From Escherichia phage T4, in sequence record OZ209057.1: a DNA stretch of 64,000 bases. One strand, written 5' to 3'. Every line of letters begins with the position of its first letter. Position 1 is the stretch's first letter. Positions 1 through 64,000 of this stretch are shown here, one piece after another. The notes below the pieces were generated by a model. That model was not told where the DNA came from. It saw only the letters and a program-made list of their open reading frames with translations, and ran no database searches. The position numbers and the translations under genes were made by a program.

Positions 1-11
1 AATTTTCCTTA

Positions 12-2189
12 TTAGGCCGCAAGGGCCTTCATAGTTTTAGCGATTTGGGAAACTTCATCATCACTTAAAGAGTTGCGATAACCGATGAAGTCGGAAACAA
101 TACGGAATTTCTTGGTAAACTCAGCAACCATTTTATCACTGTTTTTTGAAGCATTATTTGATAATACATCAAAAAGATTAGTTACTGTCCAAATGTCATG
201 ACCGATGGTATCTTTTCCACCATTAAAATATACACCCTGTAATGAACTAACCATATTAGCGAGTCGTGTATATTCTTCAGAAACTTCATCTATACTGAAG
301 TACTTCATCATAAAATCTAACTCAGGATACTTGATAATTTTATCAATATATCGTTTAGCTGAACTTGAATAACCTACATACTTATCATAATCTACATCAT
401 CAAAAGCATCTACATATAAATCACGCAAAGCTTCAAAAATACATTGGCACTGACCGAGTTCTTTTACCTTTTTCTGTAAAAGCGGACGAATAACATAAAA
501 TTCATTAATGCCAATAAGATTAGCCATACGAATCAAAATATTCATAGATGGATGACAAAGAGATGTAGTACCATCCATAGAGAAAATATCAGAACGATGC
601 ATATACGCTACATAACCAGTAATTTCATCTGCTTCTGATGTGAGCGTAAATAATTCCTCTTTTTCCCAGCGCCCGTCTTTAATTTCAAACTTAAACGCTG
701 TAGCAGCTTTAGGACGAGGAGCTTTACTTTTAACTACCTTTGGAATATAACTTTTTACTAAAGCTTCAATTTCTGACAAATAATGAATGTTAACTTCATC
801 ACTTTCAAACATCGCCATAATATCAGGAAGCAAATCAATCTGCGATTCTACTTCTGGATTAATAAACAGAAGACGTTCGTTATGATGAATATTCAAAGTG
901 TTATTAAATTCACTATCATCTAACGCACGTGCTAATCCACGGACAATATTAACACGATTTTTAATATTATCAATAACGATATTAATTTTTGTTGTATTAA
1001 TACCAAACAGACGATAACTTGATGCAACGGCTGAAGTTTCATGACTTTGCTTAATGCGCTTCAGTCGAGGGTCAAGATTTACTTCATACACAACTCCCGC
1101 GTTGCATAACTTACTGTCAGGTTCAAACATGCTCTGCATCTTTTTATATGACAGATTTTTAGTCGTGAATTTGACTGAATTACTAATCATATAATCTCGA
1201 GCAGAATACCCCATCTTCATCAATTCACGATATGTGTGACGAGGAGATGTAGATTCTTTAAATCGTTTTACATCTTCATTAAATGCTTTCTCACTGAGTT
1301 CTTTAACTCGTTCAATAATATTTTTACGAGTGCGATCATCCAGTGAAAGAGCCTCGCGAGATGGAGCAATATCAAGTGAACCCATTGGAAACTTAATGTA
1401 ATTCACTTCATTGCGAATGCTTAGCCAGTTACGGTCTCTAATAACACCATCGATAGGATAAACAATACCACCGTAGATAGCATATAATCCACCACGATCA
1501 GGCCAGTATCTTTCTGGATTTACACCGTAATAGTCATCAAAATCCGGAAAATAATCAATTTCGCGGTCAAGACCATTAATGATAGCCAAATCTTTGAACG
1601 GTCGCATGATATAAGAAACTTCATAAGCAAAGTTTCTAAAGTCTTTTTCTTCAACTGGAACTACGATTTCAATACCAGTTTTATCATCTGGACCCATTTC
1701 TTTTACGAATGTAGGTTTAATCTGTGGACCATCACCATCCATGTAAGCTACATAACCACGAATTTCACCTTTATGATACGAAGTAATACTAAACGTATCA
1801 GTATAACTAAACGGAGATTTAGAACCTAAACCAAATCCGCCAATAAAGTCATTAGATTCAGCTTTAGATGAACTGAAGTATGAATTATACAACCCAGGAG
1901 AATTATCATCACCTTGAATATCAAAATCACTCATACCCGGACCAAAATCTCGACAAACAAATCGTGGGTCTAAACGTCCAGGAACTTGTATGATAAATTT
2001 TTCAGGATTTCCATTAAGTGCATGAGCATCAATCATGTTAGTAATCAATTCACGGACTACTGCGCGAATCTTGTTTGTATACAAATCAGATGACAGAATT
2101 TTAAATACTTTAGGAGATGCTGTGATGCTAAATGCTTTTGATTTAGAACCATTACCAAGAATTGTTTCTTTTTCAGTGGTGATAATCAT
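12..2189 (-). CDS. rIIA: rIIA protein (GHKL/Bergerat-fold ATPase-like N-terminus; rapid-lysis / Rex-exclusion phenotype)
   Basis: 725 aa ORF, the length I recall for T4 rIIA; N-terminal motifs [27 protein letters not shown] fit a GHKL ATPase fold. Confidence 0.93.
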
Positions 2190-2199
2190 AATTTCCTCA

Positions 2200-2403
2200 T
2201 TAATTCATATTACGCTTAATAACTTCAGCAACTTCTAGTAGTTCATCTTTAGTTGCGGTGTCGGATTGAATTTTATCTCTAATATCTTTAAAGCGGGTTT
2301 TAAATTCTTCGGCTTCTCCCATATCGAAAAAGCGTTGAATGATTCTATATTCTCGATGAACTGCTTTATCAAAAAGTTCTAAATTTACTTTATATGATTT
2401 CAT
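2200..2403 (-). CDS. small hypothetical protein downstream of rIIA (rIIA.1 position)
   Basis: 67 aa ORF with ATG start, between early promoter at 2429..2458 and rIIA. Confidence 0.6.
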
Positions 2404-2428
2404 TTCAATATCCTCATTTGCCCAATTA

Positions 2429-2458
2429 ATTATACCACATCCTTGTGGTAAAGTAAAC
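2429..2458 (-). promoter_or_regulatory. T4 early-type promoter (minus strand GTTTAC-N18-TATAAT)
   Basis: revcomp reads GTTTACTTTACCACAAGGATGTGGTATAAT; near-identical copy at 50093..50122. Confidence 0.7.
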
Positions 2459-2990
2459 TACTGGCTCATCCATTCTTTACGAAGGTCAGCATTATCTCCC
2501 ATGAGCATTTCAAAAAGCTCTTTCCAGTTCTCAGGAAGTTTAACAACATCATATACTGGGTTTTGAATCATCTCACGATATTCAGATTTTTCCAAAGAGC
2601 CAAGTCCCTTAATATAACGGATGCTATGTTTAGGTAGAGCATCTTTGGCACTCTCATATTCAGCGACTGTATAAAACCATTCTTGTTTTTTACCGACCTG
2701 AGCGATGATTACAGGAGTTTTGACAAAGCGAATTCGTCCTTGCTCAAACAATTCTGGCCAATTACTAAAAAATCCGAGCAGAGAAGGATAAATAGAACCT
2801 AATCCAATAATCTCTTAATTATGAGGTATTTCTATAGATAGCCCGAAGGCTATCCATCGTGATCTGCGTCTGTCATAATAGCGACATTCGCATAGTTCAT
2901 TGAAGAGGATTTAATAGAACGACGAACATTGTTCTGCAATTTATATTTTTTCATATCAACGCTAGAAGAATCAATTTTTACAAATTTCAT
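2458..2990 (-). CDS. 60: DNA topoisomerase II subunit gp60 (GyrB C-terminal-like), translated with a 50-nt ribosomal bypass: codons 1-46 = 2853..2990, codons 47-160 = 2461..2802, stop 2458..2460
   Basis: N-term MKFVKIDSSS...IMTDADHDG (TOPRIM DxD) ends at GGA followed by TAG; downstream frame LGSIYPSLLGFF...KEWMSQ resumes after a GGA; total 160 aa. Confidence 0.92.
2803..2852 (-). other. 50-nt coding gap of gene 60 (programmed translational bypass / ribosome hopping element)
   Basis: minus strand: GGA|TAG CCTTCGGGCTATC...TTATT GGA|TTA; take-off GGA 2853..2855, UAG stop, CUUCGG stem-loop, landing GGA 2803..2805, resume codon UUA 2800..2802. Confidence 0.88.
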
Positions 2991-3789
2991 TATACACCTC
3001 ATAGAACTTTTCATCAGGAATCCAACCGCGTTTAAATTCATTAAATGCTCGGCCGAATAATTTTGAATTCACAGTTATATTATTAACTGATTTCCATTTA
3101 GCAACTCCCGTTCGTTTATAATGATCGGGGTCATATTTCGTGACGTACCATTCATATAAATTTGGTATTAATTTTACAGCCTCTGGATTTGTCGCTGATT
3201 TATTATACCATGGTTTCGCTTTTTCAAGTTCAGCTGCTTTTGCAGTAGCAGCAACAGTATTTCCAATACCAACTAATTTTTCAGTTTTAATGCGTGGATC
3301 ATTAACATGAAGACGAAAAACTTCGCCCTTTTCATTTTTAAAGCATGTCATGCCTTTAATTCCAGGAAGCTTAACACCTTTATTAACACCGCACCATTCC
3401 TTTGGGTTAAATGATCCTTTAATTAATAAGGCGCATTTACCCGATTTAATACTTCTCATTAAAACTTTATCTTTCATAAAGTTTTTTGACCATTCAGATA
3501 CTGCTCTTTGATGGTAAATTCTAGCAATTTCATATAATTTACTAGAACGTAAATATTTTTCAGTGTTTAACATTCTATTCATCGCATATGCCATTTCACG
3601 ATTACGATGAATTTTATATAGTAGAAAATGTGCTAAAAAGTGTTCACGAAAAGTCAGTTTCACCAAATTTTCTTTATCATCAGAACCTCCCATTGATCTT
3701 GGAAGGATATGATGAATTTCACCCTTAAATTTAGAAACGCGGGTTTTACCCCGCACTATTAAGTCATTATAGATTTTTTCGTAATTCAC
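2971..3789 (-). CDS. mobA: HNH-family homing endonuclease (MobA-like) between genes 39 and 60
   Basis: 272 aa; EIHHILPRSMGGSDDKENLV HNH motif; paralogous to mobB/mobC/mobD in this window; first codon is GTG where paralogs have ATG; overlaps gene 39 end and gene 60 start. Confidence 0.8.
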   Translation of the reverse strand: MNYEKIYNDLIVRGKTRVSKFKGEIHHILPRSMGGSDDKENLVKLTFREHFLAHFLLYKIHRNREMAYAMNRMLNTEKYLRSSKLYEIARIYHQRAVSEWSKNFMKDKVLMRSIKSGKCALLIKGSFNPKEWCGVNKGVKLPGIKGMTCFKNEKGEVFRLHVNDPRIKTEKLVGIGNTVAATAKAAELEKAKPWYNKSATNPEAVKLIPNLYEWYVTKYDPDHYKRTGVAKWKSVNNITVNSKLFGRAFNEFKRGWIPDEKFYEVYNEICKN

Positions 3790-5317
3790 CTACTGTTATC
3801 CATTTACCATTAATCTGTACTTCATCATTTTCATTTACGATAATTGTATCGCCATTTAGCTCGAAAGTAAACCACTCGCCATCTTCTTTTTCTTCAAACG
3901 CTTTTTCACCGAGAACTAGACCAGTGATTGCGCAAATATCAAATAGTTCTTTGTTTTTAAGCATATCTGCATAAGACATACCCCAACTGTTGAGAACTTT
4001 ACCACGCAATGGATAACCACCGTGAAGTTCTTTATCACGAACATCAATAAGATATCCGATAGCCGAATCACCCTCAGTCAAGAAAAGAGTAGTATCAGCA
4101 TCTTTACCGCAAAGATTCGCTTTGATATGTTTATGAACCTTAGCTTTAGAAGCCTTTTTAGCTGCTTTAGTTTCTGCTGCTTTTTCTGCCGCCAATTTAC
4201 GAGCCAAAGCAGCTTCAATAATCGGCATTAGAATTGCTTCATTATTTAGAATAGCACGTGAAATCTTTTTAGCATCAAGTTGAATATGACTACGAATTTC
4301 GCCAAATGGAGAAGTCAAACGCTCTTTAGTTTGAGAATCAAATCGCATGTTTTTCATATCACGAACAAACATAACGATAGTCAAACATTCTTTGACACGT
4401 GCTTTAGTCACATCAATTTTGAACTTACGTTTGATTTGTGGAATAAGGTCTTCACAAATATCATCCATAGCGCAGTCAATGTGATGGCCACCATTCTTAG
4501 TATGAATGTTATTGACGTATGTTAATTGACGAAAACCATCCGGTGAACGACCAACCGCAATAGAACAATTTTCTTGCTCTTGAACAATAGCATGTTCATC
4601 ATACTGCCGTGCATATTTCTTAAAATTGCCCTGAACCTTTTTACCATTAAAGGTAAATTGAATATCAGGATAAACTACAGCAAGTGTCTGGAGACGATCC
4701 AGTGTAATGTCAAGATAAACTTGGGACAGCTCATTAGTTTCAAATGACATAAAATCAGGAATGAAAGTAACACGAGTTCCTTTCCATTTTCCAGGAATAT
4801 CTTCCCATGATTTATTTTCCATGCCATTTGAACAACGAACTACAATATTATTTTGACCGTCGCCAGTTTCACCGACAAACATCACAGAAAAAATGTTTGT
4901 CAAACTAGAACCAACACCGTTCATACCGCCGGTGACGCGTTCTTTATCATCACCAAAGTTACCACCTGCTTTTGGAATAGTCCATGCGGCAACAGGACCA
5001 GGAATTTCTTCACCGGTAGGTGTTTTAACCATCGCTTGTGGAATACCGCGACCGTTATCTTCAACTGTTACTTGATTGTTTTTAATAGTAACATTAATTT
5101 TATTCGCGAATTTAAACTTAGTACGAATACCTTCATCTACTGAGTTATCGATAATTTCATCAATAAGCTTAACAAGACCAGGTACATACTGAACACTTTC
5201 CCATTTACCAAACATAAAGCGCTCATGCGTTTCATTAGCAGAAGAGCCAATGTACATGCCACTACGCTTTTTGATATGTTCAATATCGCTCAGAATTTTA
5301 ATTTCATTCTTAATCAT
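3767..5317 (-). CDS. 39: DNA topoisomerase II large subunit gp39 (GyrB-like ATPase + start of TOPRIM)
   Basis: 516 aa from ATG at 5317; EDNGRGIP (ATP-lid G1), TEGDSA (TOPRIM) motifs; length matches T4 gp39 as recalled. Confidence 0.92.
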   Translation of the reverse strand: MIKNEIKILSDIEHIKKRSGMYIGSSANETHERFMFGKWESVQYVPGLVKLIDEIIDNSVDEGIRTKFKFANKINVTIKNNQVTVEDNGRGIPQAMVKTPTGEEIPGPVAAWTIPKAGGNFGDDKERVTGGMNGVGSSLTNIFSVMFVGETGDGQNNIVVRCSNGMENKSWEDIPGKWKGTRVTFIPDFMSFETNELSQVYLDITLDRLQTLAVVYPDIQFTFNGKKVQGNFKKYARQYDEHAIVQEQENCSIAVGRSPDGFRQLTYVNNIHTKNGGHHIDCAMDDICEDLIPQIKRKFKIDVTKARVKECLTIVMFVRDMKNMRFDSQTKERLTSPFGEIRSHIQLDAKKISRAILNNEAILMPIIEAALARKLAAEKAAETKAAKKASKAKVHKHIKANLCGKDADTTLFLTEGDSAIGYLIDVRDKELHGGYPLRGKVLNSWGMSYADMLKNKELFDICAITGLVLGEKAFEEKEDGEWFTFELNGDTIIVNENDEVQINGKWITVGELRKNL

Positions 5318-5369
5318 CACTTATCCTCGTTTGGTTTCGGGAATATTATACTCCGGTAATCATAAAGCT

Positions 5370-5388
5370 AAAGGCCCGAAGGCCTTTT
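5370..5388 (-). terminator. stem-loop with UUCG tetraloop in minus-strand transcript (RNA stability/terminator element)
   Basis: aaaggcc cgaa ggccttt palindrome between 39.1-like ORF and gene 39; weak U-run on minus strand. Confidence 0.5.
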
Positions 5389-5647
5389 ATTTAAAACGAA
5401 TAGTTGAATCCTTAAAGAACAGCCCAGAACATACTGTTCCTTCTACTTTCTGCCCGGTAGGTCCAATAGCACGAAATCCAGTATGCTGGAAATCATTTTC
5501 AGAGCAACCGAACCAATTATATCCAGTGATTTCAATATTAGTAAAACCACTTGAAGACAAAACTTTGGTTGCATTATCAGCATCAGTACATCCTATTAAA
5601 GACACTGCTAATACTAATGCTGCAATAGAACGATTAATATATTTCAT
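5387..5647 (-). CDS. predicted lipoprotein (39.1 position)
   Basis: 86 aa; signal peptide with lipobox LIGC (AALVLAVSLIGC). Confidence 0.6.
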   Translation of the reverse strand: MKYINRSIAALVLAVSLIGCTDADNATKVLSSSGFTNIEITGYNWFGCSENDFQHTGFRAIGPTGQKVEGTVCSGLFFKDSTIRFK

Positions 5648-5649
5648 AA

Positions 5650-5826
5650 TTACCCTTTAAGCAAGTCGTAAAATCCACCATTCACATGCTTAGGAGCGGA
5701 AACTAACCGAACAGCCAGCCGATGACAATCAGGACATACATCAGTATCTCTTTCAGAAATTTTCTTGATTTTTTCGTATTCTTTTGCACAGTCTTTGGAT
5801 TGACATTTATAATCATAAAGCGGCAT
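5650..5826 (-). CDS. 58-aa zinc-ribbon protein (CxxC...CPxC, FmdB-like)
   Basis: hand-translated ORF MPLYDYKCQSKDCAKEYEKIKKISERDTDVCPDCHRLAV...; below the 60-aa track cutoff. Confidence 0.5.
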   Translation of the reverse strand: MPLYDYKCQSKDCAKEYEKIKKISERDTDVCPDCHRLAVRLVSAPKHVNGGFYDLLKG

Positions 5827-5828
5827 AA

Positions 5829-6254
5829 TTATTCCTTAAAGTAAGCTTTCAACATCTGATATAAAGACCACGCCTGATCATTATTTTCAATAGTAACTTT
5901 CATGACTGGGAATTCTGTGAAATCTTCTATTTGTTCTTGCTCTTTCTCTTCCTGCTCTTGCTCTTCAACCGCCTGATATGGATTTTCCACTTCATCAAAG
6001 AACCCAGCTTCGTTAGTAGAGAGCCAGATAAAGTTTTCGTCAAGGATATCACCGCCGGCACAACGTTTGAGTACACCTATGGATGTCATAATTTTAGTAG
6101 GACGCCCAAGATAATCAGCATCTAAAATTTTAAAAGGCTCCATACCTAAACGTCGTGCATAGATTCCGTTATCAGTATGGTCTTTAATAAAATTTTCTTG
6201 AGCTTGTTTATTTTTAAATTGATACCATTTATTAACTTCAAATTTAATAGCCAT
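5829..6254 (-). CDS. goF: hypothetical protein, size/position consistent with T4 goF (comC-alpha)
   Basis: 141 aa ORF; acidic [11 protein letters not shown] stretch; assignment by size and synteny only. Confidence 0.5.
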
Positions 6255-6469
6255 TAATAAATTTCCTTCCAGTAAGTTGTGCCGTCTTCAGTAATTTCAC
6301 GAAATACACCATAAATTGGCTGTTTATCACCGACTTTCTCATACACATAAACAGAAGTCAAGTGAGTAAACTTGCTAGTATGTTCCTTTTGAACTACTAC
6401 CAAATTTGGATCAAATAATACATCTTCAAATTCATCATTAGTGCAATTCTGAACAATTTTACGTTTCAT
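6254..6469 (-). CDS. cef: hypothetical protein, size/position consistent with T4 cef
   Basis: 71 aa ORF with GAGGA Shine-Dalgarno; assignment by size and synteny only. Confidence 0.5.
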
Positions 6470-6568
6470 TACAATTTCCTCATTAATTGAACAGTGGAGC
6501 GATACGTTTCAGAAGAGTATCAACACCTTTAGCGAATTTTCCATTTTATTCTCCAAGTTGTTTTCTGT

Positions 6569-6611
6569 ATCAGTAGTTGATATTGATATAGTACCATAAT
6601 CAACTACTGAT
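6569..6611. repeat. perfect 13-bp inverted repeat (atcagtagttgat / atcaactactgat) flanking a 17-nt loop that contains a -10-like TACTATA element
   Basis: read directly; related to promoter-leader repeats at 26155.. and 54465.. Confidence 0.7.
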
Positions 6612-6639
6612 GTATATAGTTTTATGAAAAATTTAAACT

Positions 6640-7128
6640 TTATGCATAGAGAGCATTGCTATAGTGTTTAATCCAACTTTCAGGAATGACTTTGTATGTT
6701 CCTAAAAATACCACGTTGTACAACTTAACACCATCTTCTACCCATTGATCGGTAATGTATCCACACATAGCGCGAGTATAAACAACCCTTCCATCATCTT
6801 TAATAAAGTTAAATTCACAAGGAGCAATGAACTTGATAGCCTGACCGAGTTTCCACTTAAAGTCTACACCTACATGCGAAGTATCAATCGTTTCAATTCC
6901 TTTAGCAGGAACAGCTTTTAAAAACGCAGACTCAAGAAATTTCGCACGAACATAGCCAAACTGGGGTTTAGACTTTCCATCTTTAGGAATGATACGCACT
7001 TTTACTTCAGAATCTTCATCTTTAACACCATGCTTAAGCTGAATGCTTACAACTTCGACCAATTTTCCTGCTGCTTTAGAACGGGATTTATCAGATACAC
7101 GAGCTAATTCACCAATATTAATAATCAT
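6640..7128 (-). CDS. motB: hypothetical protein, size/position consistent with T4 motB
   Basis: 162 aa; C-terminus ITDQWVEDGVKLYNVVFLGTYKVIPES paralogous to the next ORF. Confidence 0.55.
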   Translation of the reverse strand: MIINIGELARVSDKSRSKAAGKLVEVVSIQLKHGVKDEDSEVKVRIIPKDGKSKPQFGYVRAKFLESAFLKAVPAKGIETIDTSHVGVDFKWKLGQAIKFIAPCEFNFIKDDGRVVYTRAMCGYITDQWVEDGVKLYNVVFLGTYKVIPESWIKHYSNALYA

Positions 7129-7172
7129 AGTTATCTCTCACTTGTTAAAAAGATTTTATACTCCACGGGACC

Positions 7173-7202
7173 ATTATACTCTGGTCCCAAGAGTTTGTAA
7201 AC
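7173..7202 (-). promoter_or_regulatory. early-type promoter GTTTAC-N18-TATAAT
   Basis: plus strand attata at 7173..7178 and gtaaac at 7197..7202; -10 sits between inverted repeat gggacc/ggtccc. Confidence 0.6.
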
Positions 7203-7204
7203 TA

Positions 7205-7636
7205 TTAATTCAAAATAGCTACCACTGCACTACGAGGAACTACGGAGTACTCTCCAGCATGAACTACGTTCAGAAGTTCAACGCCATCTTCAATCCATTG
7301 GTCAGTTACCCAACCACCAATCGGATTCGCAAATGGACGACGAATGTAAACTGCCTTACACAACAAATCAGTCGGGTCTTCAGGTTTTTCAATTTCTGTC
7401 AATAGATTAAAATCTTCTTCATAGATGATGAATGATGATACCCTTCCATAATAGTTTCTAATTTCCATGTACACTGTACCAATGAGAATTCCACTATTAA
7501 CACTAATGACAGTAAAAGGATATCCGCCAGTTGTACCAAGAAGTTCCCAAAATTTGCTATCAGTCGTATTCGACATTGTCTGAAAATCAATTTCAGATGG
7601 TTTTTTCATTTGATACGCAGTATTAATTTTAATCAT
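7205..7636 (-). CDS. hypothetical protein, paralog of the motB-like ORF (motB.1 position)
   Basis: 143 aa; shares VTDQWIEDGVELLNVV...Y.V.P with 6640..7128. Confidence 0.6.
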   Translation of the reverse strand: MIKINTAYQMKKPSEIDFQTMSNTTDSKFWELLGTTGGYPFTVISVNSGILIGTVYMEIRNYYGRVSSFIIYEEDFNLLTEIEKPEDPTDLLCKAVYIRRPFANPIGGWVTDQWIEDGVELLNVVHAGEYSVVPRSAVVAILN

Positions 7637-7646
7637 AATTTTCTCT

Positions 7647-8147
7647 TTAGTTTAAGGTAATAAAGCCTTTTAGTTCGGCATAGGATTTACGGAACATTAC
7701 TTGATGCCCGCCAATGATAACTTGGTCATCTGGTACTTCGTATACAGCAAGATAAAATCCTTTCGAAGCTAATTCTTCACGCTCTTCTCGTGTGAACCAT
7801 TTCATCATATCATATTCGCTAGCAAAAGCAAAATGATAAAGAGCTACAAACCATCCGGGAATATGATATTCTACTCCAACATAATCTTTCTTGAACTTAG
7901 TATTAATTACGATATTAGCATTTTTAACTAATAGTTTGTCTTCGTGCGGCACAGGAATTCTTTTATTATCATTACTATGATGCATAAAATTAGGTCTGTC
8001 ATAACCTACATGTAATAACCACTCTTCACTCCATGAATCTATTATACTTCTATACGGCGTTATTTGAACACAAAGATCTCGGCGTATTGTTATAGCGTCT
8101 TCATAATTAAGAATACTAAACGATGATTCAACACGATAAATTTTCAT
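7647..8147 (-). CDS. hypothetical protein (motB.2 position)
   Basis: ATG at 8147 downstream of promoter; track N-terminal extension is promoter read-through. Confidence 0.55.
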   Translation of the reverse strand: MKIYRVESSFSILNYEDAITIRRDLCVQITPYRSIIDSWSEEWLLHVGYDRPNFMHHSNDNKRIPVPHEDKLLVKNANIVINTKFKKDYVGVEYHIPGWFVALYHFAFASEYDMMKWFTREEREELASKGFYLAVYEVPDDQVIIGGHQVMFRKSYAELKGFITLN

Positions 8148-8174
8148 TTTATTATCCTCAGTAGCTATGGTGTT

Positions 8175-8204
8175 ATAGTACCACAACTAACCGAGGAAGT
8201 AAAC
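8175..8204 (-). promoter_or_regulatory. early-type promoter GTTTAC-N18-TACTAT
   Basis: plus strand atagta 8175..8180, gtaaac 8199..8204. Confidence 0.55.
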
Positions 8205-8210
8205 AACTTT

Positions 8211-8894
8211 TTATCGTTTTGTTGGAAGAGATAGAGGATCGCATTCTTCCTCTGATGGAGCATCTTCAAGACCCATAGCATATCGCAAAGCATACTTCAT
8301 CATCAGGATGTCTTTCGCACAGTCATGAATAGAATCATGTGCAACGAATCCATCTAAAGTTCCCTTTGGAAGAAGACACGTTGTCATATCACGAACAAGC
8401 AGAAGTGCTTCAATTCTAGTACGAATATCACGCTGATTCCAAAATTTACAAGGTTCTAACTTAAATGTATCAAGCTCATTCTCGGAAACGCCGTTAAGAC
8501 GTTGAATATCGCGAATAAGATCGACTAAAATTGGAAAATCAAACGACATTCCACGGCACCAGCCTTGAGATTTCCAAGGATCGATATTATGTGCATTGAT
8601 GTAATCATTAAATTTTGCAATACCGTCGATAGTGCTTACATCTTCATCGGATGGTGCAATATTTTTTCGAGCTTCAGGAGATTGATTCTTCCACCATTCG
8701 ATAGTACTTTTAGTAAAAAGACGGTGTCCTTTTTGGCTTTTTAAATCAAATTTGATTTTAATGCCACGTGAAACTAATTCATCGAATGTTTCAACTACTT
8801 CTGGATTAGGGTCAAAAGCAATTACAGCCAAATCAATAACCGCTGCTTTTTCACCACTTCCCATTGTTTCAAAATCTATAATAAAATCAAACAT
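8211..8894 (-). CDS. dexA: exonuclease A (DEDD-type 3'-5' exonuclease)
   Basis: 227 aa; N-term FIIDFETMGSG DEDD motif; size matches T4 DexA. Confidence 0.85.
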   Translation of the reverse strand: MFDFIIDFETMGSGEKAAVIDLAVIAFDPNPEVVETFDELVSRGIKIKFDLKSQKGHRLFTKSTIEWWKNQSPEARKNIAPSDEDVSTIDGIAKFNDYINAHNIDPWKSQGWCRGMSFDFPILVDLIRDIQRLNGVSENELDTFKLEPCKFWNQRDIRTRIEALLLVRDMTTCLLPKGTLDGFVAHDSIHDCAKDILMMKYALRYAMGLEDAPSEEECDPLSLPTKR

Positions 8895-9151
8895 TAAATT
8901 TTCCTCGCTAAATCACGAATTTGACCTACAGTATAGTCTTGAATATAAACTTTATTAATAGGCTCATCAATAAATTTTGCCATAGATTCAATATCTTTTT
9001 GTATTTCTTCAAGACTGTATACTATCTTTGAAGCTTTTTCGCGAATAGTGATATTTTCAGGACCCGGATTTTCTTGAATGACAACTTTAACATTTGTCAT
9101 AAGAGATTTAAACTGGTACCAACTTAATTCAATCATTAATAATCGCCTCAT
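8894..9151 (-). CDS. hypothetical protein (dexA.1 position)
   Basis: 85 aa; paralogous to next ORF (LEEIQKD / INKVYIQDYTVGQI). Confidence 0.55.
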   Translation of the reverse strand: MRRLLMIELSWYQFKSLMTNVKVVIQENPGPENITIREKASKIVYSLEEIQKDIESMAKFIDEPINKVYIQDYTVGQIRDLARKI

Positions 9152-9389
9152 AAAGATAGCTAATTTCGCCTAAAACATAATCATTGATTGTAACAGTTTT
9201 AACTTCACCGCAAAAGAATTCTAACGCAATTAAATCTCGTTCAATTTCTTCTAATTGAAGCATCAACTTACTAGATTCAATTTTTACAGTTTCACGATTT
9301 TTGCTATAAGCTATTTCATAAATTTCGCTTACTTTATCTTGAAGAAGATAAAACTGATCTTTAGTTATTTCCACGAATAGCTTCCTCAA
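9129..9389 (-). CDS. hypothetical protein (dexA.2 position)
   Basis: 86 aa; LEEIERD / TINDYVLGEI shared with 8894..9151. Confidence 0.55.
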   Translation of the reverse strand: MRKLFVEITKDQFYLLQDKVSEIYEIAYSKNRETVKIESSKLMLQLEEIERDLIALEFFCGEVKTVTINDYVLGEISYLYEAIIND

Positions 9390-9395
9390 ATTTAA

Positions 9396-10715
9396 TCATA
9401 CATAAAACACATCATAACGACCACGGGTGACACCAACATAAAGAAGTTGTTGAGCTAATTCAGCATCTGCATAATGAATACAAGGCGTATAAATGAAAGC
9501 ACGGTCTACAGACATACCCTGCGCTTTATGGAATGTTGATGTAGGAAGTGCTTTCACTTTACTAAACTGTGATTTAGCATCCCAAAAATCACTCCACGGA
9601 GCTTTTCCGCCTTTGTTCCAATTTTTATAAGTTTCTGCTGTTTTACCTAAAAATAGGTTAAACTTATACAATTCTTCGTCAGATGAAATTATTTTAATCT
9701 TTTCACGATAATATTCATCATCGCCATAAGTTTCTACTGTTAAATCCCAATGACGAATTAGATATTCTCCAGGAACACCACGGGCTTTAACAAACGTTGA
9801 TGTATACTCTGCTTCTATAATACGAACTAATTGTCCGTTATTAAAAATAATTTCTGACACAGGCTTTCCATCAATTTTATATGTTTTAATTAATGGTTCC
9901 TGCATTACAATAATTTCACCGACAATAAAATCTTTATCAGTTTCAAAAATCTTTTTACGAATAATGCTATTTAACTTGTCAACAGATTTATTCGTAAATG
10001 CCATTACGCGATTTTCAAACAAATCATCTAGTGATTTGACGATTGAAAAATAATTTACCATAAAATCGCGTAAAGCGGTATCACCAGTAAATCCACGTAC
10101 TCCATGCCCGTCAACAACTTTATCATAAATCCACTTACCGTTGCGAACGTCAGTAGCTACATCAATAATAGGAGCATTACTGCGTTTAACTTCAGTGAGT
10201 TCACACTGATAAAAATCTTTATGTGTAAAGAATGGACTGATATAAGCAGTATTTTCTCCTGGGTCAACAGGTCTGATTTGCTTATTATCCCCTATTCCAA
10301 TTATAGTACACCAAGGTGGAATAGTTGAAAGCAGAATTTTAAATAGCTTTCTATCATACATTGACACTTCGTCGCAGATTAATACTCTGCATTTGGCTAA
10401 ATCAGGTACTTCTTTTTGTTCAAAAAGAACATTTTCTTCATATGTTACTGGGTTAATTTTAAGAATACTATGAATAGTACTCGCTTCTTTCCCTGATAGT
10501 TTTGAAAGAATCTTTTTAGCTGCATGTGTAGGAGCTGCTAAAATAATACCAGTTTCACCCGTAGATATTAAAGCTTCAATGATGAACTTAGTAAGAGTAG
10601 TCTTACCGGTACCAGCAGGTCCATTAATAGTTACATGATGTTTCTTTTCTTTAATAGCCTTCATAACAATGTTAAAGGCATTTTTCTGGCCTTCGGTCAA
10701 ATCATCAAATGTCAT
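9396..10715 (-). CDS. dda: Dda SF1B DNA helicase
   Basis: 439 aa; Walker A GPAGTGKT; length and N-terminus match T4 Dda as recalled. Confidence 0.92.
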   Translation of the reverse strand: MTFDDLTEGQKNAFNIVMKAIKEKKHHVTINGPAGTGKTTLTKFIIEALISTGETGIILAAPTHAAKKILSKLSGKEASTIHSILKINPVTYEENVLFEQKEVPDLAKCRVLICDEVSMYDRKLFKILLSTIPPWCTIIGIGDNKQIRPVDPGENTAYISPFFTHKDFYQCELTEVKRSNAPIIDVATDVRNGKWIYDKVVDGHGVRGFTGDTALRDFMVNYFSIVKSLDDLFENRVMAFTNKSVDKLNSIIRKKIFETDKDFIVGEIIVMQEPLIKTYKIDGKPVSEIIFNNGQLVRIIEAEYTSTFVKARGVPGEYLIRHWDLTVETYGDDEYYREKIKIISSDEELYKFNLFLGKTAETYKNWNKGGKAPWSDFWDAKSQFSKVKALPTSTFHKAQGMSVDRAFIYTPCIHYADAELAQQLLYVGVTRGRYDVFYV

Positions 10716-11023
10716 CGTAAATTCCCTGCAATTGGTATACTAACAATACGCCCAGTATCTAAAATTCGCTGATATAATCTTTGCGTGTCTACGTCAGGCT
10801 TAACATGTTTAACTTCTATTTTATTAAACCAAAATTTACGTGGAGTCTCAACTAATCTTGGAATTCCCTTACCTAAAGCTAATCGATACTGCTCTTTAAG
10901 AGTGGTAAATACTTTATCAGCAATCTTCCATTCAAAAAATACAGCAGGACGATGTTCATCAAGCGGAACTGGCGCTGTAAATCCGTCTTTGTCTCGGTAA
11001 ACTATCGCATATACATAAACCAT
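10712..11023 (-). CDS. hypothetical protein (dda.1 position)
   Basis: 103 aa ORF, start overlaps dda stop region. Confidence 0.55.
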   Translation of the reverse strand: MVYVYAIVYRDKDGFTAPVPLDEHRPAVFFEWKIADKVFTTLKEQYRLALGKGIPRLVETPRKFWFNKIEVKHVKPDVDTQRLYQRILDTGRIVSIPIAGNLR

Positions 11024-11024
11024 A

Positions 11025-11771
11025 TTATCCTCGGATAAGTTTAAAAATTGAACAATTTAGCGGATATCCTCTTTTCAGTTTAAGTTTATCAATAAAAGAC
11101 AAATTTTGATACCGCTCTACACCTTGAATAATTTTATCACACATATCATATTGCATTTCTGCTTCTGACAACTTTTTCACAATTTTCCAATCCGAGCCTT
11201 TAAGAAGAACGTTCAATTTAACAACTTCAGCGCCTTCTGCTATGCGAGAACCATCAATACGTGCTTTAAGTGCTATAATTCTCAGCTTAATGTCAGAGGT
11301 CTGTTTTGATTTAGAAAGCTGAGAAATGTGTTCAATTCGATTTTCACGTTTTTTCTGTATAGCTTTAATTTGATTATAAGTCTTTTTGATTTTAGCCCAT
11401 TTCTTTTCATCTAAATTTAGTTTATGAACTTTTTTCGCAGATGAACGACCAATTCGCAAAGCAAATAAATCACGCTTTTCAATCAACTCTTCTAAAGTAT
11501 AATCAGAACGAAATGTATTATACTTTTTCTTTACTGCAATAACATTCCCTTTAATGTATCCAACGTTATTATCAAAACGTTCTAATGATAATTTCTCTCC
11601 TTCAATACGATTATCAAAAGGTTCTCCCGAGTAAGCACAAACTTTTTGATCTAAAATGTTCTTAATGTAATTGAAGTCTAAGTTAAAATCTTTAGAACGT
11701 CTTTTTGCAGATGCCTGAGTATGCTCTAAACGACGTTTAATTTTACGAATTTGGTTATTAGACAGCTTCAT
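11025..11771 (-). CDS. srd: Srd-like protein (sigma-factor-resembling early protein)
   Basis: 248 aa basic protein; size/position match T4 srd. Confidence 0.6.
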   Translation of the reverse strand: MKLSNNQIRKIKRRLEHTQASAKRRSKDFNLDFNYIKNILDQKVCAYSGEPFDNRIEGEKLSLERFDNNVGYIKGNVIAVKKKYNTFRSDYTLEELIEKRDLFALRIGRSSAKKVHKLNLDEKKWAKIKKTYNQIKAIQKKRENRIEHISQLSKSKQTSDIKLRIIALKARIDGSRIAEGAEVVKLNVLLKGSDWKIVKKLSEAEMQYDMCDKIIQGVERYQNLSFIDKLKLKRGYPLNCSIFKLIRG

Positions 11772-11893
11772 ATTTTTCTCACATCTTACGGACGGTTAAC
11801 TACTTATACTATAACATTTTTACTTTAACTTGTAAACAACTTTATGAAAAATGCTTTAAAACTTTCATGGTATAATGAATCTAAGTCCTTCCA

Positions 11894-12496
11894 TTATAGA
11901 TTAAATCCTTCAAAATCAAGAGTATAGATAGTGTATGTTGAACACTTTTTATACTCATATCTATCTGCAATTCTAAATACACTTCCAGCTGGTATCATTA
12001 CTTCTTGTTCATCTGAAACTAATTCCATATTACGATAACGATGACTATCCGGAAACTTAAAGTTTGGATTGTATTCTTTACAGCGTAGAGCTTTTATAGC
12101 ATACTCCTGGAAATTGAATACCATAGGAGCTTTGAATTCAAAAATAACTTGTGTGTTATACTCTAAACCAGAAGCAAAATGTAGAGCTATATTTTTATCA
12201 TATGAAGCTGATACGACTTTATCAAATGTAATAATATCAATTCCTTGATTTAATACTTGTTTAGTCTCAGCTGGAACACCTCTCCAAAGAGGTTTATCGT
12301 TTGGAACCAAACGAGATTTGATTATTTCATTTAACCAAGAATGGTCATCTGGTTTATTAGTAATACAATGAATTAAAAGTTCAATTTCAGATAAATTAAA
12401 CCCTTCAGAAAGTAATTCTTCACGAATAGAAGCACGCACCGATGCATCCATTGATTTTATTTTAAAATCTTTTAGTTGCATTACTGAGTATTTCAT
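11894..12496 (-). CDS. modA: ADP-ribosyltransferase ModA
   Basis: 200 aa; R...STS-like...EQEVMIP (R-S-ExE ART motifs). Confidence 0.8.
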   Translation of the reverse strand: MKYSVMQLKDFKIKSMDASVRASIREELLSEGFNLSEIELLIHCITNKPDDHSWLNEIIKSRLVPNDKPLWRGVPAETKQVLNQGIDIITFDKVVSASYDKNIALHFASGLEYNTQVIFEFKAPMVFNFQEYAIKALRCKEYNPNFKFPDSHRYRNMELVSDEQEVMIPAGSVFRIADRYEYKKCSTYTIYTLDFEGFNL

Positions 12497-13116
12497 TCAA
12501 CTACCTCAATATCATAAACTTTAAATGTTCCAAATGAATCGTGTAATTTTTCTTTTGAAATAGAAGTTATTTTATACTTTCCAATTGGAATCATCCATTC
12601 TTGTTCACGCACAATCATCATTAAGTTATCAGTACGCTCTGAATCTAATCCATCAGTATCTTCATACGTGTACTTAAACTCAGTATTAGGAGAAGAAAGT
12701 ATAATATCGCTGATATGGTCAGAATAATTAAAAGCTTTATCAGTTTTTAAACGAAGTATTGTTTCAGTGAAATATTCAGCATAAGAAAAAGAACACGCTG
12801 TATGCAAACTAGTAGTAAATGAATCTACCCTGTTCGTTGAAAACACTTCTCCAACTTGTAAATCTTTAATGAGTTCTTTTGTCGATTTTGATATACCACG
12901 ATATAATTGATAAGGCGATTTAGTTAAATGCTTTTTAATGATTTCATTTAAATGCTTATGAAGAGCTTCATTCTTTTTGGCTTCCATACATTGCCAAAGA
13001 ACAGACTGCTCAAAGTCAGTAAATTTTTCACAGACCTTTTTATACATATCATATTGAAAATCAACGCTTTCAGCTTTTATAGATAACTGTTCAACATCTG
13101 CAAGATTAATAATCAT
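12493..13116 (-). CDS. modB: ADP-ribosyltransferase ModB
   Basis: 207 aa; YRGISKS ... EQEWMIP ExE motif; paralog of ModA. Confidence 0.8.
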   Translation of the reverse strand: MIINLADVEQLSIKAESVDFQYDMYKKVCEKFTDFEQSVLWQCMEAKKNEALHKHLNEIIKKHLTKSPYQLYRGISKSTKELIKDLQVGEVFSTNRVDSFTTSLHTACSFSYAEYFTETILRLKTDKAFNYSDHISDIILSSPNTEFKYTYEDTDGLDSERTDNLMMIVREQEWMIPIGKYKITSISKEKLHDSFGTFKVYDIEVVE

Positions 13117-13142
13117 GATAGCCTCCGTATACTTCAGAAGCT

Positions 13143-13172
13143 ATCATATCATCGTTAGAAAGGAAAGTAAAC
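13143..13172 (-). promoter_or_regulatory. early-type promoter GTTTAC-N18-TATGAT
   Basis: plus strand atcata 13143..13148, gtaaac 13167..13172. Confidence 0.5.
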
Positions 13173-13183
13173 AACTTTTTGAA

Positions 13184-13366
13184 TTATTTTGCCCAGGGAG
13201 CCCAAGGCGGAGGGTCAAGATGGTATGAAGCTAGTTCTTCTAGAAGAGCATCTGGGGCTTCAATTCCATAATTCTGTAATACTATACGGTACTCTTTCTT
13301 ATAATCACTAGAATCATTCTGGTTATTCGTAGAATGATTATCTTCTAACATCTCAAATAAATCCAT
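13184..13366 (-). CDS. hypothetical small protein
   Basis: 60 aa ORF. Confidence 0.5.
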   Translation of the reverse strand: MDLFEMLEDNHSTNNQNDSSDYKKEYRIVLQNYGIEAPDALLEELASYHLDPPPWAPWAK

Positions 13367-13374
13367 ATTAATTC

Positions 13375-13845
13375 CTAGCGATAAAAACCAAATTTACGAT
13401 TAGTTTCAATGATCTTTCTTTCTTCTTCGGACATTCTCCAGCGTAGTCCAACATCAAAATGAGCCCAGACCATCCTAACAAATGCATTTATATCTTTAAT
13501 ATCTTCAATAATGAATGTTTTACTTTTAGAAGGTTGACTCGCTAATTTAACTTTATCGTCTTCAAACATGTCAAAAAGACCATATTCATGAGCTCTTTTA
13601 TAGCCTTTAATAGTTAAAGCTTCAGAAGAAGAAAATGGTGAATCTGTATTCTGCAAAATATCTTCAGTATGCTTTATAATTAGAATAATATTTTCTGGAT
13701 ATTTTCTTTCTTTTATATCTTTAATTAAAAAATCCGGATTTTCTGCTAAAGGAATAATTAATGAGCAATTTTTATCAAGTGTATTTACTGATTTACCTTC
13801 TTTAGACATAAATTCTATTGAATATAATTTTGCTACTTCAATCAT
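13375..13845 (-). CDS. hypothetical protein
   Basis: 156 aa ORF, ATG start. Confidence 0.55.
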
Positions 13846-14002
13846 GTGATTTCCTTTTGCCTACTAATGGACCGTCAGGAATTTTATTTTCCTGGATATA
13901 TTTCTCATTTTCTTCCATCATTTTACTGCCAATTTTAAGAAGCAAATCCATTGCTTCATTTGCTTTTGCTTTAGCTTCTTCTAACGTCATATCTTTGTTC
14001 AT
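13838..14002 (-). CDS. hypothetical 54-aa protein
   Basis: hand-translated [26 protein letters not shown]...; ATGA overlap with upstream stop, TGA overlaps next start. Confidence 0.45.
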
Positions 14003-14202
14003 GATTTATCACCATAGATGTCTCTCATCAATTTAAGCGCTGAGCGTTCTAGTTTCTTTTCTTTCTCAGCACTAATCATTGATTTCATCCATTCTTCTGA
14101 TTCATTCTGCATTTCTTTATTTGCTTGTTCAACCCAACCGTCATCAATATACATTGAGTTTGGTCTATTGAACCATTCAAGCATCTTCTTCAGAACTTTC
14201 AT
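13999..14202 (-). CDS. hypothetical small protein
   Basis: 67 aa ORF. Confidence 0.5.
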
Positions 14203-14674
14203 TCGTTTTACCTAAAACAATAGTAGGAGCATCGTCAAATTTATGAATTTTTAGCAAATTTGGATTTAAATTATTCCATAAAGAGGTAATAAAATATGAT
14301 AGCGCACTTTCGTCCGTAATTATAAATTTATTTCCTTTATCTATTTTCCAATCATATATTGAATCATATGAATAGAAGGATAACGGTTTATTATTATAAT
14401 ATGCTTCAGCAACATCAATATAGTTAGATTTAGTAAATGCTTGAATTGCCATAAATGGAGAATTTTGTACAGTTTCAATAATTCCGATCTTTTTAAGTTT
14501 TATTTCAACATCTTCTGGAATTGGCATTGAAATAAAATCTTCTACTAGATACATATTATTGTCATATCTTTTATCAATCATTACTGCTACAGTAATTGGA
14601 ACATCCTTGACAAACGCCATACTAATACTATTGATAGACATTTCAAACAAAATTGCTTCCATAATTTTCCTCAA
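14177..14674 (-). CDS. hypothetical protein
   Basis: 165 aa ORF. Confidence 0.5.
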
Positions 14675-15012
14675 TCACAAGATGTAGATGAACAACTAGA
14701 ATCACAAGAACTTCCACATGAATCACCTGCCCATACATGAACAGGAACATTAGTATCATATGAATCAGAACTAGACTGTGTATTCTGTGTGTTAGATGAT
14801 GTAGTAGGTGTTGACCAGCGCCAAGGATTTTTATAATATTCTTGGGCTTCTTCATAAGTCATAGTAACTGCTTCTACTGTTCCATCTCCCATATAAACAT
14901 ATTCAACTACAGTTAAAGGAAGGTAGTCATTTGAAATAGGAACTACACCTTCCCCAGGAGTTGTAGAGAAAAAATCCGTAAAGAAACTTTTAAACCAATT
15001 AAAGATAAACAT
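14671..15012 (-). CDS. hypothetical protein with Cys-rich C-terminal tail
   Basis: 113 aa; hydrophobic N-term; C-term [15 protein letters not shown]. Confidence 0.5.
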
Positions 15013-15218
15013 TACAAAAAGCCTCTTTTGAATTCGACTTGCTTCTCACCATAATCATATCGAATCTCTGCATTAAATTCGACAGAACCATCTGCGTACA
15101 TCATAAATGAATGCACAACAACTTCTGTAGACCATGGTTGTAGTTCATATTTCTTCATTACATGTCGTGAAATGATAATATCTAAATCTTCATTTGGTTT
15201 AATCCAACGATTTAACAT
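15012..15218 (-). CDS. hypothetical small protein
   Basis: 68 aa ORF downstream of early promoter 15245..15274. Confidence 0.5.
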   Translation of the reverse strand: MLNRWIKPNEDLDIIISRHVMKKYELQPWSTEVVVHSFMMYADGSVEFNAEIRYDYGEKQVEFKRGFL

Positions 15219-15244
15219 AGTACTCTCCTCTATAAGATAATTCT

Positions 15245-15274
15245 ATTATACCATACTCATTTTGGAAAGTAAAC
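15245..15274 (-). promoter_or_regulatory. early-type promoter GTTTAC-N18-TATAAT
   Basis: plus strand attata 15245..15250, gtaaac 15269..15274. Confidence 0.6.
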
Positions 15275-15290
15275 CATTTAAATGAAAAAA

Positions 15291-15308
15291 GGACTCCCGA
15301 AGGAGTCC
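15291..15308 (-). terminator. rho-independent terminator after soc (UUCG hairpin + U6)
   Basis: ggactcc cgaa ggagtcc preceded on plus strand by aaaaaa. Confidence 0.75.
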
Positions 15309-15316
15309 TTGAGTTA

Positions 15317-15559
15317 TTAACCAGTTACTTTCCACAAATCTTCATTTGCAGCAATCCATTCAGTACGTTGATTTTCTTCATATACTGTAGAATATGCTGC
15401 TTTTTCTGAAGGGAATGTCTGGTAATGAGCGCCAGAAATTTTGTGAACGTCAGAATAAAGAGGGAAAGCTACAGAAATTTCCTTTCCTTCAATTTTCTTA
15501 TTTCCATCTAATTTCTGCTCAAATGTTTTGATATTAACATAACCGCGAGTACTAGCCAT
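15317..15559 (-). CDS. soc: small outer capsid protein Soc
   Basis: 80 aa, begins MASTRGYVNIKTFEQ; matches T4 Soc as recalled. Confidence 0.92.
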   Translation of the reverse strand: MASTRGYVNIKTFEQKLDGNKKIEGKEISVAFPLYSDVHKISGAHYQTFPSEKAAYSTVYEENQRTEWIAANEDLWKVTG

Positions 15560-15588
15560 GTAATTCTCCTTTATTTAAATTACATGAT

Positions 15589-15596
15589 TATTTATA
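15589..15596 (-). promoter_or_regulatory. T4 late promoter TATAAATA upstream of soc
   Basis: minus strand TATAAATA about 29 nt upstream of soc ATG; AAAGGAGAA Shine-Dalgarno. Confidence 0.65.
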
Positions 15597-16281
15597 CATC
15601 TTCTTTTCTGAATAAGTAAATTAAATTCTTAAGAGCCGAACTTGTTACATCATATTTTCCTTTAAGCGCCTTTACAACCGGGCCTGTTGCTGGTTTACCT
15701 AAAGAAACCCATAACTCGTGTATTTCGCTTTTAAGTGGTTCATGCCAATGCGGTGCTTTTCTTTGCGCCCTTGAAGTTCCTTCTGAAATCTTTTTATTTC
15801 CGCCATTCGAATAAAACTTTTTCATTACTTCAGATTGCCGAGCTTTTCTTTCTGCCCTATTTTGGGCTATACGTTGTGAATTCTTCATCCGAGTTTTTGT
15901 TTCAGGATTGTTTAATCTAAGTTTATGTTCTAATCGTTGTTGCTCAGTCCATTTTCTTCCTTCTCCACCCTGACCACCAGGAGAAATATTAATGCAAGTA
16001 TCTGGGTGTTTACGTTTTAATGCAGATATTAGCTCACGTTCAACTTCATATGATTTTTCTCTAGAACCATGGCATTTTGACCATCGTATTTTATAATTAA
16101 ATCCATACTTACGATATATGTTCCATAGTATTTTACCTGAACCCGGATATTTATCATTATATGGATTTACAATAAATGATTCATGTTTCCCAGCGTACCA
16201 AAAGACGCCTTTCGGCGTCCTAACTTTTACTATATATGTTCTATAAAATTTTTGTTTAATATCCATTATCTTGACGTTCAA
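15592..16281 (-). CDS. segF: GIY-YIG-like homing endonuclease SegF
   Basis: 229 aa; position between gene 56 and soc as recalled for SegF; basic C-terminal DNA-binding region. Confidence 0.7.
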   Translation of the reverse strand: MNVKIMDIKQKFYRTYIVKVRTPKGVFWYAGKHESFIVNPYNDKYPGSGKILWNIYRKYGFNYKIRWSKCHGSREKSYEVERELISALKRKHPDTCINISPGGQGGEGRKWTEQQRLEHKLRLNNPETKTRMKNSQRIAQNRAERKARQSEVMKKFYSNGGNKKISEGTSRAQRKAPHWHEPLKSEIHELWVSLGKPATGPVVKALKGKYDVTSSALKNLIYLFRKEDV

Positions 16282-16771
16282 AATTATGTTTGTTCTTCAG
16301 ATAATAAAGTTTAAAGATTTCTTCCGCATTCATTCCAAGGCCAACAAACATATTTAATACGAAATGAAATATATCCACAAGCTCAAATTTAATTTCGAGC
16401 TGGTCTTCGGGGGACATTTCATCAATGCGTTTTTCTTGCGCTTCAATATAACGTGCTTTCCATTTTTTCCATACAGCAGAAGCTTCTTTTTCACCACGTG
16501 ACATTTCACCAAGAGAAGTCAGAAGTTCGCGGAATTCATCATCAATACAGTCTTTTTGTTCACGCATCCAAGAAACAACATCACCGGCAGTTTCTAATTT
16601 ATCTGGATGATAGCAGTATTCGCGGACATTAGCCAAACGAATCTGTAAAGACCGCTGCATATCAAGCATAACTTGCAGCGGATCTTTTTCATCACCGAGA
16701 ATATCCCAGTATTCATTTTGAGCTTTATCAACACCTTCGATCAAATGAGCACATTCATTAAAGTGAGCCAT
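16256..16771 (-). CDS. 56: dCTP/dCDP pyrophosphatase gp56 (MazG-like)
   Basis: 171 aa from ATG at 16771 (MAHFNECAHLI...). Confidence 0.85.
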   Translation of the reverse strand: MAHFNECAHLIEGVDKAQNEYWDILGDEKDPLQVMLDMQRSLQIRLANVREYCYHPDKLETAGDVVSWMREQKDCIDDEFRELLTSLGEMSRGEKEASAVWKKWKARYIEAQEKRIDEMSPEDQLEIKFELVDIFHFVLNMFVGLGMNAEEIFKLYYLKNKHNFERQDNGY

Positions 16772-16831
16772 TAGTTTTCCTTTCAATTCATTAATAAGTT
16801 AAATAATTATATCATTTGAGTATGTAAGCAA

Positions 16832-17620
<789 letters not shown>

Positions 17621-17723
17621 TCATTTATTGCAGCAAAAATGAATTATACAATTCTTCATCATATGTATTTGATAGTAATACTAACACGTTTTGCGATAAA
17701 TATTAATTTAAAGGAGGATATAT

Positions 17724-17924
17724 ATGGTACAAAAATTAATGGCACTTGTTAATGCCATAAAAGGTAATAAGAAACGTATAGCTTTTACTATTTCTGCTAT
17801 GGTAGGAATTTTACTCTGGAACTTTATTTTATCACCTGTTGCAATTGCACATGGTGTTAATATTCCAGTAGTTACTCTTGATACATTCGTAGATTTAGCA
17901 TTTGCTTTAGTTGGGTTAATTTAA
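17724..17924 (+). CDS. plus-strand small membrane protein (66 aa) in dam-61 intergenic gap
   Basis: AAAGGAGG 6 nt upstream of ATG; one predicted TM helix; exactly fills the gap, overlapping the gene 61 stop by 4 nt. Confidence 0.55.
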   Translation: MVQKLMALVNAIKGNKKRIAFTISAMVGILLWNFILSPVAIAHGVNIPVVTLDTFVDLAFALVGLI

Positions 17925-18949
17925 ATCTTAGCATATTTAGATAGCCGCATTTTAGCCATTAACCCCTGGGCAATATTATTTTTCATATATTCCATAATTT
18001 GTTCAGGGGTTGCACCTTCCTTTCTAATCATATCATTAACATCTTTTGATTTCCAGGGAGATTTATCCCAAAACATAACCCTTTCTCCTGCATCAACTAA
18101 TTTAGTCATTCGTTTAATAGTGTCAGGGTGACGAGGTTCATTATCTAAGACCCACACACGTCTATCTTTAAATGGAACAACTTCTAGGTCTAATTGACCG
18201 CCCGTAATAGCTATACCATTTTCAATAAAAAGTGAATCTATAGGTCCTTCTAGAACATATACATCACCATCTTTAACTCGTTCGACTCCATAGATTTTTG
18301 TTGCCTCAGGATAAGCTTTGATGGTGATATATTTTTGAGGAGCATCTTTCTTTAATGCACGTCCTTGAAAAGACTCAGCTTTTCCATTAGCATTATAAAT
18401 TGGAATAACAAGACGAGGCTCAGAAATTTCCTTTTTGTATGTTCCCGGTGCTATGCTATTAACTAATTTAGGCCATTCGGTTGTAAACCAAAGATATTTC
18501 CATTTATCCTTTGGAATACAACGAGCTTTTACGTATTTTATAATTGGATGGTCTTCCGCCAGTTTATCTAATCTAACACATGACGGAAGAGATTTAATTA
18601 TTTTCTTCTCGGGTTGTTTAGGAAGTTCTTTAGGTTTTTCTATTGGACGACTTTTACCTTTTTCTTTTCTTATTTCAAAGATATACTCACGATATAAATC
18701 GGGTTCAAACTCCTTTAAATATATTCCGATTGGTGCATGATAGTTACAGTTATAACAATGAATATTTCCTTCATTATTATCACCATAATACCATCCACGG
18801 GCTTTATTCTGGTCGGTTTTTGAATCTCCACAAACAGGGCATCTAAACCGTAATTTAAAAGTTGAACTATTATTTACTTGTGTGAATTTAGGTAAATGAG
18901 CTAATGCACGGTATGCAAACTCATTATCAATCCAAGGTATTGATGACAT
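17921..18949 (-). CDS. 61: DNA primase gp61
   Basis: 342 aa; zinc finger CPVCGDS...CYNC and TOPRIM EGPIDS. Confidence 0.92.
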   Translation of the reverse strand: MSSIPWIDNEFAYRALAHLPKFTQVNNSSTFKLRFRCPVCGDSKTDQNKARGWYYGDNNEGNIHCYNCNYHAPIGIYLKEFEPDLYREYIFEIRKEKGKSRPIEKPKELPKQPEKKIIKSLPSCVRLDKLAEDHPIIKYVKARCIPKDKWKYLWFTTEWPKLVNSIAPGTYKKEISEPRLVIPIYNANGKAESFQGRALKKDAPQKYITIKAYPEATKIYGVERVKDGDVYVLEGPIDSLFIENGIAITGGQLDLEVVPFKDRRVWVLDNEPRHPDTIKRMTKLVDAGERVMFWDKSPWKSKDVNDMIRKEGATPEQIMEYMKNNIAQGLMAKMRLSKYAKI

Positions 18950-18951
18950 TT

Positions 18952-19116
18952 TTACTCTTCTTTTTCTTTAGATTCCTCTTTTTTCTTTTTAGGAATCTGT
19001 TCAGGACCTTTATTTACTACAGCGCCTGATGTTGTTCCAGTAGAGATATTTTCAGGATTACCACCTGAATCTCCAGCGACCATATCTTCTTTGATAAATT
19101 CTTTAAATGTTTTCAT
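18952..19116 (-). CDS. hypothetical 54-aa protein (61.1 position)
   Basis: hand-translated MKTFKEFIKEDMVAGDSGGNPENIS...; K/E-rich tail. Confidence 0.45.
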   Translation of the reverse strand: MKTFKEFIKEDMVAGDSGGNPENISTGTTSGAVVNKGPEQIPKKKKEESKEKEE

Positions 19117-19117
19117 A

Positions 19118-19744
19118 TTAACCTCTATTCATAAAAGCATTAAAAATTTGGTCATCAATAGAAACATTTACTTTAGGCTGTTTTTCAGATGGCAATTCAT
19201 ATCCACATATTACAATTTTATGATCAATATCAAAATACACAGAAGCAATATGATTAATGATATTTTCAGTAAAGTCTAAATCAACATCAATATCTTTTTG
19301 ACCAAAGCCCAAAGGATAAATAATGCGAGTAATTCGATTATCTTTAACAAAGATTCCACCGACATACTCTGTGCTGCGTTTAAAGTCTACACGCCGACGA
19401 AATGAAAAATATTCAGGCTCTTTATGAGCTCGGCTCATAGGACACAACGAATAACTAGAATAAGAGATGTCAAATCCTACGCCTTCAATATGAACTAAAT
19501 TGTCATGATTAAACCAATTATAATCATATGCCAAGTCCATTAGATTGTCATATGTGAAAGGCACCGGATTAACATCATTGGTCACAAGCATATAATTAGC
19601 AACTGCTATAATTTCATTATTTTTAACGAATACAAACCGTGATTGATGCGAATGGCCTGGACCTGCGTTTTCACGATTAATGATATAACACTGGGCACCT
19701 TTATATTTGTACGTGTCTTTACACTTGTGCATTTGATAAAGCAT
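19118..19744 (-). CDS. hypothetical protein (61.2 position)
   Basis: 208 aa ORF. Confidence 0.55.
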   Translation of the reverse strand: MLYQMHKCKDTYKYKGAQCYIINRENAGPGHSHQSRFVFVKNNEIIAVANYMLVTNDVNPVPFTYDNLMDLAYDYNWFNHDNLVHIEGVGFDISYSSYSLCPMSRAHKEPEYFSFRRRVDFKRSTEYVGGIFVKDNRITRIIYPLGFGQKDIDVDLDFTENIINHIASVYFDIDHKIVICGYELPSEKQPKVNVSIDDQIFNAFMNRG

Positions 19745-20037
19745 TATTCACCTACCACTTCAGCGATGATATTTTTGTTATTAAAGTTTTTATCGAAATA
19801 CAGAACATAATTATACTGCATTACACCACCAGACTTAAGCTGTTTTTGCACTTCAGCTTTCATTTCAGGACGATCACGCTTAACGATATTCATAATATCT
19901 GCTTCAATTTGAGTTTCAACCTCAGTCTGATCCGCAGTCATAGACCATTCGCACAAATCTTTATCATAACCTGCCATAGCAGGCTGAGCAGCACAAGAAG
20001 CTAAAGCAAAAATTGTAGCAAAGATGAATTTTTTCAT
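19744..20037 (-). CDS. sp: Spackle (periplasmic superinfection-exclusion protein)
   Basis: 97 aa; signal peptide MKKFIFATIFALASCAAQPAMA; size matches T4 Sp. Confidence 0.8.
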   Translation of the reverse strand: MKKFIFATIFALASCAAQPAMAGYDKDLCEWSMTADQTEVETQIEADIMNIVKRDRPEMKAEVQKQLKSGGVMQYNYVLYFDKNFNNKNIIAEVVGE

Positions 20038-20065
20038 GATAATCTCCTCAGTAGTTTATGTTTAT

Positions 20066-20095
20066 ATAGTATCTCAATTTCCAACAAAAGTAAAC
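20066..20095 (-). promoter_or_regulatory. early-type promoter GTTTAC-N18-TACTAT
   Basis: plus strand atagta 20066..20071, gtaaac 20090..20095. Confidence 0.5.
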
Positions 20096-20097
20096 AG

Positions 20098-20355
20098 TTA
20101 TTTTAAAATTTCTGCGTAATCACATGTTACAAACTGTTTCTCTAACTTGACGATTTTACGAAAGTATCTTTTGCATTGGCGAATCTGCCTCTTCGTAGGG
20201 CGAACAGCAAACTTAATAAATTCCACTCGACCAAATGGAGGGCTTTCTTCTGCTGGAATATCTAACACCAATTCCCACGTATCTGCAATAAGTGCTTTGA
20301 ATTGCGTATTTTTCCTGACGTTATACGGAGTAGGTTTAAATAAAACAATATGCAT
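20098..20355 (-). CDS. tifA: 61.4-position protein, probably TifA (ToxN inhibitor) as I recall the T4 literature
   Basis: 85 aa from ATG at 20355 with GAGGA Shine-Dalgarno; basic protein next to dmd. Confidence 0.55.
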   Translation of the reverse strand: MHIVLFKPTPYNVRKNTQFKALIADTWELVLDIPAEESPPFGRVEFIKFAVRPTKRQIRQCKRYFRKIVKLEKQFVTCDYAEILK

Positions 20356-20356
20356 A

Positions 20357-20539
20357 TTATCCTCGGCAATCCACTTCACATACTTTCTTGTCATCAATGA
20401 AAGCTTTAACTAATGCTTTATTAACTTCAGCATATTGAGTAGTAGCCCATTGAACGTCATCTTTCATCATTGTGATTTCTTTAGTAAACATGCTTTCATT
20501 CTTAAACCACCCCATAAAAACTACCTTTACCAATTCCAT
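20357..20539 (-). CDS. dmd: Dmd antitoxin (discriminator of mRNA degradation; inhibits RnlA/LsoA)
   Basis: 60 aa MELVKVVFMGWFKNESMF...; matches T4 Dmd as recalled. Confidence 0.88.
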   Translation of the reverse strand: MELVKVVFMGWFKNESMFTKEITMMKDDVQWATTQYAEVNKALVKAFIDDKKVCEVDCRG

Positions 20540-20568
20540 AACAATCTCCTCATTTAACCGACAAGACT

Positions 20569-20598
20569 ACTATACCATAGTCTTGTCAGCTTGTAAAC
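20569..20598 (-). promoter_or_regulatory. early-type promoter GTTTAC-N18-TATAGT
   Basis: plus strand actata 20569..20574, gtaaac 20593..20598. Confidence 0.55.
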
Positions 20599-22025
20599 TA
20601 AAATTTTAATTCATTCGCCAAAGCATCTAACTGAGCTCGAGTCGATTCATTTCTTTGATAGCGATTCTGCTCAGCCTGAATCTGTTGTGAACCTGCTACT
20701 TCGTTCACTTCAGTTGGAGTAGAATCTTGTTCAATTTCTACCCATTTTTGATTTCCTTTTTGAACACCCATCAAAAACTTATTCCACTTATTCTTATCAC
20801 CATATCGTGATTTGATTTGCTTAATGAGTTGTTGTTCAGCAGCTGCTAGCTCCTCGGTTTCAATGACCGCAAGCATAAAATCGGCTGTTGCTGGAAGACC
20901 GGCAGATTCTGCAATATCGCTCATGTTAACATCGGAAGAGTCCCAAGCTTGTTTACCAACCTGTGCTGCAGTCCAAAGAACAGTTTCGGTTTCAACAGCC
21001 AGAGCACGTAATTCCTCTGCAATAGCTTTAACAGTTGTGTAACTATTTTCTGAATAAACTCTAATGCGGCAAGATTTACAAATACCTAGATAGTCGACAA
21101 TAATGATTGTTGGAACAAAATTCTTCTTGAGCTTCAATTCGTTTAAAAGTGATCGAAATGTATTAGCGTCTGCTCCACCAGTAGGATACTGTTTAACGAT
21201 TAAACGACCAAGAGTAGATTTCTCACGCCATTTTTCCATTTTTCCTTTATACTCAGCGTAAGAAATATGCCCATCATCAATGTCATCAAGAGAAACATCA
21301 AGCATATTAGCGTCAATACGTTTAGCACAGACTTCTTCTGCCATTTCCATGGAAATGTAAAGAACATTATGTCCGAGCTGTAAATAATCTGCCGCTAATG
21401 AACACAATCCTAATGATTTACCAACGTTAACGCCAGCCATTAAAACGTTCAGTGTTCCAGTTTCAGCTCCGCCTTTCGTAATTTTGTTCAGAATTCTGAG
21501 TTTAAATGGAACCTTACGAGCTTTATTCATATAAGATAGCCAACGTGCTTCGTAGTCATCCATCCAATCATGACCAACGTAACTATCAAATGAAATTGAT
21601 AATGCCTGGCGCATGATGTCAGGAATAGCACCAACATCCGGCATTTTCTTATTTCGTTTTTCCGGAGGAAGCTCAGCATTAGTTTGAATTTCGATTATTT
21701 TAGACGTAGCATTAAACATCGCCCTTTGCTGAACATATTTTTCTGTTTCTTTTACTAACCAGCTGTGGTCTTCCGGAGAATCAGCCAGTTTTGAAATAAG
21801 TGTTTTTACACCAGAATATTCTGTTTCAGTAAATGAACTATTTTCTAATGCAACATTTAACGCATTAATAGATGGAACGCTATGGTACTCATTAACATGA
21901 GATTTAATTAATTTGAATGTATTTTTAGCTGGACCACTTTCAAAATATTCTGAATCCATATATGGCCAAACTTTTGAAAAATAAGCTTGATCAAATATGA
22001 GATGAGAAAGAATAATTTCTACCAC
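20598..22025 (-). CDS. 41: replicative DNA helicase gp41 (DnaB-like)
   Basis: 475 aa; Walker A GVNVGKS; length matches. Confidence 0.92.
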   Translation of the reverse strand: MVEIILSHLIFDQAYFSKVWPYMDSEYFESGPAKNTFKLIKSHVNEYHSVPSINALNVALENSSFTETEYSGVKTLISKLADSPEDHSWLVKETEKYVQQRAMFNATSKIIEIQTNAELPPEKRNKKMPDVGAIPDIMRQALSISFDSYVGHDWMDDYEARWLSYMNKARKVPFKLRILNKITKGGAETGTLNVLMAGVNVGKSLGLCSLAADYLQLGHNVLYISMEMAEEVCAKRIDANMLDVSLDDIDDGHISYAEYKGKMEKWREKSTLGRLIVKQYPTGGADANTFRSLLNELKLKKNFVPTIIIVDYLGICKSCRIRVYSENSYTTVKAIAEELRALAVETETVLWTAAQVGKQAWDSSDVNMSDIAESAGLPATADFMLAVIETEELAAAEQQLIKQIKSRYGDKNKWNKFLMGVQKGNQKWVEIEQDSTPTEVNEVAGSQQIQAEQNRYQRNESTRAQLDALANELKF

Positions 22026-22034
22026 ACTTACTCC

Positions 22035-22397
22035 TTAAAAGAATTTAAATTTTTTCTTTGACCTTTTATTAAATGCATCTTGCAGTTGCATTGTAATACA
22101 TTTTTCTACATGAGGAGCTAACTCAGCTTTTCTTTCTTGGTCAAGAACAGCAAAGTCCATTACAACCTTTCCATCAACCCAATCCAGTTTAGTTACATAC
22201 ACTATATGCGTAGAACCATCTTCTAGTTTAATGACAATCTCCTGGATAACATTTTCCATAGCAGATTTAATTATCTTAAGAGACTCATTAAAAAGACGTT
22301 CTTTTCTTTCTTCTTCCCCCTCCGAAGAGGGGGATTCATCGATAATTTCTAGATCTAAATCTAAATCATCTTTATTCATTAAATTCTTCCATATCAC
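22035..22397 (-). CDS. 40: gp40 head-assembly membrane-associated protein
   Basis: 120 aa ORF between uvsX and 41. Confidence 0.65.
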   Translation of the reverse strand: MIWKNLMNKDDLDLDLEIIDESPSSEGEEERKERLFNESLKIIKSAMENVIQEIVIKLEDGSTHIVYVTKLDWVDGKVVMDFAVLDQERKAELAPHVEKCITMQLQDAFNKRSKKKFKFF

Positions 22398-23547
22398 TTA
22401 GCTGTTCGAGGTCAGTTTCTAAATCAGCAGCTGATTTACTTTTACTTTCTGGAGATTTAAATTTTTCAACCTTTGAGTTAATCAATTCATCAACTTCAGC
22501 TTCAACAATTTCATTACTATCAATAGCACCTAACTGATAAGCACGTTTAATAGCATCTCGGAATGGTTGATGCTTAAATAAAGGACCCCAGAATGTAGTG
22601 CAGTTGGTATCTTTTGCACGCCAAGATTTTTCTTCGCGAATCATCTCGCCAGTTTCTTCGTCAAGAAATTCACGAGCATACCAGCCATTTTTAGGTTTTA
22701 CCACGAATCCTAATTCTAGAGCCATATCTAACAATCCAGAATAAGGATCGATACCACCGTCAAATTTAACATCAATAAAGAATTTACTTTTTTCTTTAAC
22801 GGTACGAGATTTTTCTACATTTAGAACAAATTGATACCCCTGAAGATCAGAACCATCTTTAATCTGGCGTTTACCGATAATGAATACGGTATCAGCCGAA
22901 TACATCGGTCCAGTACCACCTCCCATAACTGTTTTACTAAACATTTCTTGTGTTTCGTATGTATGGTTAATAGCAATACATGGAATATTTTTAGTACTAA
23001 AATAGGGAGTTACGATACGAAATAAGCTTTTCATTGTTTTAGCTCTAGTCATATCACTAACAACTTTTTCATTTAAAGCATCTTCAGTTTCTTTCTTAGA
23101 AGCTAAGTTACCAAGTGAATCGATAAAAACGACTACCTTTTCGCCGCGTTCAATTGCATCCAATTGATTAACCATGTCAATACGTAATTGCTCAAGTGAT
23201 TGAACCGGAGTATGAATTACTCGTTCTGGATCGACTCCCATAGACCGCAAATAAGCAGGAGTAATACCAAATTCACTATCATAAAACAAACATACTGCAT
23301 CAGGATATTGACGCATGTAAGATGACACCATTGTTAATCCAAAGTTTGATTTAAATGATTTTGATGGACCTGCCAAAATTAACAGACCAGATTGCATACC
23401 ACCAGTAATTTCACCAGAAAGTGCAATATTCATCATAGGAATTTTTGTTCGAACTACATCTTTTTCATTAAAGAATTTAGATGCTGTTAATTCTGCAGTC
23501 AATTTAGAAGTAGAAGCTTTAATCAAACGAGATTTTAAATCAGACAT
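22372..23547 (-). CDS. uvsX: UvsX RecA-like recombinase
   Basis: 391 aa; Walker A GPSKSFKS; length matches. Confidence 0.92.
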   Translation of the reverse strand: MSDLKSRLIKASTSKLTAELTASKFFNEKDVVRTKIPMMNIALSGEITGGMQSGLLILAGPSKSFKSNFGLTMVSSYMRQYPDAVCLFYDSEFGITPAYLRSMGVDPERVIHTPVQSLEQLRIDMVNQLDAIERGEKVVVFIDSLGNLASKKETEDALNEKVVSDMTRAKTMKSLFRIVTPYFSTKNIPCIAINHTYETQEMFSKTVMGGGTGPMYSADTVFIIGKRQIKDGSDLQGYQFVLNVEKSRTVKEKSKFFIDVKFDGGIDPYSGLLDMALELGFVVKPKNGWYAREFLDEETGEMIREEKSWRAKDTNCTTFWGPLFKHQPFRDAIKRAYQLGAIDSNEIVEAEVDELINSKVEKFKSPESKSKSAADLETDLEQLSDMEEFNE

Positions 23548-23555
23548 ATAATACC

Positions 23556-24221
23556 TTATAGTAGTGTTCTTGTTCCACGAAATACTTCGAGCATTCTTGC
23601 ATAAGATTTATTTGGAAATCCAGCTTCAATTGCTAATTTTTTAAGCTTAATAGCACCGGGTTTTCCAGAGTTTTCCCATATTTCTTTAATCTTTTCAATG
23701 TTATCCCACATTATTGGGTCACGTTTATGTGATGGTTTATTTCTATTATAACCATATGGATTATTAAGCAAAGCTTCTTTTCGTTTTGCTTTAGTTTCTT
23801 CTGACTGCTTTTTGCCTAGCTGGGCTTTCCGGCAAACATCACTAAATCCAAGATGTTTTGGTTTTCCTTTTTGAGCTTTTGAAATTTTTTCTTTGGTTTC
23901 TGATGAAACTCTATAACCAATTCTTCTACCACCCTCTCCACCAATTTTTAAATTATAAGTCATAGGATCATTTACCACATCTATTGTTACTAATTCTCTT
24001 TCAGCATCACGGGCTGATTTAAAATCTTTATAAAACCCAAGAATGCTTAAATTAAAATTTTTCTTACCATACTTTTTCTTGGCTTGTGCTAATAAAGTTC
24101 CTGATCCCATATAACCATCATTTAAATCATCGGTTGAATGAGTTCCATAGTAAATTTTATTATTAACTAAATTAGTTATAACATAAGTATAATTATATTT
24201 CTTTTCTTTATGTCTTTTCAT
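23556..24221 (-). CDS. segA: GIY-YIG homing endonuclease SegA
   Basis: 221 aa from ATG at 24221; YTYVITNLVNNKIYYGTH ... YMGSG motifs. Confidence 0.85.
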   Translation of the reverse strand: MKRHKEKKYNYTYVITNLVNNKIYYGTHSTDDLNDGYMGSGTLLAQAKKKYGKKNFNLSILGFYKDFKSARDAERELVTIDVVNDPMTYNLKIGGEGGRRIGYRVSSETKEKISKAQKGKPKHLGFSDVCRKAQLGKKQSEETKAKRKEALLNNPYGYNRNKPSHKRDPIMWDNIEKIKEIWENSGKPGAIKLKKLAIEAGFPNKSYARMLEVFRGTRTLL

Positions 24222-24385
24222 GTCATTAATCAACTGCTATTCGATGAACTTCTCTCTTTTCTAATCAATATAACAAAAGAAGTCCCAAAAAGCAAACAGA
24301 CCTAAACCGATAATAAGCAATAAAGGTCCTAACATTTATTCCACCGGTTAAAGATAAATAACTTTCTAATAATAGTTCATAATTT

Positions 24386-24603
24386 TTATAAATCAATAGC
24401 TTTTTTGAACGCATCTTGCCATTCGGCTAATCATTAACATCTACTTCATCAAAAGATTTAGTGTAAACACCATTTTTAAGAGAAATAATGTCGACATTAA
24501 GACCCATTTCAGAAATAACTTTAAAAAGATAAATAGTTTCAGAAGATGGAACAGTTTTAAAATTAATAACATTATTACCCATATTAATTATAGCAATTTT
24601 CAT
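24386..24603 (-). pseudogene. bgt: beta-glucosyltransferase remnant: 58 N-terminal codons then TAG, joined out of frame to the last 13 codons (AEWQDAFKKAIDL)
   Basis: hand translation from ATG 24603 gives MKIAIINMGNNVINFKTVPSSETIYLFKVISEMGLNVDIISLKNGVYTKSFDEVDVND*; stop at 24427..24429; C-terminal codons present in a shifted frame. Confidence 0.8.
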
Positions 24604-24626
24604 ATTATTCCTTTTATGTTAAACGA

Positions 24627-25367
24627 TTAAGCGTATTTTCCTACATAATCTTTTTTCGAAATATGTGTTTCGCCAGTTTTCCACCAATGATCAACCAAAT
24701 AAAAATGACGAGAATACACATGTAGGCTTCCAACATTCCATATAATGGAACCTGCTTTATACTGGCGAGTTGAATCACCTGCATTCAAATCAGATACTAA
24801 TTTATCTAATACGTATTTTTGCCATGCATAATCATTACGGAATCCGAAGACCACGTCATTTGAGCGCATGTTAACAACCGCATTGATTTTCTTGTCACGA
24901 ATCAGGTATTGTACTGTATTCGTGCACATGAAATCTGACATACCATCTTTATTATAGTCAAACTGCATAGATGGACGAGTATAAATCATGATACCACGTC
25001 GAGAATCAGGATTTTGACCAAGTTCAGCTAAACACATGTCATACTGAGCATAGTTATCTTCTGACCAGATAGCCCAACCATAATTCGAGTTAATTTCACC
25101 TTTAGAAGATGCTACTTGTTGCCAAATCTTCGGTGTTTCACCCGGAATATCTTTAACGAACAAGCTTTTAGATTTATACCATTCAAGTTCACGCTGAATG
25201 TATTCATCATTAAGAGCGCCAAAAATAAACGGTTCATCTGCTACAAATGATGCGCCAATAATTTCAATAGTTTTAACACCTGTTTTATCAACTACGAAAT
25301 CTTTTTCTTTTAATGCAAGCCCCAAATGAAGACGGATTTCTTCAACTGTCATAGAGTCACTAATCAT
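24627..25367 (-). CDS. 42: dCMP hydroxymethylase gp42
   Basis: 246 aa; thymidylate-synthase-like fold protein; length matches. Confidence 0.9.
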   Translation of the reverse strand: MISDSMTVEEIRLHLGLALKEKDFVVDKTGVKTIEIIGASFVADEPFIFGALNDEYIQRELEWYKSKSLFVKDIPGETPKIWQQVASSKGEINSNYGWAIWSEDNYAQYDMCLAELGQNPDSRRGIMIYTRPSMQFDYNKDGMSDFMCTNTVQYLIRDKKINAVVNMRSNDVVFGFRNDYAWQKYVLDKLVSDLNAGDSTRQYKAGSIIWNVGSLHVYSRHFYLVDHWWKTGETHISKKDYVGKYA

Positions 25368-25374
25368 TTAAACC

Positions 25375-25524
25375 TCAATTGATACATTCATATTTAACTT
25401 GTAACAGTAATAAACTCCAACCTAAAATAATAGTTGGAATCATAAGAGGAACCGTTACACTATAGTATATACTTATTATAATCATCAAGATTAAAAGCAA
25501 TGCTGCTATAATTTTGCTTTTCAT
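25375..25524 (-). CDS. 49-aa hydrophobic membrane micro-protein
   Basis: hand-translated MKSKIIAALLLILMIIISIYYSVTVPLMIPTIILGWSLLLLQVKYECIN; ATG overlaps imm stop (ATGA). Confidence 0.4.
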   Translation of the reverse strand: MKSKIIAALLLILMIIISIYYSVTVPLMIPTIILGWSLLLLQVKYECIN

Positions 25525-25772
25525 TCCTTCTCTCTGATGATAATTACCTGATTTGGCTGCGCAGACTTTTTAGTTTCACCTGCAATTGACCAAATAAATG
25601 TAATAAACCAACCAATAATTGACCAGTTAAACAGTAAAGATGCGAAAAAGATTCCTACTGTCGATTTTGACCCACGCATCAAGGCGATAAACCATGGAAG
25701 CATGTATATAATAATAGCCAACACGCCTGAAACTAAAACCATAAAAATTGAACCTGCTACTAAAGTTTCCAT
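25521..25772 (-). CDS. imm: Imm superinfection immunity membrane protein
   Basis: 83 aa, two TM segments; matches T4 Imm as recalled. Confidence 0.88.
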   Translation of the reverse strand: METLVAGSIFMVLVSGVLAIIIYMLPWFIALMRGSKSTVGIFFASLLFNWSIIGWFITFIWSIAGETKKSAQPNQVIIIREKE

Positions 25773-25779
25773 GTTTTCC

Positions 25780-26160
25780 TCACTTAGTCAAATTTTTTAC
25801 ACATGAATTATAAGAATTCACTACATACTCCATCGGAGCGTTTTTACCTGTACGCCACTGGTAATTATTAGCCCAATTTGCCCAAAGCTCAGCGCAGTAG
25901 TTTTCAATTTTTTCTTCGCGTGTAATTACATCTGAATTACGATATGCTTGAGCAGATTCATTTGGACGAATAGCTTCGTCAAAATTCGCCTGCATTTGTT
26001 CTACTGTCTGTTTTGGAGCTTCTTTATAACACTTGACATTAGGATTATAAAATTTGCTTGAACAGTTTACAATTTTTCCTACATCAGACTGATTTACTAC
26101 CGGTCCTTGAGCTACACAACCAGCAAGACCTAATGCAATAACCAAAATAGCGATTTTCAT
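25780..26160 (-). CDS. predicted lipoprotein (imm.1 position)
   Basis: ATG at 26160; MKIAILVIALGLAGC lipobox; GGAG Shine-Dalgarno. Confidence 0.6.
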   Translation of the reverse strand: MKIAILVIALGLAGCVAQGPVVNQSDVGKIVNCSSKFYNPNVKCYKEAPKQTVEQMQANFDEAIRPNESAQAYRNSDVITREEKIENYCAELWANWANNYQWRTGKNAPMEYVVNSYNSCVKNLTK

Positions 26161-26248
26161 TTCATTCTCCAAATCCGTATCAGTAGTTGATAGTTGTATA
26201 GTACCATGGAAGAACAGTCTTGTAAACAGTTTTGTGAAAAAATTTTTA
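26155..26248. repeat. promoter-leader repeat, copy B (about 90 bp, near-identical to 54465..54553)
   Basis: shared string ttcattctccaaatccgtatcagtagttgatagttgtatagtaccat ... cttgtaaacagttttgtgaaaaaatttt; contains early promoter atagta 26198..26203 / gtaaac 26222..26227. Confidence 0.75.
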
Positions 26249-26325
26249 GGGAATCCAAAGGGTCCAGAATCATCTCTTTTTCATAAGTATAGATTTATAT
26301 TACTTGTATGAAAAAGGGACCTGGA

Positions 26326-26341
26326 GGTCCCTAGATTTATT
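26326..26341 (-). terminator. rho-independent terminator after gene 43
   Basis: gggacc tgga ggtccc hairpin, U5 run in minus-strand transcript. Confidence 0.7.
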
Positions 26342-26344
26342 CTA

Positions 26345-29041
26345 TCAGCCAAACAGGAAGTCTAACGAAGCTTTTTCTTCATAGTCCATGCCAGCCGATT
26401 CACACATACCCGCAAGCGGTTTAACAAACGATTTTTGGAACAAAGTTGAGTGGTCAATCCAAGATAGCACATCAGAACGAATTTCTTTTGGAAGTTCTGT
26501 ACCCGATGGCCAAGCAATGCACTTGTCACCAAATGGATTTCCTTCACGTAATGGAAGAACCATTACTTTATTTCCATCCAAAATTGGAGCTACACCTAAA
26601 CCGCTAACAGCTCGACGATAAGTTAGCACACCACGAATATGGAACGGGCATTTAAATCCTGGCCAACCTTTATCATCATATTTCGCTATATCGTTCGCAG
26701 TTTTTACTTCAGCAATAACTTTATAGTCAAGTTGACGATATTCTTTCTCGAAGTTCTTGTAGTATTCTTGGACAGACTCTTCACCTTCCTGAAGAATACG
26801 ACGAATACTTTCTTCGAGAGCTTCTTGCACTGCTTTTGGTGTTGAACTCTGCTGAGTTTCCATACCCATGATTTTTAGATGCGGTTCAGCAAATCGCTTA
26901 TCTTCCATATCATAAACGTTCAGAGCATAACGCTTTTTCGCTTTCCAAAATCCACCAACGCCCTTTGAACCAAGCGGAGGGCAAGAAATAGCTTCACGGT
27001 CCATATGCATCAGATGCTCGCGGTTATTCATATAATCACATAACTCACGATATGCAACATCAATCATAGGTTCCATCTTTTTCTTACCGAACTGATTCAT
27101 GAATTCAACCAAATCGTTCTGCTCTTTGAATCGGTCAAGACCAACTTTTTCAATAACTTTATCTACGCAAACATATACCGAATCAGTATCACCTGCTGCA
27201 ATGAAATCTTCATCATTAGTTCCGCATACTTTATTCAGATATTCATTAATTTTACGAGCAATCCACTGAATACCGACTTGGCCGAAAATTGTGATAGCAG
27301 TAGCATTTCGCAAATCATAGTAACGGAAATGAATATTACCAAGAGCACCATAAAGACTGTTAATGAGAATTTTACGGTTCAGCTGATTTGTATTAGCAAG
27401 TGTAGCTGCTTTTTCACATTCTTCAATCAGACTATTGAGAACAGATTCGGTGTAATTCGATAGTTCATTTAAGAAATCATCACTGAACTTAACATATCGT
27501 TCAACTTCTGGTTTAGTTGAACAAGACCCTGCGCCTTTCATAATAATCTTTTTAATAGCTTCGGCATTCATTTCTTCAGCGAACATTTTCTTTTTCCAGT
27601 CTTTACGCTGGAAAAATACTTTAGCGATTTCCTTTGGAATGATACCTTCTTGATGTTTATCATACATCCATCCATTCGGAGAACAAGAATATTCATCACT
27701 CGGTTTAGGAGCTGTTCCTGCGATATATTCATGAATTGGATGAACTTTAAACTGACCACGAATAGTTTCAGGACTAATGTTAACCTGGCGAATAATGCTC
27801 GGATACAGAGACGTCAAGTCAAAACTCATAATGTATCGACGTGCAATTGGTTTAGGTTCAAACACAAATGCACCCGGAAAACTCTGTTTAACGTGCGAAC
27901 CTTGTTGAGGAATAACCTTATGTTCACCTTTCAATGAGTTAAAAATAATAGCATCCCAAGTTTTAATAGGACTCATTACATCAGAAAAAGGCATTTTAGC
28001 GTAATAAGACATACTTAAAACTAGATCGATAAACCCACGAATTTTATCGATTGCTTGAACTGATTCTACGTCAATGATGTTATAACTAATGTATCGTTGA
28101 TGATTAGTCTCACGAAGTTTATTAATAGGACCGTCGTATGGTAATTTACCTTTTTTGGTTTCATGTTGAGCAACTGATTCCAAAGAGAATGACGGCAAAT
28201 TAGTAAAAGCGAATTTCTTGTACAAATCTAAATAATCAAGAATAGATACGCCATCAATAGAATAAATTTCTTTGCTACCGTACATATTTTGAATTAGTTT
28301 AGATTTTACCCGACCGATTGGAGAGAAACGTTTCATACTACGTTCACCCAGAATCATTTTAACACGATTCATGATATACGGAACGTCAAACCCCTCAATA
28401 TTCCAACCAGTAAAAATAGCAGGTCGTTTCTGTTCCCAAAGATTGATATATTCCATGAGCATATCACGCTCATTATCGAATGGCATATAAATTACTCGGT
28501 CAAGAATTTCTTGAGGAACTTCATCACCACCTTCACAGTCAAGCTTAGCAGCTAACTTTGCATCCCATTTTGATACTGAACCGTACATTGAATTCAAAAG
28601 GTCGAAAACATAAAAACGATCGTCAATTGAATCGTAATGAGTGATAGCATCAATTTCATATTCTGCTTTCATTGGGTCAGGAAATTTATCACCAGTAACC
28701 TCAATGTCACAGTTAGCTACACGAACAAATTTTCGGTCATAAACAATTTCTGAACCATATGTATCACTTATATAAGCGAGTTTAAAATCGTTCATACCGA
28801 GAGCTTCGAGACCGATGTCTTCCATTCGCTTCATCCAATCTCGAGCATCTTTCATTGATGGAAATTTTTGAGGAGCGCAGTTTTTACTATAGATGTCTTT
28901 GTATTTTGACTCTTCCTTACAATGCCTAAACATAGTTGGAAGATATTCTACTTCACGGGTACGTTCCTTTCCATTTTCATCAATATAACGTTCAACAATG
29001 TTATTTCCGACTGTTTCAATAGAGATATAAAATTCTTTCAT
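26345..29041 (-). CDS. 43: DNA polymerase gp43 (family B)
   Basis: 898 aa; DLTSLYPSII (motif A), KILINSLYG (motif B), GDTDS (motif C). Confidence 0.95.
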   Translation of the reverse strand: MKEFYISIETVGNNIVERYIDENGKERTREVEYLPTMFRHCKEESKYKDIYSKNCAPQKFPSMKDARDWMKRMEDIGLEALGMNDFKLAYISDTYGSEIVYDRKFVRVANCDIEVTGDKFPDPMKAEYEIDAITHYDSIDDRFYVFDLLNSMYGSVSKWDAKLAAKLDCEGGDEVPQEILDRVIYMPFDNERDMLMEYINLWEQKRPAIFTGWNIEGFDVPYIMNRVKMILGERSMKRFSPIGRVKSKLIQNMYGSKEIYSIDGVSILDYLDLYKKFAFTNLPSFSLESVAQHETKKGKLPYDGPINKLRETNHQRYISYNIIDVESVQAIDKIRGFIDLVLSMSYYAKMPFSDVMSPIKTWDAIIFNSLKGEHKVIPQQGSHVKQSFPGAFVFEPKPIARRYIMSFDLTSLYPSIIRQVNISPETIRGQFKVHPIHEYIAGTAPKPSDEYSCSPNGWMYDKHQEGIIPKEIAKVFFQRKDWKKKMFAEEMNAEAIKKIIMKGAGSCSTKPEVERYVKFSDDFLNELSNYTESVLNSLIEECEKAATLANTNQLNRKILINSLYGALGNIHFRYYDLRNATAITIFGQVGIQWIARKINEYLNKVCGTNDEDFIAAGDTDSVYVCVDKVIEKVGLDRFKEQNDLVEFMNQFGKKKMEPMIDVAYRELCDYMNNREHLMHMDREAISCPPLGSKGVGGFWKAKKRYALNVYDMEDKRFAEPHLKIMGMETQQSSTPKAVQEALEESIRRILQEGEESVQEYYKNFEKEYRQLDYKVIAEVKTANDIAKYDDKGWPGFKCPFHIRGVLTYRRAVSGLGVAPILDGNKVMVLPLREGNPFGDKCIAWPSGTELPKEIRSDVLSWIDHSTLFQKSFVKPLAGMCESAGMDYEEKASLDFLFG

Positions 29042-29101
29042 AGATATTCCTTAGTTTATAGCCCGAGTTATTAGGCTCTTGATATATTATACTCCAAATA
29101 A

Positions 29102-29115
29102 GGGGCCGAAGCCCC
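29102..29115 (-). terminator. UUCG-tetraloop hairpin between regA and gene 43
   Basis: ggggc cgaa gcccc; followed by U-rich tract on minus strand. Confidence 0.6.
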
Positions 29116-29119
29116 TTGC

Positions 29120-29488
29120 TTAATTACCAATCGTATATTTAGGAACGAGCTTCCATTCATGTTTTTGTTTAAAAGAAATAACTCGGAAGTTATTAGTTAA
29201 ATCTTTCATAAAAGTTCTTTGACCAGGAACGATTTCAATTAGTCCCCAATCTTCTAATAGCCATGCAATCGAATCACGACGAACTTCATCTTCTTCTGTC
29301 ATTTCAACTTGACGACCATCCATACGAAGCATTTCTTTAAAATGAACGATATAGTATAGTCCTTTTTTCTGAAGAATATGACAGGACTGATATAGAACTT
29401 TATCTTTATTATTAGCAATTCCCATACGAGTCAAAGTTTCTTTTACTTTCAGAAAATCTTCAGGTTTTTTAAGAGTAATTTCAATCAT
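29120..29488 (-). CDS. regA: RegA translational repressor
   Basis: 122 aa; length and synteny (downstream of gene 62). Confidence 0.85.
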   Translation of the reverse strand: MIEITLKKPEDFLKVKETLTRMGIANNKDKVLYQSCHILQKKGLYYIVHFKEMLRMDGRQVEMTEEDEVRRDSIAWLLEDWGLIEIVPGQRTFMKDLTNNFRVISFKQKHEWKLVPKYTIGN

Positions 29489-29489
29489 T

Positions 29490-30053
29490 TTACCATTCCA
29501 ATGCTAGTTTTTTGAGTTGTTTCTGTTCTTTTACGTTCTTAGTCACTTCTTTCAAAAAATCATCCGTGACTAAACCTTTTAGTTCTTTTAATACTAAAGG
29601 AAGTTTTCCATTTTTAGTAAGAATTGATTTATAGTTAATTGCATCATTTGTATTAACTTGATACCGCTTAGCAAGTAACTTAATAATCAATACTTCGGTG
29701 GAATCTTCAACCAGTTTTGCCCATTTACCATATCTTTTACCACGAGGAACTGCAGCCATTAGATAATTAAAATGAGCTTCATCACTTAAGCCTGATCCAA
29801 TTAAATTCATAGCATATACAGCTGGCATACACTCTGGAAATTGTGATAATGCATTTTCAACCATGAATTTTGAATAATCTTTTTGAGCAATAGAGCATTT
29901 AGTTTTATTATTAATAGCTCCAATTATTTCAAAAAATTCATTTTCTGCTTTTTCTTTAAAAGAATCAGCAGCGGATTGGACAGCTGTCCAATCTTTTGAA
30001 TACCAAGCAACTTGATGCTCGTTTAATTGAATATCATCTTTAAATAAGCTCAT
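29490..30053 (-). CDS. 62: clamp-loader subunit gp62
   Basis: 187 aa; synteny 44-62-regA-43. Confidence 0.85.
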
Positions 30054-30054
30054 A

Positions 30055-31014
30055 TCACTTCCACTGCATTTCGCATGCTAATTGAATGAAAAGATAAGCT
30101 AAATGCAATTCAGTATTAGCTGCAATACCATGATACTGATTATTTTCGCCGACAATTTCGTACATACGAATAATACTTTGTGGAGTTACACGTGAATAGA
30201 TTTCTTCGGCAAGTTTACCCACGAACCACGAATAATCAGCCGCATATTTTGGTGCTAAAGCTCTGAGTTGTTTAACATCTTTATTTTTGAGAGACTCAAG
30301 AACATCATCAATAGCACCACGATCGTTAGTAACCAGTGATAAAATACCAGCATCCAAAACACCTTTAGACGAATAACTATCGAGCTCGCCAATAGTTTTA
30401 CGAAAATCAGGAAAATTCTTTTTAACCAAAGCTGCTACAACTTTCATATCAGCTATAGCAATTCCTTCATGCTTGCAGATTTCAGTCAATCGACGAATCA
30501 TCTGCTTCATCATTTCAATTTTATCTTCATCAGTTGGTTGACCGAATGTAATAACTCGGCAGCGTGACTGAAGCGGTTTAATAATACCATCAATATTATT
30601 AGCAGTAATAATAATACTACAGTTTGAACTATAAGCTTCCATAAAGGAACGAAGATGTCGCTGAGACTCTGCTAACCCTGAACGGTCAAATTCATCAATA
30701 ACGATTACTTTTTGACGACCATCAAATGAAGCGGCGCTGGCAAAATTAGTCAAAGGACCACGAACGAAATCAATTTTACAATCTGACCCATTCACAAACA
30801 TCATATCAGCATTTACATCATGACATAATGCTTTTGCTACAGTTGTTTTACCTGTTCCTGGAGAAGGAGAATGAAGAATAATATGTGGAATCTTACCTTT
30901 ACTTGTAATAGATTTAAAGGTTTCTTTATCAAAGGCGGGAAGAATACATTCATCGATAGTAAATGGACGATATTTCTGTTCAAGAATGTGTTCTTTTTCA
31001 TTTACAGTAATCAT
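30055..31014 (-). CDS. 44: clamp-loader AAA+ ATPase gp44
   Basis: 319 aa from ATG at 31014; Walker [11 protein letters not shown]; SRC motif LQSRC. Confidence 0.92.
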
Positions 31015-31048
31015 AATTTCCTCATTCAAGTTTTAGTGTAAATTATAA

Positions 31049-31062
31049 AGGGCCGAAGCCCT
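31049..31062 (-). terminator. UUCG hairpin in 45-44 intergenic region
   Basis: agggc cgaa gccct. Confidence 0.5.
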
Positions 31063-31065
31063 CTA

Positions 31066-31752
31066 TTAAAAATCGTGGGTAGAATCAGCTTCAAGAGCTA
31101 CCACATAATTCGCGTGTTCACCTTCAAATTTAGCAGCACCTTGTTTACCTTTTGCCCAAAGCAGAAGTTTATAATTTCCTGGTTGCATTTTCATATTTGC
31201 CATATTGATAATGAAATTAAATGTATTTTCACCATCATAATCACCAAGAGTCAAAGAATATTTAACACGGGTCAGAGCAGAATCTTCTACTTTATTAAAA
31301 CCGTTAATTACGATTTTACCTTCTTTTACCGTGATAGCAATTGTATCAATTTGCAGACCACGAGATACACGCAACAGCTGTTGAAGGTCTTCAGCTTTAA
31401 TTTCAGTAACAGCAGATGCTACCGGGAATGGAATTGGTTTATTAGGAGCAACTACTGTACTCGGATCGGCTGCTGGCCAAAAAATTGTTGAGCGGGCATC
31501 AGCAATTTTAATATTTCCATCTTCTGACTGGGAAATTTCTGCATCATCATTAACTAAAGACAGAATACCGAGAAAACCGTTCAAATCGTAAATTGCTACA
31601 TCAAAATCAATAACGTCAGAAATATTTGCTTCCGCATAAGTTGTACCATTAACTGCGCGAGTCATAATAAATTGACCGGATTTAAGCATAATACCAGAGT
31701 TAATAGTAGCGAAATTTTTAAGCAGAGCAGTAGTATCTTTAGACAGTTTCAT
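31066..31752 (-). CDS. 45: sliding clamp gp45
   Basis: 228 aa; length/synteny. Confidence 0.9.
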   Translation of the reverse strand: MKLSKDTTALLKNFATINSGIMLKSGQFIMTRAVNGTTYAEANISDVIDFDVAIYDLNGFLGILSLVNDDAEISQSEDGNIKIADARSTIFWPAADPSTVVAPNKPIPFPVASAVTEIKAEDLQQLLRVSRGLQIDTIAITVKEGKIVINGFNKVEDSALTRVKYSLTLGDYDGENTFNFIINMANMKMQPGNYKLLLWAKGKQGAAKFEGEHANYVVALEADSTHDF

Positions 31753-31807
31753 GTAATTTCCTTCAATTCAAATGAGATTTAATTTTATAACTAATTTAAT
31801 AAAGCAA

Positions 31808-32197
31808 TTAACGATTAAAATCAGCCGCAATTGTTTCCGCAACAATTTGAGCAGCAACAATTAGACGTTCATCTGCATTACCGCAATAATCATCTTCAAG
31901 GCGTTCACCACATGAAGTCATAATAAATTTAGCACCGGCGTTTAGGGATTCTGTAGTATGTTTGCGCATTAGTTCAATCCATTTATTACTTACTTCACGA
32001 TCGATAGCTTCATAATACGCATGACGAGCAGGTGCAGATTTAATTTTGTTCTGAATAACTTCCATTGCGTTATCAGAAAGAGACAAAACCCATGCTCGAC
32101 GAATTTTATTTTGGTTTTGTGGATTTGATTCAGAACGCACGTGTTTTGGCTGAATATCTTTTACATCAACAGTATAATTCACAGTAATTTTAGTCAT
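31808..32197 (-). CDS. rpbA: RNA polymerase-binding protein RpbA
   Basis: 129 aa; length/synteny. Confidence 0.7.
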
Positions 32198-32206
32198 AAT
32201 ACACCT

Positions 32207-32395
32207 TTAGTCATAATAATCAGTAACAGTCCAAGCTTCATTTCTATTGGACATTATTTTTGTATATTCTGCTTTAAATGCATTCCTAAGCATAGATTCA
32301 GTAACTATATGCTCTTCATTAGAAAAATTATTTCTCAGAATATATCGTTTTATTTCAGGAATAGTTAATAGATGCTGTCCAGTTGAATATTCCAT
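32207..32395 (-). CDS. hypothetical protein (45.2 position)
   Basis: 62 aa ORF. Confidence 0.5.
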   Translation of the reverse strand: MEYSTGQHLLTIPEIKRYILRNNFSNEEHIVTESMLRNAFKAEYTKIMSNRNEAWTVTDYYD

Positions 32396-32412
32396 GTTTT
32401 TCCTCCATAGAG

Positions 32413-32436
32413 ATTATACTCTAATAAATTAAAGCA
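32413..32436 (-). promoter_or_regulatory. MotA-dependent middle promoter candidate (MotA box TGCTTTA - 11 nt - TATAAT)
   Basis: plus strand attata 32413..32418 and taaagca 32430..32436. Confidence 0.55.
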
Positions 32437-32450
32437 TAATCTCTTATAAA

Positions 32451-34133
32451 TTAAACCATTACAGTAAATCGACCAACTTTCTTCATTTGAAGATGCTGAC
32501 CATATTCTTGCGGGTCATGGTCTTTATGCGAAATTATAAAAACGTTAGTGTTTTTCATTGAATTTATAATATTAGCTACACCTTTAATACCTTCGGCATC
32601 AAATGACCCATCAAACACTTCATCAAGAATTAATGTACTAATACTAACACCAGATACGATAGAAGCAATATCACGCCAAGTAAATAAAAGAGCAATATCG
32701 ATTCGTGCCTTTTCACCTTCACTAAATGAAGCATAACTAAAATCTTCACGACCACGGGATTTAATTGTCTCATTAAATTCTTCATCTAATGTAAACACAT
32801 AATCCGCTTCCATTATTTTAAGATAATGGTTAATCTGCTTATTAAATAATGGAATGTACTTTTTAATAATAGCACCTTTAATACCAGAATCTTTGAGCAT
32901 ATCAGTCAAAATTCCTCGGTGGTATTTTTCCATTACTAAATTAGTTTTTGTCTTAACAATTTTATCAAGTTCTTCTTGAAGCAGTGCTATTTCATCAGCA
33001 TGGTCAATAAACTCAGAAGATGCTTTTTCTATAGCCGCTTTAACTTTTTTAGCTTTATCTACTGCTGCGATCAGAGATTGCTTTTTATTGCGAATATCAT
33101 TTGCCAACGACTGCTGGGTTTTAATATTATCTCGGTATTCATCAACAAGAACTTTTAAATTATCACGATGTGTTGAAAGCTGTTCAAACGAATGTGTGCA
33201 TTCAGAAACTTTATCTTTAATTTTAGAAACAACTTTATCACCGGAACTCAATTGTGACAAACAGGTTGGACATAATCCACCTTCGTGATACATATTAATG
33301 ACTTTATTATACGAGTCAATTTTTGATTTAATTAAAAATGCTTCTTGACCGATTTTATTAAATGCATCAGTCGGGTCTTCGTCCAAAACAATATTAACTA
33401 ATCTTTCGTTAGCTTCTTCTATTTCCGATTTTAGCGTTCTAGCTTCTTTTGCCAAATCATCATACATATTTTGTAGACGAGTAAGGTTGTCACCCGTTAA
33501 TTTTTTCTGGCGTTCAACATTATCATTATATATTTTAATTTGTTGGATAATACTATCTTTTTTAACATCAAGCACTTGGTTCTGCGAATTTAATTCACGT
33601 ATTAGTGCTTTATTAAGCTTATCCATTTCAGCTAATGTTCCTACCTCAAGCAGGTCTTCCACAAGCTTTCTTCGCGCAGGGGTCGACAAACCCATGAAAG
33701 GGGTATACCCTGCTGTACCAAGGACAACAATCTGCTTGAAACTGGCATATGACATTCCGATAAGCTGTTCAAATTCTGCTTGGAAATCTTTACTGCTGGC
33801 AGATTCATTAAGACGTGTACCGTTAACGGTGATTTCGAAAACGTTTGGTTTTTGTCCTCTTTTGATATAGTACTTTTTCTCATCATATTCCATCCACAGT
33901 TCAACTAAAAGTTCTTTCTTATTTGTGCTGTTTATTAATTGACCTTTCTTTACATCGCGAAATGGCTTACCAAAAAGCCCAAATGTGATGGCTTCTAGCA
34001 TAGTAGACTTACCACCGCCATTTCGTCCAGTAATAAGAGTTTTTTGAACCTTATCTAATTGAATGTCAATCCCATTTTGACCAACTGACATTATATTTTT
34101 ATATTTTACTCTATTAAGTTTAAAATTCTTCAC
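32451..34133 (-). CDS. 46: recombination nuclease subunit gp46 (Rad50/SbcC-like ATPase)
   Basis: 560 aa; Walker A GRNGGGKST, long coiled coil, CPTC zinc hook-like motif. Confidence 0.92.
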   Translation of the reverse strand: MKNFKLNRVKYKNIMSVGQNGIDIQLDKVQKTLITGRNGGGKSTMLEAITFGLFGKPFRDVKKGQLINSTNKKELLVELWMEYDEKKYYIKRGQKPNVFEITVNGTRLNESASSKDFQAEFEQLIGMSYASFKQIVVLGTAGYTPFMGLSTPARRKLVEDLLEVGTLAEMDKLNKALIRELNSQNQVLDVKKDSIIQQIKIYNDNVERQKKLTGDNLTRLQNMYDDLAKEARTLKSEIEEANERLVNIVLDEDPTDAFNKIGQEAFLIKSKIDSYNKVINMYHEGGLCPTCLSQLSSGDKVVSKIKDKVSECTHSFEQLSTHRDNLKVLVDEYRDNIKTQQSLANDIRNKKQSLIAAVDKAKKVKAAIEKASSEFIDHADEIALLQEELDKIVKTKTNLVMEKYHRGILTDMLKDSGIKGAIIKKYIPLFNKQINHYLKIMEADYVFTLDEEFNETIKSRGREDFSYASFSEGEKARIDIALLFTWRDIASIVSGVSISTLILDEVFDGSFDAEGIKGVANIINSMKNTNVFIISHKDHDPQEYGQHLQMKKVGRFTVMV

Positions 34134-34393
34134 AAAAGATTCCTTTTAATGTATCTTTTAGACCATTCTATCATATCATCATAATCTAAAAAGTATTCAT
34201 CAAATTCAGCCATGCAAACAACGCCTTGTGCTGTTTTTGATGTGATATAAATTATTCCAACATATCTAGAATCTTCTTCGGTATAATCAATATTTGCTAT
34301 GAATTCATCATTAATGTCAAATGTCGAAAACTTCACAGTATGCATCCTTAATACAAGATACAGCCATATCTCGTAATGATTTAGGTGTGTCAT
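34130..34393 (-). CDS. hypothetical protein (46.1 position)
   Basis: 87 aa ORF. Confidence 0.5.
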   Translation of the reverse strand: MTHLNHYEIWLYLVLRMHTVKFSTFDINDEFIANIDYTEEDSRYVGIIYITSKTAQGVVCMAEFDEYFLDYDDMIEWSKRYIKRNLL

Positions 34394-34580
34394 TATCTAA
34401 AATGTTGAAGTTAAAAGATACAGCCCAGTCAGTGCAGACAGTAACCTTTTTAATACAATTATCTTCAACCTCTAACGGTTCAAACCAGTATTCAATAATT
34501 TCTTTATGACCAATATCATCTTTTACTTCACATTTAAAATGCTGACTCATCATAACATTTTTAAATTCATCAAAAGTCAT
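34317..34580 (-). CDS. hypothetical protein (46.2 position)
   Basis: 87 aa ORF. Confidence 0.5.
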   Translation of the reverse strand: MTFDEFKNVMMSQHFKCEVKDDIGHKEIIEYWFEPLEVEDNCIKKVTVCTDWAVSFNFNILDNDTPKSLRDMAVSCIKDAYCEVFDI

Positions 34581-35596
34581 TGTGTTGCCTCTACATATAG
34601 CTGATTTGCATATTGAATAAGTGCTTCACGGTCAGAATCAGTGATGTCTGGAATTGCATTAATATACTCTTCCATTAATGTCTGAAGCGATTGAACTTCA
34701 ACTTCTTCACTGTCATCTGACTCGACAGAGTTATCAATCTTTGACACAACTCGTAATGAATGCACAACTTTTTCTAGTTCAGATTCGAACTTCGTCAGAT
34801 TTTTGTCTACTTCAGTTACTATAACACGTACTGATAGATTTGTAAAATCTTTATAGTCAATTTTTCCTTTAAATGGATAATGAATTCTACGATGCCAGGT
34901 AGTATTGTTTGGAATAAATTCCGTTCGTTCTGTTTCTGTATCAAACATCCAGAACCCACGAGGGTCATTCTCGTCACCTGCGGTTAGTGTCCATGGTGTC
35001 CCAATATATCTGACGTTTGCAGCCTCAGAAATAGTATGGAAGTGACCAGACCACACTTCTTTATAAGTCTTAAGGAAATCGGGTTCAAGACCATGAGATT
35101 TCATTCCTTTATAAAAATAAAATCCATTCAGTTCCCAGTGACCAACACAAAAAGAAGCAGATGAAGTTTTGATATGCTCAAGAATTTCACCAGTATTTTC
35201 TTCGCACATCCAAGGAATCAAATCAATCAAACACCCGTCAAAATCTACTGTAGTAGGCTTATCATACACTTTAACATTAGGATATTTAGCCAAAAGCTCA
35301 GTAGAAGCATTTGGATGCATTACATTTTTATAGTGGAGATCGTGATTTCCTACAATAGTGTGTAATGTAATTCCAGCATCATCAAGCGTTTGAACTATTT
35401 CACGGGCAAACTCCATAGTTTTATGTGTGATCGCTTTTCGCACATCAAAAATATCACCGTATTGAATCCAGGTAGTAATTCCATTTTTCTTAGAATATTC
35501 TATCGCTTGCTTAATTCCATCAATTTGAATACCGCGAATCCACTCATCATCAGCTTTAACGCCTAAATGCCAATCACCTAAATTTAAAATTTTCAT
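34577..35596 (-). CDS. 47: recombination nuclease subunit gp47 (Mre11/SbcD-like)
   Basis: 339 aa; phosphoesterase motifs GDWHLG, GNHD. Confidence 0.92.
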   Translation of the reverse strand: MKILNLGDWHLGVKADDEWIRGIQIDGIKQAIEYSKKNGITTWIQYGDIFDVRKAITHKTMEFAREIVQTLDDAGITLHTIVGNHDLHYKNVMHPNASTELLAKYPNVKVYDKPTTVDFDGCLIDLIPWMCEENTGEILEHIKTSSASFCVGHWELNGFYFYKGMKSHGLEPDFLKTYKEVWSGHFHTISEAANVRYIGTPWTLTAGDENDPRGFWMFDTETERTEFIPNNTTWHRRIHYPFKGKIDYKDFTNLSVRVIVTEVDKNLTKFESELEKVVHSLRVVSKIDNSVESDDSEEVEVQSLQTLMEEYINAIPDITDSDREALIQYANQLYVEATQ

Positions 35597-35756
35597 ATAT
35601 CAAGAACCGTCATTGAAATGCAAAATAAAATTATTGAAATAAATCCATCTGGAGTGCTAAAGAACCCAATCCAACATGCTCTAGTGAATAGATAAAATGC
35701 AAGAAAAAGTATCACATATCCAAGAAATATCATTATATCAAACTCCGTATAAAGCT

Positions 35757-35774
35757 AAAGGGCCGAAGCCCTTT
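35757..35774 (-). terminator. UUCG hairpin at alpha-gt 3' end
   Basis: aaagggc cgaa gcccttt overlapping stop codon. Confidence 0.5.
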
Positions 35775-36975
35775 ATTTTGTAATAATGTCAAACTGTTCT
35801 TTAAAGCAGAAGCTTGAATCTTGATGCTGATACAAAAATTCATATGCTTTTTCTCGCTCACGGTCATAAAGAGCTCGGTCAGATGACAGTTCTTTAATAC
35901 GTTCAAATGTTGATTCCATATCATTTTCATCAAACCAAATGATACCGCTATCATGCGAGGTCAAAGGAGTATTATCAACACGGAATTTTAAATTTTCGCC
36001 AGTAGATTTCCAAAATACCGGAATTGTTCCACATGCACCAAGCTCGAGATGAGTATATTCGAGTGAGCGTTGTAAGTATTTCTGGTTAAGTTTACTCAAC
36101 TGATATCCAAAGCCAGATTTACTCATTCGTTCAAGCATTTCACTATTAATATAACAATCTAGGATTTGTGCCGGTTGATTCGGCGCGAGATTCATTTTAT
36201 CAATCTCACGATTACCGTAATATTCATACGGAATACCTTTTTCCTTAATTGCAATAAAAGCAGGGGAACGTTCCAGACCTTCCATTACAGTGGATTTACC
36301 AGCAGGTTTTAAGAATTTTTCATGAAAATCAAACATCTGGTAAAAACCTTTCCATGTAGTCGTACGACCAATCCAACGGTTGATATTCATGTTAATTTCA
36401 GAAACATCTTTCCAATAAGTTGACCGAACCTTCACAATATCCATAGGAGGCTGAAAATTATATACTGTCGGTGCTTCTTCAATATCATCAAACAGAGAAA
36501 CAGTTTCTGGATACCATTCTTTCATCAGAACTTTATTAAAATCACCATTATCAGAATGGCTAAAAATAACATCAGCTCGACGAACAGTTTCTTCTAATCC
36601 CAAATTTCGACGCAAAGAAAGAACAGAATGATCATGCTGATAAACTACAACACGAATAGAAGGTTTAATATTATCTAAAAGTTTTTTATAGTTATTAATC
36701 GTAGCTTCTTGAACGGAAGTAGCAGGAACAGAATTAATAATTAGAATATCACAATCATTTACTAGCTTAAGTGCTTTATCGTATTCTTTAGCTAAAATAA
36801 CTGGAATTGAAAATGATTTGTGGTCATGAGAACTTGTACGAGTAAATGATTTATCTTTAGCATAAACCAAAGTTACTTCATGACCATTTTTAATAAACCA
36901 ATCACGTTGCTCGAGTGAGAATTTTGTTACACCACAACCTTCAAGACCTCGAGCCATAAAAATGCAAATACGCAT
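35773..36975 (-). CDS. agt: alpha-glucosyltransferase (HMC-DNA alpha-glucosylation)
   Basis: 400 aa intact ORF; length matches T4 alpha-gt. Confidence 0.88.
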   Translation of the reverse strand: MRICIFMARGLEGCGVTKFSLEQRDWFIKNGHEVTLVYAKDKSFTRTSSHDHKSFSIPVILAKEYDKALKLVNDCDILIINSVPATSVQEATINNYKKLLDNIKPSIRVVVYQHDHSVLSLRRNLGLEETVRRADVIFSHSDNGDFNKVLMKEWYPETVSLFDDIEEAPTVYNFQPPMDIVKVRSTYWKDVSEINMNINRWIGRTTTWKGFYQMFDFHEKFLKPAGKSTVMEGLERSPAFIAIKEKGIPYEYYGNREIDKMNLAPNQPAQILDCYINSEMLERMSKSGFGYQLSKLNQKYLQRSLEYTHLELGACGTIPVFWKSTGENLKFRVDNTPLTSHDSGIIWFDENDMESTFERIKELSSDRALYDREREKAYEFLYQHQDSSFCFKEQFDIITK

Positions 36976-37033
36976 AGTTTTCCTCTTTTCATTTAATAAA
37001 TCATGTAAATAATATTTTATTTTCTATAAAACG

Positions 37034-37828
37034 CTACGAATAGGCCCAAACATATCCATAAGCAATTTTGCTTTTTCCAGATATGCACTTTTTAATATTA
37101 GACATGCATCCTTTAACGGATACAGCTGCGTCTTTAATTCTAGGAAATACTCGTAATAATTTTCCAGTAGTATCATATTGAAATACTGGCACATTTCTTT
37201 TCTGAGTTATCCCACGTTTAGATTTAGACATTTTTTGTTTAGTTGCATTAGACATCCTAGAGGGCTTTCCTATGTTATCAGAATAATAATATTTCCATTG
37301 AAATCCTCCAGCGGTTTTCCTTTTACCATCTACACATTGTTTAATTGAAGTTGAACAGCTATATGACATATCTTCTGCAGCATCTGTAATACATCTATAT
37401 TTGCGAATAAAATTTCCATTTAAATCATATTGATAAATTGGTTTTCCAGCATTTCGTCTAGCGTTAGACATGTATTTTTTATTATCATCATCTTTCCAGA
37501 ACTCTTTCATGCTTTCCGATATTGAAGAAGATACAGCTGTTTTAATCCATCCATACATTTTATTATTTAGTCTTGTTCCGTCAGAACTATAACACATCAT
37601 ACGAATAGCTAAAGCCAATTTAGGAAGTCTATAAATTTTAAATAATAATAAATGCGCGGTAAAATGTTCTTCTGGTGTCAAAAGAACTAAATTAGTTTTA
37701 TCATCTGTACCACCCATACATCTAGGAATTATATGATGTGTTTCAGTATAGTATGTCAAAAGACTTTTATCATTGTCTCTGTTTAGTCCTTTTTCGATCA
37801 GTAAATTATATATGTTTAAATAATTCAT
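37034..37828 (-). CDS. mobB: HNH homing endonuclease MobB
   Basis: 264 aa; ETHHIIPRCMGGTDDKTNLV HNH motif. Confidence 0.8.
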   Translation of the reverse strand: MNYLNIYNLLIEKGLNRDNDKSLLTYYTETHHIIPRCMGGTDDKTNLVLLTPEEHFTAHLLLFKIYRLPKLALAIRMMCYSSDGTRLNNKMYGWIKTAVSSSISESMKEFWKDDDNKKYMSNARRNAGKPIYQYDLNGNFIRKYRCITDAAEDMSYSCSTSIKQCVDGKRKTAGGFQWKYYYSDNIGKPSRMSNATKQKMSKSKRGITQKRNVPVFQYDTTGKLLRVFPRIKDAAVSVKGCMSNIKKCISGKSKIAYGYVWAYS

Positions 37829-37879
37829 TTTAGTTTATTTTACCAAAAAATTTATAAAGCAATATAAGAGCCGAAGCTC

Positions 37880-38071
37880 CTATCCACATAATACGCCATA
37901 CAGAGGCTCGTTAGAACTTTTAAATTTTATGCGCTTATATGTTATAGTTCCTTCTGCTTTAGCTTTATCATGAGCCTCTTTAAAGCGTCTCATCATTTCC
38001 TCTCTAGAGGAACGAATTTTATTATAATCTATTTCAGAAGTCGGATGTTCATCTTTCACAGTTGCCACCAT
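37880..38071 (-). CDS. hypothetical small protein
   Basis: 63 aa ORF. Confidence 0.45.
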   Translation of the reverse strand: MVATVKDEHPTSEIDYNKIRSSREEMMRRFKEAHDKAKAEGTITYKRIKFKSSNEPLYGVLCG

Positions 38072-38262
38072 TTTTTGACTTGATAAGAATCAACCCACAC
38101 TTTCATATTAGGGTCTGCTCTTACAATAGGAGGATTAACTTCTTTGATTGAACTATCACGGTATTCTTTTTCAGAAATTTTCACGCAAAGATGACCATTC
38201 AAAGATTCAGTAAATCCTGCATTAATTTTAAGACGCTTGAATTTTACGTGTGTAAGCATCAA
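38056..38262 (-). CDS. hypothetical small protein
   Basis: 68 aa ORF. Confidence 0.45.
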   Translation of the reverse strand: MMLTHVKFKRLKINAGFTESLNGHLCVKISEKEYRDSSIKEVNPPIVRADPNMKVWVDSYQVKKWWQL

Positions 38263-38545
38263 TCATATCCTCAATCTGCGATCTAGTAGTCTTCCAAAGA
38301 ATACTGATGAGTTCATCGTTATATGGCTGTTTTAGAATATCCCGACTTTTCTTGATAGCATATTCGTATTGAGCAAAATTATTATTTTCAGCTGCGATCT
38401 GAGCGTGCTTATAAAGACGATTCAGTTCGCGTTTGTTTTTAGACAATAACTTATTTGCTTTTCTTTCTGCTTCAAGACGGTTCTTTTCTTCAATAGAAGA
38501 AATAAGCTTTTCCACTTCATCATTAATTTCGGGTTTATCAGTCAT
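38228..38545 (-). CDS. hypothetical protein
   Basis: 105 aa ORF. Confidence 0.5.
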   Translation of the reverse strand: MTDKPEINDEVEKLISSIEEKNRLEAERKANKLLSKNKRELNRLYKHAQIAAENNNFAQYEYAIKKSRDILKQPYNDELISILWKTTRSQIEDMIDAYTRKIQAS

Positions 38546-38546
38546 A

Positions 38547-38792
38547 TTATTTCTCTAATATAAAATAAAAATCATCATCTGTTAAATGATACCGATAGTT
38601 TAATTCTACACCATTAGATTTAAAAGCGGTATCATACGGATTTTCTGGATCAATATCAATGTCAAGAGCTAAAACTTCCCTGAGATACATTTTAAGTAAA
38701 TAGGGAATAGCTTCAACTTCAGGTATTTCTTCCAAGAATCCGGAGAGGTTAATCGTTAGCCTCATATAAAAAATCCAAACTAGGAGAATCAT
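38547..38792 (-). CDS. hypothetical protein
   Basis: 81 aa ORF. Confidence 0.5.
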
Positions 38793-39306
38793 CTACAACA
38801 CTTTTCTTTTCAGCCCCCGGTGTTCTATAGGTTGATTCTTCGTAATGCGTCATTTTATCATAGATGTCTTGAATAAAAGTTTCATCTACTAACGCAACCA
38901 TATCGTCGTCACGGCTGTCATAGACATTGTGAACGAAGTAACTATATTTCTTTGCAACTTCCTTACGTTCTTTTTTAATACGTTGGACGAATGCATTAAA
39001 ACAAGCTTGAGTTATATACGCATGTGGGTTTTTATATTTCGTTTCATCAAAATTGTGAAGCCCCTTAATAGAAGCTTCTATACCATCTGCAATCATTTCT
39101 TGTTTCCAAGACTGGGTGTATCCTGAAAAGTTGAAACGTTTAGATAAGCCTTCTGCAATAAGCATAATGGCTAATCCGATAGTATCATTCTGACGAACTA
39201 CTTTATTTGGGTCTTTATTATTTGCTAATTCTGTTTTCCAATCAATAATAGCTTGTAAAAGCTCTTTATTGTTTACGTAATTATATTTAGGCTTAGTTTC
39301 TGACAT
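38749..39306 (-). CDS. 55: late sigma factor gp55
   Basis: 185 aa from ATG at 39306 ([20 protein letters not shown]...). Confidence 0.9.
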
Positions 39307-39388
39307 TTTCACCTCTTAGCTCAATTCATAGATCTATTATATCATAATATTTGAAGACCTATCTTAAAGCATAGAGGATGAATCAATT

Positions 39389-39604
39389 TCAAGCATTCAT
39401 CAGATTAGCCGCTCCAAGAGCTGCATCTAGTGAATCAAATTGGTCAACATATTCAATTAATTCGCCGTAATTAGCGTATAACCACCATTGGCTAAATTCA
39501 TACTCAAGGATGAATCCATTTCCTTCAATTTGAGTTAAACCAATGCCATTTGTATTTACTTCATACCCAGCGAGACGTAAATCGTTAATAAGAGCTTCGT
39601 TCAT
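39389..39604 (-). CDS. hypothetical protein (55.1 position)
   Basis: 71 aa ORF. Confidence 0.5.
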   Translation of the reverse strand: MNEALINDLRLAGYEVNTNGIGLTQIEGNGFILEYEFSQWWLYANYGELIEYVDQFDSLDAALGAANLMNA

Positions 39605-39606
39605 AA

Positions 39607-39933
39607 TTATACCTTAGTAATTTTCAGGTCTGCAAATTTTTTCTTGCGTTGATTTTTCATGCGACGAATAGTTTTATCGGAAATTTCATGCTTTTGATAA
39701 GCTTTAGATTCTACACCAAAAGCTTTAACATCAAATTCTGACAAGATATATTGAACCAACAATTCACGGACAGTATTGCGTCCAATCTTCTGATCATTCT
39801 GTTTCATCGTCTGATGAAGCTCTTTTTCCCATTTATCCAAAATTTGAGGAGTTACAATATCGCCTTTTTCTAGCAAAGAAACTACTTTATCATATGCGTA
39901 AGAATTGATGGCGTTTTTAATTTGAATAGTCAT
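39607..39933 (-). CDS. hypothetical protein (55.2 position)
   Basis: 108 aa ORF. Confidence 0.5.
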   Translation of the reverse strand: MTIQIKNAINSYAYDKVVSLLEKGDIVTPQILDKWEKELHQTMKQNDQKIGRNTVRELLVQYILSEFDVKAFGVESKAYQKHEISDKTIRRMKNQRKKKFADLKITKV

Positions 39934-39971
39934 ACATTATCCTCAATTACGTTAAAATTTTATTATCCAAA

Positions 39972-39988
39972 AAGGGCCGAAGCCCTTA
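39972..39988 (-). terminator. UUCG hairpin + U-run
   Basis: aagggc cgaa gccctt; minus-strand transcript followed by UUUUUGG. Confidence 0.55.
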
Positions 39989-40186
39989 GCTAAACTTTTT
40001 GGCACCCTTCCAGCCTTCGTACATCATTGCGACTGACAATGACAAAGCTCCTTCACATGCTGCATACTTATTATTCCAGAACCAATTTAGAAAAACTTCA
40101 TCCTCAATACCGTTGTGTTTCATGTTCTGGAAAAATTTGGCGCGTTCTTCAGCAATTCGCTGCGATAATTTAGATTCAGGATTCAT
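39986..40186 (-). CDS. hypothetical small protein
   Basis: 66 aa ORF. Confidence 0.5.
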   Translation of the reverse strand: MNPESKLSQRIAEERAKFFQNMKHNGIEDEVFLNWFWNNKYAACEGALSLSVAMMYEGWKGAKKFS

Positions 40187-40402
40187 TTAAATTTCCCAAT
40201 TGCCATTTTCATCAATAAATTTAATCCAGTCATTTACTGACCACTTGGTCGTATCGCCTTTTGGAGTAACATTTAAAGTGTATAGCCCTTGCTTAAAAAG
40301 CATGCGTTTGATATTCATATTTTCCTCAGCTGTAACGATAACACTCGTTTGATTTACGTTTAGCAACTCGTTGAGAAGTATTATAATCAAAATCATCATC
40401 AA
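40187..40402 (-). CDS. hypothetical small protein (true start probably internal ATG at 40318)
   Basis: ORF track 71 aa; hydrophobic N-term likely out-of-gene. Confidence 0.4.
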   Translation of the reverse strand: MMMILIIILLNELLNVNQTSVIVTAEENMNIKRMLFKQGLYTLNVTPKGDTTKWSVNDWIKFIDENGNWEI

Positions 40403-40664
40403 TGTAAACTGATTTTTTCAACTTTCTTACTTCACCGCGTAATTGACGATTTAACTCATCTTTAACTTCTGAATCAATACCTTTCATTCTACGCCATTTA
40501 TCTGAGCGAAAAATGTTTTCAACCATATCTTTATGACTTACCCCATCAGGAGCTTTACGCTTTCCGAAATAGTCATAATCACGCACTTTTAAGTCTTTAC
40601 GACGATACGTTTTACCCATGGAGTTTAATTTCCTTAGCAACTGAACTAAATACAGCACGATCAC
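40326..40664 (-). CDS. hypothetical basic protein (true start possibly internal ATG at 40619)
   Basis: 112 aa ORF, K/R-rich. Confidence 0.45.
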   Translation of the reverse strand: MIVLYLVQLLRKLNSMGKTYRRKDLKVRDYDYFGKRKAPDGVSHKDMVENIFRSDKWRRMKGIDSEVKDELNRQLRGEVRKLKKSVYIDDDFDYNTSQRVAKRKSNECYRYS

Positions 40665-40794
40665 AAATCATACGTTTATGTAACTTGAGTATAAGATAGT
40701 AAACATCAAAACCATTTACATAAGTAACACGAACAACATTACCATTCACGAGATAATACTGTCCCTTTTTAATCTCTTTATCAACCACAACCAT
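40612..40794 (-). CDS. hypothetical small protein
   Basis: 60 aa ORF downstream of promoter 40825..40854. Confidence 0.5.
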   Translation of the reverse strand: MVVVDKEIKKGQYYLVNGNVVRVTYVNGFDVYYLILKLHKRMICDRAVFSSVAKEIKLHG

Positions 40795-40824
40795 ATCAAT
40801 TCCTCAAAGGTAATTCATATGTTA

Positions 40825-40854
40825 ATAATACCACGGTTTGAACTTGTTGTAAAC
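40825..40854 (-). promoter_or_regulatory. early-type promoter GTTTAC-N18-TATTAT
   Basis: plus strand ataata 40825..40830, gtaaac 40849..40854; upstream tract related to repeat B. Confidence 0.5.
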
Positions 40855-40935
40855 AACTTTGTGAAAAATATTTTAGGGAATGATAAGAAAGGAACGATAG
40901 CTTAGAATGGTAATATACAGAATGTGAGAAAGAAA

Positions 40936-40948
40936 GGCCCAGAGGGCC
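40936..40948 (-). terminator. hairpin terminator after nrdH
   Basis: ggccc aga gggcc then U-rich on minus strand. Confidence 0.55.
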
Positions 40949-40952
40949 CGTC

Positions 40953-41261
40953 TTAATCTTCTATGATATCTCTATCATATCCAAGTGAAATGAGAGTTTC
41001 TTTGAAGTGTTTAATGTTCTTTTGTCTAGAATCATTAATGAAAATGACTGGATAACGAATGTTAAGAGATGTGAATCCAGCGCGTTTAGCAAGAGATACA
41101 ATCAGCGGACGATCATACTCAATCTTACCATTATTTGTAAGAACTTTATAGAAAGTAAAAGGAGCATTGAGCTCCTTTAGAAGTTTTGTAACTGATTGAC
41201 ATCCAGGACAACGACCTACTTCATCTGGAATTCCATAGACTTCAATCTTATTTTGTTTCAC
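40953..41261 (-). CDS. nrdH: glutaredoxin-like protein NrdH
   Basis: 102 aa; CPGC redox motif. Confidence 0.75.
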   Translation of the reverse strand: MKQNKIEVYGIPDEVGRCPGCQSVTKLLKELNAPFTFYKVLTNNGKIEYDRPLIVSLAKRAGFTSLNIRYPVIFINDSRQKNIKHFKETLISLGYDRDIIED

Positions 41262-41263
41262 AA

Positions 41264-41476
41264 CTATTCCTTACTAAGAGCAGCATTCAGCTTGTTAGTA
41301 ATTTTATCCAGACGCTCATTGAATTCACTAGAAGATAAGCCCTTTTCTGGAGAAATCAAACTAATCACGAAAAATATAGCAATAAAAGGAATAAGGAAAA
41401 TAGCTCCAACTGCCATAAACAGAAAGAATGTTACAGTTGTAAGAAAATCAGCTAAACCTTTACGAAATTTATACAT
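41264..41476 (-). CDS. small membrane protein
   Basis: 70 aa; central TM helix. Confidence 0.5.
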   Translation of the reverse strand: MYKFRKGLADFLTTVTFFLFMAVGAIFLIPFIAIFFVISLISPEKGLSSSEFNERLDKITNKLNAALSKE

Positions 41477-41594
41477 TTACATTTACCTTTAATTGATTAA
41501 CCAAGCATTGATAAGCACTAAACTATACTGCGAATAAAATTCTGGATCAAAATGAAAAATCATATCATTTATAGTATCCATAATGTAATTCAAT

Positions 41595-42065
41595 TTAATC
41601 ATGTTTCCACACCCCATCGGTATTTGACCAAAGTCGCTGATTATCTGATCCTCGCCACAGCTTTTTGGTCGGAAGATTTTTCTCATACTTCCCATCAATA
41701 ATAACATCAACATATTTAAGCATTTCTAGTTGTTTAATATCTTCAAACTTATATCCTGTCCACAACCAGATATCTTTCTCCGGAAATCTTGCTTTAACCC
41801 AAGAAACTAAATTTGAAATCTCTTCTCGGTTCTGTGGATAAAGTGGGTCACCGCCGGTTAAGGTAAGGCCTTGGATATACGATTTGCTTAAATGGGACGC
41901 AAGTTCTTTAACGGTATTCATAGTGAATAACTGTCCGTTACGAGCATTCCAAGTACTACGATTATAACAACCTTCGCATTTATGCAAACATCCAGTGACG
42001 AAGAGAACGACCCTACATCCAGGGCCGTTAACGAAATCGCATGGATAAATTCTATCATAATTCAT
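41595..42065 (-). CDS. nrdG: anaerobic ribonucleotide reductase activating protein NrdG (radical SAM)
   Basis: 156 aa from ATG at 42065; CLHKCEGC radical-SAM cluster motif. Confidence 0.88.
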   Translation of the reverse strand: MNYDRIYPCDFVNGPGCRVVLFVTGCLHKCEGCYNRSTWNARNGQLFTMNTVKELASHLSKSYIQGLTLTGGDPLYPQNREEISNLVSWVKARFPEKDIWLWTGYKFEDIKQLEMLKYVDVIIDGKYEKNLPTKKLWRGSDNQRLWSNTDGVWKHD

Positions 42066-42687
42066 CTTTATATTTCCAAGTATATCCCTTATGAATAGAT
42101 TGAATTCCTTTGCAACATTTATAAACAGCAGAATGAAAAAATCCTGCATTTCTTATTTCAGTTGCTCCAGTTAGTTCTATTGTATTTCCGTCTGGTGAAT
42201 AGCCAATAACCGTTTTGGTGTTAAAGCGATTTCTAGAACTATTTTTGATATGCTCTTTATGATTAGTAGACAAAGTTCTTCCTGTTAGCCCATCAGATAT
42301 CCTTTTTCCAAAATCATCAGGAAGAGTTACTTTAGACCTAGCTATGCTCATTAGCTTCTTAGTTTTATCGCTTCTTTTTGCGCCACGCTGATTTTCAAAT
42401 TTCTTAGCTTTTGCATACGCGTATTGTGAAGAAGTAACTTTTCTATGCTTACTATTACTCATTATCCAATATGCATCATACATCTTTCCACCATATATTT
42501 TAGCCAATAAATGGTGAGCAGTATAGTGGGCCTTATAAGTTAAAAATACTAAGTTGTCTAAATCATCTGAACCACCCATACTTCTTGGAATTATATGATG
42601 AAGTTCATACCCGGCTTTAGTTTGACGGGGCTTAGATGGGTGTTCAGCAGAATTAACTAGATTTGAATAGATTCTGTCATAATTCAT
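42055..42687 (-). CDS. mobC: HNH homing endonuclease MobC
   Basis: 210 aa; ELHHIIPRSMGGSDDLDNLV. Confidence 0.8.
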   Translation of the reverse strand: MNYDRIYSNLVNSAEHPSKPRQTKAGYELHHIIPRSMGGSDDLDNLVFLTYKAHYTAHHLLAKIYGGKMYDAYWIMSNSKHRKVTSSQYAYAKAKKFENQRGAKRSDKTKKLMSIARSKVTLPDDFGKRISDGLTGRTLSTNHKEHIKNSSRNRFNTKTVIGYSPDGNTIELTGATEIRNAGFFHSAVYKCCKGIQSIHKGYTWKYKDEL

Positions 42688-43957
42688 TGGTGCTTAACCC
42701 TATGCATGATTTCTTTATTTTTACCGAGATTAAATCCGCGTTCGTTCGGATTTCCCAAATAACCACATGTTCTTCTTATGGTATTCATCTTTTTAGGATC
42801 AGTTTCTCCACAAATAGAACAAACAAATCCGTTTTCAGTAGGAGTCATTTCATGGGTACTTCCACATGTAAAACATTTATCTACTGGCATATTAACACCA
42901 AAATAATCTAAATGCTGTGCAGCATAATCCCACACGGCCTCAAGACCTTTTAAGTTATTTTTCATATCAGGAAGTTCAACATAAGAAATGTGACCACCTG
43001 TCGCAATGAAATGATATGGCGCTTCACGAGAAATCTTTTCAAACGGAGTAATATTTTCTTCTACTGAAACATGGAAACTGTTAGTGTACCAGCCTTTATC
43101 GGTAACATCTTTTACGCTTCCATATTTTTCTGTATCGAGTTTACAGAAGCGATAACACAGGTTTTCAGCAGGAGTCGAATATAAACTAAAAGCAAATCCG
43201 GTTCTTTCAGTCCACTGTTTAAGATGAGCATTCATTTTAGTTAAAATTTCTCGTCCAATATCACGACCGACAAGAATATTCAATTCGTGAATACCAATGT
43301 ATCCTAAAGACACTGAACTTCTACCGTTTTTAAATAACTCAATTATGTCGTCATCAGGTTTAAGACGAACCCCGAATGCACCTTCTTGGTAAAGAATAGG
43401 AGCAACAGTAGCTTTAACTCCTTTTAAGGAACTAATTCTACACATCAAAGCTTCAAAACATAAATCCATTCGTTCATTAAATAGCTCAACAAATTTCTGT
43501 TCATTGAACTGTGTTCCAATATAAGAATCTAACGCGATGCGAGGAAGATTCAGTGTTACAACACCAAGATTATTGCGTCCATCAAGAATTTCATTGCCAG
43601 TCGAATCTTTCCATACGCTCAAGAAACTACGGCAACCCATCGGAGAAACAGGAACAGATGAACCAGTGATAGCTTTATTGTTCTTAGCTGAAATAATATC
43701 AGGATACATCCTTTTGCTTGCGCACTCTAGAGCAAGCTGTTTAATATCATAGTTCGGATCGTCTTTATAAAGATTAACACCTTCTTCAACGAACATAACA
43801 AGCTTAGGGAAAATAGGAGTTATCCCATCACGACCAAGACCTTTAATACGATTTTTCAGAATTGCTTTCTGAATCATTCGTTCAGTCCAGTCAGTTCCCG
43901 TACCAAATGTAATTGTTACAAAAGGAGTCTGTCCGTTTGAACTGAATAACGTGTTCA
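42687..43957 (-). CDS. nrdD: anaerobic ribonucleotide reductase NrdD, exon 2
   Basis: C-terminal zinc ribbon CFTCGSTHE...CSICGETD and glycyl-radical motif RRTCGYLG; joins exon 1 in frame if a 1033-nt intron is removed. Confidence 0.8.
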
Positions 43958-44990
43958 CTTCATCAATGTGTTCAGTAGAGTTCGCTACTTCTCTACCCGT
44001 TTATATGAAACAATGTAATTTGGATAATTGTCATCTAAACACAAATCTTTAATACGACTTGGGTGGAGTTTTAAATCTTTAGCAGCATCCACAAATGATT
44101 TATAGATATTGTCATTTATTTTAACATATTCTGGGACGGGATGAATTGTTATTTTTATATCTATAACATTTGGATGATTACTAACCTGTTCTTCAGAGCA
44201 TTTAAGAAATTTTGCAGCTGATTTAAAACTTCTAAATTTATTTCCGGATTTTAAAGCTATAGAAACAGTCTTTTTAGCCGTTCTACTACCAATATTATTT
44301 TTAACATGAGCTTCACTTCTACTATTATTTTTATAATGCTCAATCAATTTCTCTCGTATCTTATCTTTATGTTTTAAAGATAAGATTTTACCTTTATGGG
44401 CATTACTAAGTTTTTGCTTATGTTCTTCTGAATCCGGATATTTGTTAAATTTATATCCACCTATAGATTTATTAAGAATAAATTCGTTATTAAAATATTT
44501 CCTAATAAGCATTTCTTCATGTTTAAGGGCCGATTCATAAGAATCAAAAACTTGAAGAATTATCCACTTAGCTTTATAATCTTTAAGCTTTTCTTTAACA
44601 AGCTTAGATGACGAATTGTATTCTTTCCAATTTGTATCTTTACCATATATAGTTTTGAATTTTTTAAAACCTATATAAAAAGACTTATCAGGAAATCTTA
44701 CCATATAGGTAAATGCTACAGAATTGGCAATTTTTAAGCTTTTTCTTAATTTCCATTTCATCGTTTCACCTCGTATTCATATTTATACGAGGATAAACAG
44801 CTGCATGTCACCATGCAGTTCAGACTATATCTTCAACTCTTAGAGTTGTCTGCCGTTTCGGGTCGCTTGACCCTACTCCCTTACATTCATCAGGGATAGT
44901 CGTTGGGCATTTACAGCTACTGCTGATTTAGCAACGGATTGTCTCAGTGAGAGTTTCCCGTTTTAGGCAGATTTTACATGAGCTTGACTT
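43958..44990 (-). mobile_element. group I intron in nrdD (1033 nt) carrying I-TevII
   Basis: exon 1 frame ends at U (44991), proposed intron ends with G (43958); 5' part has no long ORF, consistent with structured RNA; boundaries inferred, not proven. Confidence 0.7.
43985..44761 (-). CDS. I-TevII: intron-encoded homing endonuclease I-TevII (GIY-YIG)
   Basis: 258 aa ORF inside the intron; FTYMVRFPDKSFYIGF GIY-YIG-like motif. Confidence 0.85.
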   Translation of the reverse strand: MKWKLRKSLKIANSVAFTYMVRFPDKSFYIGFKKFKTIYGKDTNWKEYNSSSKLVKEKLKDYKAKWIILQVFDSYESALKHEEMLIRKYFNNEFILNKSIGGYKFNKYPDSEEHKQKLSNAHKGKILSLKHKDKIREKLIEHYKNNSRSEAHVKNNIGSRTAKKTVSIALKSGNKFRSFKSAAKFLKCSEEQVSNHPNVIDIKITIHPVPEYVKINDNIYKSFVDAAKDLKLHPSRIKDLCLDDNYPNYIVSYKRVEK

Positions 44991-45534
44991 ACGTTAACTC
45001 ATAAGCTTGGAATGCATCGTATACGTCTTTTTCTGTTTTAGATTGAGCATAATTCAACGCATCAGCGATTTGCCATTTTTCTGCATCCTCAATATGTTTT
45101 GCATAGGTGCGTTTAACATAAGGAGAAAGTACTTTATCTACATTCGCAAAAGTCGTTCCGCCGTATTGGTGAGAAGCAACTTGCGCAGTAATTTGTGCCA
45201 TAATTGCAGTAGCAACTCCAATTGATTTAGGAGTTTCAATCTGCGCATTACCAAGCTTAAATCCGTTTTCAAGCATTCCTTTTAAATCTACTAAACAGCA
45301 ATTAGTAAATGGAAGAGCAGGGGAATAATCAATATCATGCACGTGAATAATTCCGCTTTCATGCGCTTTCATAATAAAAGACGGGACCATATTTTTGGCA
45401 ATGTGTTTAGACACAATACCAGCCATAAGGTCCCGTTGAGTTGGAAAAACACGAGAATCTTTATTAGCATTCTCGTTTAAAAGGTCTTTATTAGTTTTAT
45501 GAATTAATCCTTCAATTTCTTTTTCAATTGTCAT
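44991..45534 (-). CDS. nrdD: anaerobic ribonucleotide reductase NrdD, exon 1
   Basis: 181 codons from ATG at 45534; exon 1 + exon 2 total 605 aa as recalled for T4 NrdD. Confidence 0.8.
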
Positions 45535-46004
45535 TTTAAACTCTTTCTAAGCTGCTTCTTGAATGAAGCTATTAATTGTGTTTTGGTGTCAGATTCATTA
45601 TATTCAAATCCTCTTTGAAGCATCTCGGCCATCATTTCCTCTTTTCCTAAACGAGAAAATTCCTTTGATTTATCTCCAACAAAGTTAGGGTGAATATTAT
45701 TTTGGGTGTAATCGGATTTTAAATAAGTAAGTAAATTTTCTAACCATTCAAGATAATCAACACCTTGTCCCTTTAAGCCAGAACGATTAAATTTATGCTT
45801 CATTTGACCTTCTGCAGCATTGCATAGATTACAAAGCAATCCACGCACCTTTCCTGCTTTTGGTCCATTTAATTCATGGTCATGGTCGAGGTGATTAGCT
45901 TGAACATCAGGATTTAGTTCTCGTTGGCAAATTAAGCATTTACCGTTTTGTGCATCATAAAATTTCTGTTTTTCTTCTTTGTATAATTTGCCAGTCAATA
46001 ACAT
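45531..46004 (-). CDS. 49: endonuclease VII (Holliday junction resolvase) gp49
   Basis: 157 aa; zinc site CLICQ...HLDHDH...CNLCN. Confidence 0.9.
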   Translation of the reverse strand: MLLTGKLYKEEKQKFYDAQNGKCLICQRELNPDVQANHLDHDHELNGPKAGKVRGLLCNLCNAAEGQMKHKFNRSGLKGQGVDYLEWLENLLTYLKSDYTQNNIHPNFVGDKSKEFSRLGKEEMMAEMLQRGFEYNESDTKTQLIASFKKQLRKSLK

Positions 46005-46045
46005 AATAAACCCTTACCTTAAATAGATAAGGGTATTTATTATTT

Positions 46046-46531
46046 TCAAGTATTGTAAAACATTTGATGCAATCGCTTATATTGCTGAATCATTCGGTCA
46101 GAAAAAGAAATTTGAGTTTCAAGCCATTCAATGTACTCTGCGGCAGCTTGCATTAAATTTCCTTCATAGCCATCGTTATTTTCTTGTGCAGCTAATTTAG
46201 CTAATGCGTATGAAATACGTTCACCTTGAAAATCGGCTTTAGGCTTCTGAACAACTTGATTAGTTCGCTCTACAACTTCTTCAATTTCGCCATTTTCTAC
46301 TGATTCAGTATTCCACAAACACCAATACGTAATTGGCTTATCGTAGATGTTAATAATCTTTCCATCAGAAAGTTCAATTTCAATAATTCCAGTGTCAGGC
46401 TCTATATCATCTTCACATTCTTTTACAAGTTCACGAACTTTAAAGACAGTACCTGCACTAAGTTCCGGCCAGTAATTACACAGCCCTGTATCAGCACGAT
46501 TAATTCTAAACCATTTATCTACTGTAATCAT
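46046..46531 (-). CDS. pin: hypothetical protein, position/size consistent with Pin (Lon protease inhibitor)
   Basis: 161 aa from ATG at 46531; assignment by synteny only. Confidence 0.45.
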   Translation of the reverse strand: MITVDKWFRINRADTGLCNYWPELSAGTVFKVRELVKECEDDIEPDTGIIEIELSDGKIINIYDKPITYWCLWNTESVENGEIEEVVERTNQVVQKPKADFQGERISYALAKLAAQENNDGYEGNLMQAAAEYIEWLETQISFSDRMIQQYKRLHQMFYNT

Positions 46532-46654
46532 GTCCCATCTCCATATCAATTAAGTCATTTATCGTTGGTTCATTATACACCGTTTCTTCATCAGTGTAAA
46601 CCGGTTCTTCCGGCTCTGGCTCTACAGTTTCCCATCTAGCCGCCCACCAAGGTT

Positions 46655-46975
46655 TTATAGCGTAATCCATTCTCGTACTGTCTGAGTTACTACACGTTCT
46701 CGAAGCTCAACCAGTTCAACAGTAGGAACTGCATAATACCAGTCAGAATGGTAAGAACCTGAGCGAGATTCATTTACAGCCACATGTACATTATGTTTTG
46801 GACTAAAATAAACACACTGACGATATTGGCATTTACCATCTTGCACCCAGTCTTCTATTTCGATAGGTTTAAGATAGTCGGAAAAATCGAAATCATAGTT
46901 TTCCGAAAATGCATCATGGTCTTCAATGATTTCGCTCAGAACTGCATCAACATCTAATTTATTTTCAATATTCAT
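46655..46975 (-). CDS. hypothetical protein
   Basis: 106 aa ORF. Confidence 0.5.
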   Translation of the reverse strand: MNIENKLDVDAVLSEIIEDHDAFSENYDFDFSDYLKPIEIEDWVQDGKCQYRQCVYFSPKHNVHVAVNESRSGSYHSDWYYAVPTVELVELRERVVTQTVREWITL

Positions 46976-47280
46976 TTTTCACACCACCAACTGCTTACTT
47001 CAAAATCGGGTTCGCCATGTTCCCAGAACCAGGGGCCGATAGGAATCCACTTACCTTCATCGGTGACGTCATATTCTTCGGATTTAAGCCCAACGTATCG
47101 CCATTCGACTTCATAAGCGGTACCACCGATTACAACTGTGTTCTCGCCATACGGGTTAGACACAACAAAGTCTATACCTTCTGCTTTAGCTAACCAAATC
47201 ATGTATTCATAGAGTTTATATTCCAGGTCGCCTTCTGTTCCATCGCCTAGAAAAATAATTTGTTCATTTAATTCTATCAT
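46972..47280 (-). CDS. hypothetical protein
   Basis: 102 aa ORF. Confidence 0.5.
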   Translation of the reverse strand: MIELNEQIIFLGDGTEGDLEYKLYEYMIWLAKAEGIDFVVSNPYGENTVVIGGTAYEVEWRYVGLKSEEYDVTDEGKWIPIGPWFWEHGEPDFEVSSWWCEK

Positions 47281-47540
47281 TTAAAGTATTCCCGCAATTG
47301 GTCAAATCCACCAATATGACTTCCATCAGGAGCAAATACCTGAGGCATTGTTAAGCCGATTTGAGTATCACGACCTAGTTTAGTCAGAAGCTCAGCAATT
47401 TTCTCATCATCAAAAACACCTTTTTCCGGCATAATGTTGATAAATTCAAACGGCTGTTTCTTCACAGTCAAAAGACGTTTTGCATTATCGCAATACACAC
47501 ATTTATGAATGTTGCTATCATAACCATATACTTTAAACAT
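47277..47540 (-). CDS. nrdC: thioredoxin/glutaredoxin NrdC
   Basis: 87 aa; MFKVYGYDSNIHKCVYCDNA CxxC motif. Confidence 0.9.
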   Translation of the reverse strand: MFKVYGYDSNIHKCVYCDNAKRLLTVKKQPFEFINIMPEKGVFDDEKIAELLTKLGRDTQIGLTMPQVFAPDGSHIGGFDQLREYFK

Positions 47541-47541
47541 A

Positions 47542-47784
47542 TTATTCCTTAATTCCTAGTACTTGTTTAAAAGTCTCGTCGTAATCAAGACTTTGGCCCG
47601 TTTGTTCTTTATGCTTGTATATAATATCACTTACTTCTGATAGCATATTTTTATATGAACGAGTTAAAGCAGATTTAAGCACGCTGTATCTATCAGGAAA
47701 TTTACCGTGTTCATTATAATAAGCTATTGCTAATTCACGGACTGCCTTTTCAGCAGTCTCCATATATTCTTTACGCTTTGTCAT
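47542..47784 (-). CDS. hypothetical protein (start moved to internal ATG)
   Basis: track ORF 47542..47925 overlaps upstream gene by 155 nt; internal start MTKRKEY removes most of the overlap. Confidence 0.45.
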
Positions 47785-48085
47785 TTTCTTCTCGGTCAAA
47801 TCGGTGTTTACAATGGCGACATTTATAACGAAGATTATTAGTCTGCCAATGGACCAATTGCACCTGTTCAGTTCCACATTCAGGGCAATTAGGAACGTTT
47901 TTAGAAGCCCTTTCGCGACGTTCAACCATGACCATTACAGAATCCCAATTAACAGGAGGGCTATAATCATCACAACCATAAATCTTTCCACGCATTTCCA
48001 GATCGTCTTCTTCACCAGCCATAATAATTTTAATTAGACTAGAATTACTTGAAGCTGCAATGTCTTCTAATAGACGCTTTTTCAT
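47771..48085 (-). CDS. zinc-ribbon protein
   Basis: 104 aa; CPECG...CRHCKH. Confidence 0.55.
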
Positions 48086-49008
48086 TTCAATACCTCAATA
48101 GCATTACGTAAACCATTTGCTTTGGCGGTTAAATCCTTAAGAACTTTAGTATGCTCTTCAATCTGTTTTTCAACTTCAATCAAACGGGTACTGAGATATT
48201 CGCGTTCTTCTTTCATAGTATCATTCCCATGATTGGGCTTTGGCGTAGGTTTAAATTTATTAGGGTCCTTTAACTTAATAACAACTTTAGTTTCAAACAG
48301 TGAAAGACCATAATTCGTATTATCATCAAAGGATTCAACTACGTCCATTTTAGACAATAACGTACGAAGATTATAAGTCAAAGAACGAATCGTTTTATTA
48401 TGTTTATTAGCTTCACATGGTTTCATATATGGAAGATTTTTATATATTTCATGCGGAGCACAAACAATAATTAACAATTCAAATGGTCCATTCTGTGATG
48501 ATGGAATGAATTTAGCCGTAACCCAATCTTTTACATTTACATTAATAGTACGATCATCGCCATGACAAAACAGTCTACGAGAATGCTTAAAAAGCATATT
48601 CACATTATTATTAAATTCGTGTGAAAACTCACTGGCAAATTTTTCTTTACTATCTTTAGAAAACCATTCTTCTAAATAAGTTCTTTTCACGTCGTTAATA
48701 ATATTAAATGTAACAACATTATCATTTGATACATTAGTCTCAATGTAGCTTGGATACATAAATTTTTTAACATTATTAACAGCTATCACAGAAGATAGTA
48801 ATCGGGAACGTTTGAACCACTCGAGCAAAGAACCAAGAGAATGTGAATACGCATTTTGTGTATCTTTACAAATATGGTTTTCCCATCCAATATAGTCTAA
48901 AAAATCACGAAGAATATTATTGATTACTTCTCTATGTCCTTTCTGATAATCACGATGTTTAGTAATAAGACTGTCAAAATAATCAATATAATGTTTACGA
49001 GTTTTCAT
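48082..49008 (-). CDS. coiled-coil protein, member 1 of a 4-gene paralog array
   Basis: 308 aa; C-terminal coiled coil; shared motif around SRRLF. Confidence 0.55.
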   Translation of the reverse strand: MKTRKHYIDYFDSLITKHRDYQKGHREVINNILRDFLDYIGWENHICKDTQNAYSHSLGSLLEWFKRSRLLSSVIAVNNVKKFMYPSYIETNVSNDNVVTFNIINDVKRTYLEEWFSKDSKEKFASEFSHEFNNNVNMLFKHSRRLFCHGDDRTINVNVKDWVTAKFIPSSQNGPFELLIIVCAPHEIYKNLPYMKPCEANKHNKTIRSLTYNLRTLLSKMDVVESFDDNTNYGLSLFETKVVIKLKDPNKFKPTPKPNHGNDTMKEEREYLSTRLIEVEKQIEEHTKVLKDLTAKANGLRNAIEVLK

Positions 49009-49062
49009 GTTCTTCTCACTTGGTTAATGATTTATACTCCGAGCCATCCTTGGCTTTAAATT

Positions 49063-50064
49063 TTACTTAATTAACTGCAAAGCTTGTTCTAGACGATCAA
49101 GACGATTAACGGATTCTTCCCAAATCTTTTTAGCCTGCTCATATTCTTTCTGCGCTTTATTAGAAATTTCTAGAACTTCTTTATAAGCTTTTTCTAGTGC
49201 AATAACTTCTGGACGAATTTCTATCGGTTCAGGTGAATCATCAAGACATTCCATTAGTTCCTCAAGGGTAGTTTCTTCTTTAGGAGTATTCACAATTTCA
49301 TCACATTTTTGTTGGTAAATTTCTTTACTAGTAGGTGAATAAGCACATTTCACTTCACGAAGGCTAATTACGAGTTTATATCCTTCCCAACCGCATATAT
49401 TCTTAAAAGGATATGTATGAATATTTTCTACTGTTTCCATACAAAGTAATGCGGTCTCTAATTGACGAGTTATAGTGCTAGCAATTGAGAAAAATTTATT
49501 AATATTCTTTTGGTTAGTTTCTGGTGTAAAAAATCCATAATTCACAAAAATAGATACTTTATTTTTATCAAGTTCATATTCTTTTATGATAATCATATCA
49601 GAAGCCAAAGGATGAATTTGACGATAATCGCCATAACATAATTTAGAAGCTGATTTTAGAATTTGCTTCTTGAAAAGTCTGAAATTACTAATCCAACGAC
49701 GAGTAAAAATATTCTCAGGGTCTTCTTTATTATTGAGATGATAAGAATTAACATCACCGAACCAATTATATCCTACTACATCTTTAGTTCGTTTAATTTC
49801 TTTCCCAAAATTACCAAGAATATCCCGATTAACCAAATATGAAAGAAGACGAGACTCTTTAAAGGTTTTCTTGATAACATCTTTATCTACACGGCTAGAA
49901 ATTTTACGAATTTCATGAATAAATTTAGTAGAAGAAACAATACTTGCATCAACACTATTGAGCCACTGATTGATAATAGAAAGAACGCTATTTTGGCCAA
50001 ACATCGGTATAGCTTTATCATCAATAACGCTATTGAATGATTTGATATATTCGTTACGAGTCAT
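49063..50064 (-). CDS. coiled-coil protein, member 2 of paralog array
   Basis: ATG at 50064 after GAGGAG; motif FRLFKKQILKSASKL; track N-terminal 17 aa are promoter read-through. Confidence 0.55.
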   Translation of the reverse strand: MTRNEYIKSFNSVIDDKAIPMFGQNSVLSIINQWLNSVDASIVSSTKFIHEIRKISSRVDKDVIKKTFKESRLLSYLVNRDILGNFGKEIKRTKDVVGYNWFGDVNSYHLNNKEDPENIFTRRWISNFRLFKKQILKSASKLCYGDYRQIHPLASDMIIIKEYELDKNKVSIFVNYGFFTPETNQKNINKFFSIASTITRQLETALLCMETVENIHTYPFKNICGWEGYKLVISLREVKCAYSPTSKEIYQQKCDEIVNTPKEETTLEELMECLDDSPEPIEIRPEVIALEKAYKEVLEISNKAQKEYEQAKKIWEESVNRLDRLEQALQLIK

Positions 50065-50092
50065 ATTAATCTCCTCAGTAGAAAGTAAGAAC

Positions 50093-50122
50093 ATTATACC
50101 ACATCCTTGTGGCAAAGTAAAC
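50093..50122 (-). promoter_or_regulatory. early-type promoter GTTTAC-N18-TATAAT
   Basis: near-identical to promoter at 2429..2458 (attataccacatccttgtgg.aaagtaaac). Confidence 0.7.
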
Positions 50123-51144
50123 TAGTTCAGTGCATTTAGTGCATTGTTCAGTTTAGAACGTTGCTTTGTCAGATTTTGAACCCTTGACTGAGCTTGTTCT
50201 AACGCCTTTTCAGCTTCTAGCACTTCATTGGTCGCTTTAACTAATTCAGCATCTACTGCCTTAAGAGACTTCTCAATCGCATCCGCGTGCCATTTTTCAA
50301 CAGGTTTAAGACTTGGATTTTCAACAGGAAGAAAATTCACTTTATTGAATTTCCATGCATCTTTATTACCTGAGCTATACATCCAAAATTTAGGATCGTT
50401 TGATAAGTAATTAGATAAATTTAAGTTATCTTGCACTTCTTGCTTTTTCTCTTGTGTGACTTCGTCCTTTCTCAAAAATTCATATTTAAATGAAACGATC
50501 ATATCAAGTTCATATGATGTTGTATCTAACTTAAATCGTTCAAAACGAGGTAAAATCTTAGATTGAACAGCAGCAACAACATCCATATACTTAAATGCTT
50601 CTGTCAACTGCGATTTAAGGCATTCGCAAATTGAAAGAGAATTTTTTGTATTAGGTTTAAAGCTAATTCGTGCAGTTCTATTATTTTCTTTTAACGGTCT
50701 TACTTCCATCTGAAGAGTATAACCATCAAATTTCAGATTCTTTAAGTTAATGTCAGAGCCTTTTAATCGACTAGCAGTAGACAAAATTTGCTTTAATTGT
50801 CTACGGAACAGAGCAATAAATCTCCATTCAATACGATAATGATTTGGATTGAAAAATCCAGATGATAAATCGACCTTACTTTGACCAACGCCTTGAACAA
50901 ATAGAGGATTTTTATAATCAATAGTTTTACAGAAATCGGTGAGCTGTTCACGAGCAGTCATTTGAGTAATATACCCTGCTTTACTAAAATTACGCACCCA
51001 TTCACTGCTATTCGTATACTTAAAGTGATGAATAACACGATTAACTTTATCAGGGTCTAAATTATTTTCACACAAAAATGTCATAACATCACGAGTATAG
51101 CTGGCATTACGAACCATATCTTCAATTTGAGAACGAGTTTTCAT
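50122..51144 (-). CDS. coiled-coil protein, member 3 of paralog array
   Basis: 340 aa; motif FRRQLKQILSTASRLKG; C-terminal coiled coil. Confidence 0.55.
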   Translation of the reverse strand: MKTRSQIEDMVRNASYTRDVMTFLCENNLDPDKVNRVIHHFKYTNSSEWVRNFSKAGYITQMTAREQLTDFCKTIDYKNPLFVQGVGQSKVDLSSGFFNPNHYRIEWRFIALFRRQLKQILSTASRLKGSDINLKNLKFDGYTLQMEVRPLKENNRTARISFKPNTKNSLSICECLKSQLTEAFKYMDVVAAVQSKILPRFERFKLDTTSYELDMIVSFKYEFLRKDEVTQEKKQEVQDNLNLSNYLSNDPKFWMYSSGNKDAWKFNKVNFLPVENPSLKPVEKWHADAIEKSLKAVDAELVKATNEVLEAEKALEQAQSRVQNLTKQRSKLNNALNALN

Positions 51145-51152
51145 GGTGTTCC

Positions 51153-52067
51153 TTAAGATTTAAGTAAATCAACAATTTTAATTAACTTTTCACGCTCAGA
51201 TTTAGCTTTACTACTCAATCCAGATAGTCTGAAAATTTCATCATCATATTGTTGAATAGAAATATTCAGCTCTTCAATTTGCTTATTAAAATAATCAATT
51301 TGTTCAGAATGTTTTTCGTTACTACGAACTGGTACAGGTTTTGTAGGCAATTTAGTTGAACTGGATTCATTCGGGCGATAAATTAAAATGCAATTTGAAC
51401 CAATCGGGCATTTAGCACCAGATGAATATTCTAACGTTCCAGCTTCTTTTAAAACTTCAAAAGCTAAACAGAGATGATGCCCCATATTAACATAATCAGT
51501 AGAGCGAGCTCTGATGTAATAATCATCTCCACGAGTGCTAAATTTAAAGCATTTAAGGTCTTCTGTATTATTAGTTTTAAAAATCATTTGTTTATCTAGA
51601 CCTTTAGCCAATCGAGCACCTAATGCTAATAATCGTCGTTGATTTTCCCACAAATCTGCGATCATTTGGTCAAATGATAATTTCGGCATTAGCCGACCAT
51701 AAAGGTCATATCCTTTATTATAATTGCGAAGGATTTCACTCGCATTAATACGAGACAACGCTCCAATTTTATTAAGGGCTTTCATAATACGATTAGATAA
51801 ACTCATTCCAGACCCGTTTGTTCGCTGTAAATGTTTTTCTAATCCAAATCCAATATCAACTTTAAATTTATCTAAAATTTCAGCATGAACATCTCTGTCA
51901 ATAACATTCAAATCCAAAGTTGGGTTAAATCTATGAAAAAATTTATCTGGCTCTCCACGACGTAAAACAGTCCATTCATTCATCATTTTTTTATTAACTA
52001 AAGATTTAATTACTGCGTTGACATTATTAATTACTACTGACATATTTTCCTCACTCAATTTTACCAA
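51153..52067 (-). CDS. coiled-coil protein, member 4 of paralog array
   Basis: 304 aa; motif QRRLLALGARLAKGL; C-terminal coiled coil. Confidence 0.55.
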   Translation of the reverse strand: MVKLSEENMSVVINNVNAVIKSLVNKKMMNEWTVLRRGEPDKFFHRFNPTLDLNVIDRDVHAEILDKFKVDIGFGLEKHLQRTNGSGMSLSNRIMKALNKIGALSRINASEILRNYNKGYDLYGRLMPKLSFDQMIADLWENQRRLLALGARLAKGLDKQMIFKTNNTEDLKCFKFSTRGDDYYIRARSTDYVNMGHHLCLAFEVLKEAGTLEYSSGAKCPIGSNCILIYRPNESSSTKLPTKPVPVRSNEKHSEQIDYFNKQIEELNISIQQYDDEIFRLSGLSSKAKSEREKLIKIVDLLKS

Positions 52068-52452
52068 TTACGCGGAATAAGATTGAACAGACTATATAAG
52101 TACCACATATAGATTGAACTAATGCCATTCCAAAGAACCAAACAATATTATCAAACCATGTCTGTTTTACGTCGAAAGGACGTAAACTTACAGTAATATT
52201 ATCACCTTTTTCTATTGAAGAATACATCTCTGGGGAAATATATTCACTAAATCTATAACCGTCTTTGAGTTCATATACAGCAATAAACGATAAACTAGAC
52301 CCCTTTCCTTGAGTTCCTGTAAGGGTATTAACTACAGTAACATCATAATCTTTATAATGCATATAATCATTAATTGCGTAATAACCATATGCAATTACTA
52401 TACATAAACAACATATCAATAAATTCAATCTTTTAATTATCAACTGTTTCAT
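52051..52452 (-). CDS. membrane protein (two predicted TM segments)
   Basis: 133 aa; hydrophobic N- and C-terminal segments. Confidence 0.5.
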   Translation of the reverse strand: MKQLIIKRLNLLICCLCIVIAYGYYAINDYMHYKDYDVTVVNTLTGTQGKGSSLSFIAVYELKDGYRFSEYISPEMYSSIEKGDNITVSLRPFDVKQTWFDNIVWFFGMALVQSICGTYIVCSILFRVIGKIE

Positions 52453-52507
52453 AATAATCTCAATTAAAAGGGCTTAGAACCATTATACCATCCTTGGTAT
52501 AAAGCGG

Positions 52508-53035
52508 TTATGCGAGTACCGTATTTAACCGTTCTTCAAACTTCCGAAGAGTGTTCTGGCGTTCAGCTCTTTGCTTTTTGTAAGTTTCAATACGCTCTGA
52601 AATGAGAGTGTATCGTTCATTTACTGATTCTTTCATAAAATCAGGAATTTCACGAGAAGCTTTAATCTCGTCAAATTTATCAATAACAGCTTGCTCTTCA
52701 GCAATTAAGTTATCATACATCAAAATATCTTTCTTGATGAACTCAATATCTTCTTGAGTTACACGAGATAATTTAGATGCTTTATCCTTTTTGTACTGTT
52801 CGTTAGTATCACGAGACCAGTGTAATGTACGATTTTTATTCGTATTCTTGTAAATTTCTACAATACCAATCTCATCGATAATAACGATCCAATTCCAACG
52901 GGATTTGTAAATTTGTCCTCCATTAACAGTGATTTCACCTCCGATTGAGATGTCATTAAAGAACTTGCTTTGTGCTTCTGATTTAAATTTACCATCGTTG
53001 TAATTTACCAGGTTGAAAATATCTTTAGCGTTCAT
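52508..53035 (-). CDS. hypothetical protein
   Basis: ATG at 53035 after GGAGG, downstream of promoter 53064..53093. Confidence 0.5.
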   Translation of the reverse strand: MNAKDIFNLVNYNDGKFKSEAQSKFFNDISIGGEITVNGGQIYKSRWNWIVIIDEIGIVEIYKNTNKNRTLHWSRDTNEQYKKDKASKLSRVTQEDIEFIKKDILMYDNLIAEEQAVIDKFDEIKASREIPDFMKESVNERYTLISERIETYKKQRAERQNTLRKFEERLNTVLA

Positions 53036-53063
53036 TTTGTGTTCCTCCGTAGTTGATAGTTGT

Positions 53064-53093
53064 ATAGTACCACAGAGGAACGGTCTTGTAAAC
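53064..53093 (-). promoter_or_regulatory. early-type promoter GTTTAC-N18-TACTAT
   Basis: plus strand atagta 53064..53069, gtaaac 53088..53093; flanked by inverted repeat gttcctc/gaggaac. Confidence 0.5.
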
Positions 53094-53095
53094 AA

Positions 53096-53410
53096 CTAAA
53101 AGAAACTTCTTTCACAATTTTTTCCACTGAACCAAGCGCTCACTGCTTTCTTAGTTTCAGGAGCAGTGTTATCCATAAACCATTCAAAGGCAGCCTTTTT
53201 ATGATTCTGGAGGGCTTCTCGGGCTTTAATCTGCTCACGGTCTATTAACACTAACATATGAGCCTTTCTTGTCACCAGGGGCTTCTTATGATTTTTTGAA
53301 TACTCCCAATCATTTGTCCATCGCATCGTTGTTGCGAATTGAAATACAGCTTCTTTAATCTTAGTTTCGTAAATTTCACGAGCCTTTGAGTATAACATCA
53401 TTACCTCCAT
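53096..53410 (-). CDS. hypothetical protein
   Basis: 104 aa ORF. Confidence 0.5.
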   Translation of the reverse strand: MEVMMLYSKAREIYETKIKEAVFQFATTMRWTNDWEYSKNHKKPLVTRKAHMLVLIDREQIKAREALQNHKKAAFEWFMDNTAPETKKAVSAWFSGKNCERSFF

Positions 53411-53500
53411 TTACCAGTTTAATTCTAGTCATCTTTTTGATGGCAGTCCATATAATCTATTTCTGAACTGCCTTTTTGTCTTAGAAGGCCTCTTATGAAT

Positions 53501-54469
53501 TTATTTCAGAAGAGTAACCGTAGCGATTTCTTCCCAACCGTTTTTGTCGGTCATAATAAAGTCAGCAAGATAAAGTGCAGTACGCAGTGAAACATTACGT
53601 AAACGGTTAACATTGACTTTCATCCATGATAATGCTTTATAAGTTTCTTCATCAGAAAGACCACGCTTTTGCATCATGTCGGTTGAAAGAATAACATCTT
53701 CAACCCTGACCATAATTTCTTCATTAGTGTGAACACCCAAATCCAAATAAACTGAGCGGGACACTAATGCTTGTAAATGTGGAGCAAGTTTAGTACCACG
53801 GTCTAATTCGCGGTCAATGTCAACGTTTGTGATAAAAACAATTGTTCCTTTAAATTCAAACTCACGCTCAATGCCTTTTTCTTCTAAGTAAGAAGATGCA
53901 GTGCTCCAGCAGACTTTACGGGTCTCTCCAGTGTCCAGAGCAGCTTTCAGAAGATTAAGAATGTCCATATCAGAGAAAACATCCACATCATCAATCAAAA
54001 GGACAGAATTCTCTTCACGATTATTCCAAAGCTGTTCATAAAGACCGATACCAGAGATTTTACCGTTAATGCTTTTATACTCAATGTATCCAATATCATT
54101 TGCTTTATTCAAAGCTTTATCTAAAGAATATGTTTTACCAATACCCGCCGCACCAGAGATAATTAATGAACGAATATTTCCGTTAATAATACCATTCGTC
54201 ATCATTCCCATAACATTAAATCTTTTATTAATGCGGGTTTTCATATCTTCATATGATTCTTTAACTTCTTCAACTTTTACACCATCATATGAAATGTCTG
54301 ATTTGTAAACCCAAACACCGCGACGTTTACCGTCAATTTCAACAAAAACTTTACCATCTCCTTGTGCATCTACCGGAGCATTATCAGGGAACCATTCACC
54401 TAAGAGCTCAAAAGTTCCAGAGATTTCTTTACCGAAGTAGATACCCTTATTGATAGTTACAGTTTTCAT
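53501..54469 (-). CDS. P-loop ATPase (AAA-like), nrdC.10 position
   Basis: Walker A GAAGIGKTYS, Walker B LLIDDVD; ATG at 54469 after GGAG. Confidence 0.65.
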   Translation of the reverse strand: MKTVTINKGIYFGKEISGTFELLGEWFPDNAPVDAQGDGKVFVEIDGKRRGVWVYKSDISYDGVKVEEVKESYEDMKTRINKRFNVMGMMTNGIINGNIRSLIISGAAGIGKTYSLDKALNKANDIGYIEYKSINGKISGIGLYEQLWNNREENSVLLIDDVDVFSDMDILNLLKAALDTGETRKVCWSTASSYLEEKGIEREFEFKGTIVFITNVDIDRELDRGTKLAPHLQALVSRSVYLDLGVHTNEEIMVRVEDVILSTDMMQKRGLSDEETYKALSWMKVNVNRLRNVSLRTALYLADFIMTDKNGWEEIATVTLLK

Positions 54470-54553
54470 TTTATTCTCCAAATCCGTATCAGTTGATAGT
54501 TGTATAGTACCATAAAGCTTTATGCTTGTAAACCGTTTTGTGAAAAAATTTTG
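54465..54553. repeat. promoter-leader repeat, copy C (near-identical to 26155..26248)
   Basis: contains early promoter atagta 54504..54509 / gtaaac 54528..54533 and the ttattctccaaatccgtatcag leader. Confidence 0.75.
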
Positions 54554-54563
54554 AAATAAAAAA

Positions 54564-54581
54564 GGGAGCCCGAAGGCTCCC
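54564..54581 (-). terminator. rho-independent terminator (UUCG hairpin + U6)
   Basis: gggagcc cgaa ggctccc preceded on plus strand by aaaaaa. Confidence 0.75.
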
Positions 54582-54583
54582 TA

Positions 54584-55630
54584 TCATTTATAATAACTTC
54601 GATGGTTTTCAAGATAAACCCTCTCAAGGAAGTCATCCCAGAAACTCATGTCTACTTTTTGCTGCATACCGTTCTTAGAAGCTTCAGTAGATGCTGCTTC
54701 TACTTGATCGACCACATCTTCCAAAAACTCTTGAACGGTTTTAAATGGATGCTTACCCAACTTCACGTCGAGAATAAATGGAGCATCTTGGAGTGGATAA
54801 ACCAAGTCACCAGTTTTGTAAATTTCCAATAGTTGAAGTCCACCACGACAAGCATGGCTCAGAGCTTTCCAGTCAATGCCTTCATTGGCTTCGGCCTTAC
54901 GAGCACGTTCGCCGTATTCAGCATCTAATTTGTTCAGTGACTGCTTAAGCTCAATAAGAGAAAGCGTTGTCTGATATTTACGACCCAACACTGTGTAAAA
55001 CGTTTGTGGGCCTGTTTTCTCATGATTATGGAACACCCATTCACAGAATTCGTTTTCTGGAAGACGATGCTTAATATCTTCAACTTTAGTACGACGCTGC
55101 TTAATGGAACCATCTTCTTGGTAATCAACCCATTGCTCAGGGATTTGATTAACTACTTTCAATACATCGCGTAATGCAGCCAAACGAGAACCCTTGACGC
55201 CGTATTTAGAAGCTTGCTTGCGGACATATCCTAAATATGATTTCATGTTAGTCGTATAAAAACGAGAACGGTTGTCTTGAATAAACTTCCACACATCAGG
55301 CAAATCGGATTTAACCACTAGTTCAGGTGGAGTGTGGAGCATATCCAATGCTACAGTTTCACCATCTGCTGCTAATTTAAAGAAATACTTAAGACTATAC
55401 AATTCGTGGTCAATATCATCTTTAGTGTTTTTAGATGATGTGTTGTTGGTATTTTTACTCATGTGCTCTTTGACGTTTCCAATAAGAATATCGCGAGCAG
55501 GAGGAACAAAGATTTCTTTAAAATCTACATCAGATTCTGGAGTAGAAGTTCCATAAAGATGACTACCAAAATAAGACTTAACTACAGTTTTCATTATTAG
55601 ACCTTTCATAATCTTCATTAAATTGTACAA
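54584..55630 (-). CDS. predicted nucleotidyltransferase-fold protein, nrdC.11 position
   Basis: 348 aa; N-terminal FGSHLYGTSTPESDVDFKEIF resembles pol-beta-type NTase GS...DxD motif. Confidence 0.5.
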   Translation of the reverse strand: MYNLMKIMKGLIMKTVVKSYFGSHLYGTSTPESDVDFKEIFVPPARDILIGNVKEHMSKNTNNTSSKNTKDDIDHELYSLKYFFKLAADGETVALDMLHTPPELVVKSDLPDVWKFIQDNRSRFYTTNMKSYLGYVRKQASKYGVKGSRLAALRDVLKVVNQIPEQWVDYQEDGSIKQRRTKVEDIKHRLPENEFCEWVFHNHEKTGPQTFYTVLGRKYQTTLSLIELKQSLNKLDAEYGERARKAEANEGIDWKALSHACRGGLQLLEIYKTGDLVYPLQDAPFILDVKLGKHPFKTVQEFLEDVVDQVEAASTEASKNGMQQKVDMSFWDDFLERVYLENHRSYYK

Positions 55631-56357
55631 TCAATCGATGATAATTAGATTTTGGATATCCTAATTTACTTATATAAGTTCCGAATGACCCACGTTTAGG
55701 TCTATTTAATTTAATCCATAACTTATAAAGTAAGTCATAGTCTTGCCAATGTTTACCAGTTCTTTGTCTAATTTTAGATGAATTTGATTGTTTCTTTTTA
55801 GTTTCAAAATTATTCAAAGATTTTTTGACTGCAGCAGAGTGTTTTTCTTTAACTCCCGGTCGTTTAAAAGCAGCTTTCACCCCTTTAGATATTTTTTCTT
55901 TAACTTCCGGTTTGTTTTGTGCTTCTAACTGGGATTCTGAAATTTTAGCCCTTATTTCAGGAAGACTTAATGTTATCGAACGTTTTTCTCTGTATTCATT
56001 AGACTTCCACATTTCTTTCATTGTATTAGAATGTATTTTTGAAAATTTTTCTCTAACTAACTGATATCCTCTTGAAGTTAATTTGAGATTTCTTCCTAAA
56101 GAATCTTCTCCAAAATTATAAAATGACCACCATGCATAAATTAATCCAGGCGAATTGTAATGAATTTTAGCTAAAAGCCAATGGGCTATAAAATGCTCTC
56201 TAGCTGTTAATAAAACTAGATTATCAGAATCATCATTACCACCAATACAAGATGGAATAATATGATGCTTTTCCGTATAAAAATTTAATTTAGATTTATC
56301 TAATTTTCTGAGTTTTCCTTTCTTAATTAAATTATTATATACTTTAGTATAATTCAT
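55578..56357 (-). CDS. mobD: HNH homing endonuclease MobD
   Basis: 259 aa; EKHHIIPSCIGGNDDSDNLV. Confidence 0.8.
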   Translation of the reverse strand: MNYTKVYNNLIKKGKLRKLDKSKLNFYTEKHHIIPSCIGGNDDSDNLVLLTAREHFIAHWLLAKIHYNSPGLIYAWWSFYNFGEDSLGRNLKLTSRGYQLVREKFSKIHSNTMKEMWKSNEYREKRSITLSLPEIRAKISESQLEAQNKPEVKEKISKGVKAAFKRPGVKEKHSAAVKKSLNNFETKKKQSNSSKIRQRTGKHWQDYDLLYKLWIKLNRPKRGSFGTYISKLGYPKSNYHRLIVQFNEDYERSNNENCS

Positions 56358-56431
56358 TGGTTCTTCGTCTCATTTAATTTTGCTTTGCATTTATAACACA
56401 TGTCTGTTCCACTTGAAATAAACATATTTCC

Positions 56432-56977
56432 TCACTTTGAAATCATAGTTGGAATAACAGAATCAAGATAAGTCTTTAGTGCAATAGCTTCGTCTTTGTT
56501 TAATGTAATGATATGTGATCGAAAATCATCAATTTGACGAATAGATACTACATCTCCCTCTTCATAGCATTTTGAAACATTTAAAATAGTTTCATCATTC
56601 TGATTACAGGAGTTAGTAATAATAGCATTACATTTTTTAAACCATTTTAAATTATGTTTTCTTTTAGTAGAATCATAAAAATATTTAATGTTAGTTATAA
56701 AATTATCCCAATTATTAATTGATAAGCACATTGACTCGCTTTTAATATTAAATCCTGGGCATGAAGAATAAAAATGAATTTTATGCTCATCATTAATGCT
56801 TACAATTTTATCAGTGTAAGCATATTCAATTTGGGTTAAACGAACAATTTCGCTAGGCGTAAAATATAGCATGTCATCTTCTTGCGTCAAACGATACATG
56901 TTATTTACTTTTTCTATAGCCAATTCACCAAAAAGTGGACTAACTTCTAATACTAGTCGTTTCGCCTCGCTCATCAT
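56432..56977 (-). CDS. hypothetical protein
   Basis: 181 aa ORF downstream of promoter 57110..57139. Confidence 0.5.
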   Translation of the reverse strand: MMSEAKRLVLEVSPLFGELAIEKVNNMYRLTQEDDMLYFTPSEIVRLTQIEYAYTDKIVSINDEHKIHFYSSCPGFNIKSESMCLSINNWDNFITNIKYFYDSTKRKHNLKWFKKCNAIITNSCNQNDETILNVSKCYEEGDVVSIRQIDDFRSHIITLNKDEAIALKTYLDSVIPTMISK

Positions 56978-57109
56978 TACATACTCCTCTGAATCATATT
57001 AATAATGTTATTCACCAGATTATAAGTAAACATTGGGTAATTATATTGAATCATCACATATATAACAAACAAAACTTTCATTCTCTTCTCCTTGGCAGTT
57101 GACAAGATT

Positions 57110-57139
57110 ACTATACCATAATCTTGTCAACTTGTAAAC
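57110..57139 (-). promoter_or_regulatory. early-type promoter GTTTAC-N18-TATAGT
   Basis: plus strand actata 57110..57115, gtaaac 57134..57139. Confidence 0.5.
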
Positions 57140-57304
57140 CATTAAATGACGTTTTCGATAAAATTTTGAAGCTTTGTATGAGCATCAACCATGATTTTCA
57201 TTTCTTCCTTGGCAAAAGCTGTGCCTCTTTCCCGAGAAGAACATTCATAGTCAGAAACTGCATTAGCATATTCTTCAATTAGCTTCATTAAAAACATCTG
57301 TTTT

Positions 57305-57499
57305 TCAGTTTTCATTATTCCACCTAATCATTTCAAGATATTGAACTAACTTAGCTTTGGATTTATCCAAATCCCTTTTAGCTGCTTCTATACCGTCGTA
57401 TGAATATCCTTCACAATGCTCAACTGCTAATTGATATGAATCTATTTCAATATCATGCGCTAATTTAATGATTTTTTCAAACTGTTCGCGTGTTAGCAT
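57305..57499 (-). CDS. hypothetical small protein
   Basis: 64 aa ORF. Confidence 0.5.
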   Translation of the reverse strand: MLTREQFEKIIKLAHDIEIDSYQLAVEHCEGYSYDGIEAAKRDLDKSKAKLVQYLEMIRWNNEN

Positions 57500-57501
57500 A
57501 C

Positions 57502-57720
57502 TTAAACTCTCGTATTATGATCGATAATTTCATCAAGAAACATATCTAACGCTTCTACAGCATTATTAACTTTAGCTTCAAATTCTTCAATACCTGATAA
57601 GGCAAAGTTAATGCGTTCCTCATCTGCTTTACGAATTAAAGCTACCAATTCCTTAATTTTATCCGCTTGTTCGATACTAATCATTATTCCACCACATATG
57701 AAAGAGAGAATATTGCACAC
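57502..57720 (-). CDS. hypothetical small protein
   Basis: 72 aa ORF. Confidence 0.5.
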
Positions 57721-57872
57721 GCCATGTGAGTTGCAACTTCATCACACATATTATAACGTTTCTTAAGAAGTTCTACAAGTTCTTCACTAGTAACTTCATC
57801 CATGTCGACGAAAAAATCACCATTAATGATGACGTAGATATTTCCTTCTTGATTGAGTGCTTCAATTTTCAT
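57684..57872 (-). CDS. hypothetical small protein
   Basis: ATG at 57872 after AGAGGAG; track start lies upstream of promoter -10. Confidence 0.5.
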
Positions 57873-57900
57873 GATGTTCTCCTCTTTATCCGATGGTTGT

Positions 57901-57930
57901 ATAGTACCACAGCTCAAACGGAAAGTAAAC
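57901..57930 (-). promoter_or_regulatory. early-type promoter GTTTAC-N18-TACTAT
   Basis: plus strand atagta 57901..57906, gtaaac 57925..57930. Confidence 0.5.
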
Positions 57931-57946
57931 CGGTAAAATGAAAAAA

Positions 57947-57963
57947 GTCTCCCGAAGGAGACT
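57947..57963 (-). terminator. rho-independent terminator (UUCG hairpin + U-run)
   Basis: agtctcc cgaa ggagact preceded on plus strand by aaaaaa. Confidence 0.7.
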
Positions 57964-57967
57964 AATG

Positions 57968-58189
57968 TTATTCGAGGGAAAGAAGATACTTACTCTGGTA
58001 AAACATTCCAGTAATATCATCTATCGTGCTTTGGATGGCTGGAGGCATTTCTTTATAAATGCTGTTAGATTGGTCTAGTATGCGATCAATCATTTTAATT
58101 GTGTCGGTAGGAAGTTTACTGGCATCTGGAATTGAAGGCGTGTATTTTCGACCAGAATACCCCAAATATTGCTCACCCAAATTTATCAA
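57968..58189 (-). CDS. hypothetical small protein
   Basis: 73 aa ORF. Confidence 0.5.
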
Positions 58190-58355
58190 TCAAATCTGGC
58201 AACTCGGAAAAAATAAAATCGTATGCTTTGGGTCTAGCATAACTTTTAGTTTCAAAATGTGCAGAATGAAAATAAGCTTGTGCAGCCATTAATAAACCTA
58301 AGTATTCATCTGCCTTTGAAGGTTTTCCACTTTGTGAAAAGTCGCTGAATTTCAT
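58173..58355 (-). CDS. hypothetical small protein (rI.-1 position)
   Basis: 60 aa ORF. Confidence 0.5.
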   Translation of the reverse strand: MKFSDFSQSGKPSKADEYLGLLMAAQAYFHSAHFETKSYARPKAYDFIFSELPDLIDKFG

Positions 58356-58645
58356 TCAGTCTCCAATTTAATGTTCATAATTCTAGCGTATGATTGTGCC
58401 ATCTCCGCGCCTCGCTCTATACATTCAAAATCAGAAGAGCACGGGTCATTTTTATAGGTCGTTCTCATAAAACTATAGAATTGTTCAGACGATTCTACGC
58501 TTTTATTTTCAAAAAGCATATAAACGTGCCTAATACCAGATTCCATAAATTTATCAAAATGAGGATCGACATTCGCTTCAATCGATGGAGATAAAACAAA
58601 TGACAATCCTAGCATGGCAAAAAGTGCTGTTGCTTTTAAGGCCAT
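58352..58645 (-). CDS. rI: lysis-inhibition regulator RI
   Basis: 97 aa; N-terminal signal-anchor MALKATALFAMLGLSFVLSPSIEA; matches T4 RI as recalled. Confidence 0.85.
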   Translation of the reverse strand: MALKATALFAMLGLSFVLSPSIEANVDPHFDKFMESGIRHVYMLFENKSVESSEQFYSFMRTTYKNDPCSSDFECIERGAEMAQSYARIMNIKLETE

Positions 58646-58657
58646 AAAGGCCTCCTA

Positions 58658-58870
58658 TCATTTTTGTCCTGTATTTACTTTGTGCCGATGCACGGCCTTA
58701 ACTTTATCAAGGTATTTTTCAAAATTTCGCAATCTAGTATAGTCTGCCGGAGATTGGTTGAGTGATACTTCTCGACGCAAAGCTGAAATGATATTTCCAA
58801 CTTCCCTACGAATTTCATCTAATTGAAGAACAGTAAGATTGCGAAGTTGCTTTTCAGTTAATTGTAGCAT
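58658..58870 (-). CDS. hypothetical small protein (rI.1 position)
   Basis: 70 aa ORF. Confidence 0.5.
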
Positions 58871-58912
58871 ATATACCCCTTTAGTTAGATAAACCTATTT
58901 ATAACTTTTGCA

Positions 58913-59494
58913 CTAACCGAGCTTTTTAGTTAATTCATTCCAATGTTTTCTACACAAAGAAACATAAATTTCATCACCAATACAAATTTGATTACCTTCT
59001 TTAACTGGTGTTCCATCTTCCATTAATCGAGCTGTCATAATCGCTTTTTTACCACAATGACAAACTGCTTTTAGTTCAATAAGTTTATCTGCAATCGCTA
59101 AAAGTTCTTTAGAACCTTCAAATAATTTTCCAGCGAAATCAGTCCTTAGCCCATAAGCCATAACAGGAACATTATATGTATCAACAATTCGGCTCAATTG
59201 ATGCACCTGTTCAGTTTTTAAAAACTGAGCTTCATCTACAAATACGCAATGAATATCTTTTTGTGCTTCAGCCCATTTATAGAACTCGAAAATATCCATA
59301 TCATCTGTAATAATATTCGCTTCCTGCTTAATTCCAATGCGAGAAACGACTTCACAGACAGAATCGCGAGTATCAATAGCAGGCTTAAGAACTAATACAC
59401 TCATTCCACGTTCTTTATAATTATGTGCAGCAGTCAAAAGAGAAGCAGATTTTCCAGCATTCATTGCTGCATAAGTAAAAATTAAACTCGCCAT
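58913..59494 (-). CDS. tk: thymidine kinase
   Basis: 193 aa; P-loop AMNAGKSASL; zinc-binding CHCGKKA...C. Confidence 0.9.
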   Translation of the reverse strand: MASLIFTYAAMNAGKSASLLTAAHNYKERGMSVLVLKPAIDTRDSVCEVVSRIGIKQEANIITDDMDIFEFYKWAEAQKDIHCVFVDEAQFLKTEQVHQLSRIVDTYNVPVMAYGLRTDFAGKLFEGSKELLAIADKLIELKAVCHCGKKAIMTARLMEDGTPVKEGNQICIGDEIYVSLCRKHWNELTKKLG

Positions 59495-59495
59495 C

Positions 59496-59684
59496 TTAGT
59501 CCTTAGTTAAATTTTCTAAATATGTTTCTAAATCATTTTCAGCTTTATCGATAGATTTTACTAATTCGTAATATGTTTCGGCATCTCCATATTCAGAAGA
59601 TATTTCAAAAGACAAATCCTTTTCTAAACTAATAATTTCACCAACTAAAAATAATATTTCGTTCTTTTGTTCGCGAGTAATCAT
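59496..59684 (-). CDS. hypothetical small protein (tk.1 position)
   Basis: 62 aa ORF. Confidence 0.5.
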   Translation of the reverse strand: MITREQKNEILFLVGEIISLEKDLSFEISSEYGDAETYYELVKSIDKAENDLETYLENLTKD

Positions 59685-59872
59685 AAGGAATTTATATAAT
59701 CAATGAGTTCTTGTTCTTTATTATCGAATTCTTTAGAAAGTTCTTCGTACTCGTTTGCGCTAAAAGGACCGCATTCATTACAAACTTTTTCCAATTCACT
59801 ATTTTTATCCATAACTTCGTGGATAAGAGAAAAGAGTGTGTCTTTTTGTTCTTTGCTTAAACTCATAACCAT
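59681..59872 (-). CDS. hypothetical small protein (tk.2 position)
   Basis: 63 aa ORF; related to tk.1-position ORF (EKDLSFEI / ELEKVCNE acidic helical). Confidence 0.5.
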   Translation of the reverse strand: MVMSLSKEQKDTLFSLIHEVMDKNSELEKVCNECGPFSANEYEELSKEFDNKEQELIDYINSL

Positions 59873-60090
59873 GTCACCTTTAAGCAGTATTCTTCTACAT
59901 GCTGTTTACGACCTTTCTTATCAATAAAGGTATATTCAACGAATGTTCCAATGTAGTCTTTATCTACATCATGTGGACTATTAATTGGACATTTAGTGCG
60001 ACAAATGCGTTCCCATTGACGAATAATTACTGCCTTATTCTTTGGGTCATATGGATGTGGATAATGTATATTCATAATAATGGTTCCCAA
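59863..60090 (-). CDS. hypothetical small protein (tk.3 position)
   Basis: 75 aa ORF. Confidence 0.5.
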   Translation of the reverse strand: MGTIIMNIHYPHPYDPKNKAVIIRQWERICRTKCPINSPHDVDKDYIGTFVEYTFIDKKGRKQHVEEYCLKVTWL

Positions 60091-60539
60091 TCAACAATCA
60101 CAATTTCTAATTTAGAGGAATATGTATCTAAAATCCCCTCAATAATATCCCAGTTCCCTTTACCTATGCCTGCACCAATCCTAGGCATATAGATTGTAGG
60201 TTTAATCAGTTTATTTTCACCAAACTCATTTAATTCTAACATACAATTCATTAAAGCGGAATACTCAAAATTTGGCCCTGGTTGAAATTGAGTATAAAGA
60301 TTGAAGCAGTAAGCTTTATGAGTCCTAAAGTATTTTTCATAGACTGAGTAAGAACCGAGTTTAGTTACATCACCCCATTCAGTCTGTAATTTATCAGCTT
60401 CCAAAATTTTAGGGAAAGCTTTGGTTAATTGACCCGCTACGCCTGAACCCATAGTATGAAAACAATTACATCCATGTGCAATATTTTTACCTTCAGCGAA
60501 AAGGGCGACAATATCGCCCTTGATATATTTTACAATCAT
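60072..60539 (-). CDS. macro-domain protein (ADP-ribose binding/processing), tk.4 position
   Basis: 155 aa; GDIVALFAEGKNIAHGCNCFHTMGSGVAGQL macro-domain signature. Confidence 0.7.
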   Translation of the reverse strand: MIVKYIKGDIVALFAEGKNIAHGCNCFHTMGSGVAGQLTKAFPKILEADKLQTEWGDVTKLGSYSVYEKYFRTHKAYCFNLYTQFQPGPNFEYSALMNCMLELNEFGENKLIKPTIYMPRIGAGIGKGNWDIIEGILDTYSSKLEIVIVDWEPLL

Positions 60540-60883
60540 CTAGTACTCAATCCTCGATTATAAGAATCTACCAAACGGTCAACCATTGAATGACAAGCGG
60601 CTTTATCTTTCTCCTCCGCAACTGAACATTCTAAGGTATTCCACTTTTTAGCATATCGTTTTAACAATGTATCGTTTTTGTATCTGCTTGATTTATCTCT
60701 TTCTCCGTCTTTATATGCATATATTAATTTCTGTGCAAATTCAGCTTGGCATGCCTTATTTTTCCCACAATAATCTGCCGCAGTGCGGTTTACATATTCT
60801 CTAATTTCAGTATATGATGTATCTGCTGACGCAGAAGCAGAAAATGAAATTAATCCTATACATAAAACCAAAATTTTAGTCAT
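60536..60883 (-). CDS. vs: secreted small protein, position/size consistent with Vs (valyl-tRNA synthetase modifier)
   Basis: 115 aa; N-terminal signal peptide; assignment by synteny. Confidence 0.45.
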   Translation of the reverse strand: MTKILVLCIGLISFSASASADTSYTEIREYVNRTAADYCGKNKACQAEFAQKLIYAYKDGERDKSSRYKNDTLLKRYAKKWNTLECSVAEEKDKAACHSMVDRLVDSYNRGLSTR

Positions 60884-61421
60884 TTACTATTTCCAAAAGT
60901 TTATTATTTTTAAGGTAATTAGCCTTTTCTAGGACTTCAGAAGCATATTTAGAACCTGCTTTAACATTCCATCCCGAATTATAAGAGGATATTGCTTTTC
61001 TTATATCGCCCTTATGTATATTTAACCAATAAGAAAGTTCAATGTACGCCCAGGAAGCTGAATTGGATCGTTTATTCAACATTCTTTTTATTTCAGCATC
61101 GGTCATATTATAACCAAGTTCCTTAACTCTTGCTCGCATAGTAGGCAAATAATTTTGGAACATTCCGTAGGCGTGATGCTTTGGTTTAGATTTTAAATTA
61201 ACTCCGCCAGAGCTTTCTTGCCATAAAATGGCAGCCATTATATGACCTAATCCGCTCTTGTGGATATTTTTGTGTGTTTTATATTTTCCATCCTTAGAAA
61301 ATTGTTCCCCGAATTGATACGCGTAACGCATGTTATCGAGTTGGACATTACTGAAAGTATGCTCGGAGCTATGTGCCATCATTGAAATGGCCAATAGACC
61401 AGCGAGTAGTGCTTTTCTCAT
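60876..61421 (-). CDS. periplasmic lytic transglycosylase-like protein (vs.1 position)
   Basis: 181 aa; signal peptide; ILWQESSGG ... YGMFQ SLT-domain motifs. Confidence 0.65.
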   Translation of the reverse strand: MRKALLAGLLAISMMAHSSEHTFSNVQLDNMRYAYQFGEQFSKDGKYKTHKNIHKSGLGHIMAAILWQESSGGVNLKSKPKHHAYGMFQNYLPTMRARVKELGYNMTDAEIKRMLNKRSNSASWAYIELSYWLNIHKGDIRKAISSYNSGWNVKAGSKYASEVLEKANYLKNNKLLEIVND

Positions 61422-61428
61422 GCTTACC

Positions 61429-61890
61429 TCATTGAGTTTTAATTACTGCTTTAGAAGCCTTTCCTGGTAAACGACGACTGTTGATAATTGCCATCCTACA
61501 TTGAAGTGACGGGTCTTTGAACTTCTCGTTAGGTTTACAAACTGTAAATCCAAGCCAAAGATTTCCATCTGTGATTTCTAAACGTCCAGGACGATATTCA
61601 ACCCCATCAATAAAATCCTCGTCAATGTCAGGACGCGGAGGCATACTCAGGAATTCATTAACTTCTAAAACATGGTCTTTTATTTTATGGAATAATTCAA
61701 AAACGTATGTCTCATCAATCTCCCGTTGAATTGCGCGATCAAGAAGATGTTGAGAATATTTTAGATGAAACGATGAGACTCCTGCTGCTTTTGATGCCTC
61801 ACGAATCTCATTGTTAATTTGACGAAACTCCGACTCAAAGTGACGACGAAGCTTATTTCGACGGATAAAAACTTCTGTATTGATAGTCAT
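61429..61890 (-). CDS. regB: RegB site-specific endoribonuclease
   Basis: 153 aa; size and synteny match T4 RegB. Confidence 0.8.
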   Translation of the reverse strand: MTINTEVFIRRNKLRRHFESEFRQINNEIREASKAAGVSSFHLKYSQHLLDRAIQREIDETYVFELFHKIKDHVLEVNEFLSMPPRPDIDEDFIDGVEYRPGRLEITDGNLWLGFTVCKPNEKFKDPSLQCRMAIINSRRLPGKASKAVIKTQ

Positions 61891-61926
61891 GTTATTCTCC
61901 TCTTAACTGATAGAAAAATTATACCA

Positions 61927-61956
61927 CAGTCAAGAGGAAAAGTAAACAGTTATTCT
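61927..61956 (-). promoter_or_regulatory. early-type promoter GTTTAC-N18-TATAAT upstream of regB
   Basis: plus strand attata 61927..61932, gtaaac 61951..61956. Confidence 0.6.
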
Positions 61957-62270
61957 TTAAATCTAATCAATTTATTCATAGACTTTGAAACTTCGGCACG
62001 AACCTCATGTAGATTTTTGAGCTGTTCAAGACGCTGCGTATAGTAAGCAATTTCATCTTCTTCGAGACAGTCCTGCGAATCTTCTTTAAGATAACGTGCA
62101 TAGTCCTGGAAAGCGTTACGGACTACTTCCTGGAAGTCATCAAGACTTTGAATTTTCTTAGGAGCAACAGATACACGACGAGGGGCAGTATAATACTCAT
62201 AACCAAACCCTGCGCTTAATTGAGCCATTAGTATTTTTCCTCTGGTTGGAACACTGCACGACAAGCCCAC
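61950..62270 (-). CDS. hypothetical protein (vs.3 position)
   Basis: 106 aa ORF. Confidence 0.5.
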
Positions 62271-62530
62271 ATACTGGCTTCTTTGAGTTTCGTTTTAGCA
62301 ATAGTTAACTGATCGAGACTTTCAGCATAATTCTTCGCGAATTCACAGTCTTCGCAATTATCTAGTGCTTCCCAGAATTCATCATATAAAGCATCAAAGA
62401 TAAGTCCTAAACGAACTTCAGCGTCTTTAATAGCATTTACTTTACCGATTTTCTCTTCAGTATGTGGTTTATAACCCTTAATATCTTCAATCATATTTGA
62501 CTTCCTCACCAGTACATAAATCGTATTCAA
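62228..62530 (-). CDS. acb2: vs.4-position protein; I recall T4 Vs.4 being Acb2, a cyclic-oligonucleotide sponge that counters CBASS
   Basis: about 90-100 aa ORF at the vs.4 position counted from regB; identity rests on synteny and recollection. Confidence 0.5.
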
Positions 62531-62708
62531 CTAAACGAATAGGTTCATGAATGCCATAGCCTTGAACAGAAATTTCTGTCGTAGGATAAATTCCATCAAT
62601 ATCACCCATATTCCACGCTTCATTAAATTGCTGTTCGCCTGAGTTACTAAACCACTCGGCGAAAGCATTTAGCACATCTTCAGAACCTTCAATAATTATC
62701 TTTGCCAT
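62487..62708 (-). CDS. hypothetical small protein (vs.5 position)
   Basis: 73 aa ORF. Confidence 0.5.
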   Translation of the reverse strand: MAKIIIEGSEDVLNAFAEWFSNSGEQQFNEAWNMGDIDGIYPTTEISVQGYGIHEPIRLVEYDLCTGEEVKYD

Positions 62709-63070
62709 TACAAACTTTCAGTAAAGGTACGAGCGATAACGTCGCGCTGCTGTTCCGGAGTCAGAGAGTTAAAGCGAACTGCATAACCGGATACACGGAT
62801 GGTCAGCTGCGGATATTTTTCCGGATGCTTAACTGCATCTTCCAGAGTTTCACGACGCAGAACGTTAACGTTCAGGTGTTGACCACCTTCAATTTTAACT
62901 GTAGGTTGTGGCTCAATTTCAATTTCACGGGCATGCAAACCATAGAAAATTTCTGGGTCTACAAAAGAGTCCTCTTTAAAGGTTTTAGAGACAATAATTC
63001 GTGCTTGAATACCATCTTCAAAATAAATAGTACCTTTATGTGTGCCTTCAAGAATTTGATATGCTTTCAT
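62708..63070 (-). CDS. autonomous glycyl-radical domain protein (GrcA/YfiD-like 'spare part' for pyruvate formate-lyase), vs.6 position
   Basis: 120 aa; C-terminal [25 protein letters not shown] glycyl-radical motif. Confidence 0.75.
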
Positions 63071-63077
63071 ATAAACC

Positions 63078-63458
63078 TCAATTAGAAAATAAATTTATCC
63101 AAGATTGTTCTTTAATTAAAAATGGCTCAGAATCATATGCCATTAAACTTTGCGTAATTAATCCTTTAAAAGGTCCATCAATAAATTCCATGGTAAAATA
63201 TGGAATTTTATTCATTAGCCGTGCATTAGGAGCAGTGCACAAAACTCTGCATCCTTTGAATACGCCTTTTTGTAATTTGTATTGCTTGGGATAAAATTCG
63301 CTCAAAATGTTATTTTTTGCCAAAATTTCAAAATGATTCACCAATTTATTTTTAATAGTTTTTGGCGAAAAATAAAGATATTCGAAAAGCTGAGTGTCTG
63401 TCATCATTGCATTCCGATTACGAAAAACTGTGGACGAGTAATACCACCAATGCAACAT
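63078..63458 (-). CDS. hypothetical protein (vs.7 position)
   Basis: 126 aa ORF. Confidence 0.5.
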
Positions 63459-63979
63459 TTACTATTACAGCAGTAGTGTACGGTGTCAATATGGACACTA
63501 TAAATCTTATCCATATCAGGAGATTTGACAGGCTCATCAATTATATACAAAATTCGCGAAAGCTTTAAACCTCTGAACTTGCTTCCTTTATTACCAATAA
63601 AACTGCGTACAGAATCAGTAAATAAACGAAAACGTATATCATCATTAGAATAACGCGAAAATTCCTTTTTGATGTTATTTGCAGAAATTTTAGCATAAGC
63701 TGAAGTATTAGAAAGAACAATAACTGTTCCGCCATCATACAACCAATTAGCAGCAAAGTTAGTCACAGCAATTGATTTACCGGATTGACGTCCACCATCT
63801 AGTCGAAGTGTACAATACTGTTTAAGTAAGTCTTCAAATGGCGGGATATATTCGTTTTTACAAATTTCTTCTACTCTAGCATCAGAATGGTGTGTAAAAG
63901 CATTCATCAGGGATAGATAAGGACCAGTTAAAAATGTTCTCATTTCTTCTCTATAAGTTTGGGCCATTCCGTGGCGCAT
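63404..63979 (-). CDS. P-loop-containing hypothetical protein (vs.8 position)
   Basis: 191 aa; DGGRQSGKS Walker-A-like motif. Confidence 0.5.
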   Translation of the reverse strand: MRHGMAQTYREEMRTFLTGPYLSLMNAFTHHSDARVEEICKNEYIPPFEDLLKQYCTLRLDGGRQSGKSIAVTNFAANWLYDGGTVIVLSNTSAYAKISANNIKKEFSRYSNDDIRFRLFTDSVRSFIGNKGSKFRGLKLSRILYIIDEPVKSPDMDKIYSVHIDTVHYCCNSKCCIGGITRPQFFVIGMQ

Positions 63980-64000
63980 GAATTGTCCATTTCTGTATTT

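Follow-up and report, generated by a model that had tools for sequence, protein, structure and literature searches.

The described systems closest to the locus analysed here are the macrodomains of the DarG antitoxins (compared here from T. aquaticus, 5M31/5M3E, and M. tuberculosis, 5M3I), the phage protein gp104 of PhiKZ, human TARG1 and Streptomyces SCO6735. PhiKZ gp104, named AdfM, is a stand-alone phage macrodomain acting against DarTG2 (Cell Rep 2026, PMC13309987) that removes the ADP-ribose attached by DarT2 (T-ADPr) from DNA in vitro (PMC13309987), and TARG1 has been described as reversing thymine-ADP-ribose. SCO6735 efficiently removes thymidine-linked ADP-ribose from DNA without possessing the catalytic residues of TARG1 and DarG; its Q85A variant is inactive and its N27S variant nearly so, and the chemistry proposed for it relies on a backbone-positioned water, while the distal ribose would be held by Gln85 (PMC9411070). 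T4 itself also carries AdfN (gene 30.3, NADAR), an orphan antitoxin-like eraser that counters DarTG1, the sister system of DarTG2; AdfN is unrelated to Tk.4 in fold, acts specifically on guanine-ADP-ribose and gives no protection from DarTG2. As T4 lacking both adfA and adfN is still resistant to DarTG2, a further factor was to be expected (PMC11825919).

The HIDEN-SEQ study is a preprint of November 2025 (bioRxiv 10.1101/2025.11.20.689424). In it, tk.4 is reported as the single significant hit when a T4 transposon library was grown on a DarTG2 host, a clean tk.4 knockout is described as DarTG2-sensitive, and the gene is renamed adfM, for anti-DarT factor Macrodomain. The result comes from one laboratory, at 30°C and in minimal medium; the phenotype is a genetic one, and removal of ADP-ribose from DNA 'seems likely' in the words of that text. 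The sections of the preprint consulted here liken Tk.4 only to M. tuberculosis DarG, on the basis of fold, and do not mention the lysine-to-glutamine difference described below. These data support the suggestion of the initial annotation, made from the sequence of the locus, that the protein could reverse a host ADP-ribosylating defence; the proposed infection of a DarT-type host with a deletion mutant is the experiment carried out in the preprint, with the knockout proving sensitive to DarTG2.

The window, i.e. the whole stretch of 64 kb that was analysed, is bacteriophage T4, the 2.1 kb around tk.4 being 100% identical to many T4 records. The ORF under study (Table 1) is tk.4 of RefSeq NC_000866.4, and its translation is identical at 155/155 residues to NP_049723.1, a protein annotated as 'phosphatase; contains A1pp phosphatase motif'. 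It is thus the same gene as adfM as defined for the anti-DarTG2 factor of T4, and the finding as such is already known: tk.4 is a named and annotated gene of T4, for which genetics provided a function in 2025. A six-frame profile search recovered it, at 211 bits, as the sole domain of its kind across the 64 kb. Among differences between T4 sublines, a missense change in tk.4, 106A->G (Ser36Gly), has been listed (PMC8573959); codon 36 (60432-60434, minus strand) encodes Gly36 both in the window and in NC_000866.4, and glycine is also the family consensus.

Table 1. Features of tk.4 and its borders in the 64-kb window (residue numbers refer to Tk.4)
Feature	Position	Strand	Basis and remarks
tk.4 / adfM CDS, single macrodomain	60072..60539	minus	155 aa, ATG to TGA; ORF list, identity to NP_049723.1, Pfam Macro, AF2
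Signature G8-D9 ... H22-G-C-N25-C ... M30-G31-S-G33-V-A35, residues 8-38	60426..60518	minus	Translation
H22-G23-C24-N25-C26, active-site strand end	60462..60476	minus	Alignments
Asp49, family-specific (259/260)	60393..60395	minus	Column counts; Tyr in SCO6735, BT1257 and DarG
N80-L-Y82-T83-Q84	60288..60302	minus	Gln84 codon CAA at 60288-60290
P119-R-I121-G122-A-G124-I-G126-K-G128, glycine-rich diphosphate-binding loop	60156..60185	minus	Alignments
ATGA overlap, vs stop (TGA) / tk.4 start (ATG)	60536..60539	minus	Sequence, ORF ends, T4 annotation
ATGA overlap, tk.4 stop (TGA) / tk.3 annotated start (ATG)	60072..60075	minus	Sequence, T4 annotation
GAGGA, possible Shine-Dalgarno (tentative)	60551..60555	minus	11 nt upstream of tk.4 ATG, within vs end

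The macro-domain signature that had been recognised in the sequence of Tk.4 proved to be genuine: it comprises residues 8-38 and lies in a protein that matches Pfam PF01661 (Macro) with 27.7 bits (cut-off 22, E 2.9e-6) over profile positions 2-113 of 118. The AF2 model (pLDDT 95.3) predicts the three-layer alpha/beta/alpha macro fold. The top Foldseek match of this model is human TARG1/OARD1 (4J5R), and its nearest structural neighbours are TARG1, DarG, Poa1p and SCO6735/BT1257, with MacroD-type, viral and PARG-type macrodomains clearly behind, which places Tk.4 in the ALC1/TARG1-like class. The initial annotation had named the absence of the ADP-ribose-binding residues as an argument against its proposal. 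These residues are present in Tk.4, i.e. the loops G31-S-G33 and P119-x-I-G122-x-G124 together with N25, and sequence and profile alignments show them to be near-invariant in 260 homologues.

To compare the active site with those of characterized macrodomains, we gathered 260 members of the Tk.4 family by two database searches and derived residue equivalences from sequence and profile alignments (HMM to TARG1, MAFFT and an hmmalign column map) with TARG1, both DarG macrodomains, PhiKZ gp104, BT1257 and SCO6735. Within the signature, G8, H22, C24 and M30 are kept in 242-251 of the 260 members (H22 in 248), and G23, N25, C26, G33 and A35 in 258-260, N25 being present in every one (260/260). In the glycine-rich loop, P119, G122 and G124 are found in at least 258 members (G124 in 258). 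The segment H22-G23-C24-N25 aligns with H24-V25-C26-N27 of SCO6735, so that N25 is equivalent to N27 of SCO6735 and likewise to N22 of DarG and N23 of PhiKZ AdfM. Gln84, as part of a 'TQ' motif, occupies the position at which TARG1 (K84), DarG (K80) and PhiKZ AdfM (K78) carry the catalytic lysine of a 'TK' motif, and corresponds to Gln85 of SCO6735; it is present in 259/260 members, the sole exception being a truncated fragment. G124 is the equivalent of SCO6735 G128, while G126 falls on the position of the catalytic Asp125 of TARG1, which means that the TARG1 dyad K84/D125 is replaced by Q84/G126. Since Gln84, Asn25, His22 and Gly124 are near-invariant across the 260 members, the active site of Tk.4 is not degenerate, and since SCO6735 is active without the catalytic residues of TARG1 and DarG, the missing lysine is no argument against activity of Tk.4.

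The Asn/Gln pair of Tk.4 (N25/Q84) is common to S. coelicolor SCO6735 (N27/Q85; PDB 5E3B) and Bacteroides BT1257 (2FG1/2AFC), the latter being the best PDB match of Tk.4 with an identity of 26-29%. Tk.4 departs from the SCO6735 group by having C26, D49 and Y82-T83 in place of D, Y and I-G, and, unlike SCO6735 and BT1257, it is phage-borne and used in counter-defence. The Tk.4 family profile also scores SCO6735 (55.7 bits) no better than TARG1 (58.6) or Poa1p (58.0). With an identity to BT1257 of that order and several conserved positions differing, the SCO6735 mechanism is one that we infer for Tk.4. Poa1p is a further close structural neighbour that has the HxCNC motif in common with Tk.4 and differs by a serine at the position of Gln84; of the residues mutated in Poa1p structures (H23, S30 and F152), H23 aligns with H22 of Tk.4 and S30 with T29, in a single alignment.

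We also considered whether Tk.4 represents a DarG and rejected this. It reaches 30.3 bits on the NCBIfam equivalog NF048014, for which the cut-off is 250, along the first ~146 of 338 positions only, and just 36 bits with the DarG model of PADLOC; moreover, the catalytic K80 of T. aquaticus and M. tuberculosis DarG is exchanged for Gln84. The C-terminal DarT-binding domain of DarG is absent from Tk.4, which consists of the macrodomain only within its 155 aa and is matched by the DarG HMMs over their first ~145 positions, and no darT gene adjoins tk.4, its neighbours being vs and tk.3. Tk.4 and PhiKZ gp104 resemble each other as stand-alone phage macrodomains countering DarTG2, but orthology of the two was rejected: BLASTP aligns merely 23 residues (E 0.005), the DarG models score gp104 with 133-138 bits versus 30-36 bits for Tk.4, a gap of ~100 bits, and gp104 keeps the catalytic K78 beside N23 where Tk.4 has glutamine. 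The score gap, the lysine/glutamine difference and the short BLASTP alignment together indicate that they are functional analogues from different macrodomain lineages and not orthologues. The name AdfM has thus been given independently to two non-orthologous proteins, the Gln-type Tk.4 of T4 and the DarG-like, Lys-type gp104 of PhiKZ, and this double use constitutes a naming problem.

On the minus strand of the window, tk.4 lies in the head-to-tail gene order regB, vs.1, vs, tk.4, tk.3, tk.2, tk.1, tk, and it overlaps both of its neighbours by ATGA (Table 1), an arrangement typical of translationally coupled T4 genes. Accordingly arranged, tk.4 would be translated as one link of the overlapping chain vs.1-vs-tk.4-tk.3-tk.2-tk.1-tk. 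The GAGGA upstream of its start is a tentative Shine-Dalgarno sequence because the spacing is long; X04567.1 annotates a ribosome_binding_site under this match. A dedicated promoter of tk.4 was sought and none was found; a sigma-70 scan of 58.8-63.6 kb gave 20 sites versus 18.0 +/- 4.2 expected and is uninformative since this number is at chance level. The MotA-box-like pattern TGCTTNA-N10-14-TANNNT has 21 matches in the window versus 8.6 expected, a number reached in 0/100 shuffles, e.g. at 32411-32436, 23745-23770 and 45597-45622 (all minus strand), and these presumably are T4 middle promoters; between 46 and 64 kb there is no match, and none is closer to tk.4 than about 12 kb. We thus regard tk.4 as probably being read through from upstream promoters. 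Two further features were set aside as incidental: a plus-strand ORF antisense to tk.4 (59899-60192, 97 aa), which has no support from annotation or homology, and a plus-strand terminator-like hairpin (60501-60521), terminator matches being at chance level. The gene directly upstream, vs (valyl-tRNA synthetase modifier; 60536-60883, minus strand), overlaps the tk.4 start and is, according to the HIDEN-SEQ preprint, the T4 gene most depleted in M9 minimal medium versus LB (bioRxiv 10.1101/2025.11.20.689424).

Two further comparisons are consistent with the genetics. T5 is strongly restricted by DarTG2 (PMC11825919), and a six-frame search of the whole T5 genome with the Tk.4 profile, DarG, gp104 and SCO6735 yielded no matching ORF, the best score being 9.3 bits; applied to the T4 window, this search detects tk.4 with 211 bits. 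The lack of a homologue in T5 fits its DarTG2 sensitivity and, as a comparison of one phage with one phage, is only suggestive. In the mutant T4 clone T4_7t1 (OL964745.1; L004 872-1247), tk.4 is split into two short 'macro domain-containing' ORFs, which is consistent with a gene that is dispensable in laboratory growth. As a separate observation, T5.102 and T5.105 (L009 7448-9095) are annotated as Sir2-like NAD-dependent enzymes.

Gene identity, fold and residue pattern of Tk.4 thus come from the present analysis and its genetic phenotype from the literature; activity, substrate and chemistry we infer by analogy. We consider it probable, at roughly 80%, that Tk.4 hydrolyses the thymidine-ADP-ribose made by DarT2 on single-stranded DNA by a lysine-independent Asn25/Gln84 chemistry. 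This reading is favoured by the knockout phenotype, the in vitro precedent of PhiKZ gp104, the T5 comparison and the domain fusions described below. The DarT2 toxin of DarTG2 ADP-ribosylates thymidine in single-stranded DNA; in this scheme, Tk.4 would accommodate the ADP-ribose in the cleft typical of macrodomains and cleave the thymine-ribose bond, and replicable DNA would be restored; the chemistry would be of the SCO6735 type, using Asn25 and Gln84, and not that of the catalytic lysine of DarG, TARG1 and PhiKZ AdfM. Concerning the DNA that DarT2 modifies, a caveat is that T4 DNA carries glucosyl-hydroxymethylcytosine and that there is a C within TNTC, the motif of DarT2.

A wider proposal, which we regard as doubtful, holds that T4 AdfM, instead of being a DarG acquired by the phage, belongs to a separate and far commoner phage lineage of lysine-less Asn/Gln macrodomain erasers related to SCO6735, possibly with broad substrates (thymidine-ADPr DNA, uracil-ADPr RNA and acidic-residue ADPr protein), and that it acts as a general eraser against several defences or of the Alt/Mod marks instead of being a dedicated anti-DarT2 factor. 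That Tk.4 might primarily act on ADP-ribosylated protein or RNA, be it the marks set by Alt, ModA and ModB or those of other host defences, with protection from DarTG2 as a side activity, seems to us improbable. T4 does encode three ADP-ribosyltransferases. SCO6735 also removes Glu/Asp-linked ADP-ribose from protein and uracil-linked ADP-ribose from RNA (PMC9411070, PMC13036486), and the wide spread among phages (2846 records) could mean a more general need. Against this, tk.4 is dispensable in standard conditions, was scored in the DarTG2 condition only and is split in the mutant T4 clone. Alt and Mod, furthermore, modify arginine, and we know of no ALC1-like macrodomain that cleaves Arg-linked ADP-ribose. 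Removal of ADP-ribose from protein or RNA might be an additional activity of Tk.4.

Hydrolysis is also not the sole possible route to protection, since catalytically dead SCO6735 inhibits DarT by binding: the Q85A variant does so in vitro more than dead DarG or dead TARG1 (PMC9411070). ICP1 AdfB, too, neutralises DarT by direct interaction (PMC11481870). Tk.4 could hence protect mainly non-catalytically by binding DarT2 or by shielding ADP-ribosylated sites, comparable to the C-terminal domain of DarG and to AdfB, and to this we assign an even smaller likelihood. Tk.4 has no counterpart of the DarT-binding domain of DarG, and ~260 members, down to ~35% identity and from phages of many host genera, show near-invariance of Asn25, Gln84 and His22 as well as of the glycine loops. 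Such near-invariance across diverse phages is a better fit to an enzyme working on a constant chemical group than to a protein that binds a toxin through a surface subject to variation.

Least probable of all is that Tk.4 acts as an ADP-ribose-1''-phosphate phosphatase or processes soluble ADP-ribose derivatives (Appr1p, O-acetyl-ADP-ribose or signalling nucleotides). T4 repair by PNK and Rnl1 is not known to yield a 2'-phosphate or Appr>p as a by-product. The likeness to Poa1p in structure and HxCNC motif speaks for such a role, but Poa1p lacks the glutamine, the phosphatase label stems from a domain-name match of 2006 (PMC1524935) and not from an assay, and DarTG2 sensitivity, the sole tk.4 phenotype found, would be left unexplained by a phosphatase of soluble metabolites.

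Among 50,697 phage records, 2846 (about 5.6%) carry Tk.4-type genes and 287 carry gp104-type genes. The Tk.4-type carriers include T4-like, Felixounavirus-like, Vequintavirinae-like, Kuttervirus-like and ICP1-like phages as well as Pseudomonas myoviruses of ~90 kb, and in a library of 50%-identity representatives the Tk.4 profile retrieves 1223 proteins at E <= 1e-30. Two homologues that were inspected for their genomic context, such as a neighbouring darT, stem from 'bacterial' MAGs (Bacilli and Culicoidibacterales; L002 1927-2397 and L003 6001-6480). The contigs of both are rich in T4-like phage genes (Rnl1, PNKP, Dda-like helicase, dCMP deaminase and SLT), and since both thus lie in T4-like phage contigs, they are uninformative on a bacterial origin. 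Two domain fusions were also observed. In a protein of 472 aa (P0225; L005 6001-7419, also L006 6001-7419), encoded on a contig of mainly orphan genes, a Tk.4-type macrodomain (HGCNC ... TQ) is joined to NADAR and DUF4326, so that the fold linked to anti-DarTG2 activity (thymidine-ADPr) and a guanine-ADPr-erasing fold (NADAR, used against DarTG1) are combined in one chain. A second protein (P0246, 247 aa) couples a Tk.4-type macrodomain to NUDIX, which could degrade the released ADP-ribose.

What the present analysis adds is of modest novelty: judged by its residue pattern, T4 AdfM is most likely a Gln-type, SCO6735-like eraser and not a DarG mimic. If true, no earlier counter-defence enzyme of a phage would belong to this SCO6735 type, which works independently of lysine. 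The presence of Tk.4-type genes in about 5.6% of phage records suggests a widespread pressure from thymidine-ADP-ribosylating or related systems, and Tk.4 and gp104 together suggest that different macrodomain lineages have supplied phages with such erasers on at least two occasions.

Follow-up and report, generated by a model that had tools for sequence, protein, structure and literature searches.

Introduction

Does the DNA between positions 61950 and 63070 of this phage T4 sequence encode a sponge for a host immune signal beside a spare part for a host enzyme, and where did the coding sequence of that spare part come from? An earlier note had proposed, from the letters of the sequence, a possible Acb2 anti-CBASS protein and a glycyl-radical protein for this interval. 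Here we describe the gene content of the locus, weigh what its two recognisable products do, and give an extended account of the 3' half of the glycyl-radical gene, which is nearly identical to the chromosomal grcA gene of Escherichia coli. The window is the whole 64-kb stretch of DNA that was analysed.

Gene content of the locus

Positions 61400-63500 of the window were compared with 50,697 phage records by megablast and are 100% identical over their full length to several phage T4 genomes, including OZ209023, HM137666, KJ477684 and MT984581. Identity to the reference NC_000866/AF158101 is 99.8%. The reference T4 annotation fits the minus-strand open reading frames one-to-one, from regB through vs.7 and then vs.8; vs.7 lies between vs.6 and vs.8, and vs.8 is truncated by the end of the window. 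The interval 61950-63070 is the vs.3-vs.4-vs.5-vs.6 block of phage T4 on the minus strand. It had been described as two genes, and vs.4 and vs.6 are indeed there, together with vs.3 and vs.5. Counting from regB had led to the right place, as the second ORF is vs.4 in the reference annotation and the 120-aa glycyl-radical ORF two ORFs further on is vs.6. The genes are as follows.

61429-61890, minus strand: regB, from the ORF and the reference annotation
61950-62228, minus strand: vs.3, 92 aa, function unknown, PHROG 2037, last gene of the unit
62228-62494, minus strand: vs.4 = acb2, 88-aa cyclic-dinucleotide sponge (anti-CBASS protein 2)
62487-62708, minus strand: vs.5, 73 aa, function unknown, full-length match to PHROG 1986
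62708-63070, minus strand: vs.6 (Y06I), 120-aa autonomous glycyl-radical "spare part" of the GrcA/YfiD type

Stop and start codons overlap at all three junctions: the start of vs.5 overlaps the stop of vs.6 (TAATG), the end of vs.5 and the start of vs.4 share 8 nt, and vs.4 overlaps vs.3. The ATG of vs.4 is preceded by a GAGGA Shine-Dalgarno sequence and opens a protein of 88 aa, slightly below the 90-100 aa that had been estimated; a mechanical ORF counted from an upstream TTG reaches 100 aa. No Pfam or NCBIfam family matched vs.3. In NC_000866 the vs.5 product has 58 aa because a G at window position 62658 is absent there.

Transcription of the vs genes

The vs.3, vs.4 and vs.6 genes are all classed as "early-RNA_middle-Protein" by time-resolved omics (PMC9697503 supplement), and X04567, the original record of the region, is titled "58.3 to 65.5 kb early region". 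Two elements are candidate limits of the unit.

63540..63569, minus strand: promoter-like site TTTAAA-18-TATAAT inside vs.8, candidate start of a vs.7-to-vs.3 unit
61891..61949, minus strand: hairpin between vs.3 and regB, bounding the vs unit downstream

At the same place inside vs.8, X04567 annotates a potential promoter for ORF 63.4, and it lists the vs.3-regB element as inverted repeat D/D', a potential terminator. The RNA fold of this intergenic segment has an energy of -23.1 kcal/mol (z = -4.75) and pairs the Shine-Dalgarno sequence of regB (GAGGAG); the hairpin also encloses a promoter-like site, TTTACT-17-TATAAT with TG, at 61946..61918. No minus-strand terminator was found within the vs.3-vs.6 block. 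The consensus promoter scan returned 8 sites where 9.1 would be expected, so that overall it shows no excess over chance, and the limits of the transcription unit therefore rest on the old annotation and on gene packing. To speak of "one early operon", as the earlier note did, is reasonable for the vs genes: early RNA for vs.3, vs.4 and vs.6 and the overlapping codons agree with it, and from these we infer co-transcription as a single unit.

The vs.4 product is Acb2

The vs.4 product is simply Acb2, which confirms the tentative assignment of the earlier note. All 88 of its 88 residues agree with the protein crystallised in PDB 7UQ2 under the name "Vs.4" (Jenson et al. 2023, PMC10097602), which is the same protein from the same gene position of the same phage, with zero differences. 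Pfam PF24729 (Acb2_Tad1_hairpin) matched over the entire model, with an E-value of 7.1e-20 and a score of 71.4 bits that lies far over the cut-off of 27. The gene belongs to PHROG 717, the family from which Jenson et al. collected homologues. The protein carries Y8, H11, T12, K23, L29, F33, A66, A73, S74, A77, R79 and F82, all of them residues picked out by structure or mutation in that study and together the complete set (PMC10097602). One of them is the base-stacking residue of the cGAMP pocket, Tyr8 (PMC10097602), the position of which was computed from the ORF.

62471..62473, minus strand: Tyr8 codon of acb2

In phage T2, a 2-nt deletion falls exactly at this codon.

When the PDB was searched with Vs.4 by phmmer, the default threshold returned nothing beyond 7UQ2. 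At a relaxed threshold, the "p26" chains 8H2J, 8H2X and 8H39 and those of the 8IXZ-8J8O series aligned over the full length with E of about 0.03. In this weak alignment Y8 and K23 of T4 correspond to Y11 and K26 of the PaMx33 Acb2, which are described as essential, highly conserved and cyclic-dinucleotide-binding (PMC10312549). As the PaMx33 structures match only at that level, membership in the Acb2 family rests on Pfam and the conserved residues. The PaMx33 protein (8H2J, 8IXZ series) shares Pfam PF24729 and the hexameric sponge mechanism with T4 Vs.4, but the two are only about 24% identical, and F82 of T4 aligns with Ala in PaMx33.

The function of the protein has been published. For 3',3'-cGAMP, T4 Vs.4 has a Kd of about 30 nM; it assembles into a hexamer that takes up three cGAMP molecules, with analytical ultracentrifugation data, and it inhibits activation of CapV (PMC10097602); the hexamer assembly is taken here from the literature on 7UQ2, and what we computed is sequence identity alone. 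On Cap2-mutant CBASS cells, the titre of a vs.4 knockout was about 50-fold below that of the wild type (PMC10097602). A second, independent measurement gave a Kd of about 84 nM for T4 Acb2 and cGAMP, and cA3 was not bound by T4 Acb2 in ITC and native gels (PMC10312549). The second pocket, for cyclic trinucleotides, is a feature of the PaMx33 and JBD67 Acb2 proteins (PMC10312549), and its lack in the T4 protein is variation within the family, not exclusion from Acb2. The gene, written "acb2/vs.4", was found to be necessary and sufficient for triggering the Panoptes guard system (PMC12657218).

The vs.6 product is a glycyl-radical spare part

The vs.6 product matched Pfam PF01228 (Gly_radical) with an E-value of 2.8e-18 and 66.8 bits (cut-off 22.2) and E. 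coli GrcA (PDB 6OWR) at 8.6e-42. By BLASTP, 74 of 100 residues are identical to E. coli GrcA, including all of the final 61, so the assignment to the GrcA/YfiD type in the earlier note was right. The C-terminal 63 residues of this stand-alone protein (58-120) are the only ones that align to PflB, at residues 697-759 (E = 5e-26). The predicted radical glycine was placed by motif position and alignments.

62786..62788, minus strand: Gly95 codon of vs.6, in the motif RVSGYAVRF

Gly95 is equivalent to G102 of GrcA and G734 of PflB, and the loop is identical in GrcA 99-107 and PflB 731-739; the radical residue, on the conserved context of which the earlier assignment depended, is thus present. The C-terminus had been read as ending in EQQRDV, which is mistaken, as the sequence continues with IARTFTESL.

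By far the best NCBIfam model for Vs.6 is TIGR04365 (spare_glycyl), but the score of 153.3 bits is under the curated equivalog cut-off for bacterial GrcA, which is 170; the shortfall is due to the divergent, phage-specific N-terminal 58 residues. RefSeq names the product GrcA despite this sub-threshold score. E. coli GrcA (YfiD) is likewise a stand-alone protein of about 14 kDa, with the radical loop in the identical last 61 residues. The N-terminal 58 residues of Vs.6, in contrast, have only about 50% DNA identity and weak protein similarity to those of GrcA and are 7 residues shorter, and Vs.6 is made from a phage early transcript, whereas GrcA is under host regulation. In the C-terminal domain of PflB (PDB 1H16 and others) the radical glycine sits in the same loop, but Vs.6 is without the 10-stranded barrel and the catalytic Cys418/Cys419 of PflB, and can therefore act solely by complementing cleaved PFL.

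Such complementation, which the earlier note had suggested for oxygen-damaged pyruvate formate-lyase, was already reported. According to the summary in PMC8683613, Wagner et al. 2001 (PMID 11444864) found that Y06I is activated by PFL activase and reconstitutes O2-cleaved PFL, and for GrcA, too, activation by PFL-AE and rescue of O2-cleaved PFL are reported there. The rescue of cleaved PFL by Y06I/YfiD via PFL-AE is likewise summarised in PMC13450708. No in-vivo phenotype of a T4 vs.6 mutant was found in the searchable literature, and for this reason an in-vivo advantage from Vs.6 is one that we infer for the phage.

Proposed mechanism and alternatives

The best explanation of the locus, to which we give a probability of about 96%, is that an early minus-strand vs.3-vs.6 block supplies both an Acb2 sponge and a Vs.6 spare part for PFL. 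Acb2 is a hexamer of 88-aa subunits. Its three pockets lie at contacts between pairs of subunits, and there 3',3'-cGAMP and other cyclic dinucleotides are held by stacking of Tyr8 and Phe82 on their bases. The sponge soaks up the signal of the host's cGAS-like enzyme, so that the CBASS effector is kept from killing the cell before phage replication, and the same sequestration also trips the Panoptes guard system. The vs.6 gene encodes a 14-kDa protein that copies the C-terminal glycyl-radical domain of host PFL, and on Gly95 of this copy host PflA would install the radical. Docking of this copy onto PFL cleaved by oxygen at Gly734 would restore activity, and in a microaerobic gut host Vs.6 would presumably let fermentation continue to yield acetyl-CoA, ATP and formate while the phage infects.

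Two alternatives give Vs.6 another target or an opposite effect. It might be a spare part for the phage's own anaerobic ribonucleotide reductase, NrdD, and not for host PFL; the T4 gene lies in the window.

42687-44000: T4 nrdD, Pfam NRDD match of 7.6e-123

A role in nucleotide metabolism was proposed by Nolan et al. 2006 from the Gly_radical match (PMC1524935), and in Aeromonas phage PX29 the vs.6 homologue is found within the order nrdD-nrdG-vs.6-nrdC-nrdH. The radical loop of T4 NrdD, however, reads RRTCGYLGNP against RVSGYAVRF in Vs.6, a BLASTP comparison of the two proteins was not significant (E = 1.7), and the radical domain of Vs.6 is 100% identical to that of GrcA and close to that of PflB. 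With a different loop, no significant similarity, and rescue of PFL by Y06I demonstrated biochemically according to PMC8683613, this target was rejected as extremely improbable. We find it just as hard to credit that Vs.6 is a decoy which titrates host PflA or blocks PFL and so shuts down host fermentation. A free radical domain identical to that of the host could compete for the activase, and the phage-specific N-terminal half might alter behaviour after docking; yet PFL reconstitution by Y06I in vitro is reported (PMC8683613), and the exact agreement of the docking and radical domain with the host sequence is what a working part of the host enzyme would be expected to show.

A further proposal would make acb2 and vs.6 more than neighbours, a single functional module in which immune evasion is coupled to metabolic repair. 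In Jiaodavirus, Karamvirus and Slopekvirus the gene directly downstream of vs.6 is indeed an Acb2-family ORF, and in Tequatrovirus and Mosigvirus such an ORF is one gene away, but inherited gene order accounts for this adjacency. T5-like and Aeromonas phages, moreover, have a GrcA homologue without an adjacent Acb2, Acb2 occurs in other contexts in PaMx33-type phages (PMC10312549), and no biochemical link between the two is known, which leaves such a coupling very unlikely.

A host-identical tract in vs.6

Comparison with 5,426 complete E. coli genomes by megablast returned a single match for the whole window, and this match is in vs.6.

62715-62892, minus strand: 178-nt tract of vs.6 (gene nt 179-356), 100% DNA identity to a common E. 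coli grcA haplotype

Over its 3' 185 nt, vs.6 is 98.9% identical to grcA in all 5,426 genomes, and the 5' half has no DNA match in any of them. In a pairwise alignment of vs.6 and grcA, identity upstream of the 178-nt block is only about 50%; at the other end the last two codons differ synonymously, and past the stop codon there is no similarity. The tract also has the higher GC content, 0.47, compared with 0.34 for the 5' half.

Homologues of Vs.6 were found in 1,588 phage records. Only in Tequatrovirus and Mosigvirus infecting E. coli do the tracts fall as close as 2-13 differences (of 186) to E. coli grcA. The tracts of Jiaodavirus, Karamvirus, Slopekvirus and Krischvirus, and likewise those of T5-like, Aeromonas and jumbo phages, show 16-56 differences from each of 82 sampled host genes. 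For the Klebsiella and Enterobacter T4-like phages the range is 20-37 differences, in a host sample without K. pneumoniae and K. oxytoca. Since the tracts of these distant phages diverge while their proteins remain nearly the same, synonymous identity is not forced by protein constraint. Full-text searches of the searchable literature returned no mention of the host-identical tract; older T4 papers may have noted the identity with yfiD at the protein or DNA level.

Probable repeated transfer from host to phage

How the tract came to be identical to the host gene was addressed by base-by-base inspection of about 18 phage genes; a scan of IMG/VR contributed just six close T-even relatives and hence little power. 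T4 and the Mosigvirus RPN187 differ at about 33% of positions in the flanking vs.7, vs.5 and vs.4 and at 11% in the 5' half of vs.6, but their tracts are both identical at 175 of 175 nt to one E. coli haplotype (SK1144 type). For Shigella phage Shfl2 the agreement is again exact, at 175 of 175 nt, but with another extant E. coli haplotype (AR_0077/DG341 type, with A at site 27). That different T-even phages match different grcA haplotypes implies repeated gene conversion from host to phage.

The E. coli tract haplotypes form a graded series, differing at four synonymous sites (27, 42, 108 and 159), and the Tequatroviruses are polymorphic for the same bases at those sites. Among them the combinations TTC, ATC, AAC, ATT and AAT occur at sites 27/108/159, and for sites 108 and 159 all four combinations are present. 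The chance that all three sites distinguishing alleles A and B would be among the seven differences between IME537 and T4, with matching bases, is 1e-6 to 3e-5 by a naive calculation, a figure that heterogeneous site mutability would raise. The right-hand end of the host-like block varies, with phage-type bases beginning at site 171 in GiZh, 174 in T2 and 180 in T4, and OES_C-2 and RPN187 are host-like at sites 180/181. The direction of transfer is from host to phage, because codon usage in the tract is that of the host, the differences between host alleles extend outside the tract, and Salmonella and other genera also have 27A and 159T, the states of allele B.

A further argument, from an apparently decoupled divergence in Killian and IME537 (2-3 differences in the 5' half against 7-10 in the tract), was withdrawn. 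Background divergence of these phages from T4 in vs.7, vs.5 and vs.4 is 4-7%, by which measure the tract is ordinary and the 5' half unusually conserved. The case for repeated transfer accordingly rests on exact matches to different host haplotypes. It is unlikely that host reads have contaminated the consensus sequences of the phages; for T4, the tract can be seen as early as X04567, a Sanger record of 1986.

It could be objected that vs.6 was captured once, long ago, and that strong purifying selection keeps its DNA identical to grcA. All T-even phages do share the same left boundary (grcA nt 199/200), and the protein segment encoded by the tract is invariant, hence under strong constraint. 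Selection on the protein, however, leaves synonymous sites unfixed: Klebsiella and Enterobacter T4-like phages with nearly the same protein differ at about 30 of 62 codons. Nor does a single capture fit a single E. coli haplotype shared by T4 and RPN187 across such diverged flanks, an exact match of Shfl2 to another haplotype, or four synonymous sites polymorphic for the same bases in E. coli and in the phages. We regard a single capture as unlikely. Probably, the 3' half of vs.6 in the T-even phages of E. coli is a sink for host DNA that has been overwritten repeatedly in gene conversion events, each with the infected strain's grcA allele as donor.

Conclusions

The identifications of Acb2 and Vs.6 are correct but already known, and both proteins are experimentally characterised. 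With binding, structure and rescue experiments published, the "candidate" status given to them in the earlier note and the checks it proposed are out of date, although both genes were recognisable to its reader from the raw sequence. The host-derived and apparently recurrently refreshed 3' half of vs.6 is the fresh observation, of moderate interest. The identity of the tract to the host gene suggests selection for exact mimicry of the radical domain of host PFL. If repeated transfer is true, host and phage have synonymous haplotypes in common even though the phage is strictly lytic and its DNA modified, its PFL spare part remains an exact match to the host enzyme, and the locus would be a natural, measurable case of ongoing recombination from the chromosome to a virulent phage. 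A host-identical tract in which different phages match different host alleles may be of modest value as a natural marker for the frequency of recombination between virulent T-even phages and the host chromosome.

Host-identical tract in vs.6

The 3' part of vs.6, the gene for the 120-aa GrcA-type glycyl-radical protein, contains a tract of 178 nt (62715-62892, minus strand) whose DNA is 100% identical to a common grcA haplotype of Escherichia coli. A comparison of the 64-kb window with 5,426 E. coli genomes returned this tract as the sole match, and no DNA similarity to grcA was found in the 5' half of the gene. The same stretch of vs.6 homologues in T-even phages was compared with E. coli grcA. 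The tracts of T4, OES_C-2 and Mosigvirus RPN187 are identical to the E. coli SK1144-type haplotype, whereas that of Shfl2 is identical to the E. coli AR_0077-type haplotype. Four synonymous polymorphisms of E. coli grcA are also variable in the phage tracts, and the right-hand end of the host-like tract, toward the vs.6 stop codon, lies at different points in different phages. The matches to different host haplotypes, the common polymorphisms and the varying end points together imply repeated host-to-phage gene conversion into vs.6.

The phage-specific 5' half of vs.6 (62894-63070) is unusually conserved relative to the adjoining genes. Among Tequatroviruses it has 0-9 differences per 177 nt, while the adjoining genes of the same phages are 4-7% different; between Tequatrovirus and Mosigvirus it is 11% divergent, compared with approximately 33% for the adjoining genes.

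Comparison with the T4 reference genome

The window is distinguished from the T4 reference NC_000866 by four positions (62520-62521, 62658 and 62853). An additional G at 62658 extends vs.5 to 73 aa, compared with 58 aa in the NC_000866 annotation, and the 73-aa product matches PHROG 1986 over its full length. The C at 62853 makes residue 73 of Vs.6 an Arg, which E. coli GrcA also has; NC_000866 encodes His instead. At the deviating positions every re-sequenced T4 genome carries the same bases as the window; NC_000866 is therefore probably in error there.

Other features of the region

Two further features of the window were recorded:

61885-61955, minus strand: strong RNA hairpin in the vs.3-regB intergenic region (fold -23.1 kcal/mol, z = -4.75)
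63404-64000, minus strand: vs.8, incomplete at the window end, with its true start outside the window

The predicted hairpin pairs the regB Shine-Dalgarno sequence (GAGGAG) and has within it a good promoter-like site, TTTACT-17-TATAAT with a TG, an arrangement in which the translatability of regB would differ between read-through and promoter-proximal transcripts. Vs.8 has a Walker-A-like motif (GGRQSGKS) and weak PHROG matches to a terminase-large-subunit family (1.4e-5), which suggest a P-loop NTPase.

acb2 and its pairing with vs.6

In phage T2 (PV648364, locus L095, approximately 899-925), acb2, the cyclic-dinucleotide sponge gene, has lost 2 nt exactly at the codon for Tyr8 (GGTTATAAA to GGATAAA), so that the normal frame reads MIEDIKG and then stops. 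This fits a remark in the Panoptes paper (PMC12657218) that T2 has a disrupting acb2 mutation.

In Jiaodavirus, Karamvirus and Slopekvirus an Acb2-family ORF (Pfam 3e-17 to 6e-16) begins at the vs.6 stop codon, vs.5 being absent between the two genes. Coordinates are internal to each extracted locus:

L084, 763-1044: Acb2-family ORF
L085, 763-1044: Acb2-family ORF
L086, 763-1032: Acb2-family ORF
L099, 685-966: Acb2-family ORF

The pair of glycyl-radical and sponge genes is kept in at least five Straboviridae genera.

GrcA-like genes in more distant phages

In Aeromonas phage PX29 (L090, 1-2447) the vs.6 homologue lies within an anaerobic nucleotide-reduction cluster, nrdD-nrdG-vs.6-nrdC-nrdH, where it overlaps the end of nrdG; despite this location its radical loop is of the PFL type. 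GrcA-like genes are also present in T5-like Demerecviridae and in Biquartavirus, adjoining tRNA genes:

L088, 139-769: GrcA-like gene region of HildyBeyeler (T5-like)
L089, 201-760: GrcA-like gene region of Aeromonas phage Riv-10

The tracts of these T5-like Demerecviridae and Biquartavirus genes have approximately 47-50 differences from every sampled host grcA, and on this sequence distance the genes look like old acquisitions.
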